A stretch of 64,000 bases of DNA from assembly GCA_026391355.1 (NCBI GenBank), contig JAPLDH010000045.1, positions 41,620 to 105,619 of the forward strand, given 5' to 3'. This DNA is from Bacteroidota bacterium. Lineage in GTDB: Bacteria; Bacteroidota; Bacteroidia; Bacteroidales; FEN-979. A program made the translations under genes and the position numbers. The notes beneath the pieces are model-generated. The model did not search any database and was not told the DNA's origin. It saw nothing but the letters and a program-made list of their open reading frames with translations. Below are positions 1-64,000 of this stretch, piece after piece; within the stretch, counting starts at the first letter, position 1, and each line of letters begins with the position of its first letter.

Positions 1-104
1 TCGGAGGAGATTCATTAAAGGATGTGAATAAAACAGAAAGAGAACGGACACCATTAAATTTAGCGCTATGGCTGGTCAAATTAGCTGAGCGCTGCAAAGT
101 TTAA
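1..104 (+). CDS. 3' end of an unidentified CDS truncated by the window edge
   Basis: Frame 3 is open from the window start to TAA at 102-104 (...ERTPLNLALWLVKLAERCKV*). Only 4 nt separate it from the ATG at 109, which suggests co-transcription. No recognisable motif. Confidence 0.3.
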   Translation, partial: GGDSLKDVNKTERERTPLNLALWLVKLAERCKV

Positions 105-108
105 AGAC

Positions 109-552
109 ATGAAATATCATCCCGGCGACATAGTGTTAGATTTTGATCAGCGGATTATTTTCACCTGGTCAAAGCATGATGAACAGACAGCGCGTTTAAA
201 AGTTCATCGCATGAGATTGGCAACCCCGGGAGAAGAATTTTTATACAAAAAGGATTTTCCAGTAGATAAAGATGTTTTATTTCAGGAATTCAAGGAAGTC
301 ATGCCGGCGTTTGATGGGCGACGTCTCAGAAATGTTGTTTATGCTCATGTTGAATTGGATGAAGAAACCTTTTTATTTTTCAAAAGTTTCAGGTTAAATT
401 TTACTGCATCAAACGAAGTCAAGCTATCTTTTTTAATTACCAGTTACTTACGGTCGATTGAACATAATAATAAGGAGGCATTGAAGGAACTGGAAAACGG
501 GCGAAAATTGAAAGGGTTACTTGTTGAGATACTGAAACTTATATCTGTTTAA
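109..552 (+). CDS. hypothetical protein (147 aa)
   Basis: ATG-initiated ORF with normal amino-acid composition, tightly coupled to the upstream partial CDS and followed by a hairpin terminator. I recognise no family motif. Confidence 0.5.
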   Translation: MKYHPGDIVLDFDQRIIFTWSKHDEQTARLKVHRMRLATPGEEFLYKKDFPVDKDVLFQEFKEVMPAFDGRRLRNVVYAHVELDEETFLFFKSFRLNFTASNEVKLSFLITSYLRSIEHNNKEALKELENGRKLKGLLVEILKLISV

Positions 553-725
553 CATATCCCTTTTGTCCTATAATTAATATTATGTTAAATAAGATTTTAA
601 CCTTTCAAACTCATTCTCAATGGCTTTTTATAATCCTATATTTTTTAAATGATCCTCCCTCCTGGTCTTCATCAATTTTCAAGAATAAATCAGATACAAG
701 AGATCGTAATATTTTTTCTGGTATA

Positions 726-756
726 AAAAAAACCGTCCTTTTGAGACGGCTTTCTT
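726..756. terminator. putative bidirectional intrinsic terminator between convergent genes
   Basis: A-run (724-732), 5-bp stem CCGTC (733-737) / GACGG (745-749) with a 7-nt loop, then a T-rich tract. It lies between the ORF ending at 552 (+) and the ORF ending at 786 (-). The stem is short. Confidence 0.4.
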
Positions 757-785
757 TCTGAATTGAAATGAAAAACAATTTGCTC

Positions 786-1988
786 CTATTTTTTTCTAAG
801 TTGATTGATTTTGTCAAGGATGATCTTACTATTTTCCTTATCATCCAGATTGTAATAAATCTGTCTTAATGAGACCAGTGTATTGAGGTCATTTGGTTGC
901 AATTCATCCGATTTCTTCAAATATGGTAATGCCTTACTATAGTAAACGTTAGCTTCATCTTTCAATTTTTTATATTCATCAACCTGATCGACATTTAAGC
1001 TTTTTGCCTTGAGATCAATCGGAGCAGCAATATTAAAGTATAAAGAACCGAAATTCAGGTTAGCATCATTAAAATTAGGATTAATTTCAAGTGATTTTTT
1101 ATAGGCAGTCTCTGCATTTATAAAGGCTTCTTTCCTACCTGGTAATGGTTTCAATGTATCTTCCCAAATTTTCTGATTCATTGCTCCCAATGCATTGTAT
1201 ACAAAATAATTCGTTGGATCTTTTTCCGCGGCTACTTTGAGTGTCGATAAAGCCTTATCTATCTCTGAGAAAGTTATATAAACATTTGACTCATCCAATA
1301 TCAGTTCAAGGTTATTCGGATATATCTTTTGTCCCATCCTGATTGTTTTCAAAGCATTGGAAGAATCCCGTTCATTTTTGTAAATTTCGGCCAATGCTGA
1401 ATATACTTTCAGATTCTTATAGTTCAACTTGACCAATTCAAGGAACAGTTCTTTTTCCTTTGCTGATTCTTTTGCCAGTGAAGCACATTGTGCTGCATTT
1501 AAAATCGATACCGTATCAATCATGCCTATTATCGATTTTACTTTAGCTCCATTTTCGAAGGAGATCATGGCGTCTTTGTATTGTTTTTTCGTATAAAGTT
1601 CTGCACCTATGTTAAAATCGGTCAACCATTGCCAATCAACCCTTTTCGCAATATCTTCATAATACTCTTTTTTTAAAAATTCTTTTGCAGGGTCAAAGTC
1701 AAGTGCTTTTTTGTAAGAATCCATTGCCAGTTGCAATGCATTCCTGTCCATCTTCCTGACATTTGTATCCTTATTGTTCGCAATTTCAAAGTAGATATTC
1801 CCTCTTATGAACCAGGTTTTTGGATCGGTAGCGGTACTCGGGTCCTGAATACATTGATTGATTGCTTCCACTGCTTTATCCATGCTCCCGTTTCTCAGGA
1901 AATTAGATGCAGTTTGTCGTACGTTTTTTTGGGCATAACCCAGAGTTATTGTGAAGACCAATAACATCAGGAACATAATCTTTTTCAT
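786..1988 (-). CDS. secreted TPR-repeat protein
   Basis: N-terminal signal peptide (MKKIMFLMLLVFTITLGYAQ). Repeated TPR-like helical pairs run throughout (AxxxYxxAL / NPN motifs, e.g. AETAYKKSLEINPNFNDANLNFGSLYF). Confidence 0.75.
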   Translation of the reverse strand: MKKIMFLMLLVFTITLGYAQKNVRQTASNFLRNGSMDKAVEAINQCIQDPSTATDPKTWFIRGNIYFEIANNKDTNVRKMDRNALQLAMDSYKKALDFDPAKEFLKKEYYEDIAKRVDWQWLTDFNIGAELYTKKQYKDAMISFENGAKVKSIIGMIDTVSILNAAQCASLAKESAKEKELFLELVKLNYKNLKVYSALAEIYKNERDSSNALKTIRMGQKIYPNNLELILDESNVYITFSEIDKALSTLKVAAEKDPTNYFVYNALGAMNQKIWEDTLKPLPGRKEAFINAETAYKKSLEINPNFNDANLNFGSLYFNIAAPIDLKAKSLNVDQVDEYKKLKDEANVYYSKALPYLKKSDELQPNDLNTLVSLRQIYYNLDDKENSKIILDKINQLRKK

Positions 1989-2097
1989 CTGATTAATTTT
2001 AAGACAGGTAAATTAAGTGAATTTTGGTTGGCAAAAATATATAAATTTTATTTATTTATTTTATTCGTTTGTTTAAAATTTAACAGAACATTTAAGC

Positions 2098-4653
2098 TCA
2101 TTCACCGGCATCATCTTTGTTTTTATTGGTATCCCCTTCATTAGTAACCGTTTCATCAGAAATTTCATTAGAAGGAAATACCTCATCTTTATCCTCTATA
2201 ATGGGATCTTCCACCACATCTACCTTTGCAACCGCAGCAATTGCATCACCTTCGTCTATTTTGATCAGCCGGACACCTTGAGTGGCCCTACCCATTACCC
2301 TCAGGGTTCCTACACCCAACCGGATAATAACTCCCGATTTATTAATGATCATCAGGTCATCGGTATCAGTGACATCTTTAATGGCAATCAGGGCTCCGGT
2401 TTTATCCGTTGTATTAAGGGTTTTGACGCCTTTACCACCCCGGTTTGTGACTCTGTAATCATCTATCCGGGAACGTTTACCATACCCATTTTCGGAAACA
2501 ACGAGAATATCAGAAACCTTTTCCTTTGGAATACAAATCATTCCGATAACCTCATCCTTTTCACTTGCTAATCTGATCCCTCTTACACCGGCGGCATTTC
2601 TTCCCATGGGGCGGACTGTGGCCTCATTAAAACGAATAGCCCGGCCGGATTTCAATGCCATAATGATTTCGTTTGTTCCTTCGGTGAGTCTTGCCTCCAG
2701 CAACTGATCCCCTTCATTGATGGTAATCGCATTGATCCCGCTTTGTCGTGGCCGTGAATAGGCTGCCAAAGATGTTTTCTTGATGGTACCTCTTTGTGTG
2801 GCGAGAATAATATAATTGCTGGTAATATATTGTTCGTCTTTAAGATCTTTTACATTAATAAAAGCTCTCACCTTGTCGCCTTTTTCAATCATGATCAGGT
2901 TCTGAATGGCTCTTCCCTTGGAGGCCTTTGACCCTTCCGGAATTTCAAATACCCTCATCCAGAAGCATTTTCCTTTCTCTGTGAAAAATAGCAGGTAATT
3001 GTGGTTTGAGGCGACGAATAAGTGTTCAAGAAAATCCTCATCCCTGACGTCAGATCCCTTCTGTCCTCTCCCTCCCCTATTCTGTCGACGGTATTCCGTT
3101 AGCGGGGTTCTTTTAATATAACCCATATGTGAGATTGTAATGACCACGTTCTCATCCGCTATTGTATCTTCAATACGGAAGTCGGAAGCATTGTAAACGA
3201 TCTGTGTTCTTGGTTCATCGTTATATTTTTCCTTCAACTCCTGCAATTCATTCTTGATGATTTCCATCCTGAGTTGTTCATCTGCCAGGATGCTTTTCAG
3301 GTATTCGATCAACTTCATCAGCTCGTCAAACTCTTGTTTGATCTTTTCTCTTTCCAGACCAGTGAGACGTTGCAACCGCATATCAAGGATGGCTTTTGCC
3401 TGGAGCTCTGAAAGGTTGAAATTAGCCATCAACCCTGTCCGCGCCTCTTCGGGAGTTCGGGATGCACGGATCAATTGAATAACAGCATCCAGGTTATCAA
3501 GTGCAATTAATAAGCCTTCCAGGATGTGGGCTCTCTTTTCGGCTTCTGAAAGTTCATACTTTGTCCGCCGGATAACCACTTCATGTCTGTGCTCCACAAA
3601 ATAAACGATCAGATCTTTCAGGTTCAACATGTGAGGCCTTCCTTTAACCAGGGCAATATTGTTGACATTGAAAGCAGTCTGTAGCGGTGTGAGCTGATAC
3701 AGCTTATTCAGTACCACATTTGTAATCACCTCCCGTTTTAATTCATAGACAATCCTGATCCCATTCCTGTCAGATTCATCCCTTATCTCGGTGATTCCTT
3801 CAATCTTCTTATCATTGACCAGTTCCGTGGTTTTTTTAATCATTTCTGATTTATTGACCTGGTAAGGAACTGAAGTGATAATAATACTTTCACGGCCGTT
3901 TTCTTCGGTTTCAATTTTTGACTCACCCCTCATGACAATACGTCCCCTGCCTGTTTCATAGGCTTCCTTCACTCCTTCGTAACCGTAGATCACGCCACCG
4001 GTAGGGAAATCAGGAGCTTTAATGAACTTCATCAGTTCAGGGATGGTTATTTCACGATTATCAATATAAGCAATGATTCCGTCAACTACCTCTCCAAGGT
4101 TATGAGGCGGCATATTGGTTGCCATCCCCACAGCTATCCCTGATGCACCATTAAGTAAGAGATTAGGAATCTTCGCAGGCATTACAACCGGTTCCTTTAA
4201 TGTATCATCAAAGTTTAACTGAAAATCAACAGTTTCCTTCTCAATGTCAGCGATCATCTCTTCGGCAATTTTCGACATCCTGGCCTCAGTATAACGCATC
4301 GCAGCTGCATTATCACCATCCATCGACCCGAAATTTCCCTGTCCGTCAACCAGCGGATACCGTAATGTCCAGTCCTGGGCCATTCGAACCATGGCATCAT
4401 ATACAGATGTATCTCCATGAGGGTGATACTTACCCAAAACCTCCCCCACTATCCTTGCTGATTTTTTATATGCGCGGTTTGATAAATTACCAAGCTCATA
4501 CATTCCAAACAAAACCCTGCGGTGCACTGGTTTCAGACCATCCCGTACATCCGGCAAAGCCCTTTGAACAATTACGGACATTGAATAATCAATGTATGCA
4601 GATTTCATCTGGTTCTCGATGTTTACCTTAATGATTTTTTCTCCCTCGTCCAT
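2098..4653 (-). CDS. gyrA: DNA gyrase subunit A
   Basis: 851 aa. N-terminus has the canonical [16 protein letters not shown] and the active-site region [11 protein letters not shown]. The C-terminal beta-pinwheel repeats are followed by an acidic tail. Confidence 0.97.
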
Positions 4654-4986
4654 GCAGAACCTATTAGTTAATTAATTTAATGTCAAATAGATAAGTTGTA
4701 TTGAATAAGATTACGAAATTAGAAATTTTCCTTCAGAAAACCTAACCTTTTAAGGTATTTATTTTTTGTACTTACTAACATGAAAGTGTTAATAAATATT
4801 GGGTTTCCGGATGGTTTCTCTGAAATCTGGTTGTATTTTTGAAATCTGCCAAAAGGTCAGTGAAAATTATTGGTATATTTTTTGGCGTTATTCAGGAAAA
4901 ATGGTAATAATAAATTTTAAAAAGAAATTGTCATTTAATAATCATGTATCTTGTACGTTCATAATAAATATTGATTTCTTATAAAA

Positions 4987-7542
4987 ATGGAAGCAAAATT
5001 TTCGCAAAGGGTCAAGGATGTTTTAATCTTCAGCCGCGAAGAAGCGATCAGGCTTGGGAATGATTATATCGGATTGGAGCATCTTTTACTTGGAATTATA
5101 AGGGAAGGGGAAGGATTGGCTATTAAGATAATAAGAAATCTCGGAGTTGATCTATTGGAAGTCCGCCGGAAAATCGAATTGGCTGTTGCAAGCAATAAAG
5201 AGAACCCCAAAAACCCTGAAAACCTGCCACTGATTAAACAGGCTGAGCGGGCATTAAAGATAACCTATCTTGAAGCTAAATCATTTAATAGTGAGTTAAT
5301 TGGGACAGAGCATCTTCTTCTTGCCATACTGAAGGATGAAAATAATATTGTTACCAAAACTTTCAATAGTTATGGTGTTAGCTATGAAATGGTTAATGAA
5401 GAAATAAAATCGTTATTATCAGAGGGGAATGAGGCTAAACCTTTTGAGCCCAGTGATATTCTACCCAAGGATGAGGATGATGATCCGGAAGATTCCGGAA
5501 AAAGTTTTGGTACATCTCCTAAGAAGAATTCCGATCCAAAGTCAAAAACGCCGGTTTTGGACAATTTTGGCCGCGATATAACAAAAGCTGCAGAGGAAGG
5601 AAGGCTGGATCCCATTGTTGGACGTCAGAAGGAGTTGGAAAGAATTTCGCAGATATTAAGCAGGCGAAAGAAAAACAATCCTATTCTGATTGGTGAACCT
5701 GGTGTTGGGAAATCTGCAATTGCAGAGGGTCTTGCATTGAGAATCACACAGCGGAAAGTGTCAAGGGCCTTATTCAACAAGCGTATTGTTTCGCTTGACC
5801 TTGCTTCTTTGGTTGCAGGCACAAAATACAGAGGGCAGTTTGAAGAAAGAATGAAGGCGGTTCTTAATGAACTGGAAAAAAATCCCAATATCATTCTTTT
5901 CATCGACGAGATCCATACCATTGTCGGAGCTGGAAATGCTTCAGGATCGCTGGATGCATCAAATATGTTCAAACCTGCACTGGCAAGAGGTGAAATACAA
6001 TGCATCGGGGCAACCACCCTTGATGAATACCGGCAGTATATAGAAAAAGATGGTGCACTTGAAAGACGGTTTCAGAAAGTCCTCGTTGACCCTACATCAG
6101 CCGATGAAACTCTTGATATCCTCAACAATATCAAGGAAAAATATGAAGATCATCACCTCGTAAGATACACCAGTGATGCAATTAAAGCATGTGTGACCCT
6201 TACCGATCGTTATATTAGTGACCGGTACCTTCCAGATAAAGCCATAGATGCGTTGGATGAATCAGGAGCCCGTGTACATATTTCCAACATCCACGTACCT
6301 CCTGAGATCATTACAATTGAGAACCAGATTGAAGAAACCAGGAAGAAAAAGATGCAAGCAATCAACAGCCAAAAGTTTGAAGAGGCTGCAGACTTGAGGG
6401 ATTCTGAAAGGAAATTGCAAGATTCACTGGAAAGGGAAAAACGGAAATGGGAAGAACAAGCCCAAATCAACCGTGAAGAAGTTAGCGAAGAGAATGTTGC
6501 AGAAGTCGTTGCCATGATGACAGGCATCCCTGTTCAAAGGATAGCCAAGAACGAAAGCGATCGGTTAATGAACATGGAAACTGAATTGGAGTTTTCCGTA
6601 ATAGGACAAACCGAAGCTATTAAAAAAGTAGTCAGGTCGATCCGCAGAAACCGTGCAGGATTGAAAGATCCGAATAAACCGATTGGTTCATTTATATTCC
6701 TGGGACCTACCGGCGTTGGAAAAACCCATCTGGCAAAGGTCCTCGCAAAATACCTGTTCGATACTGAGGATGCACTGGTTAGAATTGACATGAGTGAATA
6801 TATGGAGAAGTTTGCTGTATCGAGATTAATTGGTGCTCCTCCGGGATATGTGGGATATGAAGAAGGCGGTCAGCTTACTGAGAAGATCAGAAGAAGGCCA
6901 TACTCCATTGTGTTACTTGATGAAATTGAGAAGGCACACCCAGATATCTTTCACCTTTTACTTCAGGTGCTTGATGATGGTGTGCTTACTGATAGCTTTG
7001 GGAGAAGAGTTGATTTCAAAAACACAATCGTGATCATGACCTCCAATATCGGGTCCAGACAATTGAAGGATTTCGGACAAGGTGTCGGTTTTGCAACATC
7101 TGCAAAAGCGGCTTCCAGTTCTGATTATGCAAGAGGTGTTATTGAAAATGCGTTGAAAAAAACATTCGCACCTGAATTTCTCAACAGGATTGATGATGTG
7201 GTTATCTTTGAAGCGCTTGAAAGAGAGTCGATTCATAAGATCATTGATATTGAACTTTCACATCTGTATGGACGGATACGCCTAATGGGATATCAAATGG
7301 TTGTTACTCCCAAAGCCAAAGATTTTATTGTTGAAAAGGGATGGGATGCTCAGTTTGGTGCAAGACCATTAAAAAGAGCTATTCAGAAATACATTGAAGA
7401 TGCACTGGCAGAGGAGATCATCAAAACAAAACTTACTGAAAATGATATTATCACCATAGACTTTGATGACAAGAAGGACGAGATAACGATCCAAATCATT
7501 AAATCACAGGCAGTTTCTGAACAAGTTGCAAAAGTGAACTGA
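4987..7542 (+). CDS. clpC: ATP-dependent Clp protease ATP-binding subunit ClpC-type (class I AAA+)
   Basis: Two Clp_N repeats (LGNDYIGLEHLLLGI / IGTEHLLLAIL). Two Walker A sites (GEPGVGKSA, GPTGVGKTH). A short UVR-like middle domain (QKFEEAADLRDSERKLQ) points to ClpC rather than ClpB. A VGF loop is compatible with ClpP docking. Confidence 0.9.
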   Translation: MEAKFSQRVKDVLIFSREEAIRLGNDYIGLEHLLLGIIREGEGLAIKIIRNLGVDLLEVRRKIELAVASNKENPKNPENLPLIKQAERALKITYLEAKSFNSELIGTEHLLLAILKDENNIVTKTFNSYGVSYEMVNEEIKSLLSEGNEAKPFEPSDILPKDEDDDPEDSGKSFGTSPKKNSDPKSKTPVLDNFGRDITKAAEEGRLDPIVGRQKELERISQILSRRKKNNPILIGEPGVGKSAIAEGLALRITQRKVSRALFNKRIVSLDLASLVAGTKYRGQFEERMKAVLNELEKNPNIILFIDEIHTIVGAGNASGSLDASNMFKPALARGEIQCIGATTLDEYRQYIEKDGALERRFQKVLVDPTSADETLDILNNIKEKYEDHHLVRYTSDAIKACVTLTDRYISDRYLPDKAIDALDESGARVHISNIHVPPEIITIENQIEETRKKKMQAINSQKFEEAADLRDSERKLQDSLEREKRKWEEQAQINREEVSEENVAEVVAMMTGIPVQRIAKNESDRLMNMETELEFSVIGQTEAIKKVVRSIRRNRAGLKDPNKPIGSFIFLGPTGVGKTHLAKVLAKYLFDTEDALVRIDMSEYMEKFAVSRLIGAPPGYVGYEEGGQLTEKIRRRPYSIVLLDEIEKAHPDIFHLLLQVLDDGVLTDSFGRRVDFKNTIVIMTSNIGSRQLKDFGQGVGFATSAKAASSSDYARGVIENALKKTFAPEFLNRIDDVVIFEALERESIHKIIDIELSHLYGRIRLMGYQMVVTPKAKDFIVEKGWDAQFGARPLKRAIQKYIEDALAEEIIKTKLTENDIITIDFDDKKDEITIQIIKSQAVSEQVAKVN

Positions 7543-7561
7543 AACCCTCCATTCCCGGATT

Positions 7562-7597
7562 AAAAAAAGGTTGTAATTTTTAGGACAGCCTTTTTTT
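7562..7597. terminator. bidirectional intrinsic terminator (clpC / acyl-CoA dehydrogenase convergent pair)
   Basis: A7 run, then an 8-bp stem AAGGTTGT (7567-7574) / ACAGCCTT (7585-7592) with one G-T wobble and a 10-nt loop, followed by a T7 run. Confidence 0.6.
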
Positions 7598-7608
7598 GTG
7601 AGGGATGA

Positions 7609-9393
7609 TTAATAGCTATAAGTGTTGTCAGCAATTAATTTATCAGCAATTCTTCTCCTGGTTTCTTTTATGTTAACTCCCTGCACAGTGGAGAGAAGAT
7701 TAATGCAATTCATTAATTTTTCAGCAATTTCAACAGTACCAATGCTGTTAGCTGCATCCTGGGCAGATTTCCGTATGCCTGCAGCAGCTTCATATACTGT
7801 TATATCGAGGATATCTCTATAGATACACACAGTATCAGCTCCTTTCATTGTTTCCAGCTTAATAACCCTCAGTAAGGTACTTTCTGATGTATAGGTTCCG
7901 ATGATCATATCGGAAAGATTATTCATGACTTCCTGCTCTTTTATCAGTTGCTTGTCAAAATGTTTGGTTGCAGCATTAATCAGAATTAGGATGATCTTCT
8001 TGAAATTTCTGATATACCTTAATTTTTCGTTGAAATAATCCTCTCCAGGAACCTTATCATTCTTCAGAGAATCAAAGGTAGTCATCAGTTTTTCTGCTTC
8101 TTCAAAGAGATTGAAATCACCTTTCATGGCTCGTTTCATTGCCGTATCAATAACCAGCAAACGGTTGATCTCGTTTGTTCCTTCGAAGATCCTGTTTATC
8201 CTTGAATCGCGGTATCCTCTTTCCACGTCCATTTCTCCGGAATAACCCATTCCACCGTGGATCTGAACTGCTTCATCGATTATATAATCCAGAACTTCCG
8301 ATCCGAATACTTTCAGTATCGCAGCTTCAACAGCATAATGGCTAATGGCTTCGATGGTGGCCCTTCCTTTATCAATGCCTTTCGCTTTGTTTTCGTTGAT
8401 CAAGAAGTCAATATCCTTACTTACCCGGTAAATTGCGGATTCAAGGACAAAGGTTTTTATCACCTGCTCGGCAAGTTTGTATTTTATGGCACCAAACGAG
8501 GAGATAAGAACACCGAATTGTTTTCTTTCATTGGCATATCTGACCGAATCAATGATCGCTTTTTTGGAAGCACCAAGAACATTGGCCCCTAGTTTAAGTC
8601 TTCCCATGTGAAGAATGCTTAACGCAATCCTGAATCCTTCGCCCCTATCTCCTATTAAGTTTTCAACAGGCACCTTCACATCATTATAAAATATTTGCGC
8701 CGTGGATGAACCTTTGATACCCATTTTCTTTTCATCCGGATTCACAATGACCCCGGGGAAATTTTTTTCCACAATGAATGCACTCAGGCAACGATCTTTG
8801 TCTATTTTTGCAAACACCGTCTGAATATCTGCGAAGCCTGCATTGGTAATCCACATCTTCTGTCCGTTCAGAATATAATGTTTCCCGTCTTCTGTCAATT
8901 TTGCATTTGTCTTTCCTGAATTTGCATCACTACCGGCACCAGGTTCTGTAAGGCAATAAGCCCCAAGGAATTCACCTATGGCAAGTTTGGTAACATATTT
9001 TTGCCGTTGATCTTCATTTCCATAATACATAATCGGTAAAGTTCCAATACCGGTATGTGCCATAAATGCTACAGAAAATGAATAGCCCGCACCAATGGTT
9101 TCTGCAGCAAGCATCTGTGTTACAAATGACTGTCCAAATCCACTATATTCTTCCGGTATGGAGATTCCCATTAAACCAAGATCTCCGGCTTTTTTCAGGA
9201 TTCCTTTCATCAATTCAATATCCGGTGAATCAATCTTATCCAGGTTCGGATAGACTTCAGTTTCCAGAAAATCCTTGCAGGTCTGGGCGATCATTTTTTG
9301 TTCTTCATTGAATTCCTCGGGAATAAAGATATTCTTTGGATCCATTTCATAAACGAGGAATTCACCACTTTTTAACACTTTTTGGTTCTGCAT
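7609..9393 (-). CDS. acyl-CoA dehydrogenase, long form (594 aa)
   Basis: ACAD signatures are present: CLTEPGAGSDA, QKMWITNAGFAD, IHGGMGY and EGTNEINRL. It has a C-terminal extension relative to ~380-aa ACADs. It is the last gene of the etf operon on the minus strand. Confidence 0.9.
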   Translation of the reverse strand: MQNQKVLKSGEFLVYEMDPKNIFIPEEFNEEQKMIAQTCKDFLETEVYPNLDKIDSPDIELMKGILKKAGDLGLMGISIPEEYSGFGQSFVTQMLAAETIGAGYSFSVAFMAHTGIGTLPIMYYGNEDQRQKYVTKLAIGEFLGAYCLTEPGAGSDANSGKTNAKLTEDGKHYILNGQKMWITNAGFADIQTVFAKIDKDRCLSAFIVEKNFPGVIVNPDEKKMGIKGSSTAQIFYNDVKVPVENLIGDRGEGFRIALSILHMGRLKLGANVLGASKKAIIDSVRYANERKQFGVLISSFGAIKYKLAEQVIKTFVLESAIYRVSKDIDFLINENKAKGIDKGRATIEAISHYAVEAAILKVFGSEVLDYIIDEAVQIHGGMGYSGEMDVERGYRDSRINRIFEGTNEINRLLVIDTAMKRAMKGDFNLFEEAEKLMTTFDSLKNDKVPGEDYFNEKLRYIRNFKKIILILINAATKHFDKQLIKEQEVMNNLSDMIIGTYTSESTLLRVIKLETMKGADTVCIYRDILDITVYEAAAGIRKSAQDAANSIGTVEIAEKLMNCINLLSTVQGVNIKETRRRIADKLIADNTYSY

Positions 9394-9441
9394 TTTAAAA
9401 TATTATGTTTTATAATTAACGATATAAGGAGTCTGTCTGCT

Positions 9442-10239
9442 TCAGAGTTGTAATGATAGGGCAATTAATTCAACCAGGTCATAATTTTTCACATCCTCTT
9501 CCCTGTTTTTATATTTCAATCCGTCGGTAATCATGGTCATACAGAAAGGGCATGCCGTTGCAATGATACTTGCCTCTGTTTTCAGTGCTTCTTCTGTCCT
9601 TTCCAAATAAACTTCCTTGTTTCCTTTTTCAGCCTCCTTGAACATCTGGGCACCACCGGCACCGCAACACAAAGCAAAGCTTTTATGACGTTCCATTTCC
9701 ACAAAGTTTCCTGTCAGCCGGTGAAGGATTGTGCGGGGTTCAGTGTAAATATCGTTTCCCCGGCCAAGGTAACAGGGATCATGATATGTTATCCTGGCAT
9801 CATCAAGGGAATGAGGTTGAATTACAAGTTTACCTTCATTGATGTATTTTTCAAGAAATTGCAAGTAATTGATAACCTCATAAATTCCTCCAAGGTCGGG
9901 ATACTCATTTTTCAGGATATTATAACAATGTGGGCAGATGGTGATAATTTTATCGATCCCGTATGTTTTAAAGAGTTCTATATTCTTAAGGGCCTGCATC
10001 TGATAGAGCATTTCATTCCCAGCTCTTCGGGCAGGATCACCCGTACACGATTCTTCTATCCCAAGTACTGCATAATTTACTTTGAGATAGGTCAGGATCT
10101 TTGCAAAGGCCTGCGCAACTCTCTTGTACCTGTCGTCGAAAGCCCCGGCGCACCCCACCCAGAATAGATAGTCAGGGCGCTCTCCCCGTGTATAAAGGTC
10201 TGACATTACAGGAACATCTATCTTATGCCTTTCCATCAT
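9442..10239 (-). CDS. Fe-S oxidoreductase subunit with two CCG domains (HdrD/GlpC-like)
   Basis: Two cysteine-rich CCG-type motifs (FWVGCAGAFDDR...CPHC and ALCCGAGGAQMF...CPFC). It starts 11 nt after the stop of the membrane Fe-S gene. Confidence 0.8.
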   Translation of the reverse strand: MMERHKIDVPVMSDLYTRGERPDYLFWVGCAGAFDDRYKRVAQAFAKILTYLKVNYAVLGIEESCTGDPARRAGNEMLYQMQALKNIELFKTYGIDKIITICPHCYNILKNEYPDLGGIYEVINYLQFLEKYINEGKLVIQPHSLDDARITYHDPCYLGRGNDIYTEPRTILHRLTGNFVEMERHKSFALCCGAGGAQMFKEAEKGNKEVYLERTEEALKTEASIIATACPFCMTMITDGLKYKNREEDVKNYDLVELIALSLQL

Positions 10240-10250
10240 GCTTTACCCGG

Positions 10251-11573
10251 TTAATTATTTATTATTTCAAGGTTTCTGGCCCACAATAACCGGTCTTCGC
10301 ATGAGTATTGCCAAGGTGCTCCATTATTTTCAATATTGTTGAACATGGTTTTCAATTTGCCCGGAGCCGACCCTTCCTCCATCACCAGGTACCTCCTCAT
10401 GTCTATAATGATCGTTGGGTGGTTGATGTTGATAGGACATTCCTGTGCGCAGGCATTACAGGTTGTACATGCCCATAATTCCTCTTCCCGGATATAGTTG
10501 CGAAGTAATGATTTATCATCATTATAACCTTTCCCATGTTGAACAAGCCGGGGTCCCTTTTCTTTCATCCGGGACCTGATATCCATTACAATCTTACGAG
10601 GTGAAAGCCTTTTCCCAGTGAGGTTAGCAGGACAGACCGAAGTACACCTGCCGCATTCAGTGCAGGCCAATGCATCAAGGTAATTTTTCCACGAAACATC
10701 TTCAACATCTTTGATCCCAAATCTTTCGACGGGTGCAATCTCAGCTGAAGCAGAAAAGGTGGAATTGGGATTCAGCATCTGCCTGACTTCATAAGTAACG
10801 TTCTCCATATTTGGTAACTTTCCTAATGGATCTAACCTTGACAGGAATACATTGGGAACTGACATAAAAACATGAAAATGTTTGGAATATGGAAGTACAT
10901 TGGCAAAGATGAATATCAGGAGGATGTGCACCCACCAGAAAACCTGGCATAAAACGATGAGGGTATCGACAGAAACATTCGATAATACAGGAGCAACAAG
11001 TTGACTTAGTGGATAATAACCAGCAATATTTTCATTCTTGAGTAGTTTATACTCGTAATATACAGAATTGATCCCGATTAGTGACACCATCAGCAATAAG
11101 ATAAGCATCAATGCTATGATCGCATCGATTTGATGGGAGACTGATTTCATTTCGACTCCATCAAACCGTTTGATATGAAGGAATAACCGGCGGGTCAGGA
11201 AGATCACAATTGAAAATGCAACGAGAAATCCAAAAATATCACCGGACGCTATTATAAAATTATAAACAGGCCCCAGAAATTTCAATGCATGGTCGCTCCC
11301 GGTGAGCCCATCGGTTATCATCTCAATACTGCCGATTATGATTACACAAAATCCCCAGAATACAAGAGCATGAATAAAACCGATTACAGGTTTTCTGAAG
11401 ATCTTGGTCTGTCCGAAAGCCACCTCAAACATTACCTTCAACCGTTTACCAGGATTTCTTACAGGGAAAGCCTTTTTAGTAAGTTTGAAAAAGCTGATCA
11501 GTCGAACAATGGTAAATGAGAAAACAACAAGTGTTATAAGGAAAGTAGTTGCAAAGATTATTTGTCTGGTCAT
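10251..11573 (-). CDS. integral-membrane protein with C-terminal 2x[4Fe-4S] ferredoxin domain (DsrM/NarI-like plus HdrC-like)
   Basis: About five predicted TM helices carry conserved His residues (FIHALVFWG, WWVHILL, SKHFHV). They are followed by CTECGRCTSVCP and CTTCNACAQECP cluster motifs. Confidence 0.8.
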   Translation of the reverse strand: MTRQIIFATTFLITLVVFSFTIVRLISFFKLTKKAFPVRNPGKRLKVMFEVAFGQTKIFRKPVIGFIHALVFWGFCVIIIGSIEMITDGLTGSDHALKFLGPVYNFIIASGDIFGFLVAFSIVIFLTRRLFLHIKRFDGVEMKSVSHQIDAIIALMLILLLMVSLIGINSVYYEYKLLKNENIAGYYPLSQLVAPVLSNVSVDTLIVLCQVFWWVHILLIFIFANVLPYSKHFHVFMSVPNVFLSRLDPLGKLPNMENVTYEVRQMLNPNSTFSASAEIAPVERFGIKDVEDVSWKNYLDALACTECGRCTSVCPANLTGKRLSPRKIVMDIRSRMKEKGPRLVQHGKGYNDDKSLLRNYIREEELWACTTCNACAQECPININHPTIIIDMRRYLVMEEGSAPGKLKTMFNNIENNGAPWQYSCEDRLLWARNLEIINN

Positions 11574-11646
11574 AAAAAATTAATCGTAAATGAAATTTGC
11601 CGTTAATCGACAACAGGAAATAAGAAATCACGATACGGGATCGCCA

Positions 11647-12618
11647 TTATTTATTTTTAATCTCCTTAACGGCTTCGACAAGTCGGGGCAGTACTTTCAT
11701 GGCATCGCCAACAATTCCATATCGTGCTACTTCAAAAACAGGTGCATCTTTATCTATATTTATTGCAACTATACATTTTGAAGAGCTGACACCGGCAATA
11801 TGTTGCGTTGAACCGGAGATCCCGATAGCAAAATAAAGATTGGGTGCAATGATCTTGCCGGTTTGTCCGGTATGTTCCTCGTGGGGTCTCCACCCTTCAT
11901 CGGATACAGGACGTGTACATGCTGTAGCGGCTCCCAGCAGATCTGCCAGTTCAATCAATGGAGCCCAATTGTCGGGTGATTTCATTCCCCTTCCACCGGA
12001 GACAACGATGTCGGCATCGGTAAGTAATATTTTCCCTGTCAGCTTCTGAACTTCCTTCACTTGTGTTTTTAATAAGGTTGCATCAATCTGAAATGGGAGG
12101 TTTTCTATTGTCGCATGGTTTTCGGATTCGATCAATTCAAATGAGTTCTGGGCAAGGGTAAGGATTTTAATGTCAGTATTGATCCTGATGTTTGCAAAGG
12201 CATTTCCGGAATGGACTTTCTTGAAAACAATAAATGGATCAATGCTGTCGGGAAGTTTACTGACGCAGGAGGCAGCACCCGCTTTAAGTTTCACCGATAA
12301 CCGCGGTGCAATGGCTTTTCCTGTATTGTTGCAGGCAAGAATGATGACCTTTGCATCTTCTTTTTTTACTATTTGTGCGATTACCGATGAGTATACCTGA
12401 TTATCCAGGATATTCAGTAAATTATCAGACACATTTATTACCTTCCCAGCACCATATTTTCCAAGTCTTTCAAGTTCAGTTTTCTCAACATTCCCAATAG
12501 AAAGTGCAATGGAGAAGGTGCCCAGTTTCTCAGCAAGTTTTGAGGCATAGGAAACAATTTCAAATGAAAGTTTCTTGAATTTCCCATCCCAATTTTCCGT
12601 AAAAACGAGTACTGACAT
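11647..12618 (-). CDS. etfA: electron transfer flavoprotein subunit alpha
   Basis: The C-terminal FAD-binding region is typical of EtfA: VVSGGRGM, ELADLLGAA..TRP, GQTGK.IAP.LY.A.GISG..QH..G. Confidence 0.9.
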   Translation of the reverse strand: MSVLVFTENWDGKFKKLSFEIVSYASKLAEKLGTFSIALSIGNVEKTELERLGKYGAGKVINVSDNLLNILDNQVYSSVIAQIVKKEDAKVIILACNNTGKAIAPRLSVKLKAGAASCVSKLPDSIDPFIVFKKVHSGNAFANIRINTDIKILTLAQNSFELIESENHATIENLPFQIDATLLKTQVKEVQKLTGKILLTDADIVVSGGRGMKSPDNWAPLIELADLLGAATACTRPVSDEGWRPHEEHTGQTGKIIAPNLYFAIGISGSTQHIAGVSSSKCIVAINIDKDAPVFEVARYGIVGDAMKVLPRLVEAVKEIKNK

Positions 12619-12654
12619 ATTATATTTTTATTGAATTTAAAAAATGACTGAATA

Positions 12655-13404
12655 CTAAATTACTTTTGCTTCATTCTGAAGCAGTTCCACCAGCAGTTTC
12701 GGGTTCTCCGGGTCAATGAACTTACAGGTAGGATGTGGTTTTGGCATTTCAAAATTTACCACTTCTGTAAACAGATCCAAGGTAATGGGTTCAGAGACTT
12801 TGATTGGTTTTGTCCGGGCGGTCATGATTCCCCGCATGGAAGCAATTCGTGGCTCCCTGGCAATACCTTTCTGGACTATGGCAACGAAAGGTACGGGAAT
12901 AGTAACGACCTCTTTTCCACCATCAATTTCCCGGTTAATAATAACCTGACCATTTTCAATCCTCAATTCGGAAACTGCAGACACTGAAGGGTATTCCAGG
13001 TATTCTGCCAGCATTCCTCCGACATTTGATCCATTATAGTCGCTTGATTCAATTCCGCATAAAATGATATCATATGGATTTGCTTTTATCACCTCTGCCA
13101 ACTGGGCAGCGACAAAATTTGCATCTGATGGCTCGGTATTTATTCTGATGGCATCGTCGGCACCAATGGCCAATCCTTTCCTGATGGTTGGTTCAGTTGT
13201 GATTAATCCTACATGGGCTATGGTAACACATTGTATTCCATTCGAGGGATTATCCTTCAGTTCAAGTGCCCTGGTCAGGGATAGTTCATCCCAGGGATTG
13301 ATGATCCATTGAATGCCCGTAGTATCGAGTCGTTTAAAATCATCAACAAATTTGACTTTGGTGGTCGTATCCGGGACATTACTGATACAGACTAGTATTT
13401 TCAT
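12655..13404 (-). CDS. etfB: electron transfer flavoprotein subunit beta
   Basis: MKILVCISNVPDTTTKV, INPWDELSLTRALELKD and ILCGIESSDYNGSNVGGMLAEYL are typical of EtfB. It sits directly upstream of etfA. Confidence 0.9.
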   Translation of the reverse strand: MKILVCISNVPDTTTKVKFVDDFKRLDTTGIQWIINPWDELSLTRALELKDNPSNGIQCVTIAHVGLITTEPTIRKGLAIGADDAIRINTEPSDANFVAAQLAEVIKANPYDIILCGIESSDYNGSNVGGMLAEYLEYPSVSAVSELRIENGQVIINREIDGGKEVVTIPVPFVAIVQKGIAREPRIASMRGIMTARTKPIKVSEPITLDLFTEVVNFEMPKPHPTCKFIDPENPKLLVELLQNEAKVI

Positions 13405-13515
13405 TATAATTGGTTAATTAATTAATATTGAGAGTATTTGAATGTATTTCTTCAATGATTCCAATTTTTATCGGCGTGCAAATATATGCAAAATAGGGAA
13501 AGTAGCGAATGTAAA

Positions 13516-14346
13516 TTATTCCTCTTCATCAAGGCATTTATTGTATTGAGTCATTGCTTTCAGGCTCATACCCATGCTGGAGAACCCACCGTCGTGATAA
13601 ATGTTTTGCATGGTAATTTTCCGGGTCAGGTCAGAAAAAAGAGTAATGCAGAAATCTGCACACTCATCAGCGGATGCATTGCCCAGAGGTGACATTCTTT
13701 CTGTAAAATCCAGTAAGCCCTGGATCCCTTTCACTCCGCTTCCGGCCGTGGTTTTAGTCGGAGATTGTGAGACAGTATTGACCCGGACTTTCTTCTCCTT
13801 CCCATAGATATATCCGAAACTCCGGGCAATGGATTCAAGCAAAGCTTTGGCATCAGCCATATCATTATAACCATGAAGCGTTCTTTTAGAAGCAATATAA
13901 GAAAGCGCGACAACTGAACCCCATTCATTGATGGCATCGAGTTTCTTTGCTGACTGAAGTAATTTATGAAAGGAAAGCGCTGATATATCTATTGTTTTGG
14001 TAAAAAAGTCATAATCAACATCGTCATAATCCCTGTTTTTCCTGACATTGTATGACATAGCTACAGAGTGAAGGATAAAATCTATCTTTCCACCCAATAT
14101 CTCCATTGAATTGTTCAATAAATTCTCAAGGTCATTGATATTGGTGGTATCAGCAGGTATCAAACTTGAATTTGTTATTTTGCAAAGATTCTCTGTTTCC
14201 CCTAAACGTATGGATGAAGGGAGATTGGTTAATGTGAAGTTAGCTCCTTCATCATGTGCCTTTAGTGCAATTCTCCATGCGATGGATTTCTCGTTCAAAG
14301 CACCGAAGATAATTCCTTTTTTCCCCTTAAGCAAATTATATGTCAT
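13516..14346 (-). CDS. fabI: enoyl-[acyl-carrier-protein] reductase (NADH), FabI
   Basis: LKGKKGIIFGALNEKSIAWRIA nucleotide-binding N-terminus, SIAMSY... and the Y-x6-K region (YNDMADAKALLES). The track ORF starts at a TTG (14382) that overlaps the recN stop. The ATG at 14346 (MTYNLLKGKKG...) matches FabI N-termini better. Confidence 0.85.
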   Translation of the reverse strand: MTYNLLKGKKGIIFGALNEKSIAWRIALKAHDEGANFTLTNLPSSIRLGETENLCKITNSSLIPADTTNINDLENLLNNSMEILGGKIDFILHSVAMSYNVRKNRDYDDVDYDFFTKTIDISALSFHKLLQSAKKLDAINEWGSVVALSYIASKRTLHGYNDMADAKALLESIARSFGYIYGKEKKVRVNTVSQSPTKTTAGSGVKGIQGLLDFTERMSPLGNASADECADFCITLFSDLTRKITMQNIYHDGGFSSMGMSLKAMTQYNKCLDEEE

Positions 14347-14378
14347 ATTATTCAATGATAGGTAATTATGATTATAAA

Positions 14379-16043
14379 TCAATAACCCAGCAGTTCATTT
14401 GCAGTTTTATTTGCTGATTCTGTCACTTTTTCATCACTTAGCATTTTGGCAATCTCATGAATTCTTTCCTGTTTTGTAAGTAATTTGATTTGTGACCTGG
14501 TTGTACCGTCACCTGTTGATTTATAAACCCAATAATGGGAATGACCTTTTCCAGCAATCTGAGGCAAGTGGGTAATTACAATCACCTGCATATCCTCAGA
14601 CATTTTCTGAAGAATTGACCCAACCTTTCCTGCTATTTCTCCTGAAACGCCACTGTCAATTTCATCAAAAATAATTGTCGGAAGCAAATTTTTTTGCGAA
14701 ATCAATGATTTGATACTAAGCATAAGCCTCGACAACTCTCCCCCGGAAGCAATCTTAGAAATCTCATTAAGCTCTGATCCTGGATTTGAACTGAACAAGA
14801 ACCTGACTTTATCAATGCCATCCTTGTAAGGAAGCCCGGTAATGGAATGCTCGATTTGCAACCGGGCATCCGGCATTCCTAGTTTAATGAGCAGGTCAAT
14901 GATACTCTTTTCAATGCCAGGTATGGCTTTTTTACGTTTTTGTGAGACCCGGGAAGCAAGAAGAAGCAATTGTTCGAATGTTTGCTGAACCAGGACTTTT
15001 TGATTATCTATCCGTTCATCAAGATCACCAACAGCAATAAGCTTGCCTTCCATTTCTTGTTTTATCCTTGTAACATCTCCAATCGAAGAAACAGAATGTT
15101 TTTTTTCAAGCCTGTAGATCAGGTCAAGACGGTTTGTCAGATTCTCTGCTTCTTCCTGATCAAAAACGATATGATCATTTAATCGTGAGATTTCATCATT
15201 GATATCCTTCAGGTCAATCTGGTTACTCTTCAGCCTGTCGGCAATGCTGGATATTTCTTTATTAAAATGAGATAGATTTTGGAGAATGGTAAGCAAATCA
15301 GATAGTTGGTTAAGAATAGATGATTCGCCTCCCGAAAGTATTTGTGATCCTTTATAAAGATTCGTTTTAATTTCTTCAGAATGAGAAAGAATGGCAAGCC
15401 TGTCTTCGGTATCCTCCTGTTCGCCTGGCTGAAGGTTTGCGACCTCCAGTTCATCAAACAGAAACTGAAAATAATCTTTCTCATTTTTCGATTTAACCTG
15501 TAAAGCAATGAGTTCCTCCAGTTCAGCTTTTAACTGACCATATCTTGCATAAAGGGCATGGTAGTTTTTAATATCCGGGAGGTTACCTGAGTAATTATCA
15601 AGCGCTGCCAGTTGGAAATTTGTATCATTAAGGATATTAATTGAATTTTGGGAATGAACATTGACCAGTTTATCACCCAATTCTTTCATCAGTGGCAGAT
15701 GAACGGGAGTATCGTTGATAAAGGCGCGGGATTTTCCTGTTTGACTGATCTCTCTTCGCAAGGTAATGGTATCATCGAAATCAAGTTCATTGGAGGAGAA
15801 AAAATCATCCAGGTGATAATCCCGGATTAGAAATGATCCTTCAACAATGCACTTTCTATATTTATCGGACAACACGGCAGTATCTGCCCGCTGACCCAGG
15901 ATAAGAGATAAAGCTCCAAGAAGGATCGATTTTCCGGCTCCAGTTTCTCCTGTAATCACGGAAAAGCCTTCATGAAATTCGATCTCCAACAGATCGATTA
16001 ATGCATAGTTTTCTATATAAAGTTTTTCGAGCATTTTTTCCAA
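14379..16043 (-). CDS. recN: DNA repair protein RecN
   Basis: N-terminal Walker A (ITGETGAGKSILLGAL), a long coiled-coil middle, and C-terminal SGGELSRLMLSIK signature plus Walker B (IIFDEIDSGVSG). Confidence 0.95.
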   Translation of the reverse strand: MEKMLEKLYIENYALIDLLEIEFHEGFSVITGETGAGKSILLGALSLILGQRADTAVLSDKYRKCIVEGSFLIRDYHLDDFFSSNELDFDDTITLRREISQTGKSRAFINDTPVHLPLMKELGDKLVNVHSQNSINILNDTNFQLAALDNYSGNLPDIKNYHALYARYGQLKAELEELIALQVKSKNEKDYFQFLFDELEVANLQPGEQEDTEDRLAILSHSEEIKTNLYKGSQILSGGESSILNQLSDLLTILQNLSHFNKEISSIADRLKSNQIDLKDINDEISRLNDHIVFDQEEAENLTNRLDLIYRLEKKHSVSSIGDVTRIKQEMEGKLIAVGDLDERIDNQKVLVQQTFEQLLLLASRVSQKRKKAIPGIEKSIIDLLIKLGMPDARLQIEHSITGLPYKDGIDKVRFLFSSNPGSELNEISKIASGGELSRLMLSIKSLISQKNLLPTIIFDEIDSGVSGEIAGKVGSILQKMSEDMQVIVITHLPQIAGKGHSHYWVYKSTGDGTTRSQIKLLTKQERIHEIAKMLSDEKVTESANKTANELLGY

Positions 16044-16081
16044 TGAAAGATGAGTGACCCTCTGGTTTTATTTCGGGTGAA

Positions 16082-16993
16082 TCATTTCGCAAGTATTGCC
16101 TGGTATTTTGAACTGTTTGCAGGGTCGATTTCCTTGAGTAGGTTGGTCACAGATGTTTTCTCCAATGGAGGCACTTTCTGGTCAGAATAGATATTGACAA
16201 ATTCATCTCTTTTTGCATCCAATATAATTATCAATGCATAGAGATCTGGTTTCGCATTGTAAAGTTTTCTGAGGAGTTCGAGACTTTCAGTGATGTTTCC
16301 CCTTCCTGCCTCCAGCTTTTCATACATCTGGTCCAGTCCAAGCCGGTGGAATTTGTACAAAAAATCATGCAGATCATTGTTTGCAGGATTCATCATATTT
16401 TCAGCAAGCCAATAACGGTTCCGGGTACCTTCATATCCTTTCCACCCTGGTTCAGTTGCATTCTGGGCGGCACTGACAATAGTCTGTGCTTTTTCAAAAT
16501 ATGGCTTTCCTCCTTCCGGGGAAAATGAATCAAATTCAAATCCGAGTGCGATATAAATATAAAATGCAATTACAGAGGTAAAGTTTGAATTAAAAGTATT
16601 TTCCGAAAAATCCATTGTTTGCATTTCAACGAAACGAAATTGAAATTCTTTTTCATTAATGTTAAGCAATGGACTATTGTAAGCGGTATTTATTACAGGA
16701 CGCCTCAGAACAACATTGAGTGAACCTCGGAATTCATCAGAACCCAGCCTGTCGTTGATGGTTAGCAGAATAGTACAATCCAGACGTTCTTCATATTTGA
16801 TATTGTAATTTGTCCATTTCCGGTTGTTGATAAAATCGTATAAAACCTTCTGCATGGATTCAAAAACCCTTCTGTCAGTTCCCTGCAATTTTGATGATGA
16901 AACACTGATATTGCAGTTGAACTCCTGTGGCATTGCCTGAAAGGCCAGAAGGAAAAATGAAATGATAATAAAAACTTTCTTCATATGATTCAA
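16082..16993 (-). CDS. DUF4835-family secreted protein (possibly the family RefSeq now labels T9SS PorD; unverified recollection)
   Basis: It has a signal peptide and sits in the conserved Bacteroidota position between coaBC and recN. The family assignment is from memory of this synteny and the sequence style, not from a search. Confidence 0.5.
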   Translation of the reverse strand: MNHMKKVFIIISFFLLAFQAMPQEFNCNISVSSSKLQGTDRRVFESMQKVLYDFINNRKWTNYNIKYEERLDCTILLTINDRLGSDEFRGSLNVVLRRPVINTAYNSPLLNINEKEFQFRFVEMQTMDFSENTFNSNFTSVIAFYIYIALGFEFDSFSPEGGKPYFEKAQTIVSAAQNATEPGWKGYEGTRNRYWLAENMMNPANNDLHDFLYKFHRLGLDQMYEKLEAGRGNITESLELLRKLYNAKPDLYALIIILDAKRDEFVNIYSDQKVPPLEKTSVTNLLKEIDPANSSKYQAILAK

Positions 16994-17013
16994 TATGAAT
17001 TCATTAGATACTA

Positions 17014-18210
17014 TTAACTTTTTGACAGGATGGCATTAATAATATCTTTGGCCACATCTTTTTTATCCTTAAGTACTCCATTGATGATCCTGCCTGATTT
17101 ATGAATGATTGTCACTTTATTTGTCGGGTAACCGAATCCCGCATTTTCATCATTTAATGAATTCAGAATGATAAAGTCGAGGTTTTTATTTTTCAACTTT
17201 TCTTTAGCATTGATCAGCTCATTGTCACATTCAAGGGCAAAACCTGCAAGGATCTGCTTCTTCCTTTTCCTTTGGCTAAGTTCACTCAGAATGTCCTTGG
17301 TGGGGATAAGATCCAGGGAGATTTTGTTGCCTGTTTTTTTTAATTTACCTGCAAATGGATCAGGAAAAGTAAAATCAGCTACTGCAGCGCTCATAATGAT
17401 GATATCCATATCAGGGGAAACGGCCATACAAGCCTTATACATTTCCTCTGCTGTAACGACATCTACTTTGATTATGGCAGGGTTGACGAAAGAATGCTGC
17501 GACGGTCCTGCTATCAGGGTGACTTTTGCCCCTCTTGCAGCAGCTTCATTGGCGAGACTGAATCCCATCAACCCCGTAGAATAGTTCCCGATAAACCGGA
17601 CTGCATCAATCTTCTCATGGGTTGGTCCTGCAGTAACCAATACATTTTTCCCGGCAAGATCGTTTTTTGTAGAAAAAAAGTCATGTATCTTCTGCAAGAT
17701 CATTTCCGGTTCTGCCATTCTTCCCGGTCCTGATAATCCGCTGGCCAGTTCACCAACCTGTGGTTCGATAATAAGGTTCCCGTTAGAAAGCAATGTTTCA
17801 ATATTTTTCTTTGTTGTGGGATGGTTATACATATCAAGGTCCATTGAAGGGGCAAGATATACAGGACATTTTGCCGACAAATAGCTTGTAACAAGAACGT
17901 TATCAGCAATGCCATGTGCCATTTTCCCAAGGGTATTGGCAGTTACCGGTGCAAAGATCATCAGATCAGCCCAGGTTCCAAGCTCAACATGGCTATTCCA
18001 TTCTCCTGTGGCTTCCTTGAATGGATCAACAATAACGGGATTTCTTGAAAGTGCTGATAAGGTAAGCGGAGTCACAAAGTTTGTCGCTGCAGGTGTCATG
18101 ATCACACGAATATCTACCCCCTCTTTAATCAGTAACCGGATTAAGAAAGGTATTTTGTATGAAGCTATACCCCCGGTTATCCCTATGACAATTCTTTTTC
18201 CTTTCAACAT
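17014..18210 (-). CDS. coaBC: bifunctional phosphopantothenoylcysteine decarboxylase / phosphopantothenate-cysteine ligase
   Basis: N-terminal flavoprotein domain (GKRIVIGITGGIASYK, PAMN-like APSMDLDMY). C-terminal CoaB domain (VTAGPTHEKIDAVRFIGNYSTG, MSAAVADF). Confidence 0.95.
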   Translation of the reverse strand: MLKGKRIVIGITGGIASYKIPFLIRLLIKEGVDIRVIMTPAATNFVTPLTLSALSRNPVIVDPFKEATGEWNSHVELGTWADLMIFAPVTANTLGKMAHGIADNVLVTSYLSAKCPVYLAPSMDLDMYNHPTTKKNIETLLSNGNLIIEPQVGELASGLSGPGRMAEPEMILQKIHDFFSTKNDLAGKNVLVTAGPTHEKIDAVRFIGNYSTGLMGFSLANEAAARGAKVTLIAGPSQHSFVNPAIIKVDVVTAEEMYKACMAVSPDMDIIIMSAAVADFTFPDPFAGKLKKTGNKISLDLIPTKDILSELSQRKRKKQILAGFALECDNELINAKEKLKNKNLDFIILNSLNDENAGFGYPTNKVTIIHKSGRIINGVLKDKKDVAKDIINAILSKS

Positions 18211-18227
18211 AATCCATTTCTCCGGGA

Positions 18228-18563
18228 TTAAAATTCTTCCGGATTTTCTTTATGCGGATTCCGGAAATATAATTCATTATAAACGTATTCGTGAATAGCT
18301 ATCAATGTAGGTTTTGGGAGATGTTCATAGTATTTTGCAATTTCTATTTGTTCACGATTCTCAAATACCTCTTCGAGATTATCACTGGTAGTAGCAAATT
18401 CAGAAATTTTCTGATTCAGCTCTTCCTTCATTTCCAATGAAATCTGATTTGCCCGTTTTGATATCACTGAAACGGTTTCATAAATATTCCCTGTTCCCTG
18501 CGTAAAATCTTCGATATTTCTGGTTACAGACACATTATCTGTCTTTACCTTTTTATAATCCAT
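18228..18563 (-). CDS. rpoZ: DNA-directed RNA polymerase subunit omega
   Basis: 111 aa with an NIYETVSVISKRANQI motif. It occupies the conserved Bacteroidota bamD-rpoZ-coaBC position. Confidence 0.7.
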   Translation of the reverse strand: MDYKKVKTDNVSVTRNIEDFTQGTGNIYETVSVISKRANQISLEMKEELNQKISEFATTSDNLEEVFENREQIEIAKYYEHLPKPTLIAIHEYVYNELYFRNPHKENPEEF

Positions 18564-18564
18564 G

Positions 18565-19404
18565 TTATTTCTTTTTGTTAATAATTGGCTTATTTAAACT
18601 TTCGATATTTTTCAGTATGTTAAGCTCTTTATCTGTCTTTTCTTTGAGGCTTTTTGCATCGGCCAGCAGATGACTTGCAGGATACTGTTGTACAAAATCG
18701 TTATAAGAAGAAATTACCTTGAGATACCTGTCCTTTTTTTTCTCTTCAATACTTTCTTTGGCATACTGTGAATAAGATTTCACGATGTAGAACATAATTT
18801 CTTCCTTGTGTGGTGAATCAGGGTAATCTTTCAGAATATTGTTGAACGAACGGATTGCTGCAGCAAAATCCTCCATTTTGTAGTACAATCGTGCAATATG
18901 GTAATCCTTGTATTCAAGCTTTTCCCTCAATTTATCGATCAGGTCATTACATTGCGGAACTTTTGAACTTGTGGGGTAGGTATTCACAAAAAGCTGAAGA
19001 TCTTTTATTGCATCATAGGAATTGGTCTGATCAAGACTGTAATCAGGAGAGTTCATATAGTTGCAATATGCGCTCATAAAGGAACACTCCTCAGCTTCCT
19101 TGGTATTTGGGAAGTTGGAGACATAACGTTTGAAATAATAGGAGGCCATCGTAAAATCTTTCTGACCATAGTAGCAATAGGAATAAAAATAATATATACG
19201 CTGTGCTTTATCTGTAGCTTTCATGACCGTCATCAACTGGTCAAAAAGCTGGAGTGCATGGGAATAATCTTTTTTTGTGTAATATTCAATGGCTTTAGCA
19301 TATTTTTTCTCCGCATCATCACTTTTTAAAAGATGCGAGAACTGGCAAGAAGTAATGATAAATACAAGCAGGACAAGGAGATAGAATTGGTGGCATTTTT
19401 TCAT
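18565..19404 (-). CDS. bamD: outer membrane protein assembly factor BamD (TPR lipoprotein)
   Basis: Lipobox (VFIITSC) and TPR repeats. It is conserved upstream of rpoZ. The track start at 19419 is a TTG, and the ATG at 19404 (MKKCHQF...) gives a normal signal peptide. Confidence 0.8.
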   Translation of the reverse strand: MKKCHQFYLLVLLVFIITSCQFSHLLKSDDAEKKYAKAIEYYTKKDYSHALQLFDQLMTVMKATDKAQRIYYFYSYCYYGQKDFTMASYYFKRYVSNFPNTKEAEECSFMSAYCNYMNSPDYSLDQTNSYDAIKDLQLFVNTYPTSSKVPQCNDLIDKLREKLEYKDYHIARLYYKMEDFAAAIRSFNNILKDYPDSPHKEEIMFYIVKSYSQYAKESIEEKKKDRYLKVISSYNDFVQQYPASHLLADAKSLKEKTDKELNILKNIESLNKPIINKKK

Positions 19405-19573
19405 GGTGCAAAAGTACAATTTTTAGACAACAAAGAATAATTTATTTGACATAAAGACATAGAAACCACATACAAAACAGGAAGAAACCTTGCGGGTGGT
19501 ATCATCGGTAAAACGGTATTTTTTAATGATTATTATGATCTCATAAGGCCTTCAAGAAAATAGACAATGGATT

Positions 19574-19603
19574 TTTGATATTCAGGGCGATTTGGTATTT
19601 TTG
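19574..19603 (+). promoter_or_regulatory. putative Bacteroidota sigma-A promoter (-33 TTTG / -7 TAnnTTTG)
   Basis: TTTG at 19574-19577 and TATTTTTG at 19596-19603, spaced 18 nt apart and 44 nt upstream of the GTG start at 19647. Confidence 0.35.
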
Positions 19604-19646
19604 CAGTTCTTAATATCATTCTCATTTAAAGCAAATATTATTTATC

Positions 19647-20900
19647 GTGGATATTTTTGAAAAAGTAGTAAATAATGTAGGGGCTTTGGGTCAATATGCT
19701 GACTTTGGCTATGGATATTATTATTTCCCGAAACTTGAGGGAGAGATATCAAACCACATGACTTTCAGGGGGAAACCTTATATTGTGTGGAGTCTTAACA
19801 ATTATCTCGGATTGGCCAATCATCCGGAAGTACGGAAAGCGGATACAGAAGCCGCCGGGAAGTTTGGTTTGGGAGCCCCAATGGGGGCCAGGATGATGTC
19901 GGGCCATACAGTATATCACGAAGAGTTGGAGCGTGAGCTTGCTATTTTCGAGAAGAAAGAGGCTGCTTACTTGCTGAATTATGGCTACCAGGGCATGGTT
20001 TCTATCATTGATTCATTGGTCGACCGGCATGATGTAATTGTTTATGATTCTGATGCCCATGCCTGTATTATGGATGGTCTGCGGCTTCACATCGGGAAAA
20101 GGTTTGTGTATTCTCATAATGATCTCAATAGTTTCGAGAAACAATTGCAACGGGCTCAAAAAATAGTTTCACAAACTGGTGGAGGAATCCTGGTTATCAC
20201 AGAAGGTGTTTACGGAATGATTGGCGATCTGGGTAATCTGAAAGGAATACTTTCCTTAAAGGACAAATATAATTTTCGGTTGCTTGTTGATGATGCACAC
20301 GGTTTCGGAACCATGGGGGCTACCGGAGCAGGTACAGGCGAGGCCCAGGGAGTGATGGATGGGGTTGATATTCATTTTGGCACATTTGCAAAGGCAATGG
20401 CAGGGATCGGAGCCTTTGTGGCAAGTGAAAAAAAAATTATTAAAGTGTTGGCTTTTAAAATGAGATCTCAGATTTATGCAAAATCACTTCCATTGCCAAT
20501 GGTCGTGGGATCACTCAAACGGCTGGAATTAATCCGGACACAACCCGAACTTCGTGAAAAATTGTGGATCATTGTCAGGGCTTTGCAAACGGGCTTAAAG
20601 GAAAAAGGGTTCGATTTAGGCAAAACTGCTTCACCCGTTACTCCTGTTTTTATGAAGGGATCGGTTTTTGAGGCTACTCATATTGTCAATGATCTGCGCG
20701 AAAATTACGGTGTTTTTTGTTCAATCGTCATTTATCCGGTAGTACCGAAAGGGGTTATCATGCTCCGTCTTATACCTACTGCCATCCATACCCTGGAGGA
20801 TGTCCGTTACACTATTGAAAGTTTCTCAGCTATTCAGGAAAACCTCCAGGCAGGGAAATACAACAAAGATTTTATTCCTGATGTAGCAGACCCCTTTTGA
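19647..20900 (+). CDS. alpha-oxoamine synthase family PLP enzyme (serine palmitoyltransferase / KBL / BioF-like)
   Basis: Class-II aminotransferase fold motifs are present: SLNNYLGLANHPEV, DDAHGFGTMG and GTFAKAMAGIGAFV (PLP lysine). It uses a GTG start. In Bacteroidota this family makes sphingolipid or sulfonolipid long-chain bases, but the substrate cannot be read from the sequence. Confidence 0.85.
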   Translation: MDIFEKVVNNVGALGQYADFGYGYYYFPKLEGEISNHMTFRGKPYIVWSLNNYLGLANHPEVRKADTEAAGKFGLGAPMGARMMSGHTVYHEELERELAIFEKKEAAYLLNYGYQGMVSIIDSLVDRHDVIVYDSDAHACIMDGLRLHIGKRFVYSHNDLNSFEKQLQRAQKIVSQTGGGILVITEGVYGMIGDLGNLKGILSLKDKYNFRLLVDDAHGFGTMGATGAGTGEAQGVMDGVDIHFGTFAKAMAGIGAFVASEKKIIKVLAFKMRSQIYAKSLPLPMVVGSLKRLELIRTQPELREKLWIIVRALQTGLKEKGFDLGKTASPVTPVFMKGSVFEATHIVNDLRENYGVFCSIVIYPVVPKGVIMLRLIPTAIHTLEDVRYTIESFSAIQENLQAGKYNKDFIPDVADPF

Positions 20901-22087
20901 TCAGTAAAGGAGCTGAAATGGGAAATCGATCATCTGAAAATCGCTACTTGCCTGAATCTTTATTTATTATTTACAGGAAGATCCGCTATTTAAGAAAAAG
21001 GGGAACACTTTTTCATAAGAAGGCCTCACCCACTCTCTTCATACCGGTTCAGTATGAACCGGATTATTTCTATGAAAGAATTTATCGCATCTTTCGAAAA
21101 TTAAGGTTTCTGATTTCCACGGGAAAGTTATTTAAACGAAAGCAACTCGTCAAGACCGAACCGCAAGTCGAGAACACACGTCTGGCTTATAGAAAAATCC
21201 GCTATCTGGTGCGGAGAAGGTCGACCTGGAAATATTTTACATTATTGGGCAAAAGGTATATGAGGAGAAATTTCGGATTTCTGACCTTTTCCAACTATAA
21301 TTTTATCCTGATCAATTCAACTGCCATGTTTTTATTGGCTTACCTTTTCGTTCATCTGCTAACACAGTTAGGCATTGTACTTGCCGCTTCCAATTTCAAA
21401 ATCGATACGGTTATCTATTATTATGAAATCGATTTTCTAATCCGGGCGAGGGAATGGACCCCCGATGCAGTTCAGGTGGTTTATACCACAGGTCCGTTTA
21501 TTGGAGCTATTATTGCTTTTCTTTCATTCATCCTTTATACGAACATCATTGAAGAACTCTGGGTATCACGATTATTCATTCTTTGGGTTTTTTGCCATGC
21601 ATTTGTCCGTTTTTTCGGAGAATTCCTTGCAGGAAACCTGCTGGGAGAAGGTTTTGGGTATGTAGTGATGTATATGTTCTTTATGGATACTTCAAAAATG
21701 ATCCTGACTGTCTTTGCTTTTATTATCATGATGTTTACCGGGCTTGCCATGACCCGTCAGTTTTTGTTTACCGGCAATCTCTATTTCAATCTTTTGGATA
21801 AATCAAACAGGATGTCCTTTGTAAAGGCACAATATCTTTTTCCTTTCTTAATTGGTACATTAATCATAATTGCTGTAGAACTTCCAAAAGTTTCAGCTCT
21901 TGAAATATGTGTATTGGGATCGATGGCATTGGTATTGATTCCAACAGTCCTTCGTACACGGTTCATGCAAGATATCTATTATGAAGAAGAGCCAAAAAAA
22001 GTAAAAATATTCTGGAAAGCAGTTGCCTGGACTATTGTGCTTTTTTTCCTTTTCAGGGTAATATTCGGAATCGGGATCCGGTTATAA
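20897..22087 (+). CDS. polytopic membrane protein with triplicated basic N-terminal repeat (unknown function)
   Basis: A TTG at 20897 overlaps the upstream stop (TTGA); the alternative start is the ATG at 20918. N-terminal ~115 aa carry three copies of YRK(I/L)R(Y/F)L-x3-4-G/S-x-(L/W)(F/K)... About 7 hydrophobic helices follow. Confidence 0.6.
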   Translation: MISKGAEMGNRSSENRYLPESLFIIYRKIRYLRKRGTLFHKKASPTLFIPVQYEPDYFYERIYRIFRKLRFLISTGKLFKRKQLVKTEPQVENTRLAYRKIRYLVRRRSTWKYFTLLGKRYMRRNFGFLTFSNYNFILINSTAMFLLAYLFVHLLTQLGIVLAASNFKIDTVIYYYEIDFLIRAREWTPDAVQVVYTTGPFIGAIIAFLSFILYTNIIEELWVSRLFILWVFCHAFVRFFGEFLAGNLLGEGFGYVVMYMFFMDTSKMILTVFAFIIMMFTGLAMTRQFLFTGNLYFNLLDKSNRMSFVKAQYLFPFLIGTLIIIAVELPKVSALEICVLGSMALVLIPTVLRTRFMQDIYYEEEPKKVKIFWKAVAWTIVLFFLFRVIFGIGIRL

Positions 22088-22089
22088 AA

Positions 22090-23832
22090 CTAATTGATTA
22101 CCACTTTCGATTCATAGATAATCTTATCTGCATGGAGACGTATAAAATATAAGCCTTTCGACAGAGATTGTAGATCAAGTTGTACTGAATGGCTGTTCAG
22201 GTTGGTAAACGCATTCGAATAAACTGATTTTCCAATTGTATTAAACAGTTCCACCTTTACTCCTGCCGGAAGGTCCCCGGGAATTGATAAAACAGCATTT
22301 CCTTGTGAAGGGTTAGGATGCACAAGTGTATAATCCCAAATGATCTGATTGTCAACTCCACCAATATGTAAGGGTATCAATTTTACGTTAATCCTTTTGG
22401 TAGTGTGGTTTGTGACATTTACTCCATTAATGGTTTTCGGGAAATATCCGGGTGATGTAAAGGTGAGGTTATAAGTCCCTTGGTAAATAGGCCTGAAATA
22501 CCATCCTGATGGAAGAGCTGAGTAAACAAATGAACTGTCAGTATCATGATCAGGGATTTCCACCTTTGCCTTTAATGGATGCCGGGTAACTGAGTCGGTA
22601 ACCTGACCGTTAATGCCATTCCACGCTTCTTCAAAATAATCAAGGAAAGAACGAACGTTGTATTTCCAATAATTTAATAACGAATCAGCCGGTAATGTTT
22701 TTATTTCAGATATTTCAAGCGTTGCTTCACGTCCATGCCTGAAATAGGTTGTATAGTCCTGCCTTCCCCCTGTGATCTGGTACCAGTAGGAACCATTGGT
22801 AATTCCATTACTGTCCACATCCGTAAAATAGCCAGCAGGTCCATAATACTGGCAGGAATCGGCATACTCATGCGCAACAACCTGCCACCAACTGTCGTCA
22901 GGATGAAGTTTGTAATACCAATACCAAGTATCCCAAGGGTAATTAAAAACTTCAGCTCCACCATGAAAATTCAGTGACTCTACAAAATGGGTTTGTCCCT
23001 GATAATTCATAAATGCCTGTGTTTCAGGTTGCCATGGATTTCCATCGGGATGTTGGCCTGCCTGGGGATCGGGATAATTCCGGTTCAGGTTAACATTATT
23101 CGCGTTTTCACGGGTTGATCCGTTAACAGTATTATTTCCTCCGGCGTAAGTACCATCCGGATTGGCAAGCGGGTTGATGAAGATCTGGCAATTATTCACA
23201 AGGTTTGTGATTCTGGTATTATGGCCATAACCTGAAAGTAGTGAATCAATGAGATGAAGCATTAGTATATATCCGGTTGTTTCATCACCGTGCATGGATG
23301 ATGTGTAAAATACCTGGGGTTTACCTCGATCCACATTTACACTGTCACTGATCTTTACAGCAAGAAGGAGCCGTCCCTGCACGGAGGTTCCAATTGTATC
23401 CAGTTTACAGATGGCAGGATTTGAGGATACAAAACCATCCATTAAATCAAGATATTGCTGGTAAGTCGGGTAAAAGTTCCAAATGGTTCTCCCCCTGTCA
23501 TCCTTCTGCATTTTTCCCATGTTGAGATCGCTATCATTAAGCAGGCTGCCCGGGTTTGCCAGAATGGTATAGTCGTATTTCTGATCAAGAAATATTGAAA
23601 ATTCCTTTCGGTTTGCATAAGCGTAAACCTCATTTCCTTTGAAGTTATCAATGGAGATGATATTGGTTAATATATATACTTCACTTTTGTCTGCTACTTT
23701 GAATTTGAAATAGACCTCTCGCTTATTAGCGAAAATATTATCAAGGGTTTTGGCTTTATCAGTATTGACCTGAGCAAAACCTCTAAACAAAAATGATAGA
23801 AGAATACAGCATGTAAAAATTAGGCGCTTCAT
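22090..23832 (-). CDS. M14 zinc carboxypeptidase with T9SS C-terminal sorting domain
   Basis: Signal peptide, HGDETTG (HxxE zinc site), NRNYPD and NFHGG. The C-terminal ~80 aa form a T9SS-type CTD (VHPNPSQGNAVLSI...GLYFIRLHADKIIYESKVVIN). Confidence 0.85.
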   Translation of the reverse strand: MKRLIFTCCILLSFLFRGFAQVNTDKAKTLDNIFANKREVYFKFKVADKSEVYILTNIISIDNFKGNEVYAYANRKEFSIFLDQKYDYTILANPGSLLNDSDLNMGKMQKDDRGRTIWNFYPTYQQYLDLMDGFVSSNPAICKLDTIGTSVQGRLLLAVKISDSVNVDRGKPQVFYTSSMHGDETTGYILMLHLIDSLLSGYGHNTRITNLVNNCQIFINPLANPDGTYAGGNNTVNGSTRENANNVNLNRNYPDPQAGQHPDGNPWQPETQAFMNYQGQTHFVESLNFHGGAEVFNYPWDTWYWYYKLHPDDSWWQVVAHEYADSCQYYGPAGYFTDVDSNGITNGSYWYQITGGRQDYTTYFRHGREATLEISEIKTLPADSLLNYWKYNVRSFLDYFEEAWNGINGQVTDSVTRHPLKAKVEIPDHDTDSSFVYSALPSGWYFRPIYQGTYNLTFTSPGYFPKTINGVNVTNHTTKRINVKLIPLHIGGVDNQIIWDYTLVHPNPSQGNAVLSIPGDLPAGVKVELFNTIGKSVYSNAFTNLNSHSVQLDLQSLSKGLYFIRLHADKIIYESKVVIN

Positions 23833-24728
23833 AATTTTTCAATTTGATCGGTTACTTTCTTTATCAGGTTATAAGTATCTTTATTTACGCTAACCAATGG
23901 AAGACGAAGAATGTTAAAGCAAAATTGTTTGATTTCCAGCGCAGCTTTTATACCTCCGGGACTGCCATCCATGAACATGGCATTCATAAAGTCGAAAAGT
24001 TGAAAATGGATTTCACGGGCTTTTTGAAAATCGCCTCTCAATCCTGCACGAACCATCTCGGAAATTTCCCTTGGGTAAGCATTCGCTGCAACTGAAATTA
24101 ATCCATCAATTCCTGCAGCAAGCAAAGGCAAAGTTATACCATCATCCCCTGAAATAACCAGAAAATTATCAGGTTTTGATTTGAGTATCCTGAAAATCTG
24201 GTCAAAATTTCCAGAAGCCTCTTTTATCCCTATAATATTGGTATTATTGGTTGCAAGGCGGATTGTAGTCTCGGCTTGCATATTACTGCCGGTACGGCCA
24301 GGAACATTGTATAAAATAACAGGCACAGGACTGGCTTCTGCAATAGTTTTGAAATGCTCGTACAGACCTGTCTGTTGAGGTTTGTTATAATAAGGTGAAA
24401 CAGATAGAATTGCATCAACACCTTTAAATTGGGTAGCATGAATGTTCAGGACAACGTCGGATGTACTATTCCCTCCTATACCTATCACAAGAGGTACCCT
24501 CGACCTGACCTTCTCCACAGAAAATTCAATCAGGGTCTTCTTTTCCTCCTTCGACAATGTAGGCGACTCTCCTGTTGTCCCCATGACGACAAGGTATTCG
24601 ATTTCACCTGCGATAAGGTGATCGATGATTTTTTCAAATGCATTAAAATCAATCGAACTGTTCTTTTTAAACGGGGTTACCACCGCAACTCCGGTACCCT
24701 TCAGTTTAGTGGTTAACGGATGTATCAT
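23829..24728 (-). CDS. dapA: 4-hydroxy-tetrahydrodipicolinate synthase
   Basis: GTGVAVVTPF, VVMGTTGESPTLS, YNVPGRTG and the IIGIKEASG active-site lysine region. Its stop overlaps the start of the M14 gene by 4 nt. Confidence 0.93.
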   Translation of the reverse strand: MIHPLTTKLKGTGVAVVTPFKKNSSIDFNAFEKIIDHLIAGEIEYLVVMGTTGESPTLSKEEKKTLIEFSVEKVRSRVPLVIGIGGNSTSDVVLNIHATQFKGVDAILSVSPYYNKPQQTGLYEHFKTIAEASPVPVILYNVPGRTGSNMQAETTIRLATNNTNIIGIKEASGNFDQIFRILKSKPDNFLVISGDDGITLPLLAAGIDGLISVAANAYPREISEMVRAGLRGDFQKAREIHFQLFDFMNAMFMDGSPGGIKAALEIKQFCFNILRLPLVSVNKDTYNLIKKVTDQIEKL

Positions 24729-25269
24729 GGTTTATAACTGTCAGGTAATGAGTGATTTGTTTAATATAATCATTGAGAGGAAGTGAAGAATTAACCTCAA
24801 AGAGGAGATCGTAGTAATCGGTATTTTCTTCTGAATATTTTCCTACCCTGCAAAAAGCCCTTGATAATCCGGAGATGTATTTTAAAGGAAAAGTGTCCTG
24901 TAAACTCAGATCAATCAGAATGTCAAATTCTTTCCCGATGAAATCCTTAACTTTTGAGTGGATGGGTATAAAAAACCAGTTGATGTCCTTTTTTGAAAAA
25001 AAATCATACGATAATTTTGGTAAGAACCTGCTGATCAGATTTTTATTTCTTACAAATCCCAGGGCTTTTACTTCTTTATGTTTTTGTTGCAGTTGCGATA
25101 CAAAGTCTGAAACGACATTGTACATAGGAACATCATCAAAGGCATACAGGATACCGATCCGCTTTGCTTCTTCAAGGTTAATCATTTTATGGTATTGAGT
25201 CACCTTTGAAAGCTCCTTTTTAAAAAAATACTTACCGAAAAATGTCCTCAATCTGCTAAACATACCCAA
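24706..25269 (-). CDS. hypothetical protein (187 aa), conserved upstream partner of dapA
   Basis: Intact ORF overlapping the dapA start by 23 nt. I recognise no catalytic motif. Confidence 0.5.
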   Translation of the reverse strand: MGMFSRLRTFFGKYFFKKELSKVTQYHKMINLEEAKRIGILYAFDDVPMYNVVSDFVSQLQQKHKEVKALGFVRNKNLISRFLPKLSYDFFSKKDINWFFIPIHSKVKDFIGKEFDILIDLSLQDTFPLKYISGLSRAFCRVGKYSEENTDYYDLLFEVNSSLPLNDYIKQITHYLTVINHDTSVNH

Positions 25270-25446
25270 AGGCTAAATATGTAAAACCCTGTTTACACCA
25301 CAAAATTAACTTTTTCTGAAGAATTGAGACAGGCATTGTGGATATTTTATTAAAAACGGTTTGTTTGTAATTGTATTGCAGGGTCAGGAAAACATTCCGG
25401 TTAATGAATTTGAAAACAAGTAATTTTGTGGTTTAAATAACCTGAT

Positions 25447-26214
25447 GTGAAAATTACTTTTTTAGGAACAGGAACCTCCCAGGGAATACCCGTCATCGGT
25501 TGTGGTTGTGATGTATGCAGATCAGATGATCAGAGGGATCATCGTTTACGGACATCCATCCTGATTGAGACAGAAGGAAGACGTATGGTAATTGATTGTG
25601 GGCCTGACTTCCGGCAGCAAATGTTACGTGAAAATATTCATGCTATTGATGCGATTCTTATCACCCACGGTCATAAGGATCATATTGGTGGACTTGATGA
25701 TGTGAGGGCATTCAATTATGTTCTCCAGCGCCCCATGGAGCTTTATGCTGCCAGGGAGGTGCAAATGACTATCCATCAAGAATTTTCATATGCATTTGAT
25801 CTAAAAAACCGATATCCTGGAGTTCCTGAAATCAACATTCATCTTTTTGAAAACCTTCCGTTTGAAGTTAATGGGATTCATGTGATTCCGATTAAAGCAA
25901 CACACTACCAGGGTCATTATGTTTTTGGCTTCCGGATAAATAATTTCTCATATCTTACAGATGCTGTTGAAATTACAGAAACGGAAAAAGAGAAAATGCG
26001 TGGATCTGAGGTCATTGTGCTCAATGCGTTACGGAAGAAAAAGCACTATTCACATTTTAATCTTGAGCAATCTGTCAGAATATTAGAAGAACTCCGGCCC
26101 TCCAGGGGTTACCTGACTCATATCAGCCACCAGATGGGCAGGTATATCGAAGTTATGAAGGAATTACCGGGCTTTATTCAATTGGCATATGACGGTCTGC
26201 AGGTTGAATTCTGA
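25447..26214 (+). CDS. MBL-fold metallo-hydrolase (PhnP-like)
   Basis: GTG start. FLGTGTSQGIPVIGCGCDVC zinc-ribbon-like N-terminus and ITHGHKDHIGG (HxHxDH) metal site. Confidence 0.8.
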   Translation: MKITFLGTGTSQGIPVIGCGCDVCRSDDQRDHRLRTSILIETEGRRMVIDCGPDFRQQMLRENIHAIDAILITHGHKDHIGGLDDVRAFNYVLQRPMELYAAREVQMTIHQEFSYAFDLKNRYPGVPEINIHLFENLPFEVNGIHVIPIKATHYQGHYVFGFRINNFSYLTDAVEITETEKEKMRGSEVIVLNALRKKKHYSHFNLEQSVRILEELRPSRGYLTHISHQMGRYIEVMKELPGFIQLAYDGLQVEF

Positions 26215-26217
26215 CAG

Positions 26218-27897
26218 TTATAATTTTTTAACATGTTTCAGGGTCAACAGGTTCATTGGGTCGTTTCCCAGACCTGTAACGTTGTTCTGAACAAACCGCA
26301 ATACCTGGTCATAATAAAGTACTACAATGGCTGCATCCTCCATTATCAGTTGTTCCATTTGATGATAACAGGAATACCGAACGGAATCGTCGATAGCTGT
26401 CATCGCCTTTTCATACAGGCGATCGTAGGAAGAATTTGCAAAATGAGTATAGTTTGGTCCCTTTGGACAGAAATTCCCGCTGCAGAACAATGATAAATAA
26501 CTCTCTGCATCAGGATAATCCGCGATCCAGGAAGCACGAAAGAAAGGCAATTTTGCCTGTGCTTTCATCTCCTTTAGAGCTGCCGGGGGGTTAATATCTA
26601 TTTTCAGGTCGATCCCTGTCTCCGATGCCTGGTGTTGAATATACTTACAGATATCCAGGTATTCTGATGTTGCAGAAAGAACCAGGAGAGGTAATCCGTT
26701 ACCCCCTGGAAATCCGGCTTCAGTAAGAAACTTCCTTGCCAGTGCCGGATCATAATGATAATATTTTTGGGTGGAATCAAACCCAGGCATTCCTTTTGGG
26801 ATGATACCATTGATCCCCGGAGTACCGATATTATTCCTTAGAAACCGGATCATCTTCTCACGATCGAAACAACAATTGATTGCTTTGCGAATCCCAATCT
26901 GTTTTACAGGGCTCTGCTTAGTGATCAGAGATCCGGTATCTACAAGGAACCCAAGATATTCAGTATTAAGATATGGTTGAGAAATCAAATGAAACCTGGA
27001 ATTGTACTTAGGATTCATTTTTCCTTCAGGTGTCAGAAGTTCATCTTTATAACCGGGGTCAATCCCCGACATAAAATCCAGGTCACCCTTAATGAATTCA
27101 AGAAATGCAGATTGCTTATCCGGTAAAAAAGTGATGGCTACTGCATCGAGGTATGGGAGACGATGATCTTCTTCAAATTCAAAATATTCAGGGTTTTTCA
27201 CCAAAACCAGCTTTACCCCCTCCTTCCACATTTTAAATTTAAAAGGGCCTGTCCCAACAGGATTTTTCCTGAATTCATCCCCATAATATTTGATTGCTTC
27301 ATGTGGTACTGCAGAACAATAGATGGTTGTCAACAGACCAAGGAAAGGTGGAAAGGCCTTGTGAAGCCGGATAATAAAAGAAGAATCATCGGGGGCTGAA
27401 AATGAATCCTTCCCCATTTGCTGTTCAATACTGTTGAATACCCAGGATCCCGGGGAAGCCATCTTCGGATCTATAACTCTTCTGAAACTGTAAACAAAAT
27501 CAGATGCAATCACCCTCCTGCCCTTTTTTTCGCTAAATGCCGGATTATCATGAAAAAAGACGTCCTTCCTGAGGTGAAATGAATAAATACGACCCTCATC
27601 AGTAATCTCCCAGCTTTTGGCAATGCAAGGGATGATCTCAAGCCGGTCATTCAGTTGTACCAGGCCGGAAAAAAGCTGGTGTGTTGCCCAGATGTTGGCC
27701 TGATCCCTTGCAAAAGCCGGATCAAGGGAGGTAATATTTGCGGATTCGTTGTACCGGAAAACAGTGTTATTCCTGCCCTTATGGTCCTGTTCTGAACAAC
27801 CCGTCACAAAAATAAAGGACAGTAACAGAAGAAATGAAATAATTTTCGGAAAGAAATCTGAATTCACAGCAAATCTGTTTGATACCGTATCCTTCAA
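26218..27897 (-). CDS. ABC transporter substrate-binding lipoprotein, family 5 (peptide/nickel type)
   Basis: Lipobox (FVTGCSEQ), family-5 SBP length and motifs (GTGPFKF, NPEY). No cognate permease or ATPase is adjacent. Confidence 0.75.
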   Translation of the reverse strand: MKDTVSNRFAVNSDFFPKIISFLLLLSFIFVTGCSEQDHKGRNNTVFRYNESANITSLDPAFARDQANIWATHQLFSGLVQLNDRLEIIPCIAKSWEITDEGRIYSFHLRKDVFFHDNPAFSEKKGRRVIASDFVYSFRRVIDPKMASPGSWVFNSIEQQMGKDSFSAPDDSSFIIRLHKAFPPFLGLLTTIYCSAVPHEAIKYYGDEFRKNPVGTGPFKFKMWKEGVKLVLVKNPEYFEFEEDHRLPYLDAVAITFLPDKQSAFLEFIKGDLDFMSGIDPGYKDELLTPEGKMNPKYNSRFHLISQPYLNTEYLGFLVDTGSLITKQSPVKQIGIRKAINCCFDREKMIRFLRNNIGTPGINGIIPKGMPGFDSTQKYYHYDPALARKFLTEAGFPGGNGLPLLVLSATSEYLDICKYIQHQASETGIDLKIDINPPAALKEMKAQAKLPFFRASWIADYPDAESYLSLFCSGNFCPKGPNYTHFANSSYDRLYEKAMTAIDDSVRYSCYHQMEQLIMEDAAIVVLYYDQVLRFVQNNVTGLGNDPMNLLTLKHVKKL

Positions 27898-27969
27898 CCA
27901 GCAAAGGATGACAGCAAAAGTATCTTTTTTTTAAATCATTCGGAAATCAAAGCGAATCCGTTTATTTCA

Positions 27970-27977
27970 TAATTTTG
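27970..27977 (+). promoter_or_regulatory. putative -7 promoter box (TAATTTTG) for the first M1 peptidase gene
   Basis: TAATTTTG lies 22 nt upstream of the ATG at 28000. The same TAATTTTGTG string recurs upstream of the MBL gene at 25421. No clear -33 element. Confidence 0.3.
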
Positions 27978-27999
27978 TGAGAACAAACTAAACCCTGTC

Positions 28000-30237
28000 A
28001 TGAAAAGAAGTTTATTTCTGATTCTCTCAGCCCTGTTCCTTTTTTCTTTTGCCTATACGCAGAATAATAAGGGGATCACTGGTTCCCAGTCCTGTTCACT
28101 CAGGAAATCAAATCTGAAATGGATCCCGGCAAAACCGGTAAGCCATAAAAGTGCGGTAGCTCATACGTTTGACGTACAGAATTATACGCTGGATCTTGAT
28201 ATTTATGACTGTTTTTCAACCCCCTACCCAAATTCATTCAGCGGTTCGAATGTGGTGACCTTCAAAGTTGATTCAACCCTGAGTGCCATTCAGCTAAATG
28301 CGGTTAATACCTCCCTGGTGATCGATTCGGTTGGACTTGCAGGTAGCTCATTTTCCCATGAGGGCGATATGCTTGCAATTTACCTTGACAGAACCTATAC
28401 CCCAGGGGAAATCGTGCAGGTAAAGGTGATCTATCATCATAATAATGTGGTTGATAATGCATTCAATGTCCAGGGAGGAATGGTGTTTACCGACGCAGAG
28501 CCAGAAGGGGCCCGCAGGTGGTTTCCTTGTTGGGATAAGCCGAGTGATAAGGCAACACTCGATATGAAGGTAAAAGTGCCCTCCACCGTAAAGGTTGGTT
28601 CAAACGGAATGTTGCACGATTCTGTCCAGACCGATGATACCCTTGTTTATCATTGGATAAGCACAGACAGGCTTTCCACCTACCTTGTTGTGATCTCTGC
28701 AAAAGTGAATTATAACCTGGATATCATATACTGGCATAAACTCAACAACCCGAACGACAGTGTTCCTTTCCGCTTCTATTATAATGCAGGAGAGAATCCT
28801 TCAGCCATTGAAAACGTGATTGGTCCTATGACAACTTATTATTCCGAGCATTTCTGTGAACACCCACACCCTAAAAACGGTTTCGCTTCGCTGAATCCTT
28901 TGTTTTACTGGGGTGGAATGGAGAACCAGACCCTGACGAGCATCTGCCAGAACTGCTGGCAGGAAGGGTTGATCTCCCATGAATTTGCTCATCAGTGGTT
29001 TGGTGATATGATCACCTGCAAAACATGGGCAGATATTTGGGTAAATGAGGGATTCGCTACTTGGGTGGAGGCGCTCTGGGATGAGTATTACGGTGGATAT
29101 GGCGCATACAAAGCCTCCATCAACTCAGATGCTGCTGGTTACTTCTCCGGAAATACGGGCTGGGCTATCTCAGTTCCCGACTGGGCATATAACACGCCTT
29201 CGGTGGATGTTCTCTTTAATTATTCTATGACCTATGAAAAAGGAGCCTGTGCCCTGCACCAGCTCCGCTATCTGCTGGGCGATTCCATGTTCTTTGCTAC
29301 ACTCCACTCCTATTGCATGGATACAAACCTCAGGTTTGGCAATGCCTCTGTGAGGGATTTTAATGATAAAGTAAACCTGGTAACAGGAAAGAATTACGAC
29401 TGGTATTTCAATGCCTGGATTTTCCAACCAAATCATCCGGTCTATGATAATTCATATAATTTCCAGGATCTTGGATTAAATAACTGGAGAGTGAATTTCC
29501 TCGCAAAACAAGTACAGACCAATGCACCATTCTTCCCTATGCTACTACAGGTGAAAGTTTATTTTGAGGATAATTCCGATACCACATTCACCATTATGAA
29601 TGATGAAAATAACCAGGGTTTCTTCTGGAATGTAAACAAACAACCGGTGACCTTTCGGTTTGATCCTGATAACCAGGTGGTTCTGAAACAAGGTTCCACT
29701 ACAAACAGAGATATTGTTGCAATCGGGAATGATACCATGTTCCTGACGGCTGTTCAGAACAATTATGGTAATATCATTATCATTGCCAATACTGACTGGA
29801 GTGTCCAGGGCGATGTTCCCGACTGGTTATCTGTAAATAAAACAAGCGGGACAGGATTTGACACATTAATTTTTCATACTACTCAGGTCAATCCAACAGG
29901 ATCACAAAGAGTCTCCGGATTTGTATTAAGCTCTGCTATAGAAACCCCGAAGCCATTCACTGTTATCCAGTTGCCAATTCCGGGTGGCATAGATGAGAAA
30001 AATGCAGATTTTGTAAAAGTCTATCCAAACCCTTCCATAAACGGAATAGTCCATTTGCAGAGTGAATTCACTGTAAAAACAATTACAATCAGTGATTCAA
30101 GAGGAATGTTTATCCGGCAGGTCAGGGTAAATGACAAACGAACAACCCTTGATCTTTCAAAAGAGGCCAGAGGACTTTATTTCCTCAGGATAACAACGGG
30201 AACACGGGTTTCCAACAAAAAAATAATGGTTCTTTAA
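28000..30237 (+). CDS. M1 family aminopeptidase with BACON-like domain and T9SS C-terminal sorting domain
   Basis: Signal peptide, GGMENQ exopeptidase motif, HEFAHQWFGD...NEGFATW zinc site. There is a BACON-like segment (TDWSVQGDVPDWLSVNKTSGTGFDTLIF, about 29750-29950). A T9SS CTD follows (VYPNPSINGIVHLQ...GLYFLRITTGTRVSNKKIMVL). Confidence 0.88.
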   Translation: MKRSLFLILSALFLFSFAYTQNNKGITGSQSCSLRKSNLKWIPAKPVSHKSAVAHTFDVQNYTLDLDIYDCFSTPYPNSFSGSNVVTFKVDSTLSAIQLNAVNTSLVIDSVGLAGSSFSHEGDMLAIYLDRTYTPGEIVQVKVIYHHNNVVDNAFNVQGGMVFTDAEPEGARRWFPCWDKPSDKATLDMKVKVPSTVKVGSNGMLHDSVQTDDTLVYHWISTDRLSTYLVVISAKVNYNLDIIYWHKLNNPNDSVPFRFYYNAGENPSAIENVIGPMTTYYSEHFCEHPHPKNGFASLNPLFYWGGMENQTLTSICQNCWQEGLISHEFAHQWFGDMITCKTWADIWVNEGFATWVEALWDEYYGGYGAYKASINSDAAGYFSGNTGWAISVPDWAYNTPSVDVLFNYSMTYEKGACALHQLRYLLGDSMFFATLHSYCMDTNLRFGNASVRDFNDKVNLVTGKNYDWYFNAWIFQPNHPVYDNSYNFQDLGLNNWRVNFLAKQVQTNAPFFPMLLQVKVYFEDNSDTTFTIMNDENNQGFFWNVNKQPVTFRFDPDNQVVLKQGSTTNRDIVAIGNDTMFLTAVQNNYGNIIIIANTDWSVQGDVPDWLSVNKTSGTGFDTLIFHTTQVNPTGSQRVSGFVLSSAIETPKPFTVIQLPIPGGIDEKNADFVKVYPNPSINGIVHLQSEFTVKTITISDSRGMFIRQVRVNDKRTTLDLSKEARGLYFLRITTGTRVSNKKIMVL

Positions 30238-30263
30238 GTGATACGATAATTAACATCAGAATA

Positions 30264-30306
30264 AAACACCTCAAAGGATAACCGGTCTTTCGAGGTGTTT
30301 TTTATT
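30264..30306 (+). terminator. intrinsic terminator after the first M1 peptidase gene
   Basis: 9-bp stem AAACACCTC (30264-30272) / GAGGTGTTT (30292-30300), with additional inner AAAG/CTTT pairing, followed by a T-run. The track's GTG start (30295) for the next ORF lies inside this hairpin. Confidence 0.75.
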
Positions 30307-30360
30307 CCCCTTTTTTTAGGGTTTTCTGCTGACCTTTGCAACGTTATTAATGAAGGTGAA

Positions 30361-32040
30361 ATGAATTATTTCTACAGAGGCTATTTATTTTATGCACTGT
30401 TAATTTTTTTCGGATCGGCTTTTAACAGCCTCGCCGGATCAATCTCTATTGATACTTCCCATTTTTATATGAGACATTCTTTCGATGTTCTGAAGTACAA
30501 ACTTAATATTGATTTATACGATTGTTATACCTCCCCATACCATAAGGCTTACAGTGCGATAGAATCTATTACCCTGAAAATTGATAGCCTGTCAAATACG
30601 ATCAAATTGAATGCGGTGAATAGTTCGATTGTAATTGATTCAGTGAGAGGTGTGTGTAAATTCTTTACACATTCTGAGGATACATTACGAATAAGGCTTA
30701 ACCGTGATTTCCAACCCGGAGAAATTGTGAATATCCGGATACATTACAGGCATAAGGAGGTAGTTGATCATGCATTTTATTCAGGTTATGGATGTGTTTT
30801 TTTTGATTTTCCTCCGGAAGGAGCCCGTAAATGTTTCCCTTGCTGGGACAGACCTTCTGACAAAGCAATGTGGGAACTTACAGCAAAAGTTCCCCTGGAG
30901 GTCAGACTTGGTTCCAACGGAATACTATCAGACTCCCTCATTTCAGGTGATTCACTTTATTATCATTGGATCAGCAGTGAACCGGTTGCAACGTATTTAA
31001 TGACCATTTCATCGAATAACAAGTACAACCTTGATGTTCTATACTGTCATAACCCATTACATTCCGGGGACAGTACCCAGGCCCGTTTCTATTACAATAA
31101 AGGAGAAAAACCTTACGAAATTGAAAGGGTTATTTGTCCAATGAATACATTTTTCTCCAGTAAGTTCGGTGAATATCCTTTCAGAAAGATTGGTTTTGCG
31201 ACGATGAATGAATTGTTTAAATGGGGTGGTATGGAAAATCAGTCAATGATCAATCTCCAACCCAATGCATGGATGGAAGGCCTGATTTCCCATGAATTTG
31301 CGCATCAATGGTTTGGTGACCTCATTACCTGCGGCACATGGGCAGATGTTTGGCTTAATGAAAGTTTTGGCACTTATTGTGAATCACTTTGGCTCGAAAA
31401 TACGGGTGGCTTCAATGCTTACAAACAGCATCTGGATACGCAGGCCAATTCTTATCTTAAGGAAAATCCGGGTGTACCGGTTTATAATCCGGATTGGGCA
31501 ATCCATACTCCAACGGCAGAACAATTGTATAATGTCCCTATAGTTTATTACAAAGGTGCATGTGTCCTTCACCAGCTCCGTTATATACTAGGAGATTCCA
31601 TGTTTTTCATCGTCCTGAAGTCATATACCGGGGATACGAATTATCGCTATAAAAATGCAGTGACGGAGGACTTTATAGCAAAAGTTACTCAGGTGTCGGG
31701 GAAGGATTATTTCTGGTTCTTCGATGAGTGGATATATCATATTGATCATCCTGTTTACCAGAATAAATATAAGATAGAAAAGCAGGATGATATGCGATGG
31801 AAGGTAAAATTGAACGTCGTCCAGGTTCAAAAAAAGACGGTGGTTTTCAAAATGCCTTTAGAGATTAAGGTTCAATTTATTGATGAAAGAGATACTTTAG
31901 TTAAGGTAAATAATATGTTTAAAAATCAGTTGTTTGAGTTTGAATTTTCAAAACAACCACTTCGCATTTTATTTGATCCTTACCGTAATATCCTTTTAAA
32001 GGAAGCACTGACAATCGAAGGGATAATAAATGATAAATAG
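30361..32040 (+). CDS. M1 family metallopeptidase (tandem paralog, no T9SS tail)
   Basis: GGMENQS and HEFAHQWFGD...NESFGTY. The N-terminal domain is collinear with the upstream paralog (FDVLKYKLNIDLYDCYTSPY vs FDVQNYTLDLDIYDCFSTPY). The start is placed at ATG 30361 (MNYFYRGYLFYALLIFF, signal-like). Confidence 0.85.
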   Translation: MNYFYRGYLFYALLIFFGSAFNSLAGSISIDTSHFYMRHSFDVLKYKLNIDLYDCYTSPYHKAYSAIESITLKIDSLSNTIKLNAVNSSIVIDSVRGVCKFFTHSEDTLRIRLNRDFQPGEIVNIRIHYRHKEVVDHAFYSGYGCVFFDFPPEGARKCFPCWDRPSDKAMWELTAKVPLEVRLGSNGILSDSLISGDSLYYHWISSEPVATYLMTISSNNKYNLDVLYCHNPLHSGDSTQARFYYNKGEKPYEIERVICPMNTFFSSKFGEYPFRKIGFATMNELFKWGGMENQSMINLQPNAWMEGLISHEFAHQWFGDLITCGTWADVWLNESFGTYCESLWLENTGGFNAYKQHLDTQANSYLKENPGVPVYNPDWAIHTPTAEQLYNVPIVYYKGACVLHQLRYILGDSMFFIVLKSYTGDTNYRYKNAVTEDFIAKVTQVSGKDYFWFFDEWIYHIDHPVYQNKYKIEKQDDMRWKVKLNVVQVQKKTVVFKMPLEIKVQFIDERDTLVKVNNMFKNQLFEFEFSKQPLRILFDPYRNILLKEALTIEGIINDK

Positions 32041-32089
32041 ACTCCGGTTGCAAGGAAATAGGTAAATCCCTTCCGCAAACCCAGGTTAA

Positions 32090-34543
32090 TTAATTAAAGG
32101 AGATTGCATTTACTACTTTGTCATTCAACATGGCAAGGTTGTTTATTTCAGCCATTTCTTCAATGTAATGGAATGTCAGGCCGGTAATATATTCAGGTTT
32201 TATTTCTTCAATATCTTTCCGGTTTTCCCTGGACAGAATGATGTCAGAAATATTGGCCCTCCTGGCAGCAAGAATTTTCTCCCTGATCCCTCCAACCGGC
32301 AGGACTTTTCCCCTTAATGTAATTTCACCTGTCATTGCTAGTTTTTCCCTCACTTTTCTTTGAGTAAAAGCAGATACAAGGGCAGTAAACATGGTTATTC
32401 CGGCAGAAGGGCCATCTTTTGGGGTAGCGCCTTCTGGTACATGGATGTGAACATTCCACTTTTCAAAGACATCGGGATTTATCCCGAATATGAAAGCATG
32501 TGATTTAAGGTAAGCAAGTGCAATTGAGGCAGATTCCTTCATTACATCCCCAAGGTTACCGGTCAGGGTTAATTCTCCCTTCCCTTTACTTAGACTTACT
32601 TCAACGAATAATATCTCCCCTCCTGCTGCTGTCCATGCCAGCCCGGTTACTACACCGGCAACCTCATTTGAGATGTATTTATCCATCTGGAAGATTGGAC
32701 GGCCTAAAATCTTTCCAAGGTCTGCTTCTTCAAGGTTGCGTTTGAATTTTTCGTGAGTTACGATCGATTTTGCCTTATTCCTGATAACTTTTGCAATATT
32801 CTTTTCGAGGGTTCTGACACCCGACTCACGCGTATAATCTTCAATGATCTTCTGGATCAGTTCCTTGTTAAAAATTAGTTGTTTAGGGTGCATTCCATGC
32901 TCCTTCAATTGTTTGGGAACCAGGTGGCGGGTGGCAATCTCAATTTTCTCTTCAGCAATATATCCTGGAAGTTCAATGATTTCCATTCTGTCGCGTAAGG
33001 CCGGATGTACGGTACTTAATGTATTTGCTGTTGCAATAAACATAATCCTTGACAGATCGAACTCTAATTCCAGAAAGTTGTCATAGAATGCTACATTTTG
33101 CTCAGGATCAAGAATTTCGAGAAGAGCGGCCTGAGGATCTCCACTGATATTCATACCACTGACCTTATCAATCTCATCCAAAACAAAAACAGGGTTTGCT
33201 GTTTTCACTTTCTTCAGACTTTGGACAATTCTTCCCGGCATAGCGCCAATATAGGTTTTACGATGACCTCTCAACTCTGATTCGTCTCTTAATCCGCCCA
33301 ATGACATCCTGATATATTTTCTTCCCAGTGCCCTTGCAACAGACTTACCCAGGGAAGTTTTTCCTACTCCCGGAGGGCCTACCAGACAAAGGATTGGGGA
33401 TTTCAGGTCATTCTTAAGTTTAATAACCGCCAGATATTCTATAATCCTTTCTTTCACTTTTTCGAGACCAAAATGGTCTTCATCCAGGATCTTCTGGACA
33501 TGATGCAGATCAAGATTGTCGGTTGAATATTCATTCCATGGCAACTGGACAAGGGTCTCAAGGTAATTGATCTGAATTGAGTATTCTGCAGCTGCAGGAT
33601 GCATTCTTTGGAGTTTATTGATCTCTTTTTCGAAAACTTCATTGATTTCAGGTGACCATTTTTTATCTTTTGCCTGTTCTCTTAAGGTTGTGATCTCCTG
33701 AGCATTTGGCGCTCCGCCAAGTTCTTCCTGTATTGTTTTAAGTTGTTGATTCAAAAGAAAATCCCTTTGCTGCTTGTCGAGGTCGACCTTTACTTTGCTC
33801 TGAATCTGCTGTTTTAGTTCAAGCATTTGCAGTTCGTGGGTCATATGCAGAAGAACCAGATTCGCCCTTTCCATGAGATCAGACATTTCAAGGAGCTTTT
33901 GTTTTTCATGAAGTTCCACATTCAGGTTCGACGAAATAAAGTGAACCAGAAAATCAGGACTTTTGATATTCTTAATGGCAAATGCTGCTTCTGATGGAAT
34001 ATTCGGGGATTTATTAACAATCTGAATGGCCAAATCACGCAGTGAGGAGATCAGGGCATGAAATTCCTTATTATTCGGCAGATTGATGGGAACATTGTAT
34101 GCCTCGACACTTGCTTTTATATAGGGTTCATTCTGTATAGGTTCAATCACCCTGAACCTTCTTCTTCCCTGAAGAATAGCGGTATTATTACCATCGGGCA
34201 TTTGAAGGATCTTGATGATATATGCAACTGTTCCAAATGAATAGAGATCGGTAAATTCCGGATCTTCAATCTGGGGATCTTTCTGGGTAACGACACCAAT
34301 AATCCGGTTACCTTTATAAAAGTCCTTGATCAGTTTGATTGACTTATCGCGACCAACCGTAATAGGTATCACCACCCCCGGGAAAAGAACAGTATTTCTC
34401 AACGGGAGGATGGGTAAAACCTCCGGGATATCTTCTGAATTCATTACCTCTTCATCCTCAGACGAGAGCAATGGAATGAATTCGGTTTCCGCATCGAGAA
34501 TATCAGAAAATAGTAAAAGTGGGTTTATATTTGGGTTTTCCAT
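32090..34543 (-). CDS. lon: endopeptidase La (Lon protease)
   Basis: LON N-domain ([16 protein letters not shown]), Walker A ([13 protein letters not shown]), and the S16 protease domain with [17 protein letters not shown] catalytic serine and K (EKILAARR). Confidence 0.96.
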
Positions 34544-34602
34544 GATTCAAAGTTACATCAAATCTATTATTATGCAATGTTGGAACAAAGGTCAGCCATG
34601 GT

Positions 34603-34618
34603 GGCAATTGTTGTGCCA
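34603..34618 (-). promoter_or_regulatory. candidate sigma-54 (-24/-12) promoter upstream of lon
   Basis: The minus strand reads TGGCAC-AACAA-TTGC, an exact match to the TGGCAC-N5-TTGC core. It lies in the 125-bp gap between the GlmU-like stop and the lon ATG, about 60 nt upstream of that ATG. Confidence 0.45.
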
Positions 34619-34668
34619 ATCATGCAATGATATGAAAAACGTTGAAGCTAAAAATTAATTAAGGACGA

Positions 34669-35859
34669 TTATAACCATCTGTTATTTAATGAAAGGCTAT
34701 AAACATTTGCGAGCAGTTCTTTATCTATTTCTGTGAAAACCAGACCCCTTCTCTGATATACAAGATCGGCGACTTCAATTGCTTTATCAAGTTTGTAGCT
34801 GCTATGGCCTGCGGTACCTCCCCAGGTGAAGGAAGGAATGAAATTCCGCTGGAATCCAGGCCCGAAGATATTGGCATTGACACCGACCACTGTACCTGTG
34901 TTGAACATGGTATCAATCCCTGATTTTGAGTGGTCTCCCATGATCAGTCCACAAAATTGCAAACAGGTGTTTACAAAAGTACGTTTGCCATAGCTCCAGA
35001 TTCTTACATTGTCGTAAGTATTCTTGAGGTTAGAGGTATTGGTATCCGCACCAAGGTTGCACCATTCGGCTATGACAGAATGTCCTAAAAATCCATCATG
35101 CGCCTTATTAGAGTATCCAAAGAGCACAGAGTTACTGATTTCCCCACCCACTTTACAATATGGCCCGATGGTAGCAGGTCCATATATTTTTGCTGACATT
35201 TTAACTGTAGCATGGTCACAAAGTACAAATGGGCCCCTGATCACACTGCCTTCCATAATCTCTGCATCCTGGCCAATGTAAATGGGCCCGTATGTGGTGT
35301 TGAGGATTGCACATTCAACCTTTGCCCCTTTTTCAAGAAAAATGGCTCCCTCTCCTATAACTTTATTGCTCGTACTTAAGGGTTGGGATTTTCTGCTATG
35401 AGTAAGAAGTTGAAAATCATCATTAATGGCCCGGCTGTTCTGCGAAAAGATATCCCATGAGTAGTTTATTTTCAGTGGGTTGGTTGTTACCGTGATTTCC
35501 TCAATCCCTTCGTATGTCGGGTCCCCAAGACTATTAAGCTCCTCGGCGGTAACATGGAGTGCAATGATTGTTTCATTTGAGACAACCGTCTGGTTTGGTT
35601 TTAGATTTTTTATAATCTTTACAATTTCGGCATTCGGACAAACTGATCCATTGATCAGGATATTATTTTCTTCCTTCAGGATTGGAAATTTTGGGGAAAG
35701 ATAGGTTTCCGTGAGTGTTGAAGTTTTTACTTTCAGATGTTTTTCCCATTTTTCCCTGATTGTCAGTATTCCGAAACGGATATCCGCAACCGGTCTCATA
35801 AACGTCAGGGGTAATAAGTTAGTTCTGACAATACTTTCGTCGAATAATATATAATTCAT
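34669..35859 (-). CDS. GlmU-family putative sugar-nucleotidyl transferase with left-handed beta-helix
   Basis: N-terminal nucleotidyltransferase-like region (LPLTFMRPVADIRFGILT). C-terminal hexapeptide repeats (IGQDAEIMEGSVIRGPFVLCDHATVKMSAKIYGPATIGPYCKVGGEI). The length and style match the alternative bacterial GlmU-like family common in Bacteroidota. Confidence 0.7.
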   Translation of the reverse strand: MNYILFDESIVRTNLLPLTFMRPVADIRFGILTIREKWEKHLKVKTSTLTETYLSPKFPILKEENNILINGSVCPNAEIVKIIKNLKPNQTVVSNETIIALHVTAEELNSLGDPTYEGIEEITVTTNPLKINYSWDIFSQNSRAINDDFQLLTHSRKSQPLSTSNKVIGEGAIFLEKGAKVECAILNTTYGPIYIGQDAEIMEGSVIRGPFVLCDHATVKMSAKIYGPATIGPYCKVGGEISNSVLFGYSNKAHDGFLGHSVIAEWCNLGADTNTSNLKNTYDNVRIWSYGKRTFVNTCLQFCGLIMGDHSKSGIDTMFNTGTVVGVNANIFGPGFQRNFIPSFTWGGTAGHSSYKLDKAIEVADLVYQRRGLVFTEIDKELLANVYSLSLNNRWL

Positions 35860-35940
35860 TTATCTGAATAGATTATGTATGTGAAACAAATGCGGTAAAT
35901 AAAGTTAATGACAAATTTATAAATTTATTATGTACCATGA

Positions 35941-35979
35941 AAAAAAAAGCCTCCATTTGGGTAAAATGGAGGCTTTTTT
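35941..35979 (-). terminator. intrinsic terminator downstream of rpmE2 (symmetrical A/T flanks)
   Basis: 10-bp perfect stem GCCTCCATTT (35949-35958) / AAATGGAGGC (35964-35973) with a 5-nt loop, flanked by an A8 run and a T6 run. Confidence 0.8.
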
Positions 35980-35995
35980 CAGCATTTCAGTCTGA

Positions 35996-36265
35996 TTATT
36001 GGTTATGAGTCTTGTCAATGTGTTTCTGGTACCTGCTTTTAAATTTATCCACCCTACCGGCAGTATCGATAAGTTTCATTTTCCCTGTAAAATAGGGATG
36101 TGATGTATGGGATATTTCAAGTTTTACCAATGGATATTCCACTCCATCTTCCCACATAATGTTTTCTTTCGTCTTAATGGTGGATTTTGAAATAAATGCG
36201 TAATCGTTTGACATATCTTTAAAAACGACCAACCTGTAATCCTTCGGATGAATATCTTTTTTCAT
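35996..36265 (-). CDS. rpmE2: 50S ribosomal protein L31 type B
   Basis: [10 protein letters not shown]...SHPYFTGK...[13 protein letters not shown] with no CxxC zinc motif, which makes it the type B (C-minus) form. Confidence 0.93.
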
Positions 36266-36292
36266 TTTTTCTTCTGTTTTCTAATGAGGGAG

Positions 36293-36323
36293 CAAAGTTA
36301 AAAATTTTTCTTTGACTTTCAAA
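36293..36323 (-). promoter_or_regulatory. putative Bacteroidota sigma-A promoter for rpmE2
   Basis: On the minus strand, TTTG (36323-36320) and TAACTTTG (36300-36293) are separated by 19 nt. The -7 box lies 28 nt upstream of the ATG at 36265. Confidence 0.4.
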
Positions 36324-36362
36324 AAAAATATCCTTCTTTTATTAAATTAATAAGGGTCAACA

Positions 36363-37439
36363 TTATAACTCAATTAAAAACTTCATTGTATCCTTATTAT
36401 CCGCATAATCCCATAAAGCAGGATGCTGGGCTTGTCCTGGTTTTATCCAGTTGTCCTTTAATGTCAGACTACAAACGATACACTGTATCTGTTCGGATTG
36501 TCCATCCAACTGAAACGAGAGTTTTTCAAGGTCACTGTAAAATTCATAATAGAGAACCGATACCGGCGATGACATTGCAATATTTTCAGTAATCAACACA
36601 TGTCCCATGTCCAGAAAAGGTATGGCATTCATCAACATAACCGATTTATGATAGTCATAATTGTTCCTGAATTTGTGATGGAACCTGTAGTATCCATATT
36701 TTTCAAGAGGGCTGAACAATTTTCGAATGTCATAACCTTCAGGAATGTACAATTTGGAAACGCTTCTGCATCCCAGTCCAAAATAGAGAAGAATGTCGTC
36801 AGCAAGTCCTGAGAGTTCTTCACCTGTTTCCCTGCCGGTTATTACAGCAACGCTGTTTCTGTTTTTTCGCAGGATGTTTGGGTATTTCCCGAAGTAATAC
36901 TCGAAATACCTCGAAGAATTATTACTACCGGTAGCAATTATTGCATCAAAAGGTGAAAGCGGGAACCCTGCAACGGTGATCCTGTCTTTCCACTCAGGGT
37001 GAATCATTGTCAAAATATCAATTACCGCTTGCAACAAGACTGCATCCTTAGATGAAAGTTTTACCAGGATGCGGTGTCCGGCCATCAGGATACACAGGAA
37101 ATCATGAAACCCCACCATAGGAATATTTCCTGCCATTATGACACATATCGTTTTAGGATTCCGGGATTTTTTCAGGATTGCAGCGTAAGCGAAGAGCCAT
37201 TTCGTCAATCTCTCATAAGTAAGGAGTTCTGCGAGACTGGAAAGTAAAAAATCAATATTTTCAGGGGTAAACCATGGATTTTCAACATGGGCACGGACAG
37301 CCGCTTTTTTCAGGATACCGGCCAAAGGTTGATCCGGGTCGGAATGAAATTGTGCAAACATTTCTCCGATCCTGACAAACGAATCGATACGTTCTTCAAT
37401 AGTCATGAATTCCGATGTTAAAATGCAAAAGTAATCCAT
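36363..37439 (-). CDS. LuxC-like acyl-CoA reductase family protein
   Basis: The length and layout match the stand-alone Bacteroidota acyl-CoA reductase (LuxC) family (NPWFT.ENI, GNIPMVGFHD, SNNSSRYFEYYFG). The start could instead be ATG 37406 (MTIEERIDSF...). Confidence 0.6.
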   Translation of the reverse strand: MDYFCILTSEFMTIEERIDSFVRIGEMFAQFHSDPDQPLAGILKKAAVRAHVENPWFTPENIDFLLSSLAELLTYERLTKWLFAYAAILKKSRNPKTICVIMAGNIPMVGFHDFLCILMAGHRILVKLSSKDAVLLQAVIDILTMIHPEWKDRITVAGFPLSPFDAIIATGSNNSSRYFEYYFGKYPNILRKNRNSVAVITGRETGEELSGLADDILLYFGLGCRSVSKLYIPEGYDIRKLFSPLEKYGYYRFHHKFRNNYDYHKSVMLMNAIPFLDMGHVLITENIAMSSPVSVLYYEFYSDLEKLSFQLDGQSEQIQCIVCSLTLKDNWIKPGQAQHPALWDYADNKDTMKFLIEL

Positions 37440-37508
37440 TCAGAAATAACCCTGAAAGATCAATGATCATCTGAAAAAATAATAGATTCGTTTTTTCGTT
37501 ATAAAACG

Positions 37509-38429
37509 ATGATCTATAAATTTATTTTTAAGCAATTAATATTAATTGGAATTTTTAATTGCTCTTTATTACAAGGACAGGATAAACTGTTATTAAAGGA
37601 TATGGAAGATTCGCTTCATAAGATGGCTTTTTCTGTCCTTCATGCCAGAACAGATTCAGCCAGAATATCTTTGAATAAGTGTTTCCTGCAAAATATGCAA
37701 AAAGCCTTATGTATCCCAGGCTCATTTGATTATCCCTTTGATTCCCTGAAGTCTGTTGGGAAATTGAAGTCACCCGATAAATACTTCAGGATTTATAATT
37801 GGAACCTTCCTCATCAGGATGGTTCAAACACTTATTTTTGCCTGTTGCAACTTAAGGATCAGAAAAGCGGTCAGGTCAGTTTTTTTACCTTGACTGACAA
37901 GTCTGATTCCGTTTATAATCCTGAGCAACAATATCTTGACACATCAAACTGGTATGGATCGTTGTATTATTATATTATCCAGGGTCCGGCAGATCAGTTT
38001 GGAAATAATTATTACACCCTTTTTGGCTGGGATGGTGAAAGCACATCCATTACCCAAAAGATCATCGAGGTACTGACGTTTGATGGACATGGAATTCCTC
38101 ACTTTGGCCGCCGGATCTTTGGAGATTTCGGGGATGGAAAAAATAAACGGATCTTGTTTCGATATTCTTCTTCTGCAATGATGACGTTAAAATATGATGA
38201 ACAAATTATCCCTACCGGAGTGAGTCTTCGAAAACTTGCGGGAAAGAAAAGAAAGATCATAGTTTTTGACAGATTAATACCTTTAGATCCTCAATTAAAA
38301 AACCAATATCAGTTTTATGTTCCGGAAGCTGATGTTTATGATGGGTTTGTTTTTATAAATAGTGGATGGGTTTTTATCTCCGGCATTGATGCAAGAAATA
38401 AAGCCAAACCATCTCTGAAGAGAAGATAA
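37509..38429 (+). CDS. hypothetical secreted protein (306 aa)
   Basis: N-terminal hydrophobic signal (LILIGIFNCSLLQGQ) and no recognisable domain. Confidence 0.5.
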   Translation: MIYKFIFKQLILIGIFNCSLLQGQDKLLLKDMEDSLHKMAFSVLHARTDSARISLNKCFLQNMQKALCIPGSFDYPFDSLKSVGKLKSPDKYFRIYNWNLPHQDGSNTYFCLLQLKDQKSGQVSFFTLTDKSDSVYNPEQQYLDTSNWYGSLYYYIIQGPADQFGNNYYTLFGWDGESTSITQKIIEVLTFDGHGIPHFGRRIFGDFGDGKNKRILFRYSSSAMMTLKYDEQIIPTGVSLRKLAGKKRKIIVFDRLIPLDPQLKNQYQFYVPEADVYDGFVFINSGWVFISGIDARNKAKPSLKRR

Positions 38430-38599
38430 CTTTGTTATAATTAGTTATATTCCATACCCTTTCTCATCTTTCTTTTCCTTGAAATTTTTTTTATCTCTAA
38501 TGGTTTTTCCGTTGAAAAACTTTTACCTTTGTTTTCTTATTAACAATGCGTATATTATTAAAATATTATGGTTTCAAACTCTCTAAATTATTTCTCTCT

Positions 38600-39670
38600 A
38601 TGAAAAAGCATAATTTTAACGCCGGACCTTCAATCCTTCCACGAATTGCAATTGAAAATTCCGCAAAAGCCATTCTTGACTTGAATGGAACAGGTATGTC
38701 CCTCCTTGAGATTTCACACAGAAGCAAGGATTTTCAGGCTATCATCGATGAAGCAGTTGCATTATTCAAAGAGCTGTTAAAGATCCCCGCCAACTATCAT
38801 GTACTTTTTTTAGGTGGCGGAGCAAGTTTGCAGTTCTGTATGGTTCCGTATAACCTCTTAAAAACAAAAGCAGCCTATCTTGAGACTGGTGTCTGGGCAC
38901 AGAAAGCCATAAAAGAAGCAAAATTGTTCGGGCAGATAGATATTGTTGCCAGCTCGGGTGATAAAAACTTTACTTATATTCCAAAAGGTTTTACTATTCC
39001 GGCAGATGCCGATTATTTCCATATTACAACCAATAACACGATTTTTGGTTCAGAGTTGCGGTATGATATTGATAGCCCTGTTCCATTGGTAGCCGATATG
39101 TCATCTGATATTCTCAGCCGTCCTGTGGATGTTTCAAAGTATGCCCTCATTTATGGGGGCGCACAAAAGAATCTGGGACCTGCGGGAGTAACTTTTGTGA
39201 TCATCAGGGAAGACATTTTGGGCAAAGTTGACCGGCCGATTCCGACCATGCTCAATTATAAAACCCACATTAAGGAAGGTTCCTTATTCAATACTCCCCC
39301 CTGTTTACCTATCTATACCTGTATGGAAACACTCCGGTGGATCAAAAATTTAGGAGGTGTTGAAAAGATTGAAGAAATGAATAAAAGGAAAGCCAATCTC
39401 CTTTATGATGTTATTGATAACAGCAAAATGTTCATTGGTACTGTGGAAAAAGACTCAAGGTCATTGATGAATATCTGTTTTGTTATGAAGGAACAGTATA
39501 AAGATAAGGAAGATGCTTTCATGGATTATGCTAAGACCAAAGGAATGGTTGGGATAAAAGGACACCGTTCAGTTGGAGGTTTCAGGGCATCCACATACAA
39601 TGCATTGCCAATTGAAAGTGTTCAGGCACTTATTGACTGCATGCATGAATTTGAACAAAACAATGCTTAA
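38600..39670 (+). CDS. serC: 3-phosphoserine / phosphohydroxythreonine aminotransferase
   Basis: [15 protein letters not shown]-terminus, GGGASLQF, and the [17 protein letters not shown]-lysine region. The track start at 38546 adds an 18-aa extension that SerC N-termini lack. Confidence 0.93.
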
Positions 39671-39699
39671 TTTTTCTTGATAATTTAAAATGTGATCAT

Positions 39700-40623
39700 A
39701 TGATAAAAGTTTTAGTTGCCACTGATAAGCCATTTGCTCCTATTGCAGTGAAAGGAATCCGACAGGTTATAGAAGAAGCGGGCTTCGAATTGGTCCTCCT
39801 TGAAGGATATACAAACCAGGATGATTTTGTAAAAGCGATTGAAAACGTCGATGCTGTTGTTGTCAGAAGTGATAAAACGGATAAGGCAGTCATCGATAAT
39901 GGCAAAAACCTCAAAATTATTGTCAGGGCCGGTGCAGGATATGATAATATTGATTTGCAAGCAGCAAAGGACAAGGGTGTTTGTGTCATGAACACACCAG
40001 GTCAGAATTCGAATGCCGTAGCTGAGCTTGCTTTTGGTATGATGGTTTATTATATACGAAATTTCTTTAACGGCAAATCAGGAACAGAGTTGAAGGGAAA
40101 AAAATTGGGTATTCACGCTTATGGTGCTGTTGGAAAAAATGTAGCGCGTATTGCCAAAGGGTTTGGAATGGCAGTATATGCTTTTGACCCGTTTATCAGT
40201 AAAGAGGAAATAGAAAAAGATGGTGTTAAATGTGTTGATTCTGCAGAAGAATTGTACACACATTGTAATTTCATTTCGCTCCATATTCCCGCTAACAGCA
40301 AGACAAAGGAATCAATAAACCATGGACTTTTATCCTTGATGCCTACTCCAGGAGTTCTTGTGAATACAGCCCGGGCAGAAGTTATCCATGAAGCAGACCT
40401 GTTGAAGATATTTGAGGAAAAGAAAGGATTTGCGTATCTATCGGATATTGAGCCTGTAAATAAAGGAGAATTTGAAGCAAGATTCAAGGGCAGATATTTC
40501 TTTACCCCAAAAAAGATGGGTGCACAAACTGAAGAAGCTAATATAAACGCAGGTATTGCGGCTGCAAAACAAATTGTGAATTTTATTAAAAACGGAGACA
40601 GGACATTTCAGGTAAATAAATAG
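39700..40623 (+). CDS. serA: D-3-phosphoglycerate dehydrogenase-type 2-hydroxyacid dehydrogenase (short form)
   Basis: VRAGAGYDNIDL, the GIHAYGAVGKNVA NAD-binding loop, and LHIP...T..SI. It lies 29 nt downstream of serC and has no ACT domain. Confidence 0.8.
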   Translation: MIKVLVATDKPFAPIAVKGIRQVIEEAGFELVLLEGYTNQDDFVKAIENVDAVVVRSDKTDKAVIDNGKNLKIIVRAGAGYDNIDLQAAKDKGVCVMNTPGQNSNAVAELAFGMMVYYIRNFFNGKSGTELKGKKLGIHAYGAVGKNVARIAKGFGMAVYAFDPFISKEEIEKDGVKCVDSAEELYTHCNFISLHIPANSKTKESINHGLLSLMPTPGVLVNTARAEVIHEADLLKIFEEKKGFAYLSDIEPVNKGEFEARFKGRYFFTPKKMGAQTEEANINAGIAAAKQIVNFIKNGDRTFQVNK

Positions 40624-40715
40624 GAAAATTGCTTTCTGGTTCTTATATTTGTACGTATGTTATTGTTGATATAATCCTGTATTTCTAAGTGAATTATTCT
40701 TAAATCCAATTCTCC

Positions 40716-41141
40716 ATGGAACGCGAACAAGAAAGACCCACAACTTTTTTCAGGTTTGAAGATCTCAGAATCTATCACAAGGCTCTTGAGTATATTGGTT
40801 GGGTATATTCGATTGCAAAGACCAGTAAGGATGATGCTTATCTTAAGTTTTTCTTTGAAAAATTTCTCACTTCGGCAAACGGTATTTCATTAAATATTGC
40901 TGAAGGTTCATCCCGAAATAAAAGCCAGTTTGTATATTATTTGAAAATGGCAAAAAGTTCTGTCAGAGAATGCGTGGTATTATCAACCGTCGCGCAAAGC
41001 CGCAACATCATCACAGATGATGAATTCGAGAATTCCAAGAATTATCTCATTGAGATGACCAAAATGATAGGAGCATTAATCGGATCCTTACAAAGGAGTG
41101 TTAAACCCGGAGAAACTACAGAAGAAGACGATGATGGTTGA
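40716..41141 (+). CDS. four-helix-bundle protein (23S rRNA intervening-sequence protein family)
   Basis: FRFEDLRIYHKALEY..., NIAEGSSRNKSQFVYYLKMAKSSVRE: the hallmark NIAEG...R...F...A.gS..E motif of this family. A TATATTTG -7 box at 40644-40651 suggests it has its own promoter. Confidence 0.8.
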   Translation: MEREQERPTTFFRFEDLRIYHKALEYIGWVYSIAKTSKDDAYLKFFFEKFLTSANGISLNIAEGSSRNKSQFVYYLKMAKSSVRECVVLSTVAQSRNIITDDEFENSKNYLIEMTKMIGALIGSLQRSVKPGETTEEDDDG

Positions 41142-41216
41142 TTATTCTGTTCATGCACCTGGTGACTTTTCCTGATTCATACATTTTTTATTCATTTCAT
41201 ATCAATAACTATTTTT

Positions 41217-42464
41217 ATGGCTATTTTAAAAGCTTTCAAAGGGCTCAGGCCTCCTGTTGAGATTGTTAAAGATTTGGCATCACGACCTTATGACGTATTA
41301 AATTCAGATGAAGCTCGTGAAGAAGCAAAAGGGAACGCTTACACTCTGCTTCATATTATTAAACCGGAAATTGATCTTCCGAAAGACTTGGATTGTCATT
41401 CCCAGGCCGTTTATGATAAAGCGAGGGAAAATTTTGATAAATTCAGAAAGAATGGCTGGTTAAAGCAGGATCAAATGGATCTTCTGTATATCTATGCACA
41501 AACCATGAATGGCAAAACTCAATTTGGTATTGTTGGTTGTGCAGGAGTTGAAGACTATATGAGCGGTGTTATCAGGAAACATGAGCTTACACGGAAGGAT
41601 AAGGAAGAGGACAGGATGAAGCATGTAAGGATCACGAATGCCAATATGGAACCTGTTTTTTTTACATATCCCGCGGTTGAGGAGATCGATGCAATTGTAT
41701 TTTCTATTGTTAGCAACAAAAAAGCCGAATATGATTTTGTATCAGTAGATGGAATCGGCCATCATTTCTGGGTAATCGAGGATGATGCCAAAATTCAACG
41801 TATTATTGAGCTTTTTCATGCCATACCGTTCACTTATGTTGCAGATGGCCATCACAGGACCGCAGCAGCCGCCCTTGTCGGGAACGAGAAAAAACTCAGA
41901 AATCCCGCGCACACCGGGAGGGAGGAGTACAACTTCTTTCTGGCAGTACATTTTCCTGATAATCAATTAAGCATTATTGATTACAACAGGGTTGTTAAGG
42001 ACCTCAATAAACTTGATAATGTCCAATTTCTTCAGAGATTATCTGAAGTTTTCACGATTGAGAAAAAAGGATCAGGAATATTTAAACCTGTGAACCTGCA
42101 TAATTTCAGTATGTACCTCGATGGAACCTGGTATTCGCTTACAGCAAAGCCGGGAACCTATGACGATCGGGACCCGATCGGTGTGTTGGATGTAACCATT
42201 CTTTCTCATCTGGTTCTTGATAATATTCTTGATATCAAAGATCTGAGGACATCTGACCGGATTGACTTTGTTGGTGGTATCCGTGGGCTTGGCGAAATAC
42301 AGCGGCGAGTAGACAATGATGAAATGAAAGTCGCTTTTGCACTTTATCCTGTATCCATGAAACAACTTATAGATATTGCAGATTCAGGAAATATCATGCC
42401 TCCGAAAACAACGTGGTTCGAACCCAAATTAAGAAGCGGCCTTGTGGTTCACTCCCTGGAATAG
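41217..42464 (+). CDS. DUF1015 family protein
   Basis: Family-typical N-terminus (ILKAFKGLRP...VASRPYDV) and the ADGHHR motif (YVADGHHRTAAA). Function unknown. Confidence 0.8.
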   Translation: MAILKAFKGLRPPVEIVKDLASRPYDVLNSDEAREEAKGNAYTLLHIIKPEIDLPKDLDCHSQAVYDKARENFDKFRKNGWLKQDQMDLLYIYAQTMNGKTQFGIVGCAGVEDYMSGVIRKHELTRKDKEEDRMKHVRITNANMEPVFFTYPAVEEIDAIVFSIVSNKKAEYDFVSVDGIGHHFWVIEDDAKIQRIIELFHAIPFTYVADGHHRTAAAALVGNEKKLRNPAHTGREEYNFFLAVHFPDNQLSIIDYNRVVKDLNKLDNVQFLQRLSEVFTIEKKGSGIFKPVNLHNFSMYLDGTWYSLTAKPGTYDDRDPIGVLDVTILSHLVLDNILDIKDLRTSDRIDFVGGIRGLGEIQRRVDNDEMKVAFALYPVSMKQLIDIADSGNIMPPKTTWFEPKLRSGLVVHSLE

Positions 42465-42469
42465 CCGGT

Positions 42470-44329
42470 TCAGTCCTGCATATATTCAGAGAAAACCAAT
42501 TGCAAATAAGCTTTTCCTTCATTCAGGATAGAATCTCTAATTGACGGGGCGATCTGAAGTGCATGATAATAATCTGTGCTTTTATCATAGGAAAAATAAG
42601 CATTATTACGAATCCACCCAACTCCATCATCCGTCGAGTAATAAGCAAAATCTGGAGTAAAAGGATTGAAAAGGTTCTTGCTCCATTTGAATTTATCACT
42701 TTTTAGATGCATCTGGGCAAGAAGGGTTGCCGCAATATCATATTGGTCTCCCAATTTGTGGCAGATAGAACCTTTATATTCATCGCGTATCACATCACCA
42801 CAGAACAATAGTGGAATTTTATGATATTCTTTTGACTGGGCTTCCCAGTTACGGTAGGAATTATGACTATGGTCGGCTACAATGATAAATAAAGTGTTTT
42901 TAAACCAGGGTTCTGTGGCAGCCTTTCTGAAATAATCCCCGAGGCAGTGATCAGTATAATAGGCAGCATTGATATATTCATGTTCGTTATCGCCCCAATT
43001 CAATGGTTTCTTGTAAGGCTGATCCCATGGCGAATGAGTACTGAGTGTGAAAAGAGCGGAGAAAAAGGGTTGCTGTTGCTTATCAAGGTCGTCCAACTGT
43101 TGTGATAAAGTAAATTCATCATGAACTCCCAGTTTACCCCTGGCAACTTTTTCCGGGAAATCACTTCCCTCCATGATCTTATCGAAACCATTGAAATATA
43201 TAAAACTTTTGATATTTCCGTAAATCAACTGACCTCCGAAATAAAAGGAGGTATGATAGCCAATGCGTTTCAATGTTTGGGGCAGACTTTGAAGCTTCAC
43301 AAATTTATCAGGTTGAACCGTAATACAAGAAACAGGATGTGCAGGGAAAGCGCTGAAAATGGAGGCCATTCCTTGTTCCGAGCGTGCACCTGGTGAATAG
43401 ATCCTGTCGAAAAGGATACCGTTTTTTTCGAGCTTCTGAAATTCGGGTGTAATACCGGGTTCACCACCGAGATCCCGGATCAGATCTGCTGACCAGCTTT
43501 CCAGGATCAATACCACGACGTTGGGCCTGGAAATTTTGAGGATAGAAATAGTAGTATCTTTAGGTGATGTGTAAATCTCCCTGACAATCCTTTTTGCCTT
43601 TTCCTGATCCATAAATATGTAAGGATCTTTCTTGAAATTTGGCAGGTTCTCAAAAACACTTATATAAAGGTTAAAGAGGTTGTTTACGGAGGCAAGATTG
43701 AGGATATTGTGTTTTGAGAAGTAAGATTGGCTTTGATTTATCGGAATGGGTTGAATTCCGCCGCGCATCCCCGATATAAGGAACGGTGGTACGATAAGAA
43801 TAAAACAGAAACTAAAAATCAGGTTGCGTTTCTCCTTGAAAATATCAAGATAAAAAATCTTCAGATAGCTGAATAACCCGGCTAGGAATAAGAAAACAAA
43901 GAGAATGATCAGAAAGTAAAAAGTACCTGATTCTGCAGAGTTATAGATTTCTGAGGGATGGCTCAGGTATTTGATCACCTTGTAGGAAAGTTTTGTTTTC
44001 CATTCAGCATAAATTCCCAATTCCCCTGCTGCCGATAGTGAATAGGCAAAGATCAGGATGGTCATGTACACCTTATTAATATAATTGAACCATCGTGGAC
44101 TCCATAGGGATTGTAAAAGCAGTAAAAAAAACGGAATGACCATAAAGTAACAAGTGGTGGCAATATCCAGTTTCAGGGAATACCAGAAAACACCGGTAAT
44201 TTCTGTTGCAGGTATTTTTTCTGCAAGAAGCAATGGGAGATGGTATAAAAGAAATACAATCCTGGTGAGGTCAAAAAAGAGAATCCAGAACAGGAATTGA
44301 CGAAGAAATGAAAAAATGATTTTCTTCAT
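42470..44329 (-). CDS. LTA-synthase family sulfatase-domain membrane protein (phosphoglycerol/phosphoethanolamine-transferase-like)
   Basis: Five N-terminal TM helices followed by an extracytoplasmic alkaline-phosphatase-superfamily domain (VVLILESWSAD, GARSEQG, IVADHSH). Confidence 0.8.
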   Translation of the reverse strand: MKKIIFSFLRQFLFWILFFDLTRIVFLLYHLPLLLAEKIPATEITGVFWYSLKLDIATTCYFMVIPFFLLLLQSLWSPRWFNYINKVYMTILIFAYSLSAAGELGIYAEWKTKLSYKVIKYLSHPSEIYNSAESGTFYFLIILFVFLFLAGLFSYLKIFYLDIFKEKRNLIFSFCFILIVPPFLISGMRGGIQPIPINQSQSYFSKHNILNLASVNNLFNLYISVFENLPNFKKDPYIFMDQEKAKRIVREIYTSPKDTTISILKISRPNVVVLILESWSADLIRDLGGEPGITPEFQKLEKNGILFDRIYSPGARSEQGMASIFSAFPAHPVSCITVQPDKFVKLQSLPQTLKRIGYHTSFYFGGQLIYGNIKSFIYFNGFDKIMEGSDFPEKVARGKLGVHDEFTLSQQLDDLDKQQQPFFSALFTLSTHSPWDQPYKKPLNWGDNEHEYINAAYYTDHCLGDYFRKAATEPWFKNTLFIIVADHSHNSYRNWEAQSKEYHKIPLLFCGDVIRDEYKGSICHKLGDQYDIAATLLAQMHLKSDKFKWSKNLFNPFTPDFAYYSTDDGVGWIRNNAYFSYDKSTDYYHALQIAPSIRDSILNEGKAYLQLVFSEYMQD

Positions 44330-44443
44330 AAAAAATAAAAATACAAAAATAGGGATAAAGCATGTGTGACGATCAAAATTTCGTTATGTCACGATTTAAT
44401 TGATATTTCCTATATTTGTTCCATACCAACCATTTATCACATC

Positions 44444-45109
44444 ATGAGCATCAGGGATAATCTTACAAGGCTGCTGAAGGAAATTCCCCAGGGTGTAAAA
44501 CTGGTTGTGGTTTCCAAGACAAAGTCAGTTGCAGAGATCATGGAAGCGTACGATGCAGGACAAAGGATGTTTGGAGAAAACAAGGCACAGGAAGTAATGT
44601 CGAAAAAGATGTTGCTTCCGGGTGATATTGAATGGCACTTCATTGGTCATTTGCAAACAAATAAAGTCAGGCAAATATCCTCTTTCATTCATTGGGTCCA
44701 CAGCATCGACAGCCTTAAGCTTCTGGTTGAGGTGAACAGGCAAGCCATGAAAAATAAGAGGATCATCCATTGCCTTCTTCAAATGTACATAGCTACTGAA
44801 GAAACAAAATTCGGGCTTGACCTGAATGAAACCAAAGATATTCTCGAATCACCCGGATTTCGCGGTATGGAGAATATCAGGATCGATGGATTGATGGGAA
44901 TGGCAACTTTTACCTGTGATAAGGCGGTGATCAGGAAGGAGTTCCGTATACTGAGGAACTATTTTAACAGACTGAAAAGCGATTATTTTCAGGAAACTCC
45001 TTCTTTCAGTGAGATCTCTATGGGAATGTCGTCTGATTACCAGATGGCCATTGAAGAAGGAAGCACTATGGTAAGGATCGGTACAGCCATATTTGGCAGC
45101 CGTTCTTAG
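44444..45109 (+). CDS. yggS: YggS-family pyridoxal-phosphate homeostasis protein
   Basis: LVVVSKTKS (PLP lysine), FGENKAQE, WHFIGHLQTNK, and SMGMSSDY...GST.VRIG. The start is placed at ATG 44444, because the track start at 44366 adds 26 non-homologous residues. Confidence 0.9.
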   Translation: MSIRDNLTRLLKEIPQGVKLVVVSKTKSVAEIMEAYDAGQRMFGENKAQEVMSKKMLLPGDIEWHFIGHLQTNKVRQISSFIHWVHSIDSLKLLVEVNRQAMKNKRIIHCLLQMYIATEETKFGLDLNETKDILESPGFRGMENIRIDGLMGMATFTCDKAVIRKEFRILRNYFNRLKSDYFQETPSFSEISMGMSSDYQMAIEEGSTMVRIGTAIFGSRS

Positions 45110-45122
45110 CCATACTAATAAT

Positions 45123-45998
45123 CTACCGTTGAGCCCTTATAAACCGGTCTTTCCCACGAATATCGCGAAAAAGTTTCACATCTATTAGACCTTTCCTGGT
45201 CAATAAAGATTGGATTTCACTGCCGAATCCATCATTGATCTCAAGATAAAGCATTCCTCCCTGAACCAGGTGTTCAAGTGCAAGATCAGCTATTGCATCA
45301 TTAAAAAGCATCGGGTTGCTGTCAGGAACAAATAGTGCGACAGAAGGTTCATAATTCAGGACATTTGGCTGCATCATGGCTTTTTCACTTTCCAATACAT
45401 AAGGGGGATTACTTACAATCAGGTCAAATTCAGCGAGTTTCTTCATCTGATTGGGTGAGAGAATGTTTCCTTCCCGGAATTCAATCAGGCAGTTGTTTAT
45501 CAGGGCATTTTCTTTTGCTACAGATAACGCATCAACAGAAACATCCATTGCTGTGATGGCCAATTGTGGTATATAATATTTCAATGCTATTGCAATACAT
45601 CCTGATCCTGTCCCGATTTCCAGCATGGTCACCCAAGGATTTGTAACCTGATACCTATCCTTCAGTATTAATTCGACCAGTTCTTCCGTTTCCGGCCTGG
45701 GAATCAGGACATACTCATTCAAGGTCAATCTTATCTCAAGGAATTCAGTGACACCTGTAATATATTGTATCGGTTTATCCCTGCGAAGCTCCTCAAAAGC
45801 AGCCATTAACCGTTTTATTGTTTCCGGAGAAAGTATCTCTTCCAATGCCAGGTGAACTTCCGCTTTTTTTAATCCCAACAGATGATCAAACAATATATAA
45901 ACAAATTGCATGATCTCGAATGCATTATACCTATTATTCAACCCTTGGTTGAAGAGTTCAATAACACTTTTAACCGATTTTATTTCTTTTTCCACCAC
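45123..45998 (-). CDS. prmC: peptide chain release factor N5-glutamine methyltransferase
   Basis: PIQYITG...F, LIPRPETEELV, EIGTGSGCIAIAL and the NPPY catalytic motif (VSNPPYV). Confidence 0.9.
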   Translation of the reverse strand: MVEKEIKSVKSVIELFNQGLNNRYNAFEIMQFVYILFDHLLGLKKAEVHLALEEILSPETIKRLMAAFEELRRDKPIQYITGVTEFLEIRLTLNEYVLIPRPETEELVELILKDRYQVTNPWVTMLEIGTGSGCIAIALKYYIPQLAITAMDVSVDALSVAKENALINNCLIEFREGNILSPNQMKKLAEFDLIVSNPPYVLESEKAMMQPNVLNYEPSVALFVPDSNPMLFNDAIADLALEHLVQGGMLYLEINDGFGSEIQSLLTRKGLIDVKLFRDIRGKDRFIRAQR

Positions 45999-46049
45999 CC
46001 GAAGGTAAAAAATTTTAACTTAGCATTATTATCATTCTCTCTCATCCTT

Positions 46050-46664
46050 ATGCTCGCTGATGATTCCTATCTGACATTAAGTTCCTTATCACAGGGAATT
46101 TACAGGGAAAAGGGGAGTAAATTTATAGGATTAGCATGTCCCATTTTTAGCGAGGGTGAGATCAAAGAGCAACTATCAAAATGGAGAAAGGAATATTATG
46201 ACGCAAGCCATCATTGCTATGCATATAAACTTGGAAAAGATCGACCGGTTTACAGGGTGAATGATGACGGGGAACCATCGGGAAGTGCAGGAAAACCAAT
46301 ATATGGTCAGATTTTGTCAAAAGAAATAACCAATGTCCTGATTGTTGTCATCCGATATTATGGAGGTACGAAACTGGGTATTCCGGGATTGATCAATGCA
46401 TACAGAACTGCGGCAAAAGATGCCATTGACAATGGGAACATAATATTGCGGACCCTTAGGGAACGATACAGGATAGTTTTTTCATATCCATCGATAAACG
46501 AAGTAATGAAGATCCTAAAAGAGTCAGATGTGACCTTCATTTCACAATTTTTTGATAACGATTGTAAAATTGAATTCTCCATACGGAGAAATTCCGGAGA
46601 AAAAGTTAAATCGCGATTACATAAAATTGATGGTCTGACAATGGAACTTTTCAGTACTTCCTGA
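46050..46664 (+). CDS. yigZ: YigZ / IMPACT family protein
   Basis: KGSKFIG...A.HHCYAY...DDGEPSGSAGKPI and VVIRYYGGTKLG motifs. The start is placed at ATG 46050, since the track ORF start at 45882 overlaps prmC. Confidence 0.85.
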   Translation: MLADDSYLTLSSLSQGIYREKGSKFIGLACPIFSEGEIKEQLSKWRKEYYDASHHCYAYKLGKDRPVYRVNDDGEPSGSAGKPIYGQILSKEITNVLIVVIRYYGGTKLGIPGLINAYRTAAKDAIDNGNIILRTLRERYRIVFSYPSINEVMKILKESDVTFISQFFDNDCKIEFSIRRNSGEKVKSRLHKIDGLTMELFSTS

Positions 46665-47043
46665 CTCATCTGATTCAGAATAACAATATTATTATGCGTT
46701 TGTTATATCAAGGAATTACGTGAGGATATTTAAGTGACTGAGGATTAGGTGTATTTAGCACATCCCATTTCTGAATTTCATAATTAACTTATTTTCATAA
46801 TGTTATGATTAAAAAAATAATTTTTCAACATTTTTCGACAATTTCCAACCGGCAGAATGTTAATTAATTTTTTTTAAATAATTGATGGTAGAATTTTTTT
46901 TTTTCAACTTTTTTTTTGCAATATTTGTTAATTGAATAAAAATCGCCTCCATTTATAGGTCTGGGCTTAAGTTCAGAATCTAAAACCTTGATAAGCATAT
47001 TTATATAGAAAATGATTTTTGAATCTTTTGGGAAGAGATATTA

Positions 47044-48480
47044 ATGGAAAAGAATGTTGTAGAAATTTGGGAAGATTGTCTTAAGATTATCAAGGATAAT
47101 ATCAACTACCAAAGCTTCAAAACCTGGTTTTTGCCTATAAAGCCATTGAAATTAAAAGATAATGTGCTGACCATTCAGGTACCGAGCCAGTTTTTTTATG
47201 AATGGATGGAAGAACATTACATCGGGTTGTTGAAGAAGACGATAAAAAAGGAATTAGGTAATGAAGGCCGGTTGGAATATAGTATTATCATGGATAATTC
47301 GGAGAATAATGCGGAGCCATACTCAATAAATATTCCTACAGGAGAAAAGAAAGCTGTTTTAAACCCATCAGTTTCAATGCCCATCGATTTGAACCGAGGT
47401 TCATCAAAAGAGATCCCGAATCCTTTTATAATTCCGGGATTAAAAAAAATCAAGGTCAATTCGCAACTGATTGACAGCTATTCGTTCAATAATTTCGTGG
47501 AAGGGGATTGTAACCGGCTGGCACGTTCTGCCGGATATGCAGTTGCCAATAATCCCGGGAAAACTGCGTTCAATCCGTTATTATTATATAGTAACACAGG
47601 TCTTGGAAAAACCCATCTCTCTCATGCTATAGGGTTACAGGTCAAGGAGAATTTTCCGGATAAGACAGCGCTTTATGTAACCACTGATCAATTCACCAAT
47701 CAATTTATCGATTCTGTAAAAAATAACAATCAGAACGATTTCATTCATTTTTACCAAATGATCGATATCCTGATCATTGATGATATTCATAACCTTGGTG
47801 GAAAAGAAAAGACACAGGATGTATTTTTCCATATTTTCAACCACTTACATCAAAAGAGCAACCAGATCATACTTACCTCTGATAAACCGCCGGTAGAAAT
47901 GAAGGGTATCGAACCCAGGCTGCTTTCCCGGTTTAAATGGGGTTTATCTGCAGACCTTCAGGTTCCTGACCTGGAAACAAGGATTGCCATACTGCATAAG
48001 AAACTATACAATGACGGGATAGAAATTCCCAAGGAAGTCGTGGAATACCTTGCCCATTGTATCAATACCAATATCAGGGAGCTGGAAGGCGCGTTGATCT
48101 CTCTTCTTGCTCAGTCTTCATTGAACAAAAAGACCATTACATTAGAGCTTGCAAAGCAGATGATCGACAAGTTCGTTAAGAATACCTCAAGGGAGATATC
48201 AATCGATTATATTCAAAAAGTTGTATGTGATTATTTTAACATTCCGATAGAGATGATTCACTCCAAAACGCGGAAAAGGGAGATCGTACAGGCAAGGCAA
48301 CTATCGATGTATTTTTCCAAGAAGCATACCAAAGCGTCCCTTGCAAGCATTGGTTTGCACTGCGGAAATAAGGACCATGCCACCGTTCTGCATGCATGCA
48401 GAACGGTAAACAACCTGGTTGAAACCGATAAGCAGTTCCGTATCTTCGTTGAAGAACTCGATAAAAAAATAAAATTATAA
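47044..48480 (+). CDS. dnaA: chromosomal replication initiator protein DnaA
   Basis: Domain I (W...L..I), AAA+ Walker A (GLGKTHL), Walker B (LIIDDIH), sensor region (NIRELEGAL), and the C-terminal DNA-binding helix (QARQLSMYFSKKHT..SL..IG...G.KDHATVLHA). Confidence 0.97.
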   Translation: MEKNVVEIWEDCLKIIKDNINYQSFKTWFLPIKPLKLKDNVLTIQVPSQFFYEWMEEHYIGLLKKTIKKELGNEGRLEYSIIMDNSENNAEPYSINIPTGEKKAVLNPSVSMPIDLNRGSSKEIPNPFIIPGLKKIKVNSQLIDSYSFNNFVEGDCNRLARSAGYAVANNPGKTAFNPLLLYSNTGLGKTHLSHAIGLQVKENFPDKTALYVTTDQFTNQFIDSVKNNNQNDFIHFYQMIDILIIDDIHNLGGKEKTQDVFFHIFNHLHQKSNQIILTSDKPPVEMKGIEPRLLSRFKWGLSADLQVPDLETRIAILHKKLYNDGIEIPKEVVEYLAHCINTNIRELEGALISLLAQSSLNKKTITLELAKQMIDKFVKNTSREISIDYIQKVVCDYFNIPIEMIHSKTRKREIVQARQLSMYFSKKHTKASLASIGLHCGNKDHATVLHACRTVNNLVETDKQFRIFVEELDKKIKL

Positions 48481-48501
48481 ACCCTTCGCTTTCAAATTCT
48501 G

Positions 48502-48993
48502 ATGAAAATCCTCTTTGTTTGTACCGGTAATATTTGCCGGTCGCCTATGGCTGAAGGGATACTGAAAGATAAGCTTCGTCAAAGGAATTTAACTGATGAA
48601 GTCGATTCTGCCGGATTTGAGAACTTTCATGTAGGTGATCCTCCCGATGAACGTGCTACCAGAACGGCGCGTAATCACTCGATTGATATCACCGGGCATA
48701 GGGCAAGGTTATTCTCCAGTGAGGATTTTAAACGGTTTGATAAGATCTATGTCATGGATTCGTGGCACTATCATAATTCCATGAACATTGCAGGAAGCGA
48801 ACAGGATGAAGCAAAAGTGGATTATATCATGAATGTACTTTATCCCGGAAGGAACATGGTTGTGCAGGACCCCTGGTACAATGGAATTCAGTCGTTTGAA
48901 GAAGTTTATCACCAGCTTGATGCAGCTTGCCAGAAAATTGCCAATATGATGGAAACTGCCTCAATGCAGAAGACACCTGAGAAAAACTGTTAA
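48502..48993 (+). CDS. low-molecular-weight protein-tyrosine phosphatase
   Basis: A CTGNICRSP P-loop at residues 7-15 and a downstream DP aspartate loop (VQDPWY). Confidence 0.88.
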   Translation: MKILFVCTGNICRSPMAEGILKDKLRQRNLTDEVDSAGFENFHVGDPPDERATRTARNHSIDITGHRARLFSSEDFKRFDKIYVMDSWHYHNSMNIAGSEQDEAKVDYIMNVLYPGRNMVVQDPWYNGIQSFEEVYHQLDAACQKIANMMETASMQKTPEKNC

Positions 48994-48994
48994 A

Positions 48995-49954
48995 TTGGAA
49001 TCCTCCCAAAATAGTCTACCCGACTCTGCAGCGATTCTTCAGGCTGCACAAAGGATAAAGACATTTATTAACAGGACCCCGGTGGTCACCTCCTCCAGGA
49101 TCAATAAAATGTTCGATACTGAAATATTTTTCAAGTGCGAGAATTTTCAGAAAGTCGGGGCTTTTAAAGCCAGGGGAGCCACCAATGCGGTGATGTCGCT
49201 TGAAGAGGATCTGATTACCAATGGAGTAGCAACACATAGTTCGGGCAATCATGCCCAGGCACTATCATGGGCAGCTTCATTACGACAGAATAAGGCTTAC
49301 ATTGTGATGCCTTCCAACTCTTCCAGGGTCAAAGTTGAAGCAGTGAAAAGCTACGGCGGGATCATCACCTTTTGTGAGCCAACGCTTGAAGCAAGGGAAG
49401 AAACTCTATATAAGATCATCTGTAAGACGAATGCTACTGAGATTCATCCGTACAACGATTACAGGATTATTGCTGGACAGGCAACTGCTGCCCTTGAGCT
49501 TATTGATGAACAACCCAGGCTGGACATCATAATAACCCCTGTAGGTGGTGGCGGTTTACTTAGTGGTACCGCTCTCTCGGTCTGCTATTTTTCAGCAGGG
49601 ACCAGCGTTATAGGGGCCGAACCGGAACAGGCAAATGATGCTTTTCTTTCCTTTACCCAAAAGCATTTTATTCCTTCTATCCATCCTGATACGATTGCTG
49701 ACGGATTGAGGACATCTCTTGGTACAATTACCTTTCCCATAATCCTGGAACATGTTCAGGAAATAGTGACCGTCAGCGAAACTGCCATTATCGCCGCCAT
49801 GCGATTCATTTGGGAGAGGTTGAAAATTATCATAGAACCTTCTTCCGCGGTACCTTTTGCCGCAATTATGGAGAAAAAAATCGATGTAAGAAGAAAACGG
49901 ACAGGGATTATTTTCACCGGGGGGAATGTTGATCTGGATGAACTCCCATGGTAG
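48995..49954 (+). CDS. PLP-dependent serine/threonine dehydratase family protein (serine-racemase-like)
   Basis: KCENFQKVGAFKARGA (PLP lysine), HSSGNHAQA, and the VGGGGLLSG glycine loop. It uses a TTG start one nucleotide after the upstream stop. Confidence 0.8.
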   Translation: MESSQNSLPDSAAILQAAQRIKTFINRTPVVTSSRINKMFDTEIFFKCENFQKVGAFKARGATNAVMSLEEDLITNGVATHSSGNHAQALSWAASLRQNKAYIVMPSNSSRVKVEAVKSYGGIITFCEPTLEAREETLYKIICKTNATEIHPYNDYRIIAGQATAALELIDEQPRLDIIITPVGGGGLLSGTALSVCYFSAGTSVIGAEPEQANDAFLSFTQKHFIPSIHPDTIADGLRTSLGTITFPIILEHVQEIVTVSETAIIAAMRFIWERLKIIIEPSSAVPFAAIMEKKIDVRRKRTGIIFTGGNVDLDELPW

Positions 49955-50022
49955 ATTCAATAATTCAGAATGCAAAATGCAGAAAAAGGAATTTCTCTTG
50001 TAATGTTGAGTAAAGAACATAC

Positions 50023-50730
50023 ATGAAGAAGGGAAGGCTATATTTGATACCGGGGTTTTTGGGGGAAAAGGAGATTCCAGGGTTAATGCCTGCAATAAAT
50101 CTGAAAATTATCAGCGGACTTCACTATTTTATCGTTGAGGAATTAAAGAGTGCCAGGAGGTTTTTGAGGGCTGCAGGATTTACCGGCGACTTTGATCAGC
50201 TTCACTTTCTTGTTTTTAATGAACATTCTGATAAAACATCCCTGATACCATTCATTGAACCCATTTTGGAAGGTAATGATACCGGACTTTTGTCGGAGGC
50301 AGGAATTCCTTGCGTAGCTGACCCAGGATCAGAGATTGTTAAGGAAGCCCATGAGCGGGGTATCCGAGTGATCCCGCTTTCAGGGCCTTCCTCAATTTAC
50401 CTTGCATTGATGGCATCAGGGTTTAATGGGCAGGATTTTGCATTTCATGGTTATTTACCCATTGATAAACTTGCCCGGGCCAAGAAATTAAAAGAGCTTG
50501 AACATGCAGTTTATTCGAGGGACCAGACACAGCTATTTATTGAAGCCCCTTACAGAAATCTCCAGCTTTTCAAGGCAATACTGGAAAGTTGTAATCCAGG
50601 AACACTCCTTTGCATTGCGACGGAACTGACAACTGAGAAGGAATTGGTTCAGGTAAAAACAATCAGTGAGTGGAAAAAGAGTATTCCTGATATTCATAAG
50701 AAACCGACTGTTTTTCTGGTTTATCATTAA
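50023..50730 (+). CDS. tetrapyrrole-methylase-fold SAM-dependent methyltransferase (RsmI-related)
   Basis: EAGIPCVADPGSEIV and IPLSGPSSIYLALMASGF motifs, typical of the RsmI/YraL-like class III methyltransferase fold. Confidence 0.7.
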   Translation: MKKGRLYLIPGFLGEKEIPGLMPAINLKIISGLHYFIVEELKSARRFLRAAGFTGDFDQLHFLVFNEHSDKTSLIPFIEPILEGNDTGLLSEAGIPCVADPGSEIVKEAHERGIRVIPLSGPSSIYLALMASGFNGQDFAFHGYLPIDKLARAKKLKELEHAVYSRDQTQLFIEAPYRNLQLFKAILESCNPGTLLCIATELTTEKELVQVKTISEWKKSIPDIHKKPTVFLVYH

Positions 50731-50737
50731 CAGGATC

Positions 50738-50768
50738 AATTGCAGGGGTTAAATTATAAGTAGTTTTG
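50738..50768 (+). promoter_or_regulatory. putative sigma-A promoter for the ABC/ABC-2 operon
   Basis: ATTG (50738-50741) and TAGTTTTG (50761-50768) are separated by 19 nt. The -7 box lies 41 nt upstream of the ATG at 50809. Confidence 0.3.
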
Positions 50769-50808
50769 TCCAATATTGTTTACAATAGACTATTGAAGTT
50801 TTTCACTT

Positions 50809-51705
50809 ATGGACACTCTCCTCTCGTTACACGAAATATCGAAGAATTATGGTAAGATTCATGCAGTTGACAAACTGTCGATGAATATCCATAAGGGACA
50901 GGTATTTGGTATTCTTGGCCCGAACGGCAGTGGGAAGACTACCACCCTAAGTATAGTTCTCGATCTGATAAAGGCTGACCATGGCTCATTTCAATGGTTT
51001 GGAAATGTTCCATCAAAAGAAACACGGAAAAGGATCGGGTCCGTGATCGAAAGTCCCAATTTTTTTCCTTATCTGAGTGCCCAAAAAAATCTTGAAATAG
51101 TGGCAGAGATCAAGGATCTGTCCTACGATGATATTCCCACGGTTCTAAAAATGACCGGACTTTACGACCGGATGAATTCCAAATTCAGGACTTTCTCTTT
51201 TGGGATGAAACAACGGTTGGCTGTTGCCTCTGCCCTGCTTGGTGACCCAGATGTGCTGATTCTCGATGAACCCACCAACGGACTTGATCCACAAGGGATT
51301 GCCCAGATAAGGGAAATCATACTCCGGGTGGCAGGAGAAGGAATTACCATTATACTTGCGAGCCATTTGCTGGATGAAGTGCAAAAGATCTGTTCCCATG
51401 TTGCTGTTTTGAATAAAGGAAAGATTTTATTTGACGGGGAAGTCAGTGAGGTTCTTGCAGAAGCTGATTGCATTGAGGTTTCAGCAGATAATCTTGAGCT
51501 TTTGGGCAAGGTAATGTCTGAATACCCTCAATGCAAGTCAATTGCAAAAAGTAATGACAAACTCCTTCTCTATTTCAAGACCCTGGTTAAGCCACAGGAG
51601 ATAAATCAGTTCTTATTCTCAAAAGGAATTACGGTCAGTCACCTGATGGAACGAAAAAGAAGTCTTGAAAAACATTTTCTTGAACTTTTAGCACAGGAAT
51701 CATGA
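50809..51705 (+). CDS. ABC transporter ATP-binding protein
   Basis: Walker A GPNGSGKTT, signature FSFGMKQRL, Walker B LILDEPTNGLD, H-loop. Confidence 0.92.
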   Translation: MDTLLSLHEISKNYGKIHAVDKLSMNIHKGQVFGILGPNGSGKTTTLSIVLDLIKADHGSFQWFGNVPSKETRKRIGSVIESPNFFPYLSAQKNLEIVAEIKDLSYDDIPTVLKMTGLYDRMNSKFRTFSFGMKQRLAVASALLGDPDVLILDEPTNGLDPQGIAQIREIILRVAGEGITIILASHLLDEVQKICSHVAVLNKGKILFDGEVSEVLAEADCIEVSADNLELLGKVMSEYPQCKSIAKSNDKLLLYFKTLVKPQEINQFLFSKGITVSHLMERKRSLEKHFLELLAQES

Positions 51706-52532
51706 TGAAACTTCTCCGGATTGAGCTAAAGAAGATTCTGACATATAAGATCTTCTGGGTTCTGACAGGACTTTATTTTGTTTTTCTTGCCCTTGGTATA
51801 ATTCTCGGGGAACACATTATCAATAATTGGGTAGACAGCATAAACAGGCATATTCCCTTACCCCTGCCGCATGTTACCTTATACTTCTTTCCGGATGTAT
51901 GGCAAAACATTACCTTTTTTGCAGGCATCAGGTATTTCCTGATATTTCCTGCCATCATTATCATCATTTTAATAACGAATGAGTTTACTTACAAAACCAT
52001 TCGCCAGAATGTAATTAATGGAATGAGTAAGGTTGATATTCAGCTTTCCAAACTACAGATCATTCTATGTTTTTCTGTAATCATAACAACTATTATTGGG
52101 ATTGTTGCACTAATCCTCGGAATTTCGAATACCGACAGTGCGGGAATGCATCTGATGCTGACAAAACTTTTATTCCTGCCAGCTTTCTTCCTGGAAATAT
52201 TCACTTTTCTGATCATGGCTTATTTTTGTGCCTTTCTTTTAAAACATACAGGGCTGGCCATTGGGTTTTTCACACTTTATGTGATTATCATCGAACCGGT
52301 TTTGTATTTTCTGCTCAAGATCCCTGGGTTACAGCCAAATAATGTTTCACAATATCTTCCGGTAAATTCCGTAATCCGTATAGTGGAGTACCCGGCAATT
52401 TCATCACTTCAGCGAATTATGGGGATCACCCTTCAGGATCATATATCCCTGCTGCATTGTGGGATTACAGTGGGGTATTCGGCTCTGTTTCTAGGGGTTA
52501 CTTTTGTTGTAATGAGGAGAAGAGACCTTTAA
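51702..52532 (+). CDS. ABC-2 type transporter permease
   Basis: Overlaps the ATPase gene by 4 nt (ATGA). It has six hydrophobic helices and typical ABC-2 length. Confidence 0.75.
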   Translation: MMKLLRIELKKILTYKIFWVLTGLYFVFLALGIILGEHIINNWVDSINRHIPLPLPHVTLYFFPDVWQNITFFAGIRYFLIFPAIIIIILITNEFTYKTIRQNVINGMSKVDIQLSKLQIILCFSVIITTIIGIVALILGISNTDSAGMHLMLTKLLFLPAFFLEIFTFLIMAYFCAFLLKHTGLAIGFFTLYVIIIEPVLYFLLKIPGLQPNNVSQYLPVNSVIRIVEYPAISSLQRIMGITLQDHISLLHCGITVGYSALFLGVTFVVMRRRDL

Positions 52533-52533
52533 T

Positions 52534-52604
52534 AATTACGAAGTAAAAATTACGAATTACGAAGTAGGGTTATAGTTACCAGTTTGCAGTTAGCAGTTTC
52601 CAGT
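52534..52604. repeat. short direct oligonucleotide repeats in a convergent intergenic spacer
   Basis: AATTACGAAGTA (52534-52545) recurs within AATTACGAATTACGAAGTA (52548-52566). It is followed by CAGTTTGCAGTTAGCAGTTTCCAGT (three CAGTT units, 52579-52604). Confidence 0.5.
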
Positions 52605-52613
52605 CATAAGTTG

Positions 52614-53885
52614 CTATTGCCTTTTAAGTTTTGCAAGGGCATTAAGTCTTTGAAGAAGTGTGGGATGAGAGTAATAGAAGAAGACGTTTGCAGGGTGGGG
52701 ACGGAGATTGCTCAGGTTATTCACCGAAAGTTTTTTCAAAGCCTCTTTGAGAGACTCCGGATCATAATGAATTCCTGCATAACGGTCGGCAGCGTATTCA
52801 TTTGCGCGGGAAAGCATGTTCATGAAAAGTCCCAAAACAAGGGACAGTGGTGAGTAAAGCATCCCAAAGGCAAGTATACCTATCTGGAAGCTCTGTTTCA
52901 CAGGGATACCGGAGAAACCACTCATGGCCTGGCAAAGCGATTGTGATAATGAACTGTTCTTCCTGATGAACAGAGAAAGGATGAACAGCATCAAAGCATT
53001 TTGCAGCAACGACAGGATTATGGATAAAGAGGTATGTTTCTTTTTATAATGACCGATTTCGTGGGCAAGGACTGCCACCAGTTCTTCATTTGTATGATCA
53101 CTGATGAGCGTATCATACAGGACTATACGTTTTTTCATTCCTATACCGGTAAAGTAAGCATTTGCTTTTCCTGACCGTTTTGAACCATCAATGACATAAA
53201 TATTGGCGAGTTTAAATCCGATCTTAGAAGAAAAAGCCTCGATTGCATTGCGGAGAGGCCCCGGTTCCAACGGCTTTTGCTTATTGAAAAGAGGAACGAT
53301 CAGGTTTGAGTAGAACATGGTCATAAAGATCATAAACACTGCAATCACTGCCCATACAATGATCCAGAAATAATTTCCCGTTGATTGATAAATAAACACA
53401 ACCAGTGAAATCAACCCTCCACCGATAATTATTCCAAGAAAGAGTTCCTTGATTTTATCAAGAATAAAAGTCCGGGGAGTAGTACGGTTAAAACCAAATT
53501 TTTCTTCAATGATAAAAATATGGTAAAGTTCAAAAGGTATTGATAGTATTGAAGAAACCAATCCCAATATACCAAAGTACAAAAGCGTTAAAAGAATTGG
53601 GTTTTCAGTGTATTTTCTGACAATGAAATCGAGCCAGGCAAACCCACCAGGCAGAAGCACCACCATCATGGCAATAAAAGTCAATGTAGATACAATAAAA
53701 CTAAATTTATGCTTGTCCTTTTCATATGCCATCGACTTTTTATATTTCTCAACTTCGTATATTCCTGAGAGTTCTGAGGGAAGGTCATCCCGCCAATAGG
53801 TGGAGTTAAGATAAGCCAGCATGCGCTCTAAAAGGTATTCGAAGATCAGGATACCGATGATAAGATAGAAAAAGATGGAGGACAT
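52614..53885 (-). CDS. M48 family (Ste24-like) integral-membrane zinc metallopeptidase
   Basis: Multiple TM helices, the HEIGHYKKKH (HExxH) motif, and a downstream E (ANEYAADRYA). Confidence 0.88.
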   Translation of the reverse strand: MSSIFFYLIIGILIFEYLLERMLAYLNSTYWRDDLPSELSGIYEVEKYKKSMAYEKDKHKFSFIVSTLTFIAMMVVLLPGGFAWLDFIVRKYTENPILLTLLYFGILGLVSSILSIPFELYHIFIIEEKFGFNRTTPRTFILDKIKELFLGIIIGGGLISLVVFIYQSTGNYFWIIVWAVIAVFMIFMTMFYSNLIVPLFNKQKPLEPGPLRNAIEAFSSKIGFKLANIYVIDGSKRSGKANAYFTGIGMKKRIVLYDTLISDHTNEELVAVLAHEIGHYKKKHTSLSIILSLLQNALMLFILSLFIRKNSSLSQSLCQAMSGFSGIPVKQSFQIGILAFGMLYSPLSLVLGLFMNMLSRANEYAADRYAGIHYDPESLKEALKKLSVNNLSNLRPHPANVFFYYSHPTLLQRLNALAKLKRQ

Positions 53886-53930
53886 ATTGTGTTTTTTTGG
53901 TGACGCATAACGTGTTAGGCGTGAGGTATA

Positions 53931-56045
53931 TTAATAGATGCCGGTTCTCTTGCGGATAAACCACTCAGCAGAGATGAGGAGAAGAATCAAAAGAAAAACC
54001 CAGATGTTACCAGCAAGGTCAGCATACCGTTTCTGAAGGTAAGAAACCGGCCGGATGTCTTCCCGCTTATTTACAAGGTTGTAGAGTTGGTTAATGTCAT
54101 GAGGAGAAACCATTTCACCGTCATGTGACCTGGCAATTTTAAACAGAAGATTATGATCTGCAGTGGTGTTCATCAATTCCAGATTTAAAGCAGAAATGAC
54201 AAACTCTCCTTTTTTCTCATATCGGTTATTCCCAACTTTCACTGATGCTGTGTACTTATAGCTTCCTATGGGGAAATTTCCTGCATTGAGATAATAGGCT
54301 TTATCAGTCCTGCCAAAAACAAAAGGAAAGGTTTTCCCCTGTTCATCAGTGATTATAAGATTTACATCCGGTTCATTTATCAGTTCATAACTCTTATTAT
54401 ATACTTCTCCATCGAATTCAATAAGTTCATTTTCCTGGAAACGGGTTTTAGTTTTTACCCGGAAAAAACTTTTATCTGCTTTAACCGAGAGGTATTGTGC
54501 AATTTTATTTATCAATTCATTAAAAACATCATGGTTTCCCTTTTGCTGATAGTCAGATAAACTCCATTTCCAAAGGTTCTCACCGGCTATAATCCCTATC
54601 TTTTTTCCTGAATTTTGCAGGAAAAGAATGAGAGGAATATTGGAAGCGACATTCCCGATCTTCTGTTCAAAAAGAACATCTGCTGCTGGTGAAAAATGGA
54701 ATGTCCCATATGGTGAGAGCAATGGTGGAAATTCCCTGATAACATCGATGAGTCCTTTATCCATAGTGAAAAGCGGGAAGGATTCATTCCATTGGGGAAG
54801 GGATTCAACATATGTTGTTTTGGAAGTGGTTATTTCAAGCCCTGTTTTTATTGAATTGAATGAATTAAGGTCGGTTTGGCTGCCGAGGCAAATCAGAAGT
54901 GAACCATTGAAAGAAAGGAACCGCGATAAATTTGAAATACCCAGTAAAGACGGAACCTGGTAAAGAATAATGAGATCGTATTTATCAACAGGCCCGGTAA
55001 ATTCATCGGCCTTATATTCTTCAACTTCAAACCTTAATGAACTCTCAAGTGCGTTACGGAGTACAGAAATATCAGGATGTGGTGACTGGTAGAGAATGGC
55101 AATTTTTTGACGTGTTTCCGACACTTCGACCATCAAATCCTGTTGGTTATTTAGCTTGCTAATTTCATCTTTTACAGGGTTAACGATTACCATAAACCTT
55201 TGATTACCATTTTCCCTGGCATCGAGCACTGTATTTACTTTGATGGTCGATTGAATGGAAGGAAAGGTTATTTTTTTATTAAAAAGGATCTGATCCTTTC
55301 TTTTAATAATGATTTCTGTCGTTTCTCCTTCACATTTATTTGCCGATACATTGATCTCCACAGGGAATTTATCACCTTTAAAGACGGTTGGGTTGTAGTT
55401 TATTTTTTTTATAATGATATCCCGTGTGAGGATTGTGTCGCCCATTGCAACAGTAAATATGGGATAGTTCATGTTTAATGTTGAATAATATGGATTTGAT
55501 CCTTTGTTATATATCCCGTCAGTTGCAAGAATCAAAGCACCTATATTCCTGTTTGAATAGCGGCTTTTCAGATCATCCAGCAGTTCAGAGATATCGGTTT
55601 GCCGTTCATGAAAATTTATTGCCGGGTCACTGGTAATTTTTTCACCGAATGAAAAGAAAGCAACATCGTATTTCTTCTTCAGCTGACCGGTCAGATCTTT
55701 CAGCTTTTCCTGGTATTCAGTCTTGTAAAAAACAGAATCATTTCCATAAGTGACAGATAAAGAATTATCCTGTGCAACAATAATTACCGGTTTCTCAATA
55801 TTTTCCGTGGTTTTCTTTATCAGTGGCGAAAGGAGTAAAAATGATATAACGGTGATTCCCAGGAAGCGGAGGATAATCATAGTACTGAGCATCCATGGAT
55901 GCATATCTTCCCTTTTTGTCCTGTAATACAGGAAAAAAGTTCCTAAACCGCCGATCAGGAGGCAAAGGAAGAAAAACCATACCGGGTATTCAATAATCAG
56001 GCCCAACTTGACATCTATTATGTATGTAATCCACCACAGACACAA
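53931..56045 (-). CDS. large membrane-anchored protein, possibly vWA-like (unknown function)
   Basis: N-terminal double TM (EYPVWFFFLCLLIGGLGTFFLYY; MIILRFLGITVISFLLL), IIVAQDNSLS and LILATDGIYNKG strands reminiscent of a vWA/Rossmann-like fold, and a C-terminal TM anchor. The TTG start at 56045 overlaps fabG by 28 nt. An alternative TTG at 56006 would not overlap it. Confidence 0.5.
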   Translation of the reverse strand: MCLWWITYIIDVKLGLIIEYPVWFFFLCLLIGGLGTFFLYYRTKREDMHPWMLSTMIILRFLGITVISFLLLSPLIKKTTENIEKPVIIVAQDNSLSVTYGNDSVFYKTEYQEKLKDLTGQLKKKYDVAFFSFGEKITSDPAINFHERQTDISELLDDLKSRYSNRNIGALILATDGIYNKGSNPYYSTLNMNYPIFTVAMGDTILTRDIIIKKINYNPTVFKGDKFPVEINVSANKCEGETTEIIIKRKDQILFNKKITFPSIQSTIKVNTVLDARENGNQRFMVIVNPVKDEISKLNNQQDLMVEVSETRQKIAILYQSPHPDISVLRNALESSLRFEVEEYKADEFTGPVDKYDLIILYQVPSLLGISNLSRFLSFNGSLLICLGSQTDLNSFNSIKTGLEITTSKTTYVESLPQWNESFPLFTMDKGLIDVIREFPPLLSPYGTFHFSPAADVLFEQKIGNVASNIPLILFLQNSGKKIGIIAGENLWKWSLSDYQQKGNHDVFNELINKIAQYLSVKADKSFFRVKTKTRFQENELIEFDGEVYNKSYELINEPDVNLIITDEQGKTFPFVFGRTDKAYYLNAGNFPIGSYKYTASVKVGNNRYEKKGEFVISALNLELMNTTADHNLLFKIARSHDGEMVSPHDINQLYNLVNKREDIRPVSYLQKRYADLAGNIWVFLLILLLISAEWFIRKRTGIY

Positions 56046-56764
56046 ATTACCTGTCCGTTAACATAGGAACTCAGTTCAGATGCAAGAAAGAGAGCAACAT
56101 TGGCGACATCATCAGGAGTTCCGGGTCTTTTCATTGGTACGTCTTTGGCAAATGAATCCCGTATTTCCTGTGGTAATTTCGCAGTCATCTCCGTATCGAT
56201 AAAACCCGGTGCAATGGCATTGCACCGTATGTTTCTGGATCCCAGTTCCTGTGCAATGGATTTTGTAAATCCTATGATCCCGGCCTTCGACGCCGCATAA
56301 TTAGATTGTCCTCCATTTCCTTCAATTCCCACGACGGAGCTCATATTGATAATAACGCCAAAACGTTGTTTTATCATATCCCTTTGGATAGCTTTGGTAA
56401 GATTAAATACCGATTTAAGGTTAACATTGACGACCATATCCCAATCCTGTTCTGTCATCCTCAACAACAGTCCATCCCGTGTGATTCCTGCATTGTTTAC
56501 AAGGATATCAATCCTTGAGAATTCCTGATTTACGTCATTGATAAGTTGTTCACTTCCTGAGAATGAGCTGGCGTCGGATGCATATCCTTTTGCTTTGACT
56601 CCTAATGATCCCAGTTCTTTTTCGAGGTTCACCGAATCTTCATTATAAAACAGGTCAGAAAATGCAATATTTGCTCCATGTTCAGCAAATTTGACGGCAA
56701 TTCCCCTGCCGATCCCTTTGTTTGCGCCGGTTATCAGAGCTGTTTTCCCTTCGAGAAGTTTCAT
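56018..56764 (-). CDS. fabG: 3-oxoacyl-[acyl-carrier-protein] reductase
   Basis: TGANKGIGRGIA, NNAGITRD, and the S...YAASKAG catalytic triad region, followed by PGFIDTEMT. Confidence 0.93.
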   Translation of the reverse strand: MKLLEGKTALITGANKGIGRGIAVKFAEHGANIAFSDLFYNEDSVNLEKELGSLGVKAKGYASDASSFSGSEQLINDVNQEFSRIDILVNNAGITRDGLLLRMTEQDWDMVVNVNLKSVFNLTKAIQRDMIKQRFGVIINMSSVVGIEGNGGQSNYAASKAGIIGFTKSIAQELGSRNIRCNAIAPGFIDTEMTAKLPQEIRDSFAKDVPMKRPGTPDDVANVALFLASELSSYVNGQVICVCGGLHT

Positions 56765-56823
56765 GAAAGTTCAATTAAATCTTCGCCAAAGGTAGCAAGT
56801 TTTGAGGAAAGAAAAGGGCTCTT

Positions 56824-58287
56824 TTATTTCACTACTATGATCTTCATATAATCCTGATGTCCGCTGACATTCATGCAGCACAAATAAGTTCCGGGGCTGA
56901 GATGGGTAGCATATGTTTCAGTTTTGTATTCACCAGCCTGCAATCGTTCATTGAGAACCGACTGAATTTTTTTTCCATTCAGATCAATAATATCGAGCTT
57001 AACCCAAGCGGGTGTTTTAATCCGGAATGGAATGGTTGTTGAGAATGCAAATGGATTCGGATAATTTGGAAGTAATTCATCCTGGGAAGGGATAATACCC
57101 GAAATGGGTTTTATTCCGGCATAGATTCCATGGGGCCCCGGACCTGAAGGTGTGTAACCATGGCAAACATCACATTTTTTCAGGGTTCCGGCAAAACCCT
57201 GTAAGGCAAAGTTCTGGAGATTATCCTCCGACCTGGAACTGGGAAGAATGGCATGTGGCGAGTTATGGCATGTGCTGCACATGAGGTTTCCCATTCCTCC
57301 TTTCGATTGACGGAACAATAAACCGGGTTGTTCGGCAAAATTAGCTCCATGACATGAAGTTGCTCCACATGATGGTTCCTGCAACCAGGGTGTTCTTCCC
57401 CCTGCAATGGTACTCCCGACATGAGCTACGTTACCATGACAATCGGTGCACCATGTGCCAGCAGAGTGCATGGTATCTCTCAGGCACTGGGTATTGGGAC
57501 CGGGATGACATTTATAGCAATCAGTTGTAATAATTCCTCCATGGGCTGAATGGATTGCCTGGGAAAAGATTGGAGCACCACCCGACCCGGTGGTTCCCAA
57601 TGCCGGATCTGCATGACAACCGGCGCAAAAGATAGGCCTGTTGTTGATATTGAAGCCGGATACACTTTCATGAGCCTGGAGAATATCCATTTCGCTGGTG
57701 TGACACCCTGAACTGACACAGTTGATCTCGTTAGATACAGGAATTGTATTTAGTGTGGTTGCCAGCACCTCTGCCCCGGAATTCATGGCTGTTATTAAGG
57801 TTAACTGATAAGGGTGTTCATTAACGAGATCATTATCGGGATAAGGTGTCAGAGGAATTCCCTGAACATGATAGAAGTTGTTTGAATCAGCCATAGTCCC
57901 GCTGAGGCCATACCCTGTTAAACCGATATTATCGGGAAGGTTTACACCAAAGATCTGGAAAGCATAGGTCCAGAAATTTGTTTTCCCGATGGAATAGGTA
58001 TTTCCGGGTATCTCATAGGTCACAGAGATCCCGCTGGTAGCCGGATCCATTATAACTGGTGCAGCAGTAGATGATCCCTGAAGGATCACATGTGCAGAAA
58101 TATTGTTATAAGGTGGCAAAATGCACATATTACTGAAATCCTTGTTTGCACAATGCATACCCAGGTCATTCCAGGAAATTACATTATAATAATCTGTTGA
58201 CGGGGCTTTTGTGTGCTTTGGTGAAAAGGCAACCAGGAGCAATGTGATCAGCAATCCTGCTATTATAAATGTAAAAATCTTTTTCAT
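56824..58287 (-). CDS. secreted multiheme c-type cytochrome (7 putative heme sites) with T9SS C-terminal sorting domain
   Basis: Signal peptide (MKKIFTFIIAGLLITLLLVAF). Five CxxCH motifs (CAGCH, CYKCH, CTDCH, CSTCH, CDVCH) and two Cx4CH motifs (CVSSGCH, CGATSCH) lie between residues 190 and 376 (nt 57160-57720). The last ~83 aa resemble a T9SS CTD (LLPNYPNPFAFSTTIPF...GTYLCCMNVSGHQDYMKIIVVK). Confidence 0.8.
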   Translation of the reverse strand: MKKIFTFIIAGLLITLLLVAFSPKHTKAPSTDYYNVISWNDLGMHCANKDFSNMCILPPYNNISAHVILQGSSTAAPVIMDPATSGISVTYEIPGNTYSIGKTNFWTYAFQIFGVNLPDNIGLTGYGLSGTMADSNNFYHVQGIPLTPYPDNDLVNEHPYQLTLITAMNSGAEVLATTLNTIPVSNEINCVSSGCHTSEMDILQAHESVSGFNINNRPIFCAGCHADPALGTTGSGGAPIFSQAIHSAHGGIITTDCYKCHPGPNTQCLRDTMHSAGTWCTDCHGNVAHVGSTIAGGRTPWLQEPSCGATSCHGANFAEQPGLLFRQSKGGMGNLMCSTCHNSPHAILPSSRSEDNLQNFALQGFAGTLKKCDVCHGYTPSGPGPHGIYAGIKPISGIIPSQDELLPNYPNPFAFSTTIPFRIKTPAWVKLDIIDLNGKKIQSVLNERLQAGEYKTETYATHLSPGTYLCCMNVSGHQDYMKIIVVK

Positions 58288-58332
58288 AATTACATTTAGT
58301 TAAATAAGACATTAAGCTTTAGAAATTTAGAT

Positions 58333-58363
58333 ACAAATATAATAATTTTGATATTATATTTGT
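58333..58363. promoter_or_regulatory. 12-bp perfect inverted repeat containing TAnnTTTG boxes, upstream of the cytochrome gene
   Basis: ACAAATATAATA (58333-58344) and TATTATATTTGT (58352-58363) are exact reverse complements with a 7-nt spacer. The minus-strand reading of the left arm gives TATATTTG 47 nt upstream of the cytochrome ATG. Confidence 0.35.
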
Positions 58364-58386
58364 GGAGAAGGTACTCCTCAAAGAAA

Positions 58387-61300
58387 TTAAATCCACTTCA
58401 CTAAATTAAAATCCTGACGGTGAGGGAGAAGTGGATTTTTAGGAAATAGCCTGAACACATAATTATATACACCAGGCTGATCCAGAGAAATATCACAAGT
58501 ATAGGTGACTTTGTTCTTTTCAGAACTTTTCAGGGTCATTTCATAGATCTGGACGGGTTCAGCGATCTCATCGTTTTCTTTAATTCCAAAAAGGACTTCC
58601 ACGCCCAGGTCAGTGCCGGAAAGTTCATTCATGTCAAGAACCATTTCAGCACTGAACGTTTCACCAAGCACCAAAGGTTTTTGTGTGGAATCAGGGATAT
58701 TGAGTGATACGACTTCTATGCTTTCCCATCCCCTTAGCACATTTCGTTTCCAGGAGGCAAGGTGGCGTGCCATCTCGAAGTTTTTCTCCTTGATTTGTAT
58801 CGACCTTTGAATGAGTGGGTTATAGAACATCCTGATATAGTCATCGAGTTGCCTTTTCATTGTATAATGCGGAGCAATTCCCGAAATTGTATTTTTAATA
58901 TGGGCAACCCATTTTACCGGTACTTTTTTGGTATTAACATCAAAATAAAGAGGTATGATCTCTTCCTCAAGCACAGTATAGATCGTTTCTGCATCAAGAT
59001 CATCCTGGATAAGAGAGTTACTGTAGGTGGCCTTTTCAGGTATAGCCCAGCCTGCATTTTCTCTGTATCCTTCTGCCCACCAGCCATCGAGGACACTGAA
59101 ATTGACTACGCCATTCATTACCGCTTTTTCCCCGCTTGTTCCGGAGGCTTCCATTTTTCTTTCCGGTGTATTCAACCAGATATCAATGCCCTGAATGAGA
59201 TATTTTGCCAATTCAATATCATAGTTTTCCACAAAAAAGATCTTTCCCTGGAATTCAGGCGTTTTTGAAATCTCATAGATACGTTTGATCAATTCCTGTC
59301 CGGCCTGATCCTGAGGATGAGCTTTCCCTGCAAAAATAAATACGACTGGTTTTTCTTTGTTGTTGACTATTTTTGAGAGCCTTCCCGGATTGCTAAACAA
59401 CATGTAGGCTCTTTTATAGGTAGCAAAGCGGCGTGCAAAGCCAATCGTCAAAGCATTATGAGGAATTGACTCCTTTATACTAAAGATAAGTTTCGGGTTT
59501 TCATTCCTGCGTGTCATTTCTTCATATACCCTGTTTAGTAAATATCCCACAAGGTGACTTTTCAATACGAGCCTGATTTTCCAAATGACCTCATCATCCA
59601 CGTTTTGAATGGTCTTCCAATAGTCAGGATTTGACTGATCACTCAAAAAGCCCTCCCCGAATTGCCGTTGGTAAAGTTTCTGCCATGCCATTGCAGTCCA
59701 CGTAGGATAGTGAACTCCATTTGTAACATACCCGATGTGTAATTCATTTGCATAATATCCCTGATAAAGTTTCTGAAACATCTGTTTTGTAACCTCGCAG
59801 TGAATGCGGCTCACTGCATTGATCTCCTGGGATAATTTGGCAGCCAGGATACTCATTGAAAACTTTTCGTCGGGATCGTTTTCGCTTATTCTTCCCAGGT
59901 TAATAAACTGTTCCCATTTTATATTGAGGCGTTCAGGATAATGGGAAAGGTATCTTCGTACAAGATCTTCCGTGAAAGTATCATGTCCGGCAGGAACCGG
60001 TGTATGTGTTGTGAATAAGGTGGATGACCGTACTACTTCCATTGCCTGGTAGAAAGTAAGTTTATTATTCCTGATCAGGTTACTGAGTCTTTCAATTCCA
60101 ATGAAAGCTGAATGACCTTCATTGAGGTGATAGATATCGGGATGGATGCCAAGGAGGTCCAACAACCTGATCCCCCCTATTCCCAGGAGGATTTCCTGCC
60201 TTAACCTGTTTTCCGAATCGCCGCCATAAAGCTGGTGGGTTATTACCCTGTCGTTTTCTACATTTTCATCAATATCCGTATCCAGCAGATATAAAGGGAC
60301 CCTGCCAACATCCACCCGCCAGACTTTGGCATACATTGTTCTGCCAGGTAATGCAAAGGTGATCTTCTGCCAGTTATTATTCTCATCCCTGACAGGGATC
60401 AGCGGCAGATGTGCAAATTTCTGCGGGCTGTAGGAAGCAATCTGTTCCCCGGTTATTGAAATTTTCTGCTGAAAATAGCCATACCGGTACAAAATGCCGA
60501 CACCAAGAATATTGGAGTTTGAATCGCTGGCTTCTTTAAGATAATCTCCTGCCAGCATTCCAAGACCTCCTGAAAATATTTTAAGGGTATCGTGCAGACC
60601 AAACTCCATACTGAAATAGGCAACTGTTTCTTTGGGCTTCCCAGCCGCTTTTTCCATATAACTGTCAAAATGTGCGAGTACTGCCTGAAGTTTACCGAGA
60701 AACTTGGTATTCTGACTTAATTTCTGCAAATCCTGGTAGGTCAGGGATTCAATTAATGAGATTGGGTTGTTTTTATTTTTGGCCCATTTCTCCTTGTCAA
60801 TCATCTCAAACAGTTCAGATCCTTCAGGATTCCAAGTCCACCAAAGGTTTTTTGTAAGCATGAGCAATCCTTCGAGGTTTGCAGGTACGCTCGGTTGAAT
60901 CAGTATCTTCTTCCATTCGGGTTTTGCTTCGATGGCTTTACTGATAGAGACTGCATGAACCTGTGGTTGTTTACTCCTGAACAAATCGCTTCTCAGGGAG
61001 ACTTTTTCGAGGGCATGTGAGTATGCCTCATGATAAAAATTCACAAAGTTTGTCCAAAGAGCCAGCCGGGAGATATCATACGCCTCTTTACGCATTTTGA
61101 GGACCTCTTCTTCCGATTTGAGGCAATTGCGCTGAACTGTTTTTACAATTTCATCTGTAACGTAAGCATCATTGTTATCATTTCTGTCGATAATGGTGAT
61201 ACCTTCACCAGGATTGGAGTTACTGCTGTTGACCCACTGACCAAATCCGGCAAGCGTGGTCGTTATCGTAGGTATATGAAAGGCGAGACTTTCGAGAGGG

Positions 61301-62634
61301 GTGTATCCCCAGGGTTCATAGTATGAAGGAAAGATCGATCCATCAAAACCGACCAGGAAATCATAGTAACTGAGGTTGAAGATACCATCCATACCATTCA
61401 GGTACGCCGGTACAAATAAAACTTTAACACGGTCTTCAGGACGATTGTGCAGATCGTTCATCTGGATCCTTTTCAGGATCGGGTCATTCTCGGGTTCGTG
61501 CAGGCCATGAGTAAGAAATTCATCCACGACCGGTTCAGTGAAATCTGCTTTATCAATCCTTTCCAGGAGTTTTTGCCGGGGGCCTGTCTGGTATGCAGGG
61601 ATGGTCAGGAAAGCGATGATATTTCTTTCAAGTGGAAACTTATTCAATCTGCCAAGTGAATCGATGAAAAGATCAATTCCTTTATTTTTAAACTCATATC
61701 TGCCGCTGATAATAATGAAGATGCTGTTTTCCGGAAGAGGGTGGTTAACCATACCCTCCGCAACCTTCATGAGTTTCAGACGTGCTATGGCCCTTTTCTC
61801 ATAGTAGAGTTCCTTTTCAGGAACGAATGTATCTTCAAAGCCGTTGGGTGTAACAACATCTACCTCTTTTCCCAGGAACCGGCGACATTCATTATTTGTA
61901 ATCTGGCTGACCGTTGTAAAACTATCCGTTTCCTCTGCAGAAAGTTTTTCAAGCGATTGTTTGGCGATAAGGTTAAAGTATTCCGCCATCTTATCACCGT
62001 CGTAATTCGCCAGATCACGGTACAAAGGAAGTCCATTACCAGCAATAGCCCGGCCGACAGCAGTGGCATGCGTTGTAAAACAGGTGCCCACCTGGGGAAC
62101 CTTATTCTTTAAATAAAGGATCCCTGTCCCAGTCATCCACTCATGAAACTGAGCAATAATCCTGTCGTGCTGGGAAAGGTTGAAATTGTAAAAGCTTTCG
62201 ATAACCTTCCCTGCAGCATATCCGAAAAGTGCAGGTTCAATGTAATCCCAGCCCCCTGTGAGGGAATCCAGCTTATAGGTTTCCCATAGCCAGGCAAAGA
62301 TGGCATCCTTGTCAGAAAAATAGGGAGTAAAATCAATCAGAATAACAACCGGTTTCGAGAGGATATTCCAACGGCCCACTTTAATCCTGAACCCTTCACT
62401 CTCTGCTTTCAGTCTCCATGCTTTATAAAGAAATTTATCTTCAAGGAATTCCGGATTCTGATGGGTTTCTTTCCAGACATCCGGGCCAATAAGGATATAA
62501 TTATCCTTTAATTCCTTGACTAATGTAAGTGTTTTGGTGGATATGACGGTGTAGATCCCACCGACTTTATTACAGACCTCCCAACTCGTTTCAAAAAGAT
62601 AATCAGGTTTTATAAGAATACTGTCGTTTACCAT
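58387..62634 (-). CDS. fusion protein: GT3 (eukaryote-type) glycogen synthase + GT35 alpha-glucan phosphorylase
   Basis: N-terminal ~560 aa (nt ~60960-62634): FETSWEVCNKVGGIYTV, FHEWMTG and YYEPWGYTPLES (E-x7-E) are GT3 hallmarks. C-terminal ~840 aa (nt 58387-~60930): NLWWTWN (DUF3417-type N-terminus), GGLGMLAGDYLKEASD and EASGTSGEKAVMNG (PLP lysine) are alpha-glucan phosphorylase hallmarks. It is one uninterrupted 1415-codon frame. Confidence 0.88.
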   Translation of the reverse strand: MVNDSILIKPDYLFETSWEVCNKVGGIYTVISTKTLTLVKELKDNYILIGPDVWKETHQNPEFLEDKFLYKAWRLKAESEGFRIKVGRWNILSKPVVILIDFTPYFSDKDAIFAWLWETYKLDSLTGGWDYIEPALFGYAAGKVIESFYNFNLSQHDRIIAQFHEWMTGTGILYLKNKVPQVGTCFTTHATAVGRAIAGNGLPLYRDLANYDGDKMAEYFNLIAKQSLEKLSAEETDSFTTVSQITNNECRRFLGKEVDVVTPNGFEDTFVPEKELYYEKRAIARLKLMKVAEGMVNHPLPENSIFIIISGRYEFKNKGIDLFIDSLGRLNKFPLERNIIAFLTIPAYQTGPRQKLLERIDKADFTEPVVDEFLTHGLHEPENDPILKRIQMNDLHNRPEDRVKVLFVPAYLNGMDGIFNLSYYDFLVGFDGSIFPSYYEPWGYTPLESLAFHIPTITTTLAGFGQWVNSSNSNPGEGITIIDRNDNNDAYVTDEIVKTVQRNCLKSEEEVLKMRKEAYDISRLALWTNFVNFYHEAYSHALEKVSLRSDLFRSKQPQVHAVSISKAIEAKPEWKKILIQPSVPANLEGLLMLTKNLWWTWNPEGSELFEMIDKEKWAKNKNNPISLIESLTYQDLQKLSQNTKFLGKLQAVLAHFDSYMEKAAGKPKETVAYFSMEFGLHDTLKIFSGGLGMLAGDYLKEASDSNSNILGVGILYRYGYFQQKISITGEQIASYSPQKFAHLPLIPVRDENNNWQKITFALPGRTMYAKVWRVDVGRVPLYLLDTDIDENVENDRVITHQLYGGDSENRLRQEILLGIGGIRLLDLLGIHPDIYHLNEGHSAFIGIERLSNLIRNNKLTFYQAMEVVRSSTLFTTHTPVPAGHDTFTEDLVRRYLSHYPERLNIKWEQFINLGRISENDPDEKFSMSILAAKLSQEINAVSRIHCEVTKQMFQKLYQGYYANELHIGYVTNGVHYPTWTAMAWQKLYQRQFGEGFLSDQSNPDYWKTIQNVDDEVIWKIRLVLKSHLVGYLLNRVYEEMTRRNENPKLIFSIKESIPHNALTIGFARRFATYKRAYMLFSNPGRLSKIVNNKEKPVVFIFAGKAHPQDQAGQELIKRIYEISKTPEFQGKIFFVENYDIELAKYLIQGIDIWLNTPERKMEASGTSGEKAVMNGVVNFSVLDGWWAEGYRENAGWAIPEKATYSNSLIQDDLDAETIYTVLEEEIIPLYFDVNTKKVPVKWVAHIKNTISGIAPHYTMKRQLDDYIRMFYNPLIQRSIQIKEKNFEMARHLASWKRNVLRGWESIEVVSLNIPDSTQKPLVLGETFSAEMVLDMNELSGTDLGVEVLFGIKENDEIAEPVQIYEMTLKSSEKNKVTYTCDISLDQPGVYNYVFRLFPKNPLLPHRQDFNLVKWI

Positions 62635-62645
62635 AACCGGATATT

Positions 62646-64000
62646 TCAGAATAAAGATTTAATTTCCTGCTCAATTTTCTTTCTGTATTTTGTCACCTCG
62701 GCTGTTTTGATAGTTTTTATCTGATCAAGAAATTCATGATACTTCTTCAGTGCAAGTTTCCCAAGGTTCTTTTCAATTTTTTCCCTCACTGCCTGATGTG
62801 CACCTTTTGTGGCATACGTAAGGGTCATGAGGTCTACCTTTTTTACCATTTCCTTGATCTTACGGTCAGAAAGATCAAGGATAGAGTCAAAATTCAGTGA
62901 TTTAAAATTTCCCGTTACTATAACAGACGCTGCTTTTTTATCATCTGTTTTTACTGTTTTTTTTATCGATTGTTTCCGGACAACCGACTTGGTCTTTTCA
63001 ATAGATTTCCTGCTTTGCCTGACCGGTTCATCTATTTTAAGCTTCCGGGTAACCTGTTTTTGTGCAGGTCTTGAGAAATCTTTTTCCACCCGGAGAATAA
63101 AATCTGAAAGTACATTCATATAGTTGATGAATGCTTCATAAGGAGATGGGTAAGGATTAAAATATTTATGAATGGTACCATCTGAGAACCATTTGGTACA
63201 CATATAATAAAAATGGTCTGTTGTCTGGAGCAACCGCCAGTCGTGTAAAATTTCCGTATCCTGGCACTTGTTCATCTTCTCCTGAACAGAATAGAGTTTT
63301 TCGAAAGCCTCGTCCTGTAATTCATTTCCGAGCCATGACGTAAGGTCCCGTTCTTCATCTGCCCATGAAATGGGATGAGTGACATGTATCGGAGCGACCG
63401 GCTGAAGTTTTTCAGAAATTTCAGAGGGGGTACTAAAGATGTAATCTGATTTTGAAAAGATGGTCTTCGGCAGTGCCTTGAAAAAGTCAAAAATCCCTGT
63501 CTCTTTCCATTGCCTCTCCCCTATTGTTTCATAATCAATAAAGATATTGACAACCTCTTCCCTGGATTCAATCTTGTTGAGCCAACCGACAAATTTCTCT
63601 GTGGTGAGTGGCCATTCAGCCCAAGAATGGGTTGAAAACCGAAAACTGATATCATCACTTAACCGGAAATTCCTGAGGAGAATCTTCAGCTTTGGATTCA
63701 GGGAACTGCAGTACAAGTAGTTCGGGCTTTTCCATCCTAAAATATGTTTTGCACCTTCGGTGATCATTGTAGTAAACCCCATATCGGTGATCATTTCACC
63801 GATGCGGTCGGAATAGATCAATTCCGTATTCCTAAAAGTTTTGGGTTTCTGTCCAAAATAGCGTTCAATGGTATCAGAATGAAGTTTTACCTGGTTTGCA
63901 AACTCTTCTTTATTGCTAAGTGATGAAAGCGAGTGGGCATAGGTTTCGGCCAGGAATTCCACGCAACCGGTTTTAGCAAGTTCCTTGAAACTCTGTATCA
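62646..64000 (-). CDS. glycoside hydrolase family 57 protein (5' end outside window) with Lys-rich linker and FliG_C-like C-terminal domain
   Basis: The frame stays open to the window edge (...IQSFKELAKTGCVEFLAETYAHSL), so the GTG at 63962 is internal. GH57-like DYETIGERQWKETGIFDFF and HPISWADEERDLTSWLGN. The C-terminal 80 aa (62649-~62890) match the FliG C-domain pattern. The stop lies 11 nt before the GT3-GT35 start. Confidence 0.8.
   Translation of the reverse strand, partial: IQSFKELAKTGCVEFLAETYAHSLSSLSNKEEFANQVKLHSDTIERYFGQKPKTFRNTELIYSDRIGEMITDMGFTTMITEGAKHILGWKSPNYLYCSSLNPKLKILLRNFRLSDDISFRFSTHSWAEWPLTTEKFVGWLNKIESREEVVNIFIDYETIGERQWKETGIFDFFKALPKTIFSKSDYIFSTPSEISEKLQPVAPIHVTHPISWADEERDLTSWLGNELQDEAFEKLYSVQEKMNKCQDTEILHDWRLLQTTDHFYYMCTKWFSDGTIHKYFNPYPSPYEAFINYMNVLSDFILRVEKDFSRPAQKQVTRKLKIDEPVRQSRKSIEKTKSVVRKQSIKKTVKTDDKKAASVIVTGNFKSLNFDSILDLSDRKIKEMVKKVDLMTLTYATKGAHQAVREKIEKNLGKLALKKYHEFLDQIKTIKTAEVTKYRKKIEQEIKSLF

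What the first reader, a model, noticed from the sequence alone, without database searches (positions are those of the whole stretch)
58387..62634. Single polypeptide fusing glycogen synthase (GT3) to alpha-glucan phosphorylase (GT35)
Seen in sequence:
- One 1415-codon frame with no internal stop.
- The N-terminal half carries the eukaryote-type glycogen synthase hallmarks, including the E-x7-E catalytic pair (EPWGYTPLE).
- The C-terminal half carries the phosphorylase PLP-lysine motif (TSGEKAVMNG) and the GGLG.LAGD glucan-binding motif.
- The junction is around residues 545-575 (nt ~60920-61000).

Both modules therefore look catalytically competent.

Inference: joining the polymerising and the depolymerising enzyme of the same polysaccharide predicts a futile cycle unless the two halves are regulated reciprocally, for example allosterically through shared oligomerisation. 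Alternatively, the phosphorylase half may act as a primer-binding or scaffold module.

Fused versions may already be annotated in some Bacteroidota genomes. I cannot verify this, and I am not aware of biochemical characterisation.
Basis: partly seen in the sequence, partly recalled or inferred. Interest (0 to 1): 0.6.

Follow-up and report, generated by a model that had tools for sequence, protein, structure and literature searches.

The report
Fused glycogen synthase–phosphorylase gene (known family)
The window really does encode one 1415-residue protein joining a eukaryote-type glycogen synthase to a glycogen phosphorylase, but this fusion is common and already catalogued in Bacteroidota and some other phyla, and I found no published biochemistry on it.

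Summary
One uninterrupted ORF lies on the minus strand (58387..62634, 1415 aa). Its N-terminal half is a GT3 glycogen synthase and its C-terminal half a GT35 alpha-glucan phosphorylase. Every catalytic residue I could map is present in both halves.

It is not an assembly artefact. 143 full-length homologues are colinear with it, and 79 of the 80 best species genomes carry both halves in a single ORF.

The architecture is already catalogued: KEGG K16153 "glycogen phosphorylase/synthase", and IMG product names. It is the last gene of a conserved operon (debranching enzyme, GT4/5-like transferase, GH57, fusion). In split forms the two genes sit next to each other in the same order, so this is a fusion of operon neighbours.

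The phosphorylase half closely matches (E 6e-273) the Segatella copri phosphorylase characterised in 2026, a glycogen-binding pentamer inhibited by AMP. The synthase half lacks the eukaryotic glucose-6-phosphate arginine cluster.

Most likely both modules are active and joined by a flexible linker of about 37 residues, which would fix 1:1 stoichiometry and place both on the glycogen particle. Net flux would then be set by metabolites. I found no paper characterising the fused enzyme.

Verdict: an ordinary member of a known but under-studied family.

The parts
58387..62634 (-). Whole ORF, 1415 aa plus stop: fused glycogen synthase and glycogen phosphorylase (KEGG K16153 type).
   Evidence: It is 90% identical to P0001 and 77% to P0003, both over 100% of the length.
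60994..62610 (-). GT3 glycogen-synthase module, about residues 9-547 (GT-B fold).
   Evidence: Pfam PF05693 scores 317 bits. Solved eukaryotic glycogen synthases (4QLB, 8CVX, 3NAZ) match at E 1e-74 to 1e-78. The AlphaFold2 model has pLDDT 80-95 here, and Foldseek gives TM 0.72-0.78 to those synthases.
61681..61701 (-). Arg312 to Lys318 (GRYEFKNK), the nucleotide-sugar phosphate-binding Arg and Lys of GT3.
   Evidence: These align to positions 331 and 337 of the human GYS1 chain. From my own knowledge those correspond to yeast Gsy2p Arg320 and Lys326. Arg is present in 135 and Lys in 136 of 144 fused proteins.
61291..61317 (-). E-x7-E motif EPWGYTPLE, residues 440-448.
   Evidence: It aligns to human GYS1 Glu510 and Glu518. 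The two glutamates are conserved in 142 and 144 of 144 fused proteins.
60883..60993 (-). Inter-module linker, about residues 548-584.
   Evidence: This is the least conserved part (0.43 against about 0.7 elsewhere). It averages 39.5% identity to the window protein, against 61% and 64% for the two halves. The model is coil over residues 548-584, with pLDDT about 32 at 561-581. The Tyr534-to-Trp574 spacing is 39 residues in 108 of 144 proteins.
60583..60888 (-). DUF3417, the alpha-helical N-terminal domain of clade-2 phosphorylases (residues 583-684).
   Evidence: Pfam PF11897 scores 105 bits. In ScGP the alpha-helical domain helps assemble the pentamer (PMC12912991).
60544..60570 (-). GGLGMLAGD glycine loop, residues 689-697.
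   Evidence: It is invariant or nearly so in 144 fused proteins and identical in ScGP.
58816..60624 (-). GT35 phosphorylase catalytic core (TIGR02094, residues 671-1273).
   Evidence: 816 bits against a cut-off of 191.7. The whole C-terminal half matches ScGP 9L6I end to end at E 6e-273.
59110..59139 (-). PLP-lysine motif TSGEKAVMNG (residues 1166-1175; Lys1170).
   Evidence: Lys1170 aligns to ScGP Lys609, which carries PLP. The lysine is present in 144 of 144 fused proteins.
58390..58767 (-). C-terminal beta-sheet domain (GlgP_C, PF28476 in homologues), about residues 1290-1415.
   Evidence: The alignment to ScGP runs to its last residue, 851. PF28476 is precomputed for homologues. A C-terminal beta-sheet domain is the hallmark of clade-2 phosphorylases (PMC12912991).
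62646..64000 (-). Upstream GH57 gene, cut by the end of the window. It ends 11 nt before the fusion's ATG and so probably shares an operon with it.
   Evidence: Pfam PF03065 at E 4e-54; sequence. The same GH57-then-fusion order appears in L001, and 43 of 59 related loci carry the upstream GT4/5-like and GH57 genes.

Best explanation
**What it is (shown).** This is an ordinary member of the catalogued 'glycogen phosphorylase/synthase' family (KEGG K16153). It is the last gene of a conserved glycogen operon: archaeal-type debranching enzyme, GT4/5-like glycosyltransferase, GH57 enzyme, then GT3::GT35.

**How it arose (shown for the gene order, inferred for the event).** Two adjacent operon genes were joined end to end.

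**How it works (inferred).**
- The protein is two independently folded, catalytically competent GT-B enzymes on a flexible tether of about 37 residues.
- The N-terminal GT3 module lengthens alpha-1,4 chains from a nucleotide sugar. UDP-glucose is the likely donor, by analogy with Prevotella bryantii. It lacks the eukaryotic glucose-6-phosphate and phosphorylation controls.
- The C-terminal module is a PLP-dependent clade-2 glycogen phosphorylase like S. copri ScGP. ScGP sits on glycogen particles as a pentamer and is inhibited by AMP.
- The fusion fixes 1:1 stoichiometry and keeps the synthase at the surface of the glycogen particle through the glycogen-binding phosphorylase half.
- Whether glycogen grows or shrinks is then decided by metabolites (nucleotide-sugar supply, the Pi/glucose-1-phosphate ratio, AMP). 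It is not decided by differential expression.
- Some simultaneous synthesis and breakdown ('glycogen cycling') is tolerated. Cycling has been reported for the rumen bacterium Fibrobacter.
For: **Architecture and family scores.**

**Catalytic residues in both halves.**
- They are present in the window protein.
- They are near-invariant in 144 full-length fused proteins.
- The two halves diverge in step: identity to the window protein correlates at r = 0.93, with means of 61% and 64%. This points to purifying selection on both.

**Abundance and naming.**
- 6514 homologues have E <= 1e-10. The top 120 are nearly all about 1415 aa, and IMG names them 'glycogen phosphorylase/synthase'.
- KEGG K16153 carries EC 2.4.1.1 and 2.4.1.11 (PMC11017998).
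- At least 598 genome hits were found, and 79 of the best 80 species have one ORF.

**Operon context.**
- The operon is seen in L001, and 43 of 59 loci carry the upstream GT4/5-like and GH57 genes, nearly all also the debranching gene.
- In the split form L083 the order is GT4/5-like, GH57, GT3 (556 aa), a 152-nt gap, then GT35.

**Linker.** The model shows it disordered, with no confident packing between the halves: linker pLDDT about 32, pTM 0.50, GT3 half pLDDT 80-95.

**Properties of the phosphorylase half.** ScGP is a glycogen-wrapping pentamer inhibited by AMP (PMC12912991).

**UDP-glucose and cycling.** UDP-glucose-dependent glycogen synthesis is reported in Prevotella bryantii, and glycogen cycling in the rumen bacterium Fibrobacter (PMC4432691; PMC7935935).
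Against: - No enzyme assay of any fused member was found, so activity of both halves in one polypeptide is inferred from residues only.
- Donor specificity (UDP-glucose or ADP-glucose) cannot be read from the sequence.
- The distal AMP-site arginine of ScGP (Arg583) is Lys1144 here. Across the fused family this position is Lys in 102, Gln in 23 and Arg in 15 of 144. AMP control may therefore not carry over.
- Whether the pentamer forms with a 60-kDa synthase attached to each N-terminus is unknown.
- The AlphaFold2 model covers only residues 1-1200 and used a shallow alignment of close relatives. Its low pTM is weak evidence for flexibility.
- 11 of 144 fused homologues have lost the GT3 Arg or Lys, so 'both halves active' does not hold for the whole family.
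Confidence: 0.72

Rival explanations
1. The phosphorylase half works mainly in the synthetic or anchoring direction. It binds the glycogen particle, or it makes or extends short maltodextrin primers from glucose-1-phosphate for the GT3 half. In eukaryotes GT3 synthases need a glycogenin-made primer. On this reading the fusion is a 'primer plus elongase' machine and not a synthase/degrader pair.
For: - Eukaryotic GT3 synthases need a primer, and no bacterial or archaeal glycogenin is known (Chem Rev review PMC11046441).
- ScGP catalyses the reverse, synthetic reaction with a good Km for glucose-1-phosphate, and it wraps glycogen particles.
- The tether has a nearly constant length, 39 residues in 108 of 144 proteins.
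Against: - The kcat of ScGP in the synthetic direction is described as much smaller than that of other phosphorylases.
- A GT4/5-like transferase related to self-priming bacterial GlgA is conserved in the same operon. It is an equally good primer candidate.
- All phosphorolysis residues are conserved, as expected for a degradative enzyme.
- From my own knowledge, cellular Pi/glucose-1-phosphate ratios normally favour phosphorolysis.
Confidence: 0.15
2. One half is a catalytically dead scaffold (a pseudoenzyme) kept only for binding or oligomerisation.
For: 11 of 144 fused homologues carry substitutions of GT3 Arg312 or Lys318 (for example SGPHEKKNRG with EPWGYSSQES in P0071, P0086 and P0092), while the PLP lysine is intact. 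Loss of synthase chemistry has therefore probably happened in some lineages.
Against: - The window protein has the canonical residues at every mapped catalytic position in both halves.
- So do about 130 of the 144 relatives.
Confidence: 0.06
3. The fusion is an artefact: two adjacent genes were joined by a sequencing or assembly error that removed a stop codon or frameshift.
For: - Split forms with the same gene order exist (L083).
- One MAG (L028) has the halves in different frames at the junction.
Against: - The linker is colinear, and of the same length, with 143 independent full-length proteins.
- It is also colinear with 79 of 80 species genomes, including isolates such as Dysgonomonas sp. 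HGC4 and Chitinophaga rupis DSM 21039, and with a 5.27-Mb contig.
Confidence: 0.01

Closest known systems
KEGG orthologue K16153 'glycogen phosphorylase/synthase' (EC 2.4.1.1, 2.4.1.11); IMG product 'phosphorylase/glycogen(starch) synthase'; RefSeq 'alpha-glucan family phosphorylase' of about 1400 aa (for example WP_247814908.1 from Chitinophaga filiformis and WP_237377747.1 from Sulfidibacter corallicola)
   Same: The domain order, length and linker are the same. Identity is 60-90% to many database members.
   Different: Nothing structural differs; the window protein is a typical member. The RefSeq name hides the synthase half. I found no biochemical paper on any member.
Segatella copri glycogen phosphorylase ScGP (PDB 9L6I and related entries; PNAS 2026, PMC12912991), a clade-2 GT35 enzyme
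   Same: - The C-terminal 845 residues align end to end at E 6e-273.
- His316, Arg507, Arg508, Tyr512, Lys513, PLP-Lys609 and Glu278 are conserved.
[quoted passage not shown]
   Different: - ScGP is a stand-alone protein of 852 aa. Here a 547-residue synthase is attached, through a linker, at the position of ScGP's N-terminal loop.
- The distal AMP-site residue Arg583 is Lys1144 here.
- Pentamer formation and AMP inhibition are untested for the fusion.
Eukaryotic GT3 glycogen synthases (yeast Gsy2p 3NAZ/3NB0, human GYS1 7Q0B/8CVX, C. elegans 4QLB)
   Same: - The GT-B fold is shared (Foldseek TM 0.72-0.78, 28-29% identity).
- The E-x7-E motif, the Arg/Lys pair and the HEW motif are conserved.
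   Different: - Only 1 of the 6 regulatory-helix arginines is kept. Human Arg579, 580, 582, 586, 588 and 591 correspond to Glu508, Glu509, Val511, Arg515, Glu517 and Asp520 (my mapping).
- A 71-residue eukaryotic segment (human 372-442) is replaced by 24 residues. This is probably the extra helices that mediate tetramerisation (PMC11046441; the link is my inference).
- There are no N- or C-terminal phosphorylation tails and no known glycogenin partner.
Split GT3 plus GT35 gene pairs in the same operon (for example metagenomic locus L083)
   Same: The gene order is the same: GT4/5-like, GH57, GT3, GT35. The GT3 protein is 56% identical to the window's N-terminal half.
   Different: The two are separate proteins with a 152-nt spacer. 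That GT35 is only 37% identical to the window's C-terminal half.
Other fusions of consecutive alpha-glucan pathway enzymes (TreS-Mak/Pep2; GlgB-MalQ in Neisseria)
   Same: They follow the same evolutionary logic, in which operon neighbours acting on one polymer are fused into one protein (PMC11046441).
   Different: Those fuse enzymes that act in the same direction. This one fuses the nominal builder to the nominal degrader.

Membership tests
GT3 glycogen synthase (Pfam PF05693) | A profile match above the curated cut-off that covers both Rossmann-like domains. | tested here: met
   317 bits against a cut-off of 27, in two stretches. The first is residues 15-348; in the PDB alignments the second runs from about residue 373 to 545-556.
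GT3 glycogen synthase (Pfam PF05693) | The catalytic E-x7-E motif and the Arg/Lys pair that binds the nucleotide-sugar phosphates. | tested here: met
   Glu440 and Glu448 align to human Glu510 and Glu518. Arg312 and Lys318 are present and conserved in 135-144 of 144 fused proteins.
GT3 glycogen synthase (Pfam PF05693) | GT-B fold superposable on solved glycogen synthases. | tested here: met
   The AlphaFold2 model has pLDDT 80-95 over the N-terminal half. Foldseek gives TM 0.72-0.78 to 8CVZ, 5SUK and 4QLB.
GT3 glycogen synthase (Pfam PF05693) | Glucose transfer from UDP-glucose to the alpha-1,4 chain end. | not testable with these tools
   Only analogy is available: UDP-glucose-dependent glycogen synthesis in Prevotella bryantii (PMC4432691, PMC7935935).
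Eukaryote-type regulated glycogen synthase (G6P- and phosphorylation-controlled subgroup of GT3) | The six-arginine cluster on the regulatory helix, and the tetramerisation insertion. | tested here: not met
   Only Arg515 of the six arginines is kept. A 71-residue eukaryotic segment is reduced to 24 residues (my mapping).
GT35 alpha-glucan phosphorylase, TIGR02094 / clade 2 (ScGP type) | A profile match above the curated cut-off. | tested here: met
   TIGR02094 scores 816 bits against 191.7. PF00343 scores 109 bits against 27.
GT35 alpha-glucan phosphorylase, TIGR02094 / clade 2 (ScGP type) | The PLP-binding lysine and the phosphate/substrate residues (ScGP His316, Arg507, Arg508, Lys513, Lys609). 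| tested here: met
   All are conserved, as His877, Arg1068, Arg1069, Lys1074 and Lys1170. They are conserved in 141-144 of 144 fused proteins.
GT35 alpha-glucan phosphorylase, TIGR02094 / clade 2 (ScGP type) | The N-terminal alpha-helical (DUF3417) domain and the extra C-terminal beta-sheet domain. | tested here: met
   PF11897 covers residues 583-684. The alignment to ScGP runs to its last residue. PF28476 GlgP_C is on record for homologues.
GT35 alpha-glucan phosphorylase, TIGR02094 / clade 2 (ScGP type) | Pentameric assembly, and AMP-induced decamerisation through the distal site (Arg583). | tested here: inconclusive
   The equivalent residue is Lys1144. Across the family it is Lys in 102, Gln in 23 and Arg in 15 of 144. 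The oligomeric state cannot be computed here.
K16153 glycogen phosphorylase/synthase fusion | An N-terminal GT3 and a C-terminal GT35 in one polypeptide of about 1400 aa. | tested here: met
K16153 glycogen phosphorylase/synthase fusion | Both EC activities (2.4.1.11 and 2.4.1.1) in the one protein. | not testable with these tools
   I found no assay in the held literature.

The most novel reading that the evidence does not exclude
The fused protein may assemble, through its phosphorylase half, into an ScGP-like pentameric ring clamped on the glycogen particle. Five tethered synthase heads would then hang over the same chain ends. A single particle-bound machine could switch between growing and trimming outer chains, for example by AMP-driven stacking of rings. 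Alternatively, the phosphorylase half could supply primers and so replace glycogenin. Either case would be a new mode of glycogen control, with no counterpart in E. coli or in eukaryotes.
Probability: 0.15. Interest if true: 0.65.

Novelty: already known. Interest (0 to 1): 0.3.

Why it matters
As a sequence feature it adds nothing new. The architecture has its own KEGG number and occurs in at least about 600 species-level genomes.

It does mark a real gap in knowledge:
- The main glycogen enzyme of many gut, rumen and environmental Bacteroidota joins the builder to the breaker of the polymer.
- I found no biochemical or structural study of the fused form.
- RefSeq names it only as a phosphorylase, which hides the synthase half from annotation-based pathway surveys.
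- The 2026 structure of the stand-alone S. copri phosphorylase now makes the fused enzyme an approachable target.

Tried and rejected
**Literature.** Six full-text searches for any description of the fusion found only KEGG-number listings and general reviews. None discusses the fused enzyme (with follow-up reading). Two further searches failed on syntax.

**Solved structures.** No PDB chain covers both halves, by sequence or by fold.

**AlphaFold2.** The truncated phosphorylase half came out at modest confidence. No contact map is returned, so packing between the halves could be judged only from pTM 0.50.

**Fused versus split phylogeny.** A quick neighbour-joining tree of 120 GT3 domains shows fused and stand-alone forms interleaved. 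The tree is too crude to count fusion or fission events. Some 'stand-alone' entries may also be fragments cut at contig ends, so I draw no conclusion beyond 'both forms are common'.

**Transcription signals.** The promoter/terminator scan of the 3' flank found no terminator and only chance-level promoter matches.

**Other glycogen genes in the window.** I looked for GlgC, GalU and a branching enzyme. Among the ORFs I scanned, covering most of the larger ones, none was found beyond the GH57 gene. The nucleotidyltransferase at 34669-35859 is a GlmU type.

**Mis-assembly.** Rejected on colinearity with homologues. Read mapping itself could not be done.

Full report
**1.

The minus strand carries a single ATG-initiated ORF at 58387..62634, encoding 1415 residues with only the terminal stop.
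- EPWGYTPLE at residues 440-448.
- GGLGMLAGD at residues 689-697.
- TSGEKAVMNG at residues 1166-1175.

Profile searches give the domain order Glycogen_syn (PF05693, 317 bits), DUF3417 (PF11897, residues 583-684), then Phosphorylase (PF00343). The whole C-terminal core matches TIGR02094 'alpha-glucan family phosphorylase' at 816 bits against a cut-off of 191.7. G+C content and third-position G+C are the same in the two halves.

**2. It is not an artefact.**

- A search of 5.8 billion proteins returned 6514 relatives at E <= 1e-10. The best 120 are almost all 1400-1423 residues, cover 99-100% of the query and are 60-90% identical.
- I aligned the window protein with 143 full-length fused homologues. 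The two halves are colinear in all of them.
- The distance between two flanking landmarks (Tyr534 and Trp574) is 39 residues in 108 of 144 proteins.
In 79 of the best 80 loci both halves lie in one ORF. These include Dysgonomonas sp. HGC4, Chitinophaga rupis DSM 21039 and Paludibacter, plus many Bacteroidales, Rikenellaceae, Muribaculaceae and Prevotellaceae MAGs.
- Only one MAG (L028) has the halves in different frames.

**3. Both halves look catalytically competent.**

*Synthase half, against solved eukaryotic glycogen synthases (E about 1e-76).*
- Glu440 and Glu448 fall on human GYS1 Glu510 and Glu518.
- The Arg312/Lys318 pair and the HEW motif are conserved.

*Phosphorylase half, against S. 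copri ScGP (PDB 9L6I, E 6e-273, aligned to its last residue).*
- Every residue that paper names in catalysis is conserved. His316, Arg507, Arg508, Lys513 and the PLP-bearing Lys609 correspond to His877, Arg1068, Arg1069, Lys1074 and Lys1170.
- The proximal AMP/inhibitor-site residues Glu278 and Tyr512 are conserved as well.

*Across the fused family.*
- These positions are conserved in 135-144 of 144 proteins.
- Identity of the N-terminal and C-terminal halves to the window protein tracks closely (r = 0.93; means 61% and 64%, against 39.5% for the linker). This is the pattern expected if both halves are under purifying selection.

*Exception.* Eleven homologues have lost the GT3 Arg or Lys while keeping the PLP lysine.

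**4. What differs from the textbook enzymes.**

- The synthase half keeps only one of the six regulatory-helix arginines that mediate glucose-6-phosphate and phosphorylation control in animal and yeast enzymes. Human Arg579, 580, 582, 586, 588 and 591 correspond to Glu508, Glu509, Val511, Arg515, Glu517 and Asp520.
- A 71-residue eukaryotic segment (human 372-442) is replaced by 24 residues.
- A review attributes eukaryotic tetramerisation to extra helices in the GT-B core (PMC11046441). That the missing segment is those helices is my inference.
- The phosphorylase half belongs to 'clade 2'. These enzymes have an alpha-helical N-domain and a C-terminal beta-sheet domain. The stand-alone S. copri enzyme forms an asymmetric pentamer that wraps glycogen particles. 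AMP inhibits it by stacking two pentamers into a decamer, through a distal site that needs Arg583 (PMC12912991).
- Here that position is Lys1144. Across the family it is Lys in 102, Gln in 23 and Arg in 15 of 144, so transfer of AMP control is uncertain.

**5. Genomic context.**

- The gene upstream on the same strand is a GH57 enzyme. It ends 11 nt before the fusion's ATG and runs off the end of the window.
- The closest relative with a long contig (P0003, 77% identity, 5.27 Mb) shows the full cluster: an archaeal-type debranching enzyme (TIGR01561), a GT4/5-like transferase of 435 aa, GH57, then the fusion. Its downstream genes are syntenic with the window.
- Of 59 related loci with at least 3 kb of upstream DNA, 43 carry the upstream GT4/5-like and GH57 genes, nearly all also the debranching gene.
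- A genuine split form (L083) has the same order. Its GT3 is a 556-residue protein, followed after 152 nt by a separate DUF3417-phosphorylase gene.
- The fusion therefore joins two operon neighbours. Co-expression of synthase and phosphorylase probably preceded it.
- The rest of the window is ordinary chromosome (gyrA, clpB, lon, recN, ETF genes, dnaA), with several proteins carrying type IX secretion tails. This fits a Bacteroidota genome.

**6. Distribution.**

- I searched 1.84 billion cluster representatives with the GT3 half alone. 537 clusters scored E <= 1e-30.
- Of the best 150, 53 also carry the phosphorylase; 25 of these are full length at 1390-1450 aa.
- The other 97 carry GT3 only, 68 of them being 530-615 aa.
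- A rough neighbour-joining tree interleaves the two forms.
- The fusion also occurs outside Bacteroidota. It is found in several Planctomycetota MAGs and in the isolate Sulfidibacter corallicola. RefSeq names it only 'alpha-glucan family phosphorylase'.

**7. Is it known?**

Yes, as an annotated entity.
- KEGG has the orthologue K16153, 'glycogen phosphorylase/synthase', EC 2.4.1.1 and 2.4.1.11 (PMC11017998). It is used as an alpha-glucan synthesis marker in PMC11093988.
- IMG names the proteins 'phosphorylase/glycogen(starch) synthase'.
- I found no paper that discusses or assays the fused enzyme.
- The 2024 Chem Rev review of prokaryotic alpha-glucan enzymes treats Bacteroidetes GT3 sequences phylogenetically, but the passages my term search returned say nothing about this fusion. 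The 2026 ScGP paper has no occurrence of 'fusion', 'fused' or 'glycogen synthase'.
- The held library lacks most subscription-journal papers, so 'uncharacterised' is provisional.

**8. How it most likely works.**

*Shown.*
- The protein has two complete catalytic modules.
- An AlphaFold2 model of residues 1-1200 gives pLDDT 80-95 for the synthase half.
- It gives pLDDT about 32 for residues 561-581, with coil over residues 548-584.
- Its pTM is only 0.50, so there is no confident packing of one half on the other.
- Foldseek matches the two halves separately, to ScGP and to eukaryotic synthases. No PDB chain covers both.

*Inferred.*
- The modules act independently on the same glycogen particle.
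- The glycogen-binding phosphorylase half serves also as the anchor that keeps the synthase at the chain ends.
- Net synthesis or breakdown is set by metabolites: nucleotide-sugar supply, the Pi/glucose-1-phosphate ratio, and possibly AMP.
- UDP-glucose is the likely donor. Prevotella bryantii makes glycogen from UDP-glucose, lacks glgC and has a eukaryote-type synthase. Its UDP-glucose pyrophosphorylase is activated by a fructose phosphate (PMC4432691; PMC7935935).
- Simultaneous synthesis and degradation of glycogen is documented in the rumen bacterium Fibrobacter (PMC4432691). A degree of cycling is therefore not a paradox that the fusion must solve.

**9. Rivals.**

- *Primer maker or pure anchor.* The phosphorylase half may act as a primer maker or only as an anchor. 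This remains possible because no bacterial glycogenin is known. However, the operon's GT4/5-like transferase is at least as good a primer candidate, and ScGP is slow in the synthetic direction.
- *Dead scaffold.* This reading is contradicted for this protein by residue conservation. It may apply to the small lineage with degenerate GT3 residues.
- *Mis-assembly.* Effectively excluded.

**10. Verdict.**

The feature is an ordinary member of a known, widespread and biochemically unexplored family. Novelty is 'already known' and interest is about 0.3. That interest rests on the lack of published biochemistry and on the new ScGP structure making the fused form approachable.

Noticed in passing
window 62646-63040 (minus strand), the 3' end of the upstream GH57 gene: The GH57 protein ends in a lysine-rich linker followed by a FliG_C-like domain (PF01706, E 8e-11, 42.6 bits against a cut-off of 23.3). 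The GH57 of the closest relative lacks this tail. The same tail recurs on the GH57 genes of L003, L004, L006, L035 and L072. A flagellar-switch-like domain on a glycogen-operon enzyme has no obvious explanation.
   Followed up: partly
homologues P0071, P0082, P0083, P0085, P0086, P0088, P0092, P0093, P0142, P0023, P0035: Eleven of 144 full-length fused proteins have the GT3 Arg312 or Lys318 replaced. Several also change the glycine loop and the E-x7-E surroundings (SGPHEKKNRG; EPWGYSSQES). All keep the phosphorylase PLP lysine. This may be a sub-lineage in which the synthase half has become a pseudoenzyme.
   Followed up: partly
L028 7560-7740 (Bacteroidales MAG CAVUJY010000014.1): This is the only one of 80 species loci where the two halves lie in overlapping ORFs in different frames, exactly at the linker. 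It is either a frameshift error in the MAG or a recent fission.
   Followed up: no
protein clusters of P0159, P0205 and P0128: The same fusion occurs outside Bacteroidota, in several Planctomycetota MAGs and in the isolate Sulfidibacter corallicola. RefSeq labels all of them only 'alpha-glucan family phosphorylase', which hides the synthase half from annotation-based pathway surveys.
   Followed up: partly
window 53931-56045 (minus strand): A 704-residue ORF has no Pfam match. A syntenic 649-residue gene, also without Pfam hits, sits at the same position in the closest relative, L001.
   Followed up: no
window 56824-58287 (minus strand): The gene just downstream of the fusion encodes a 487-residue protein with a type IX secretion C-terminal sorting domain and a weak cytochrome c7-like match. 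It is syntenic in L001. No terminator-like site lies between it and the fusion.
   Followed up: no
window 47044-48480 (plus strand): dnaA lies in the window, so the chromosomal replication origin may be nearby. I did not examine this.
   Followed up: no
L001 7127-8434 and the equivalent genes in 43 of 59 related loci: A 435-residue GT4/5-like transferase is conserved two genes upstream of the fusion. Its best NCBIfam matches are glgA_Coryne and glgA, both below cut-off. It may be the 'GlgA-GT5 fragment' that a review says Bacteroidetes retain, and it is a candidate glycogen primer enzyme.
   Followed up: partly
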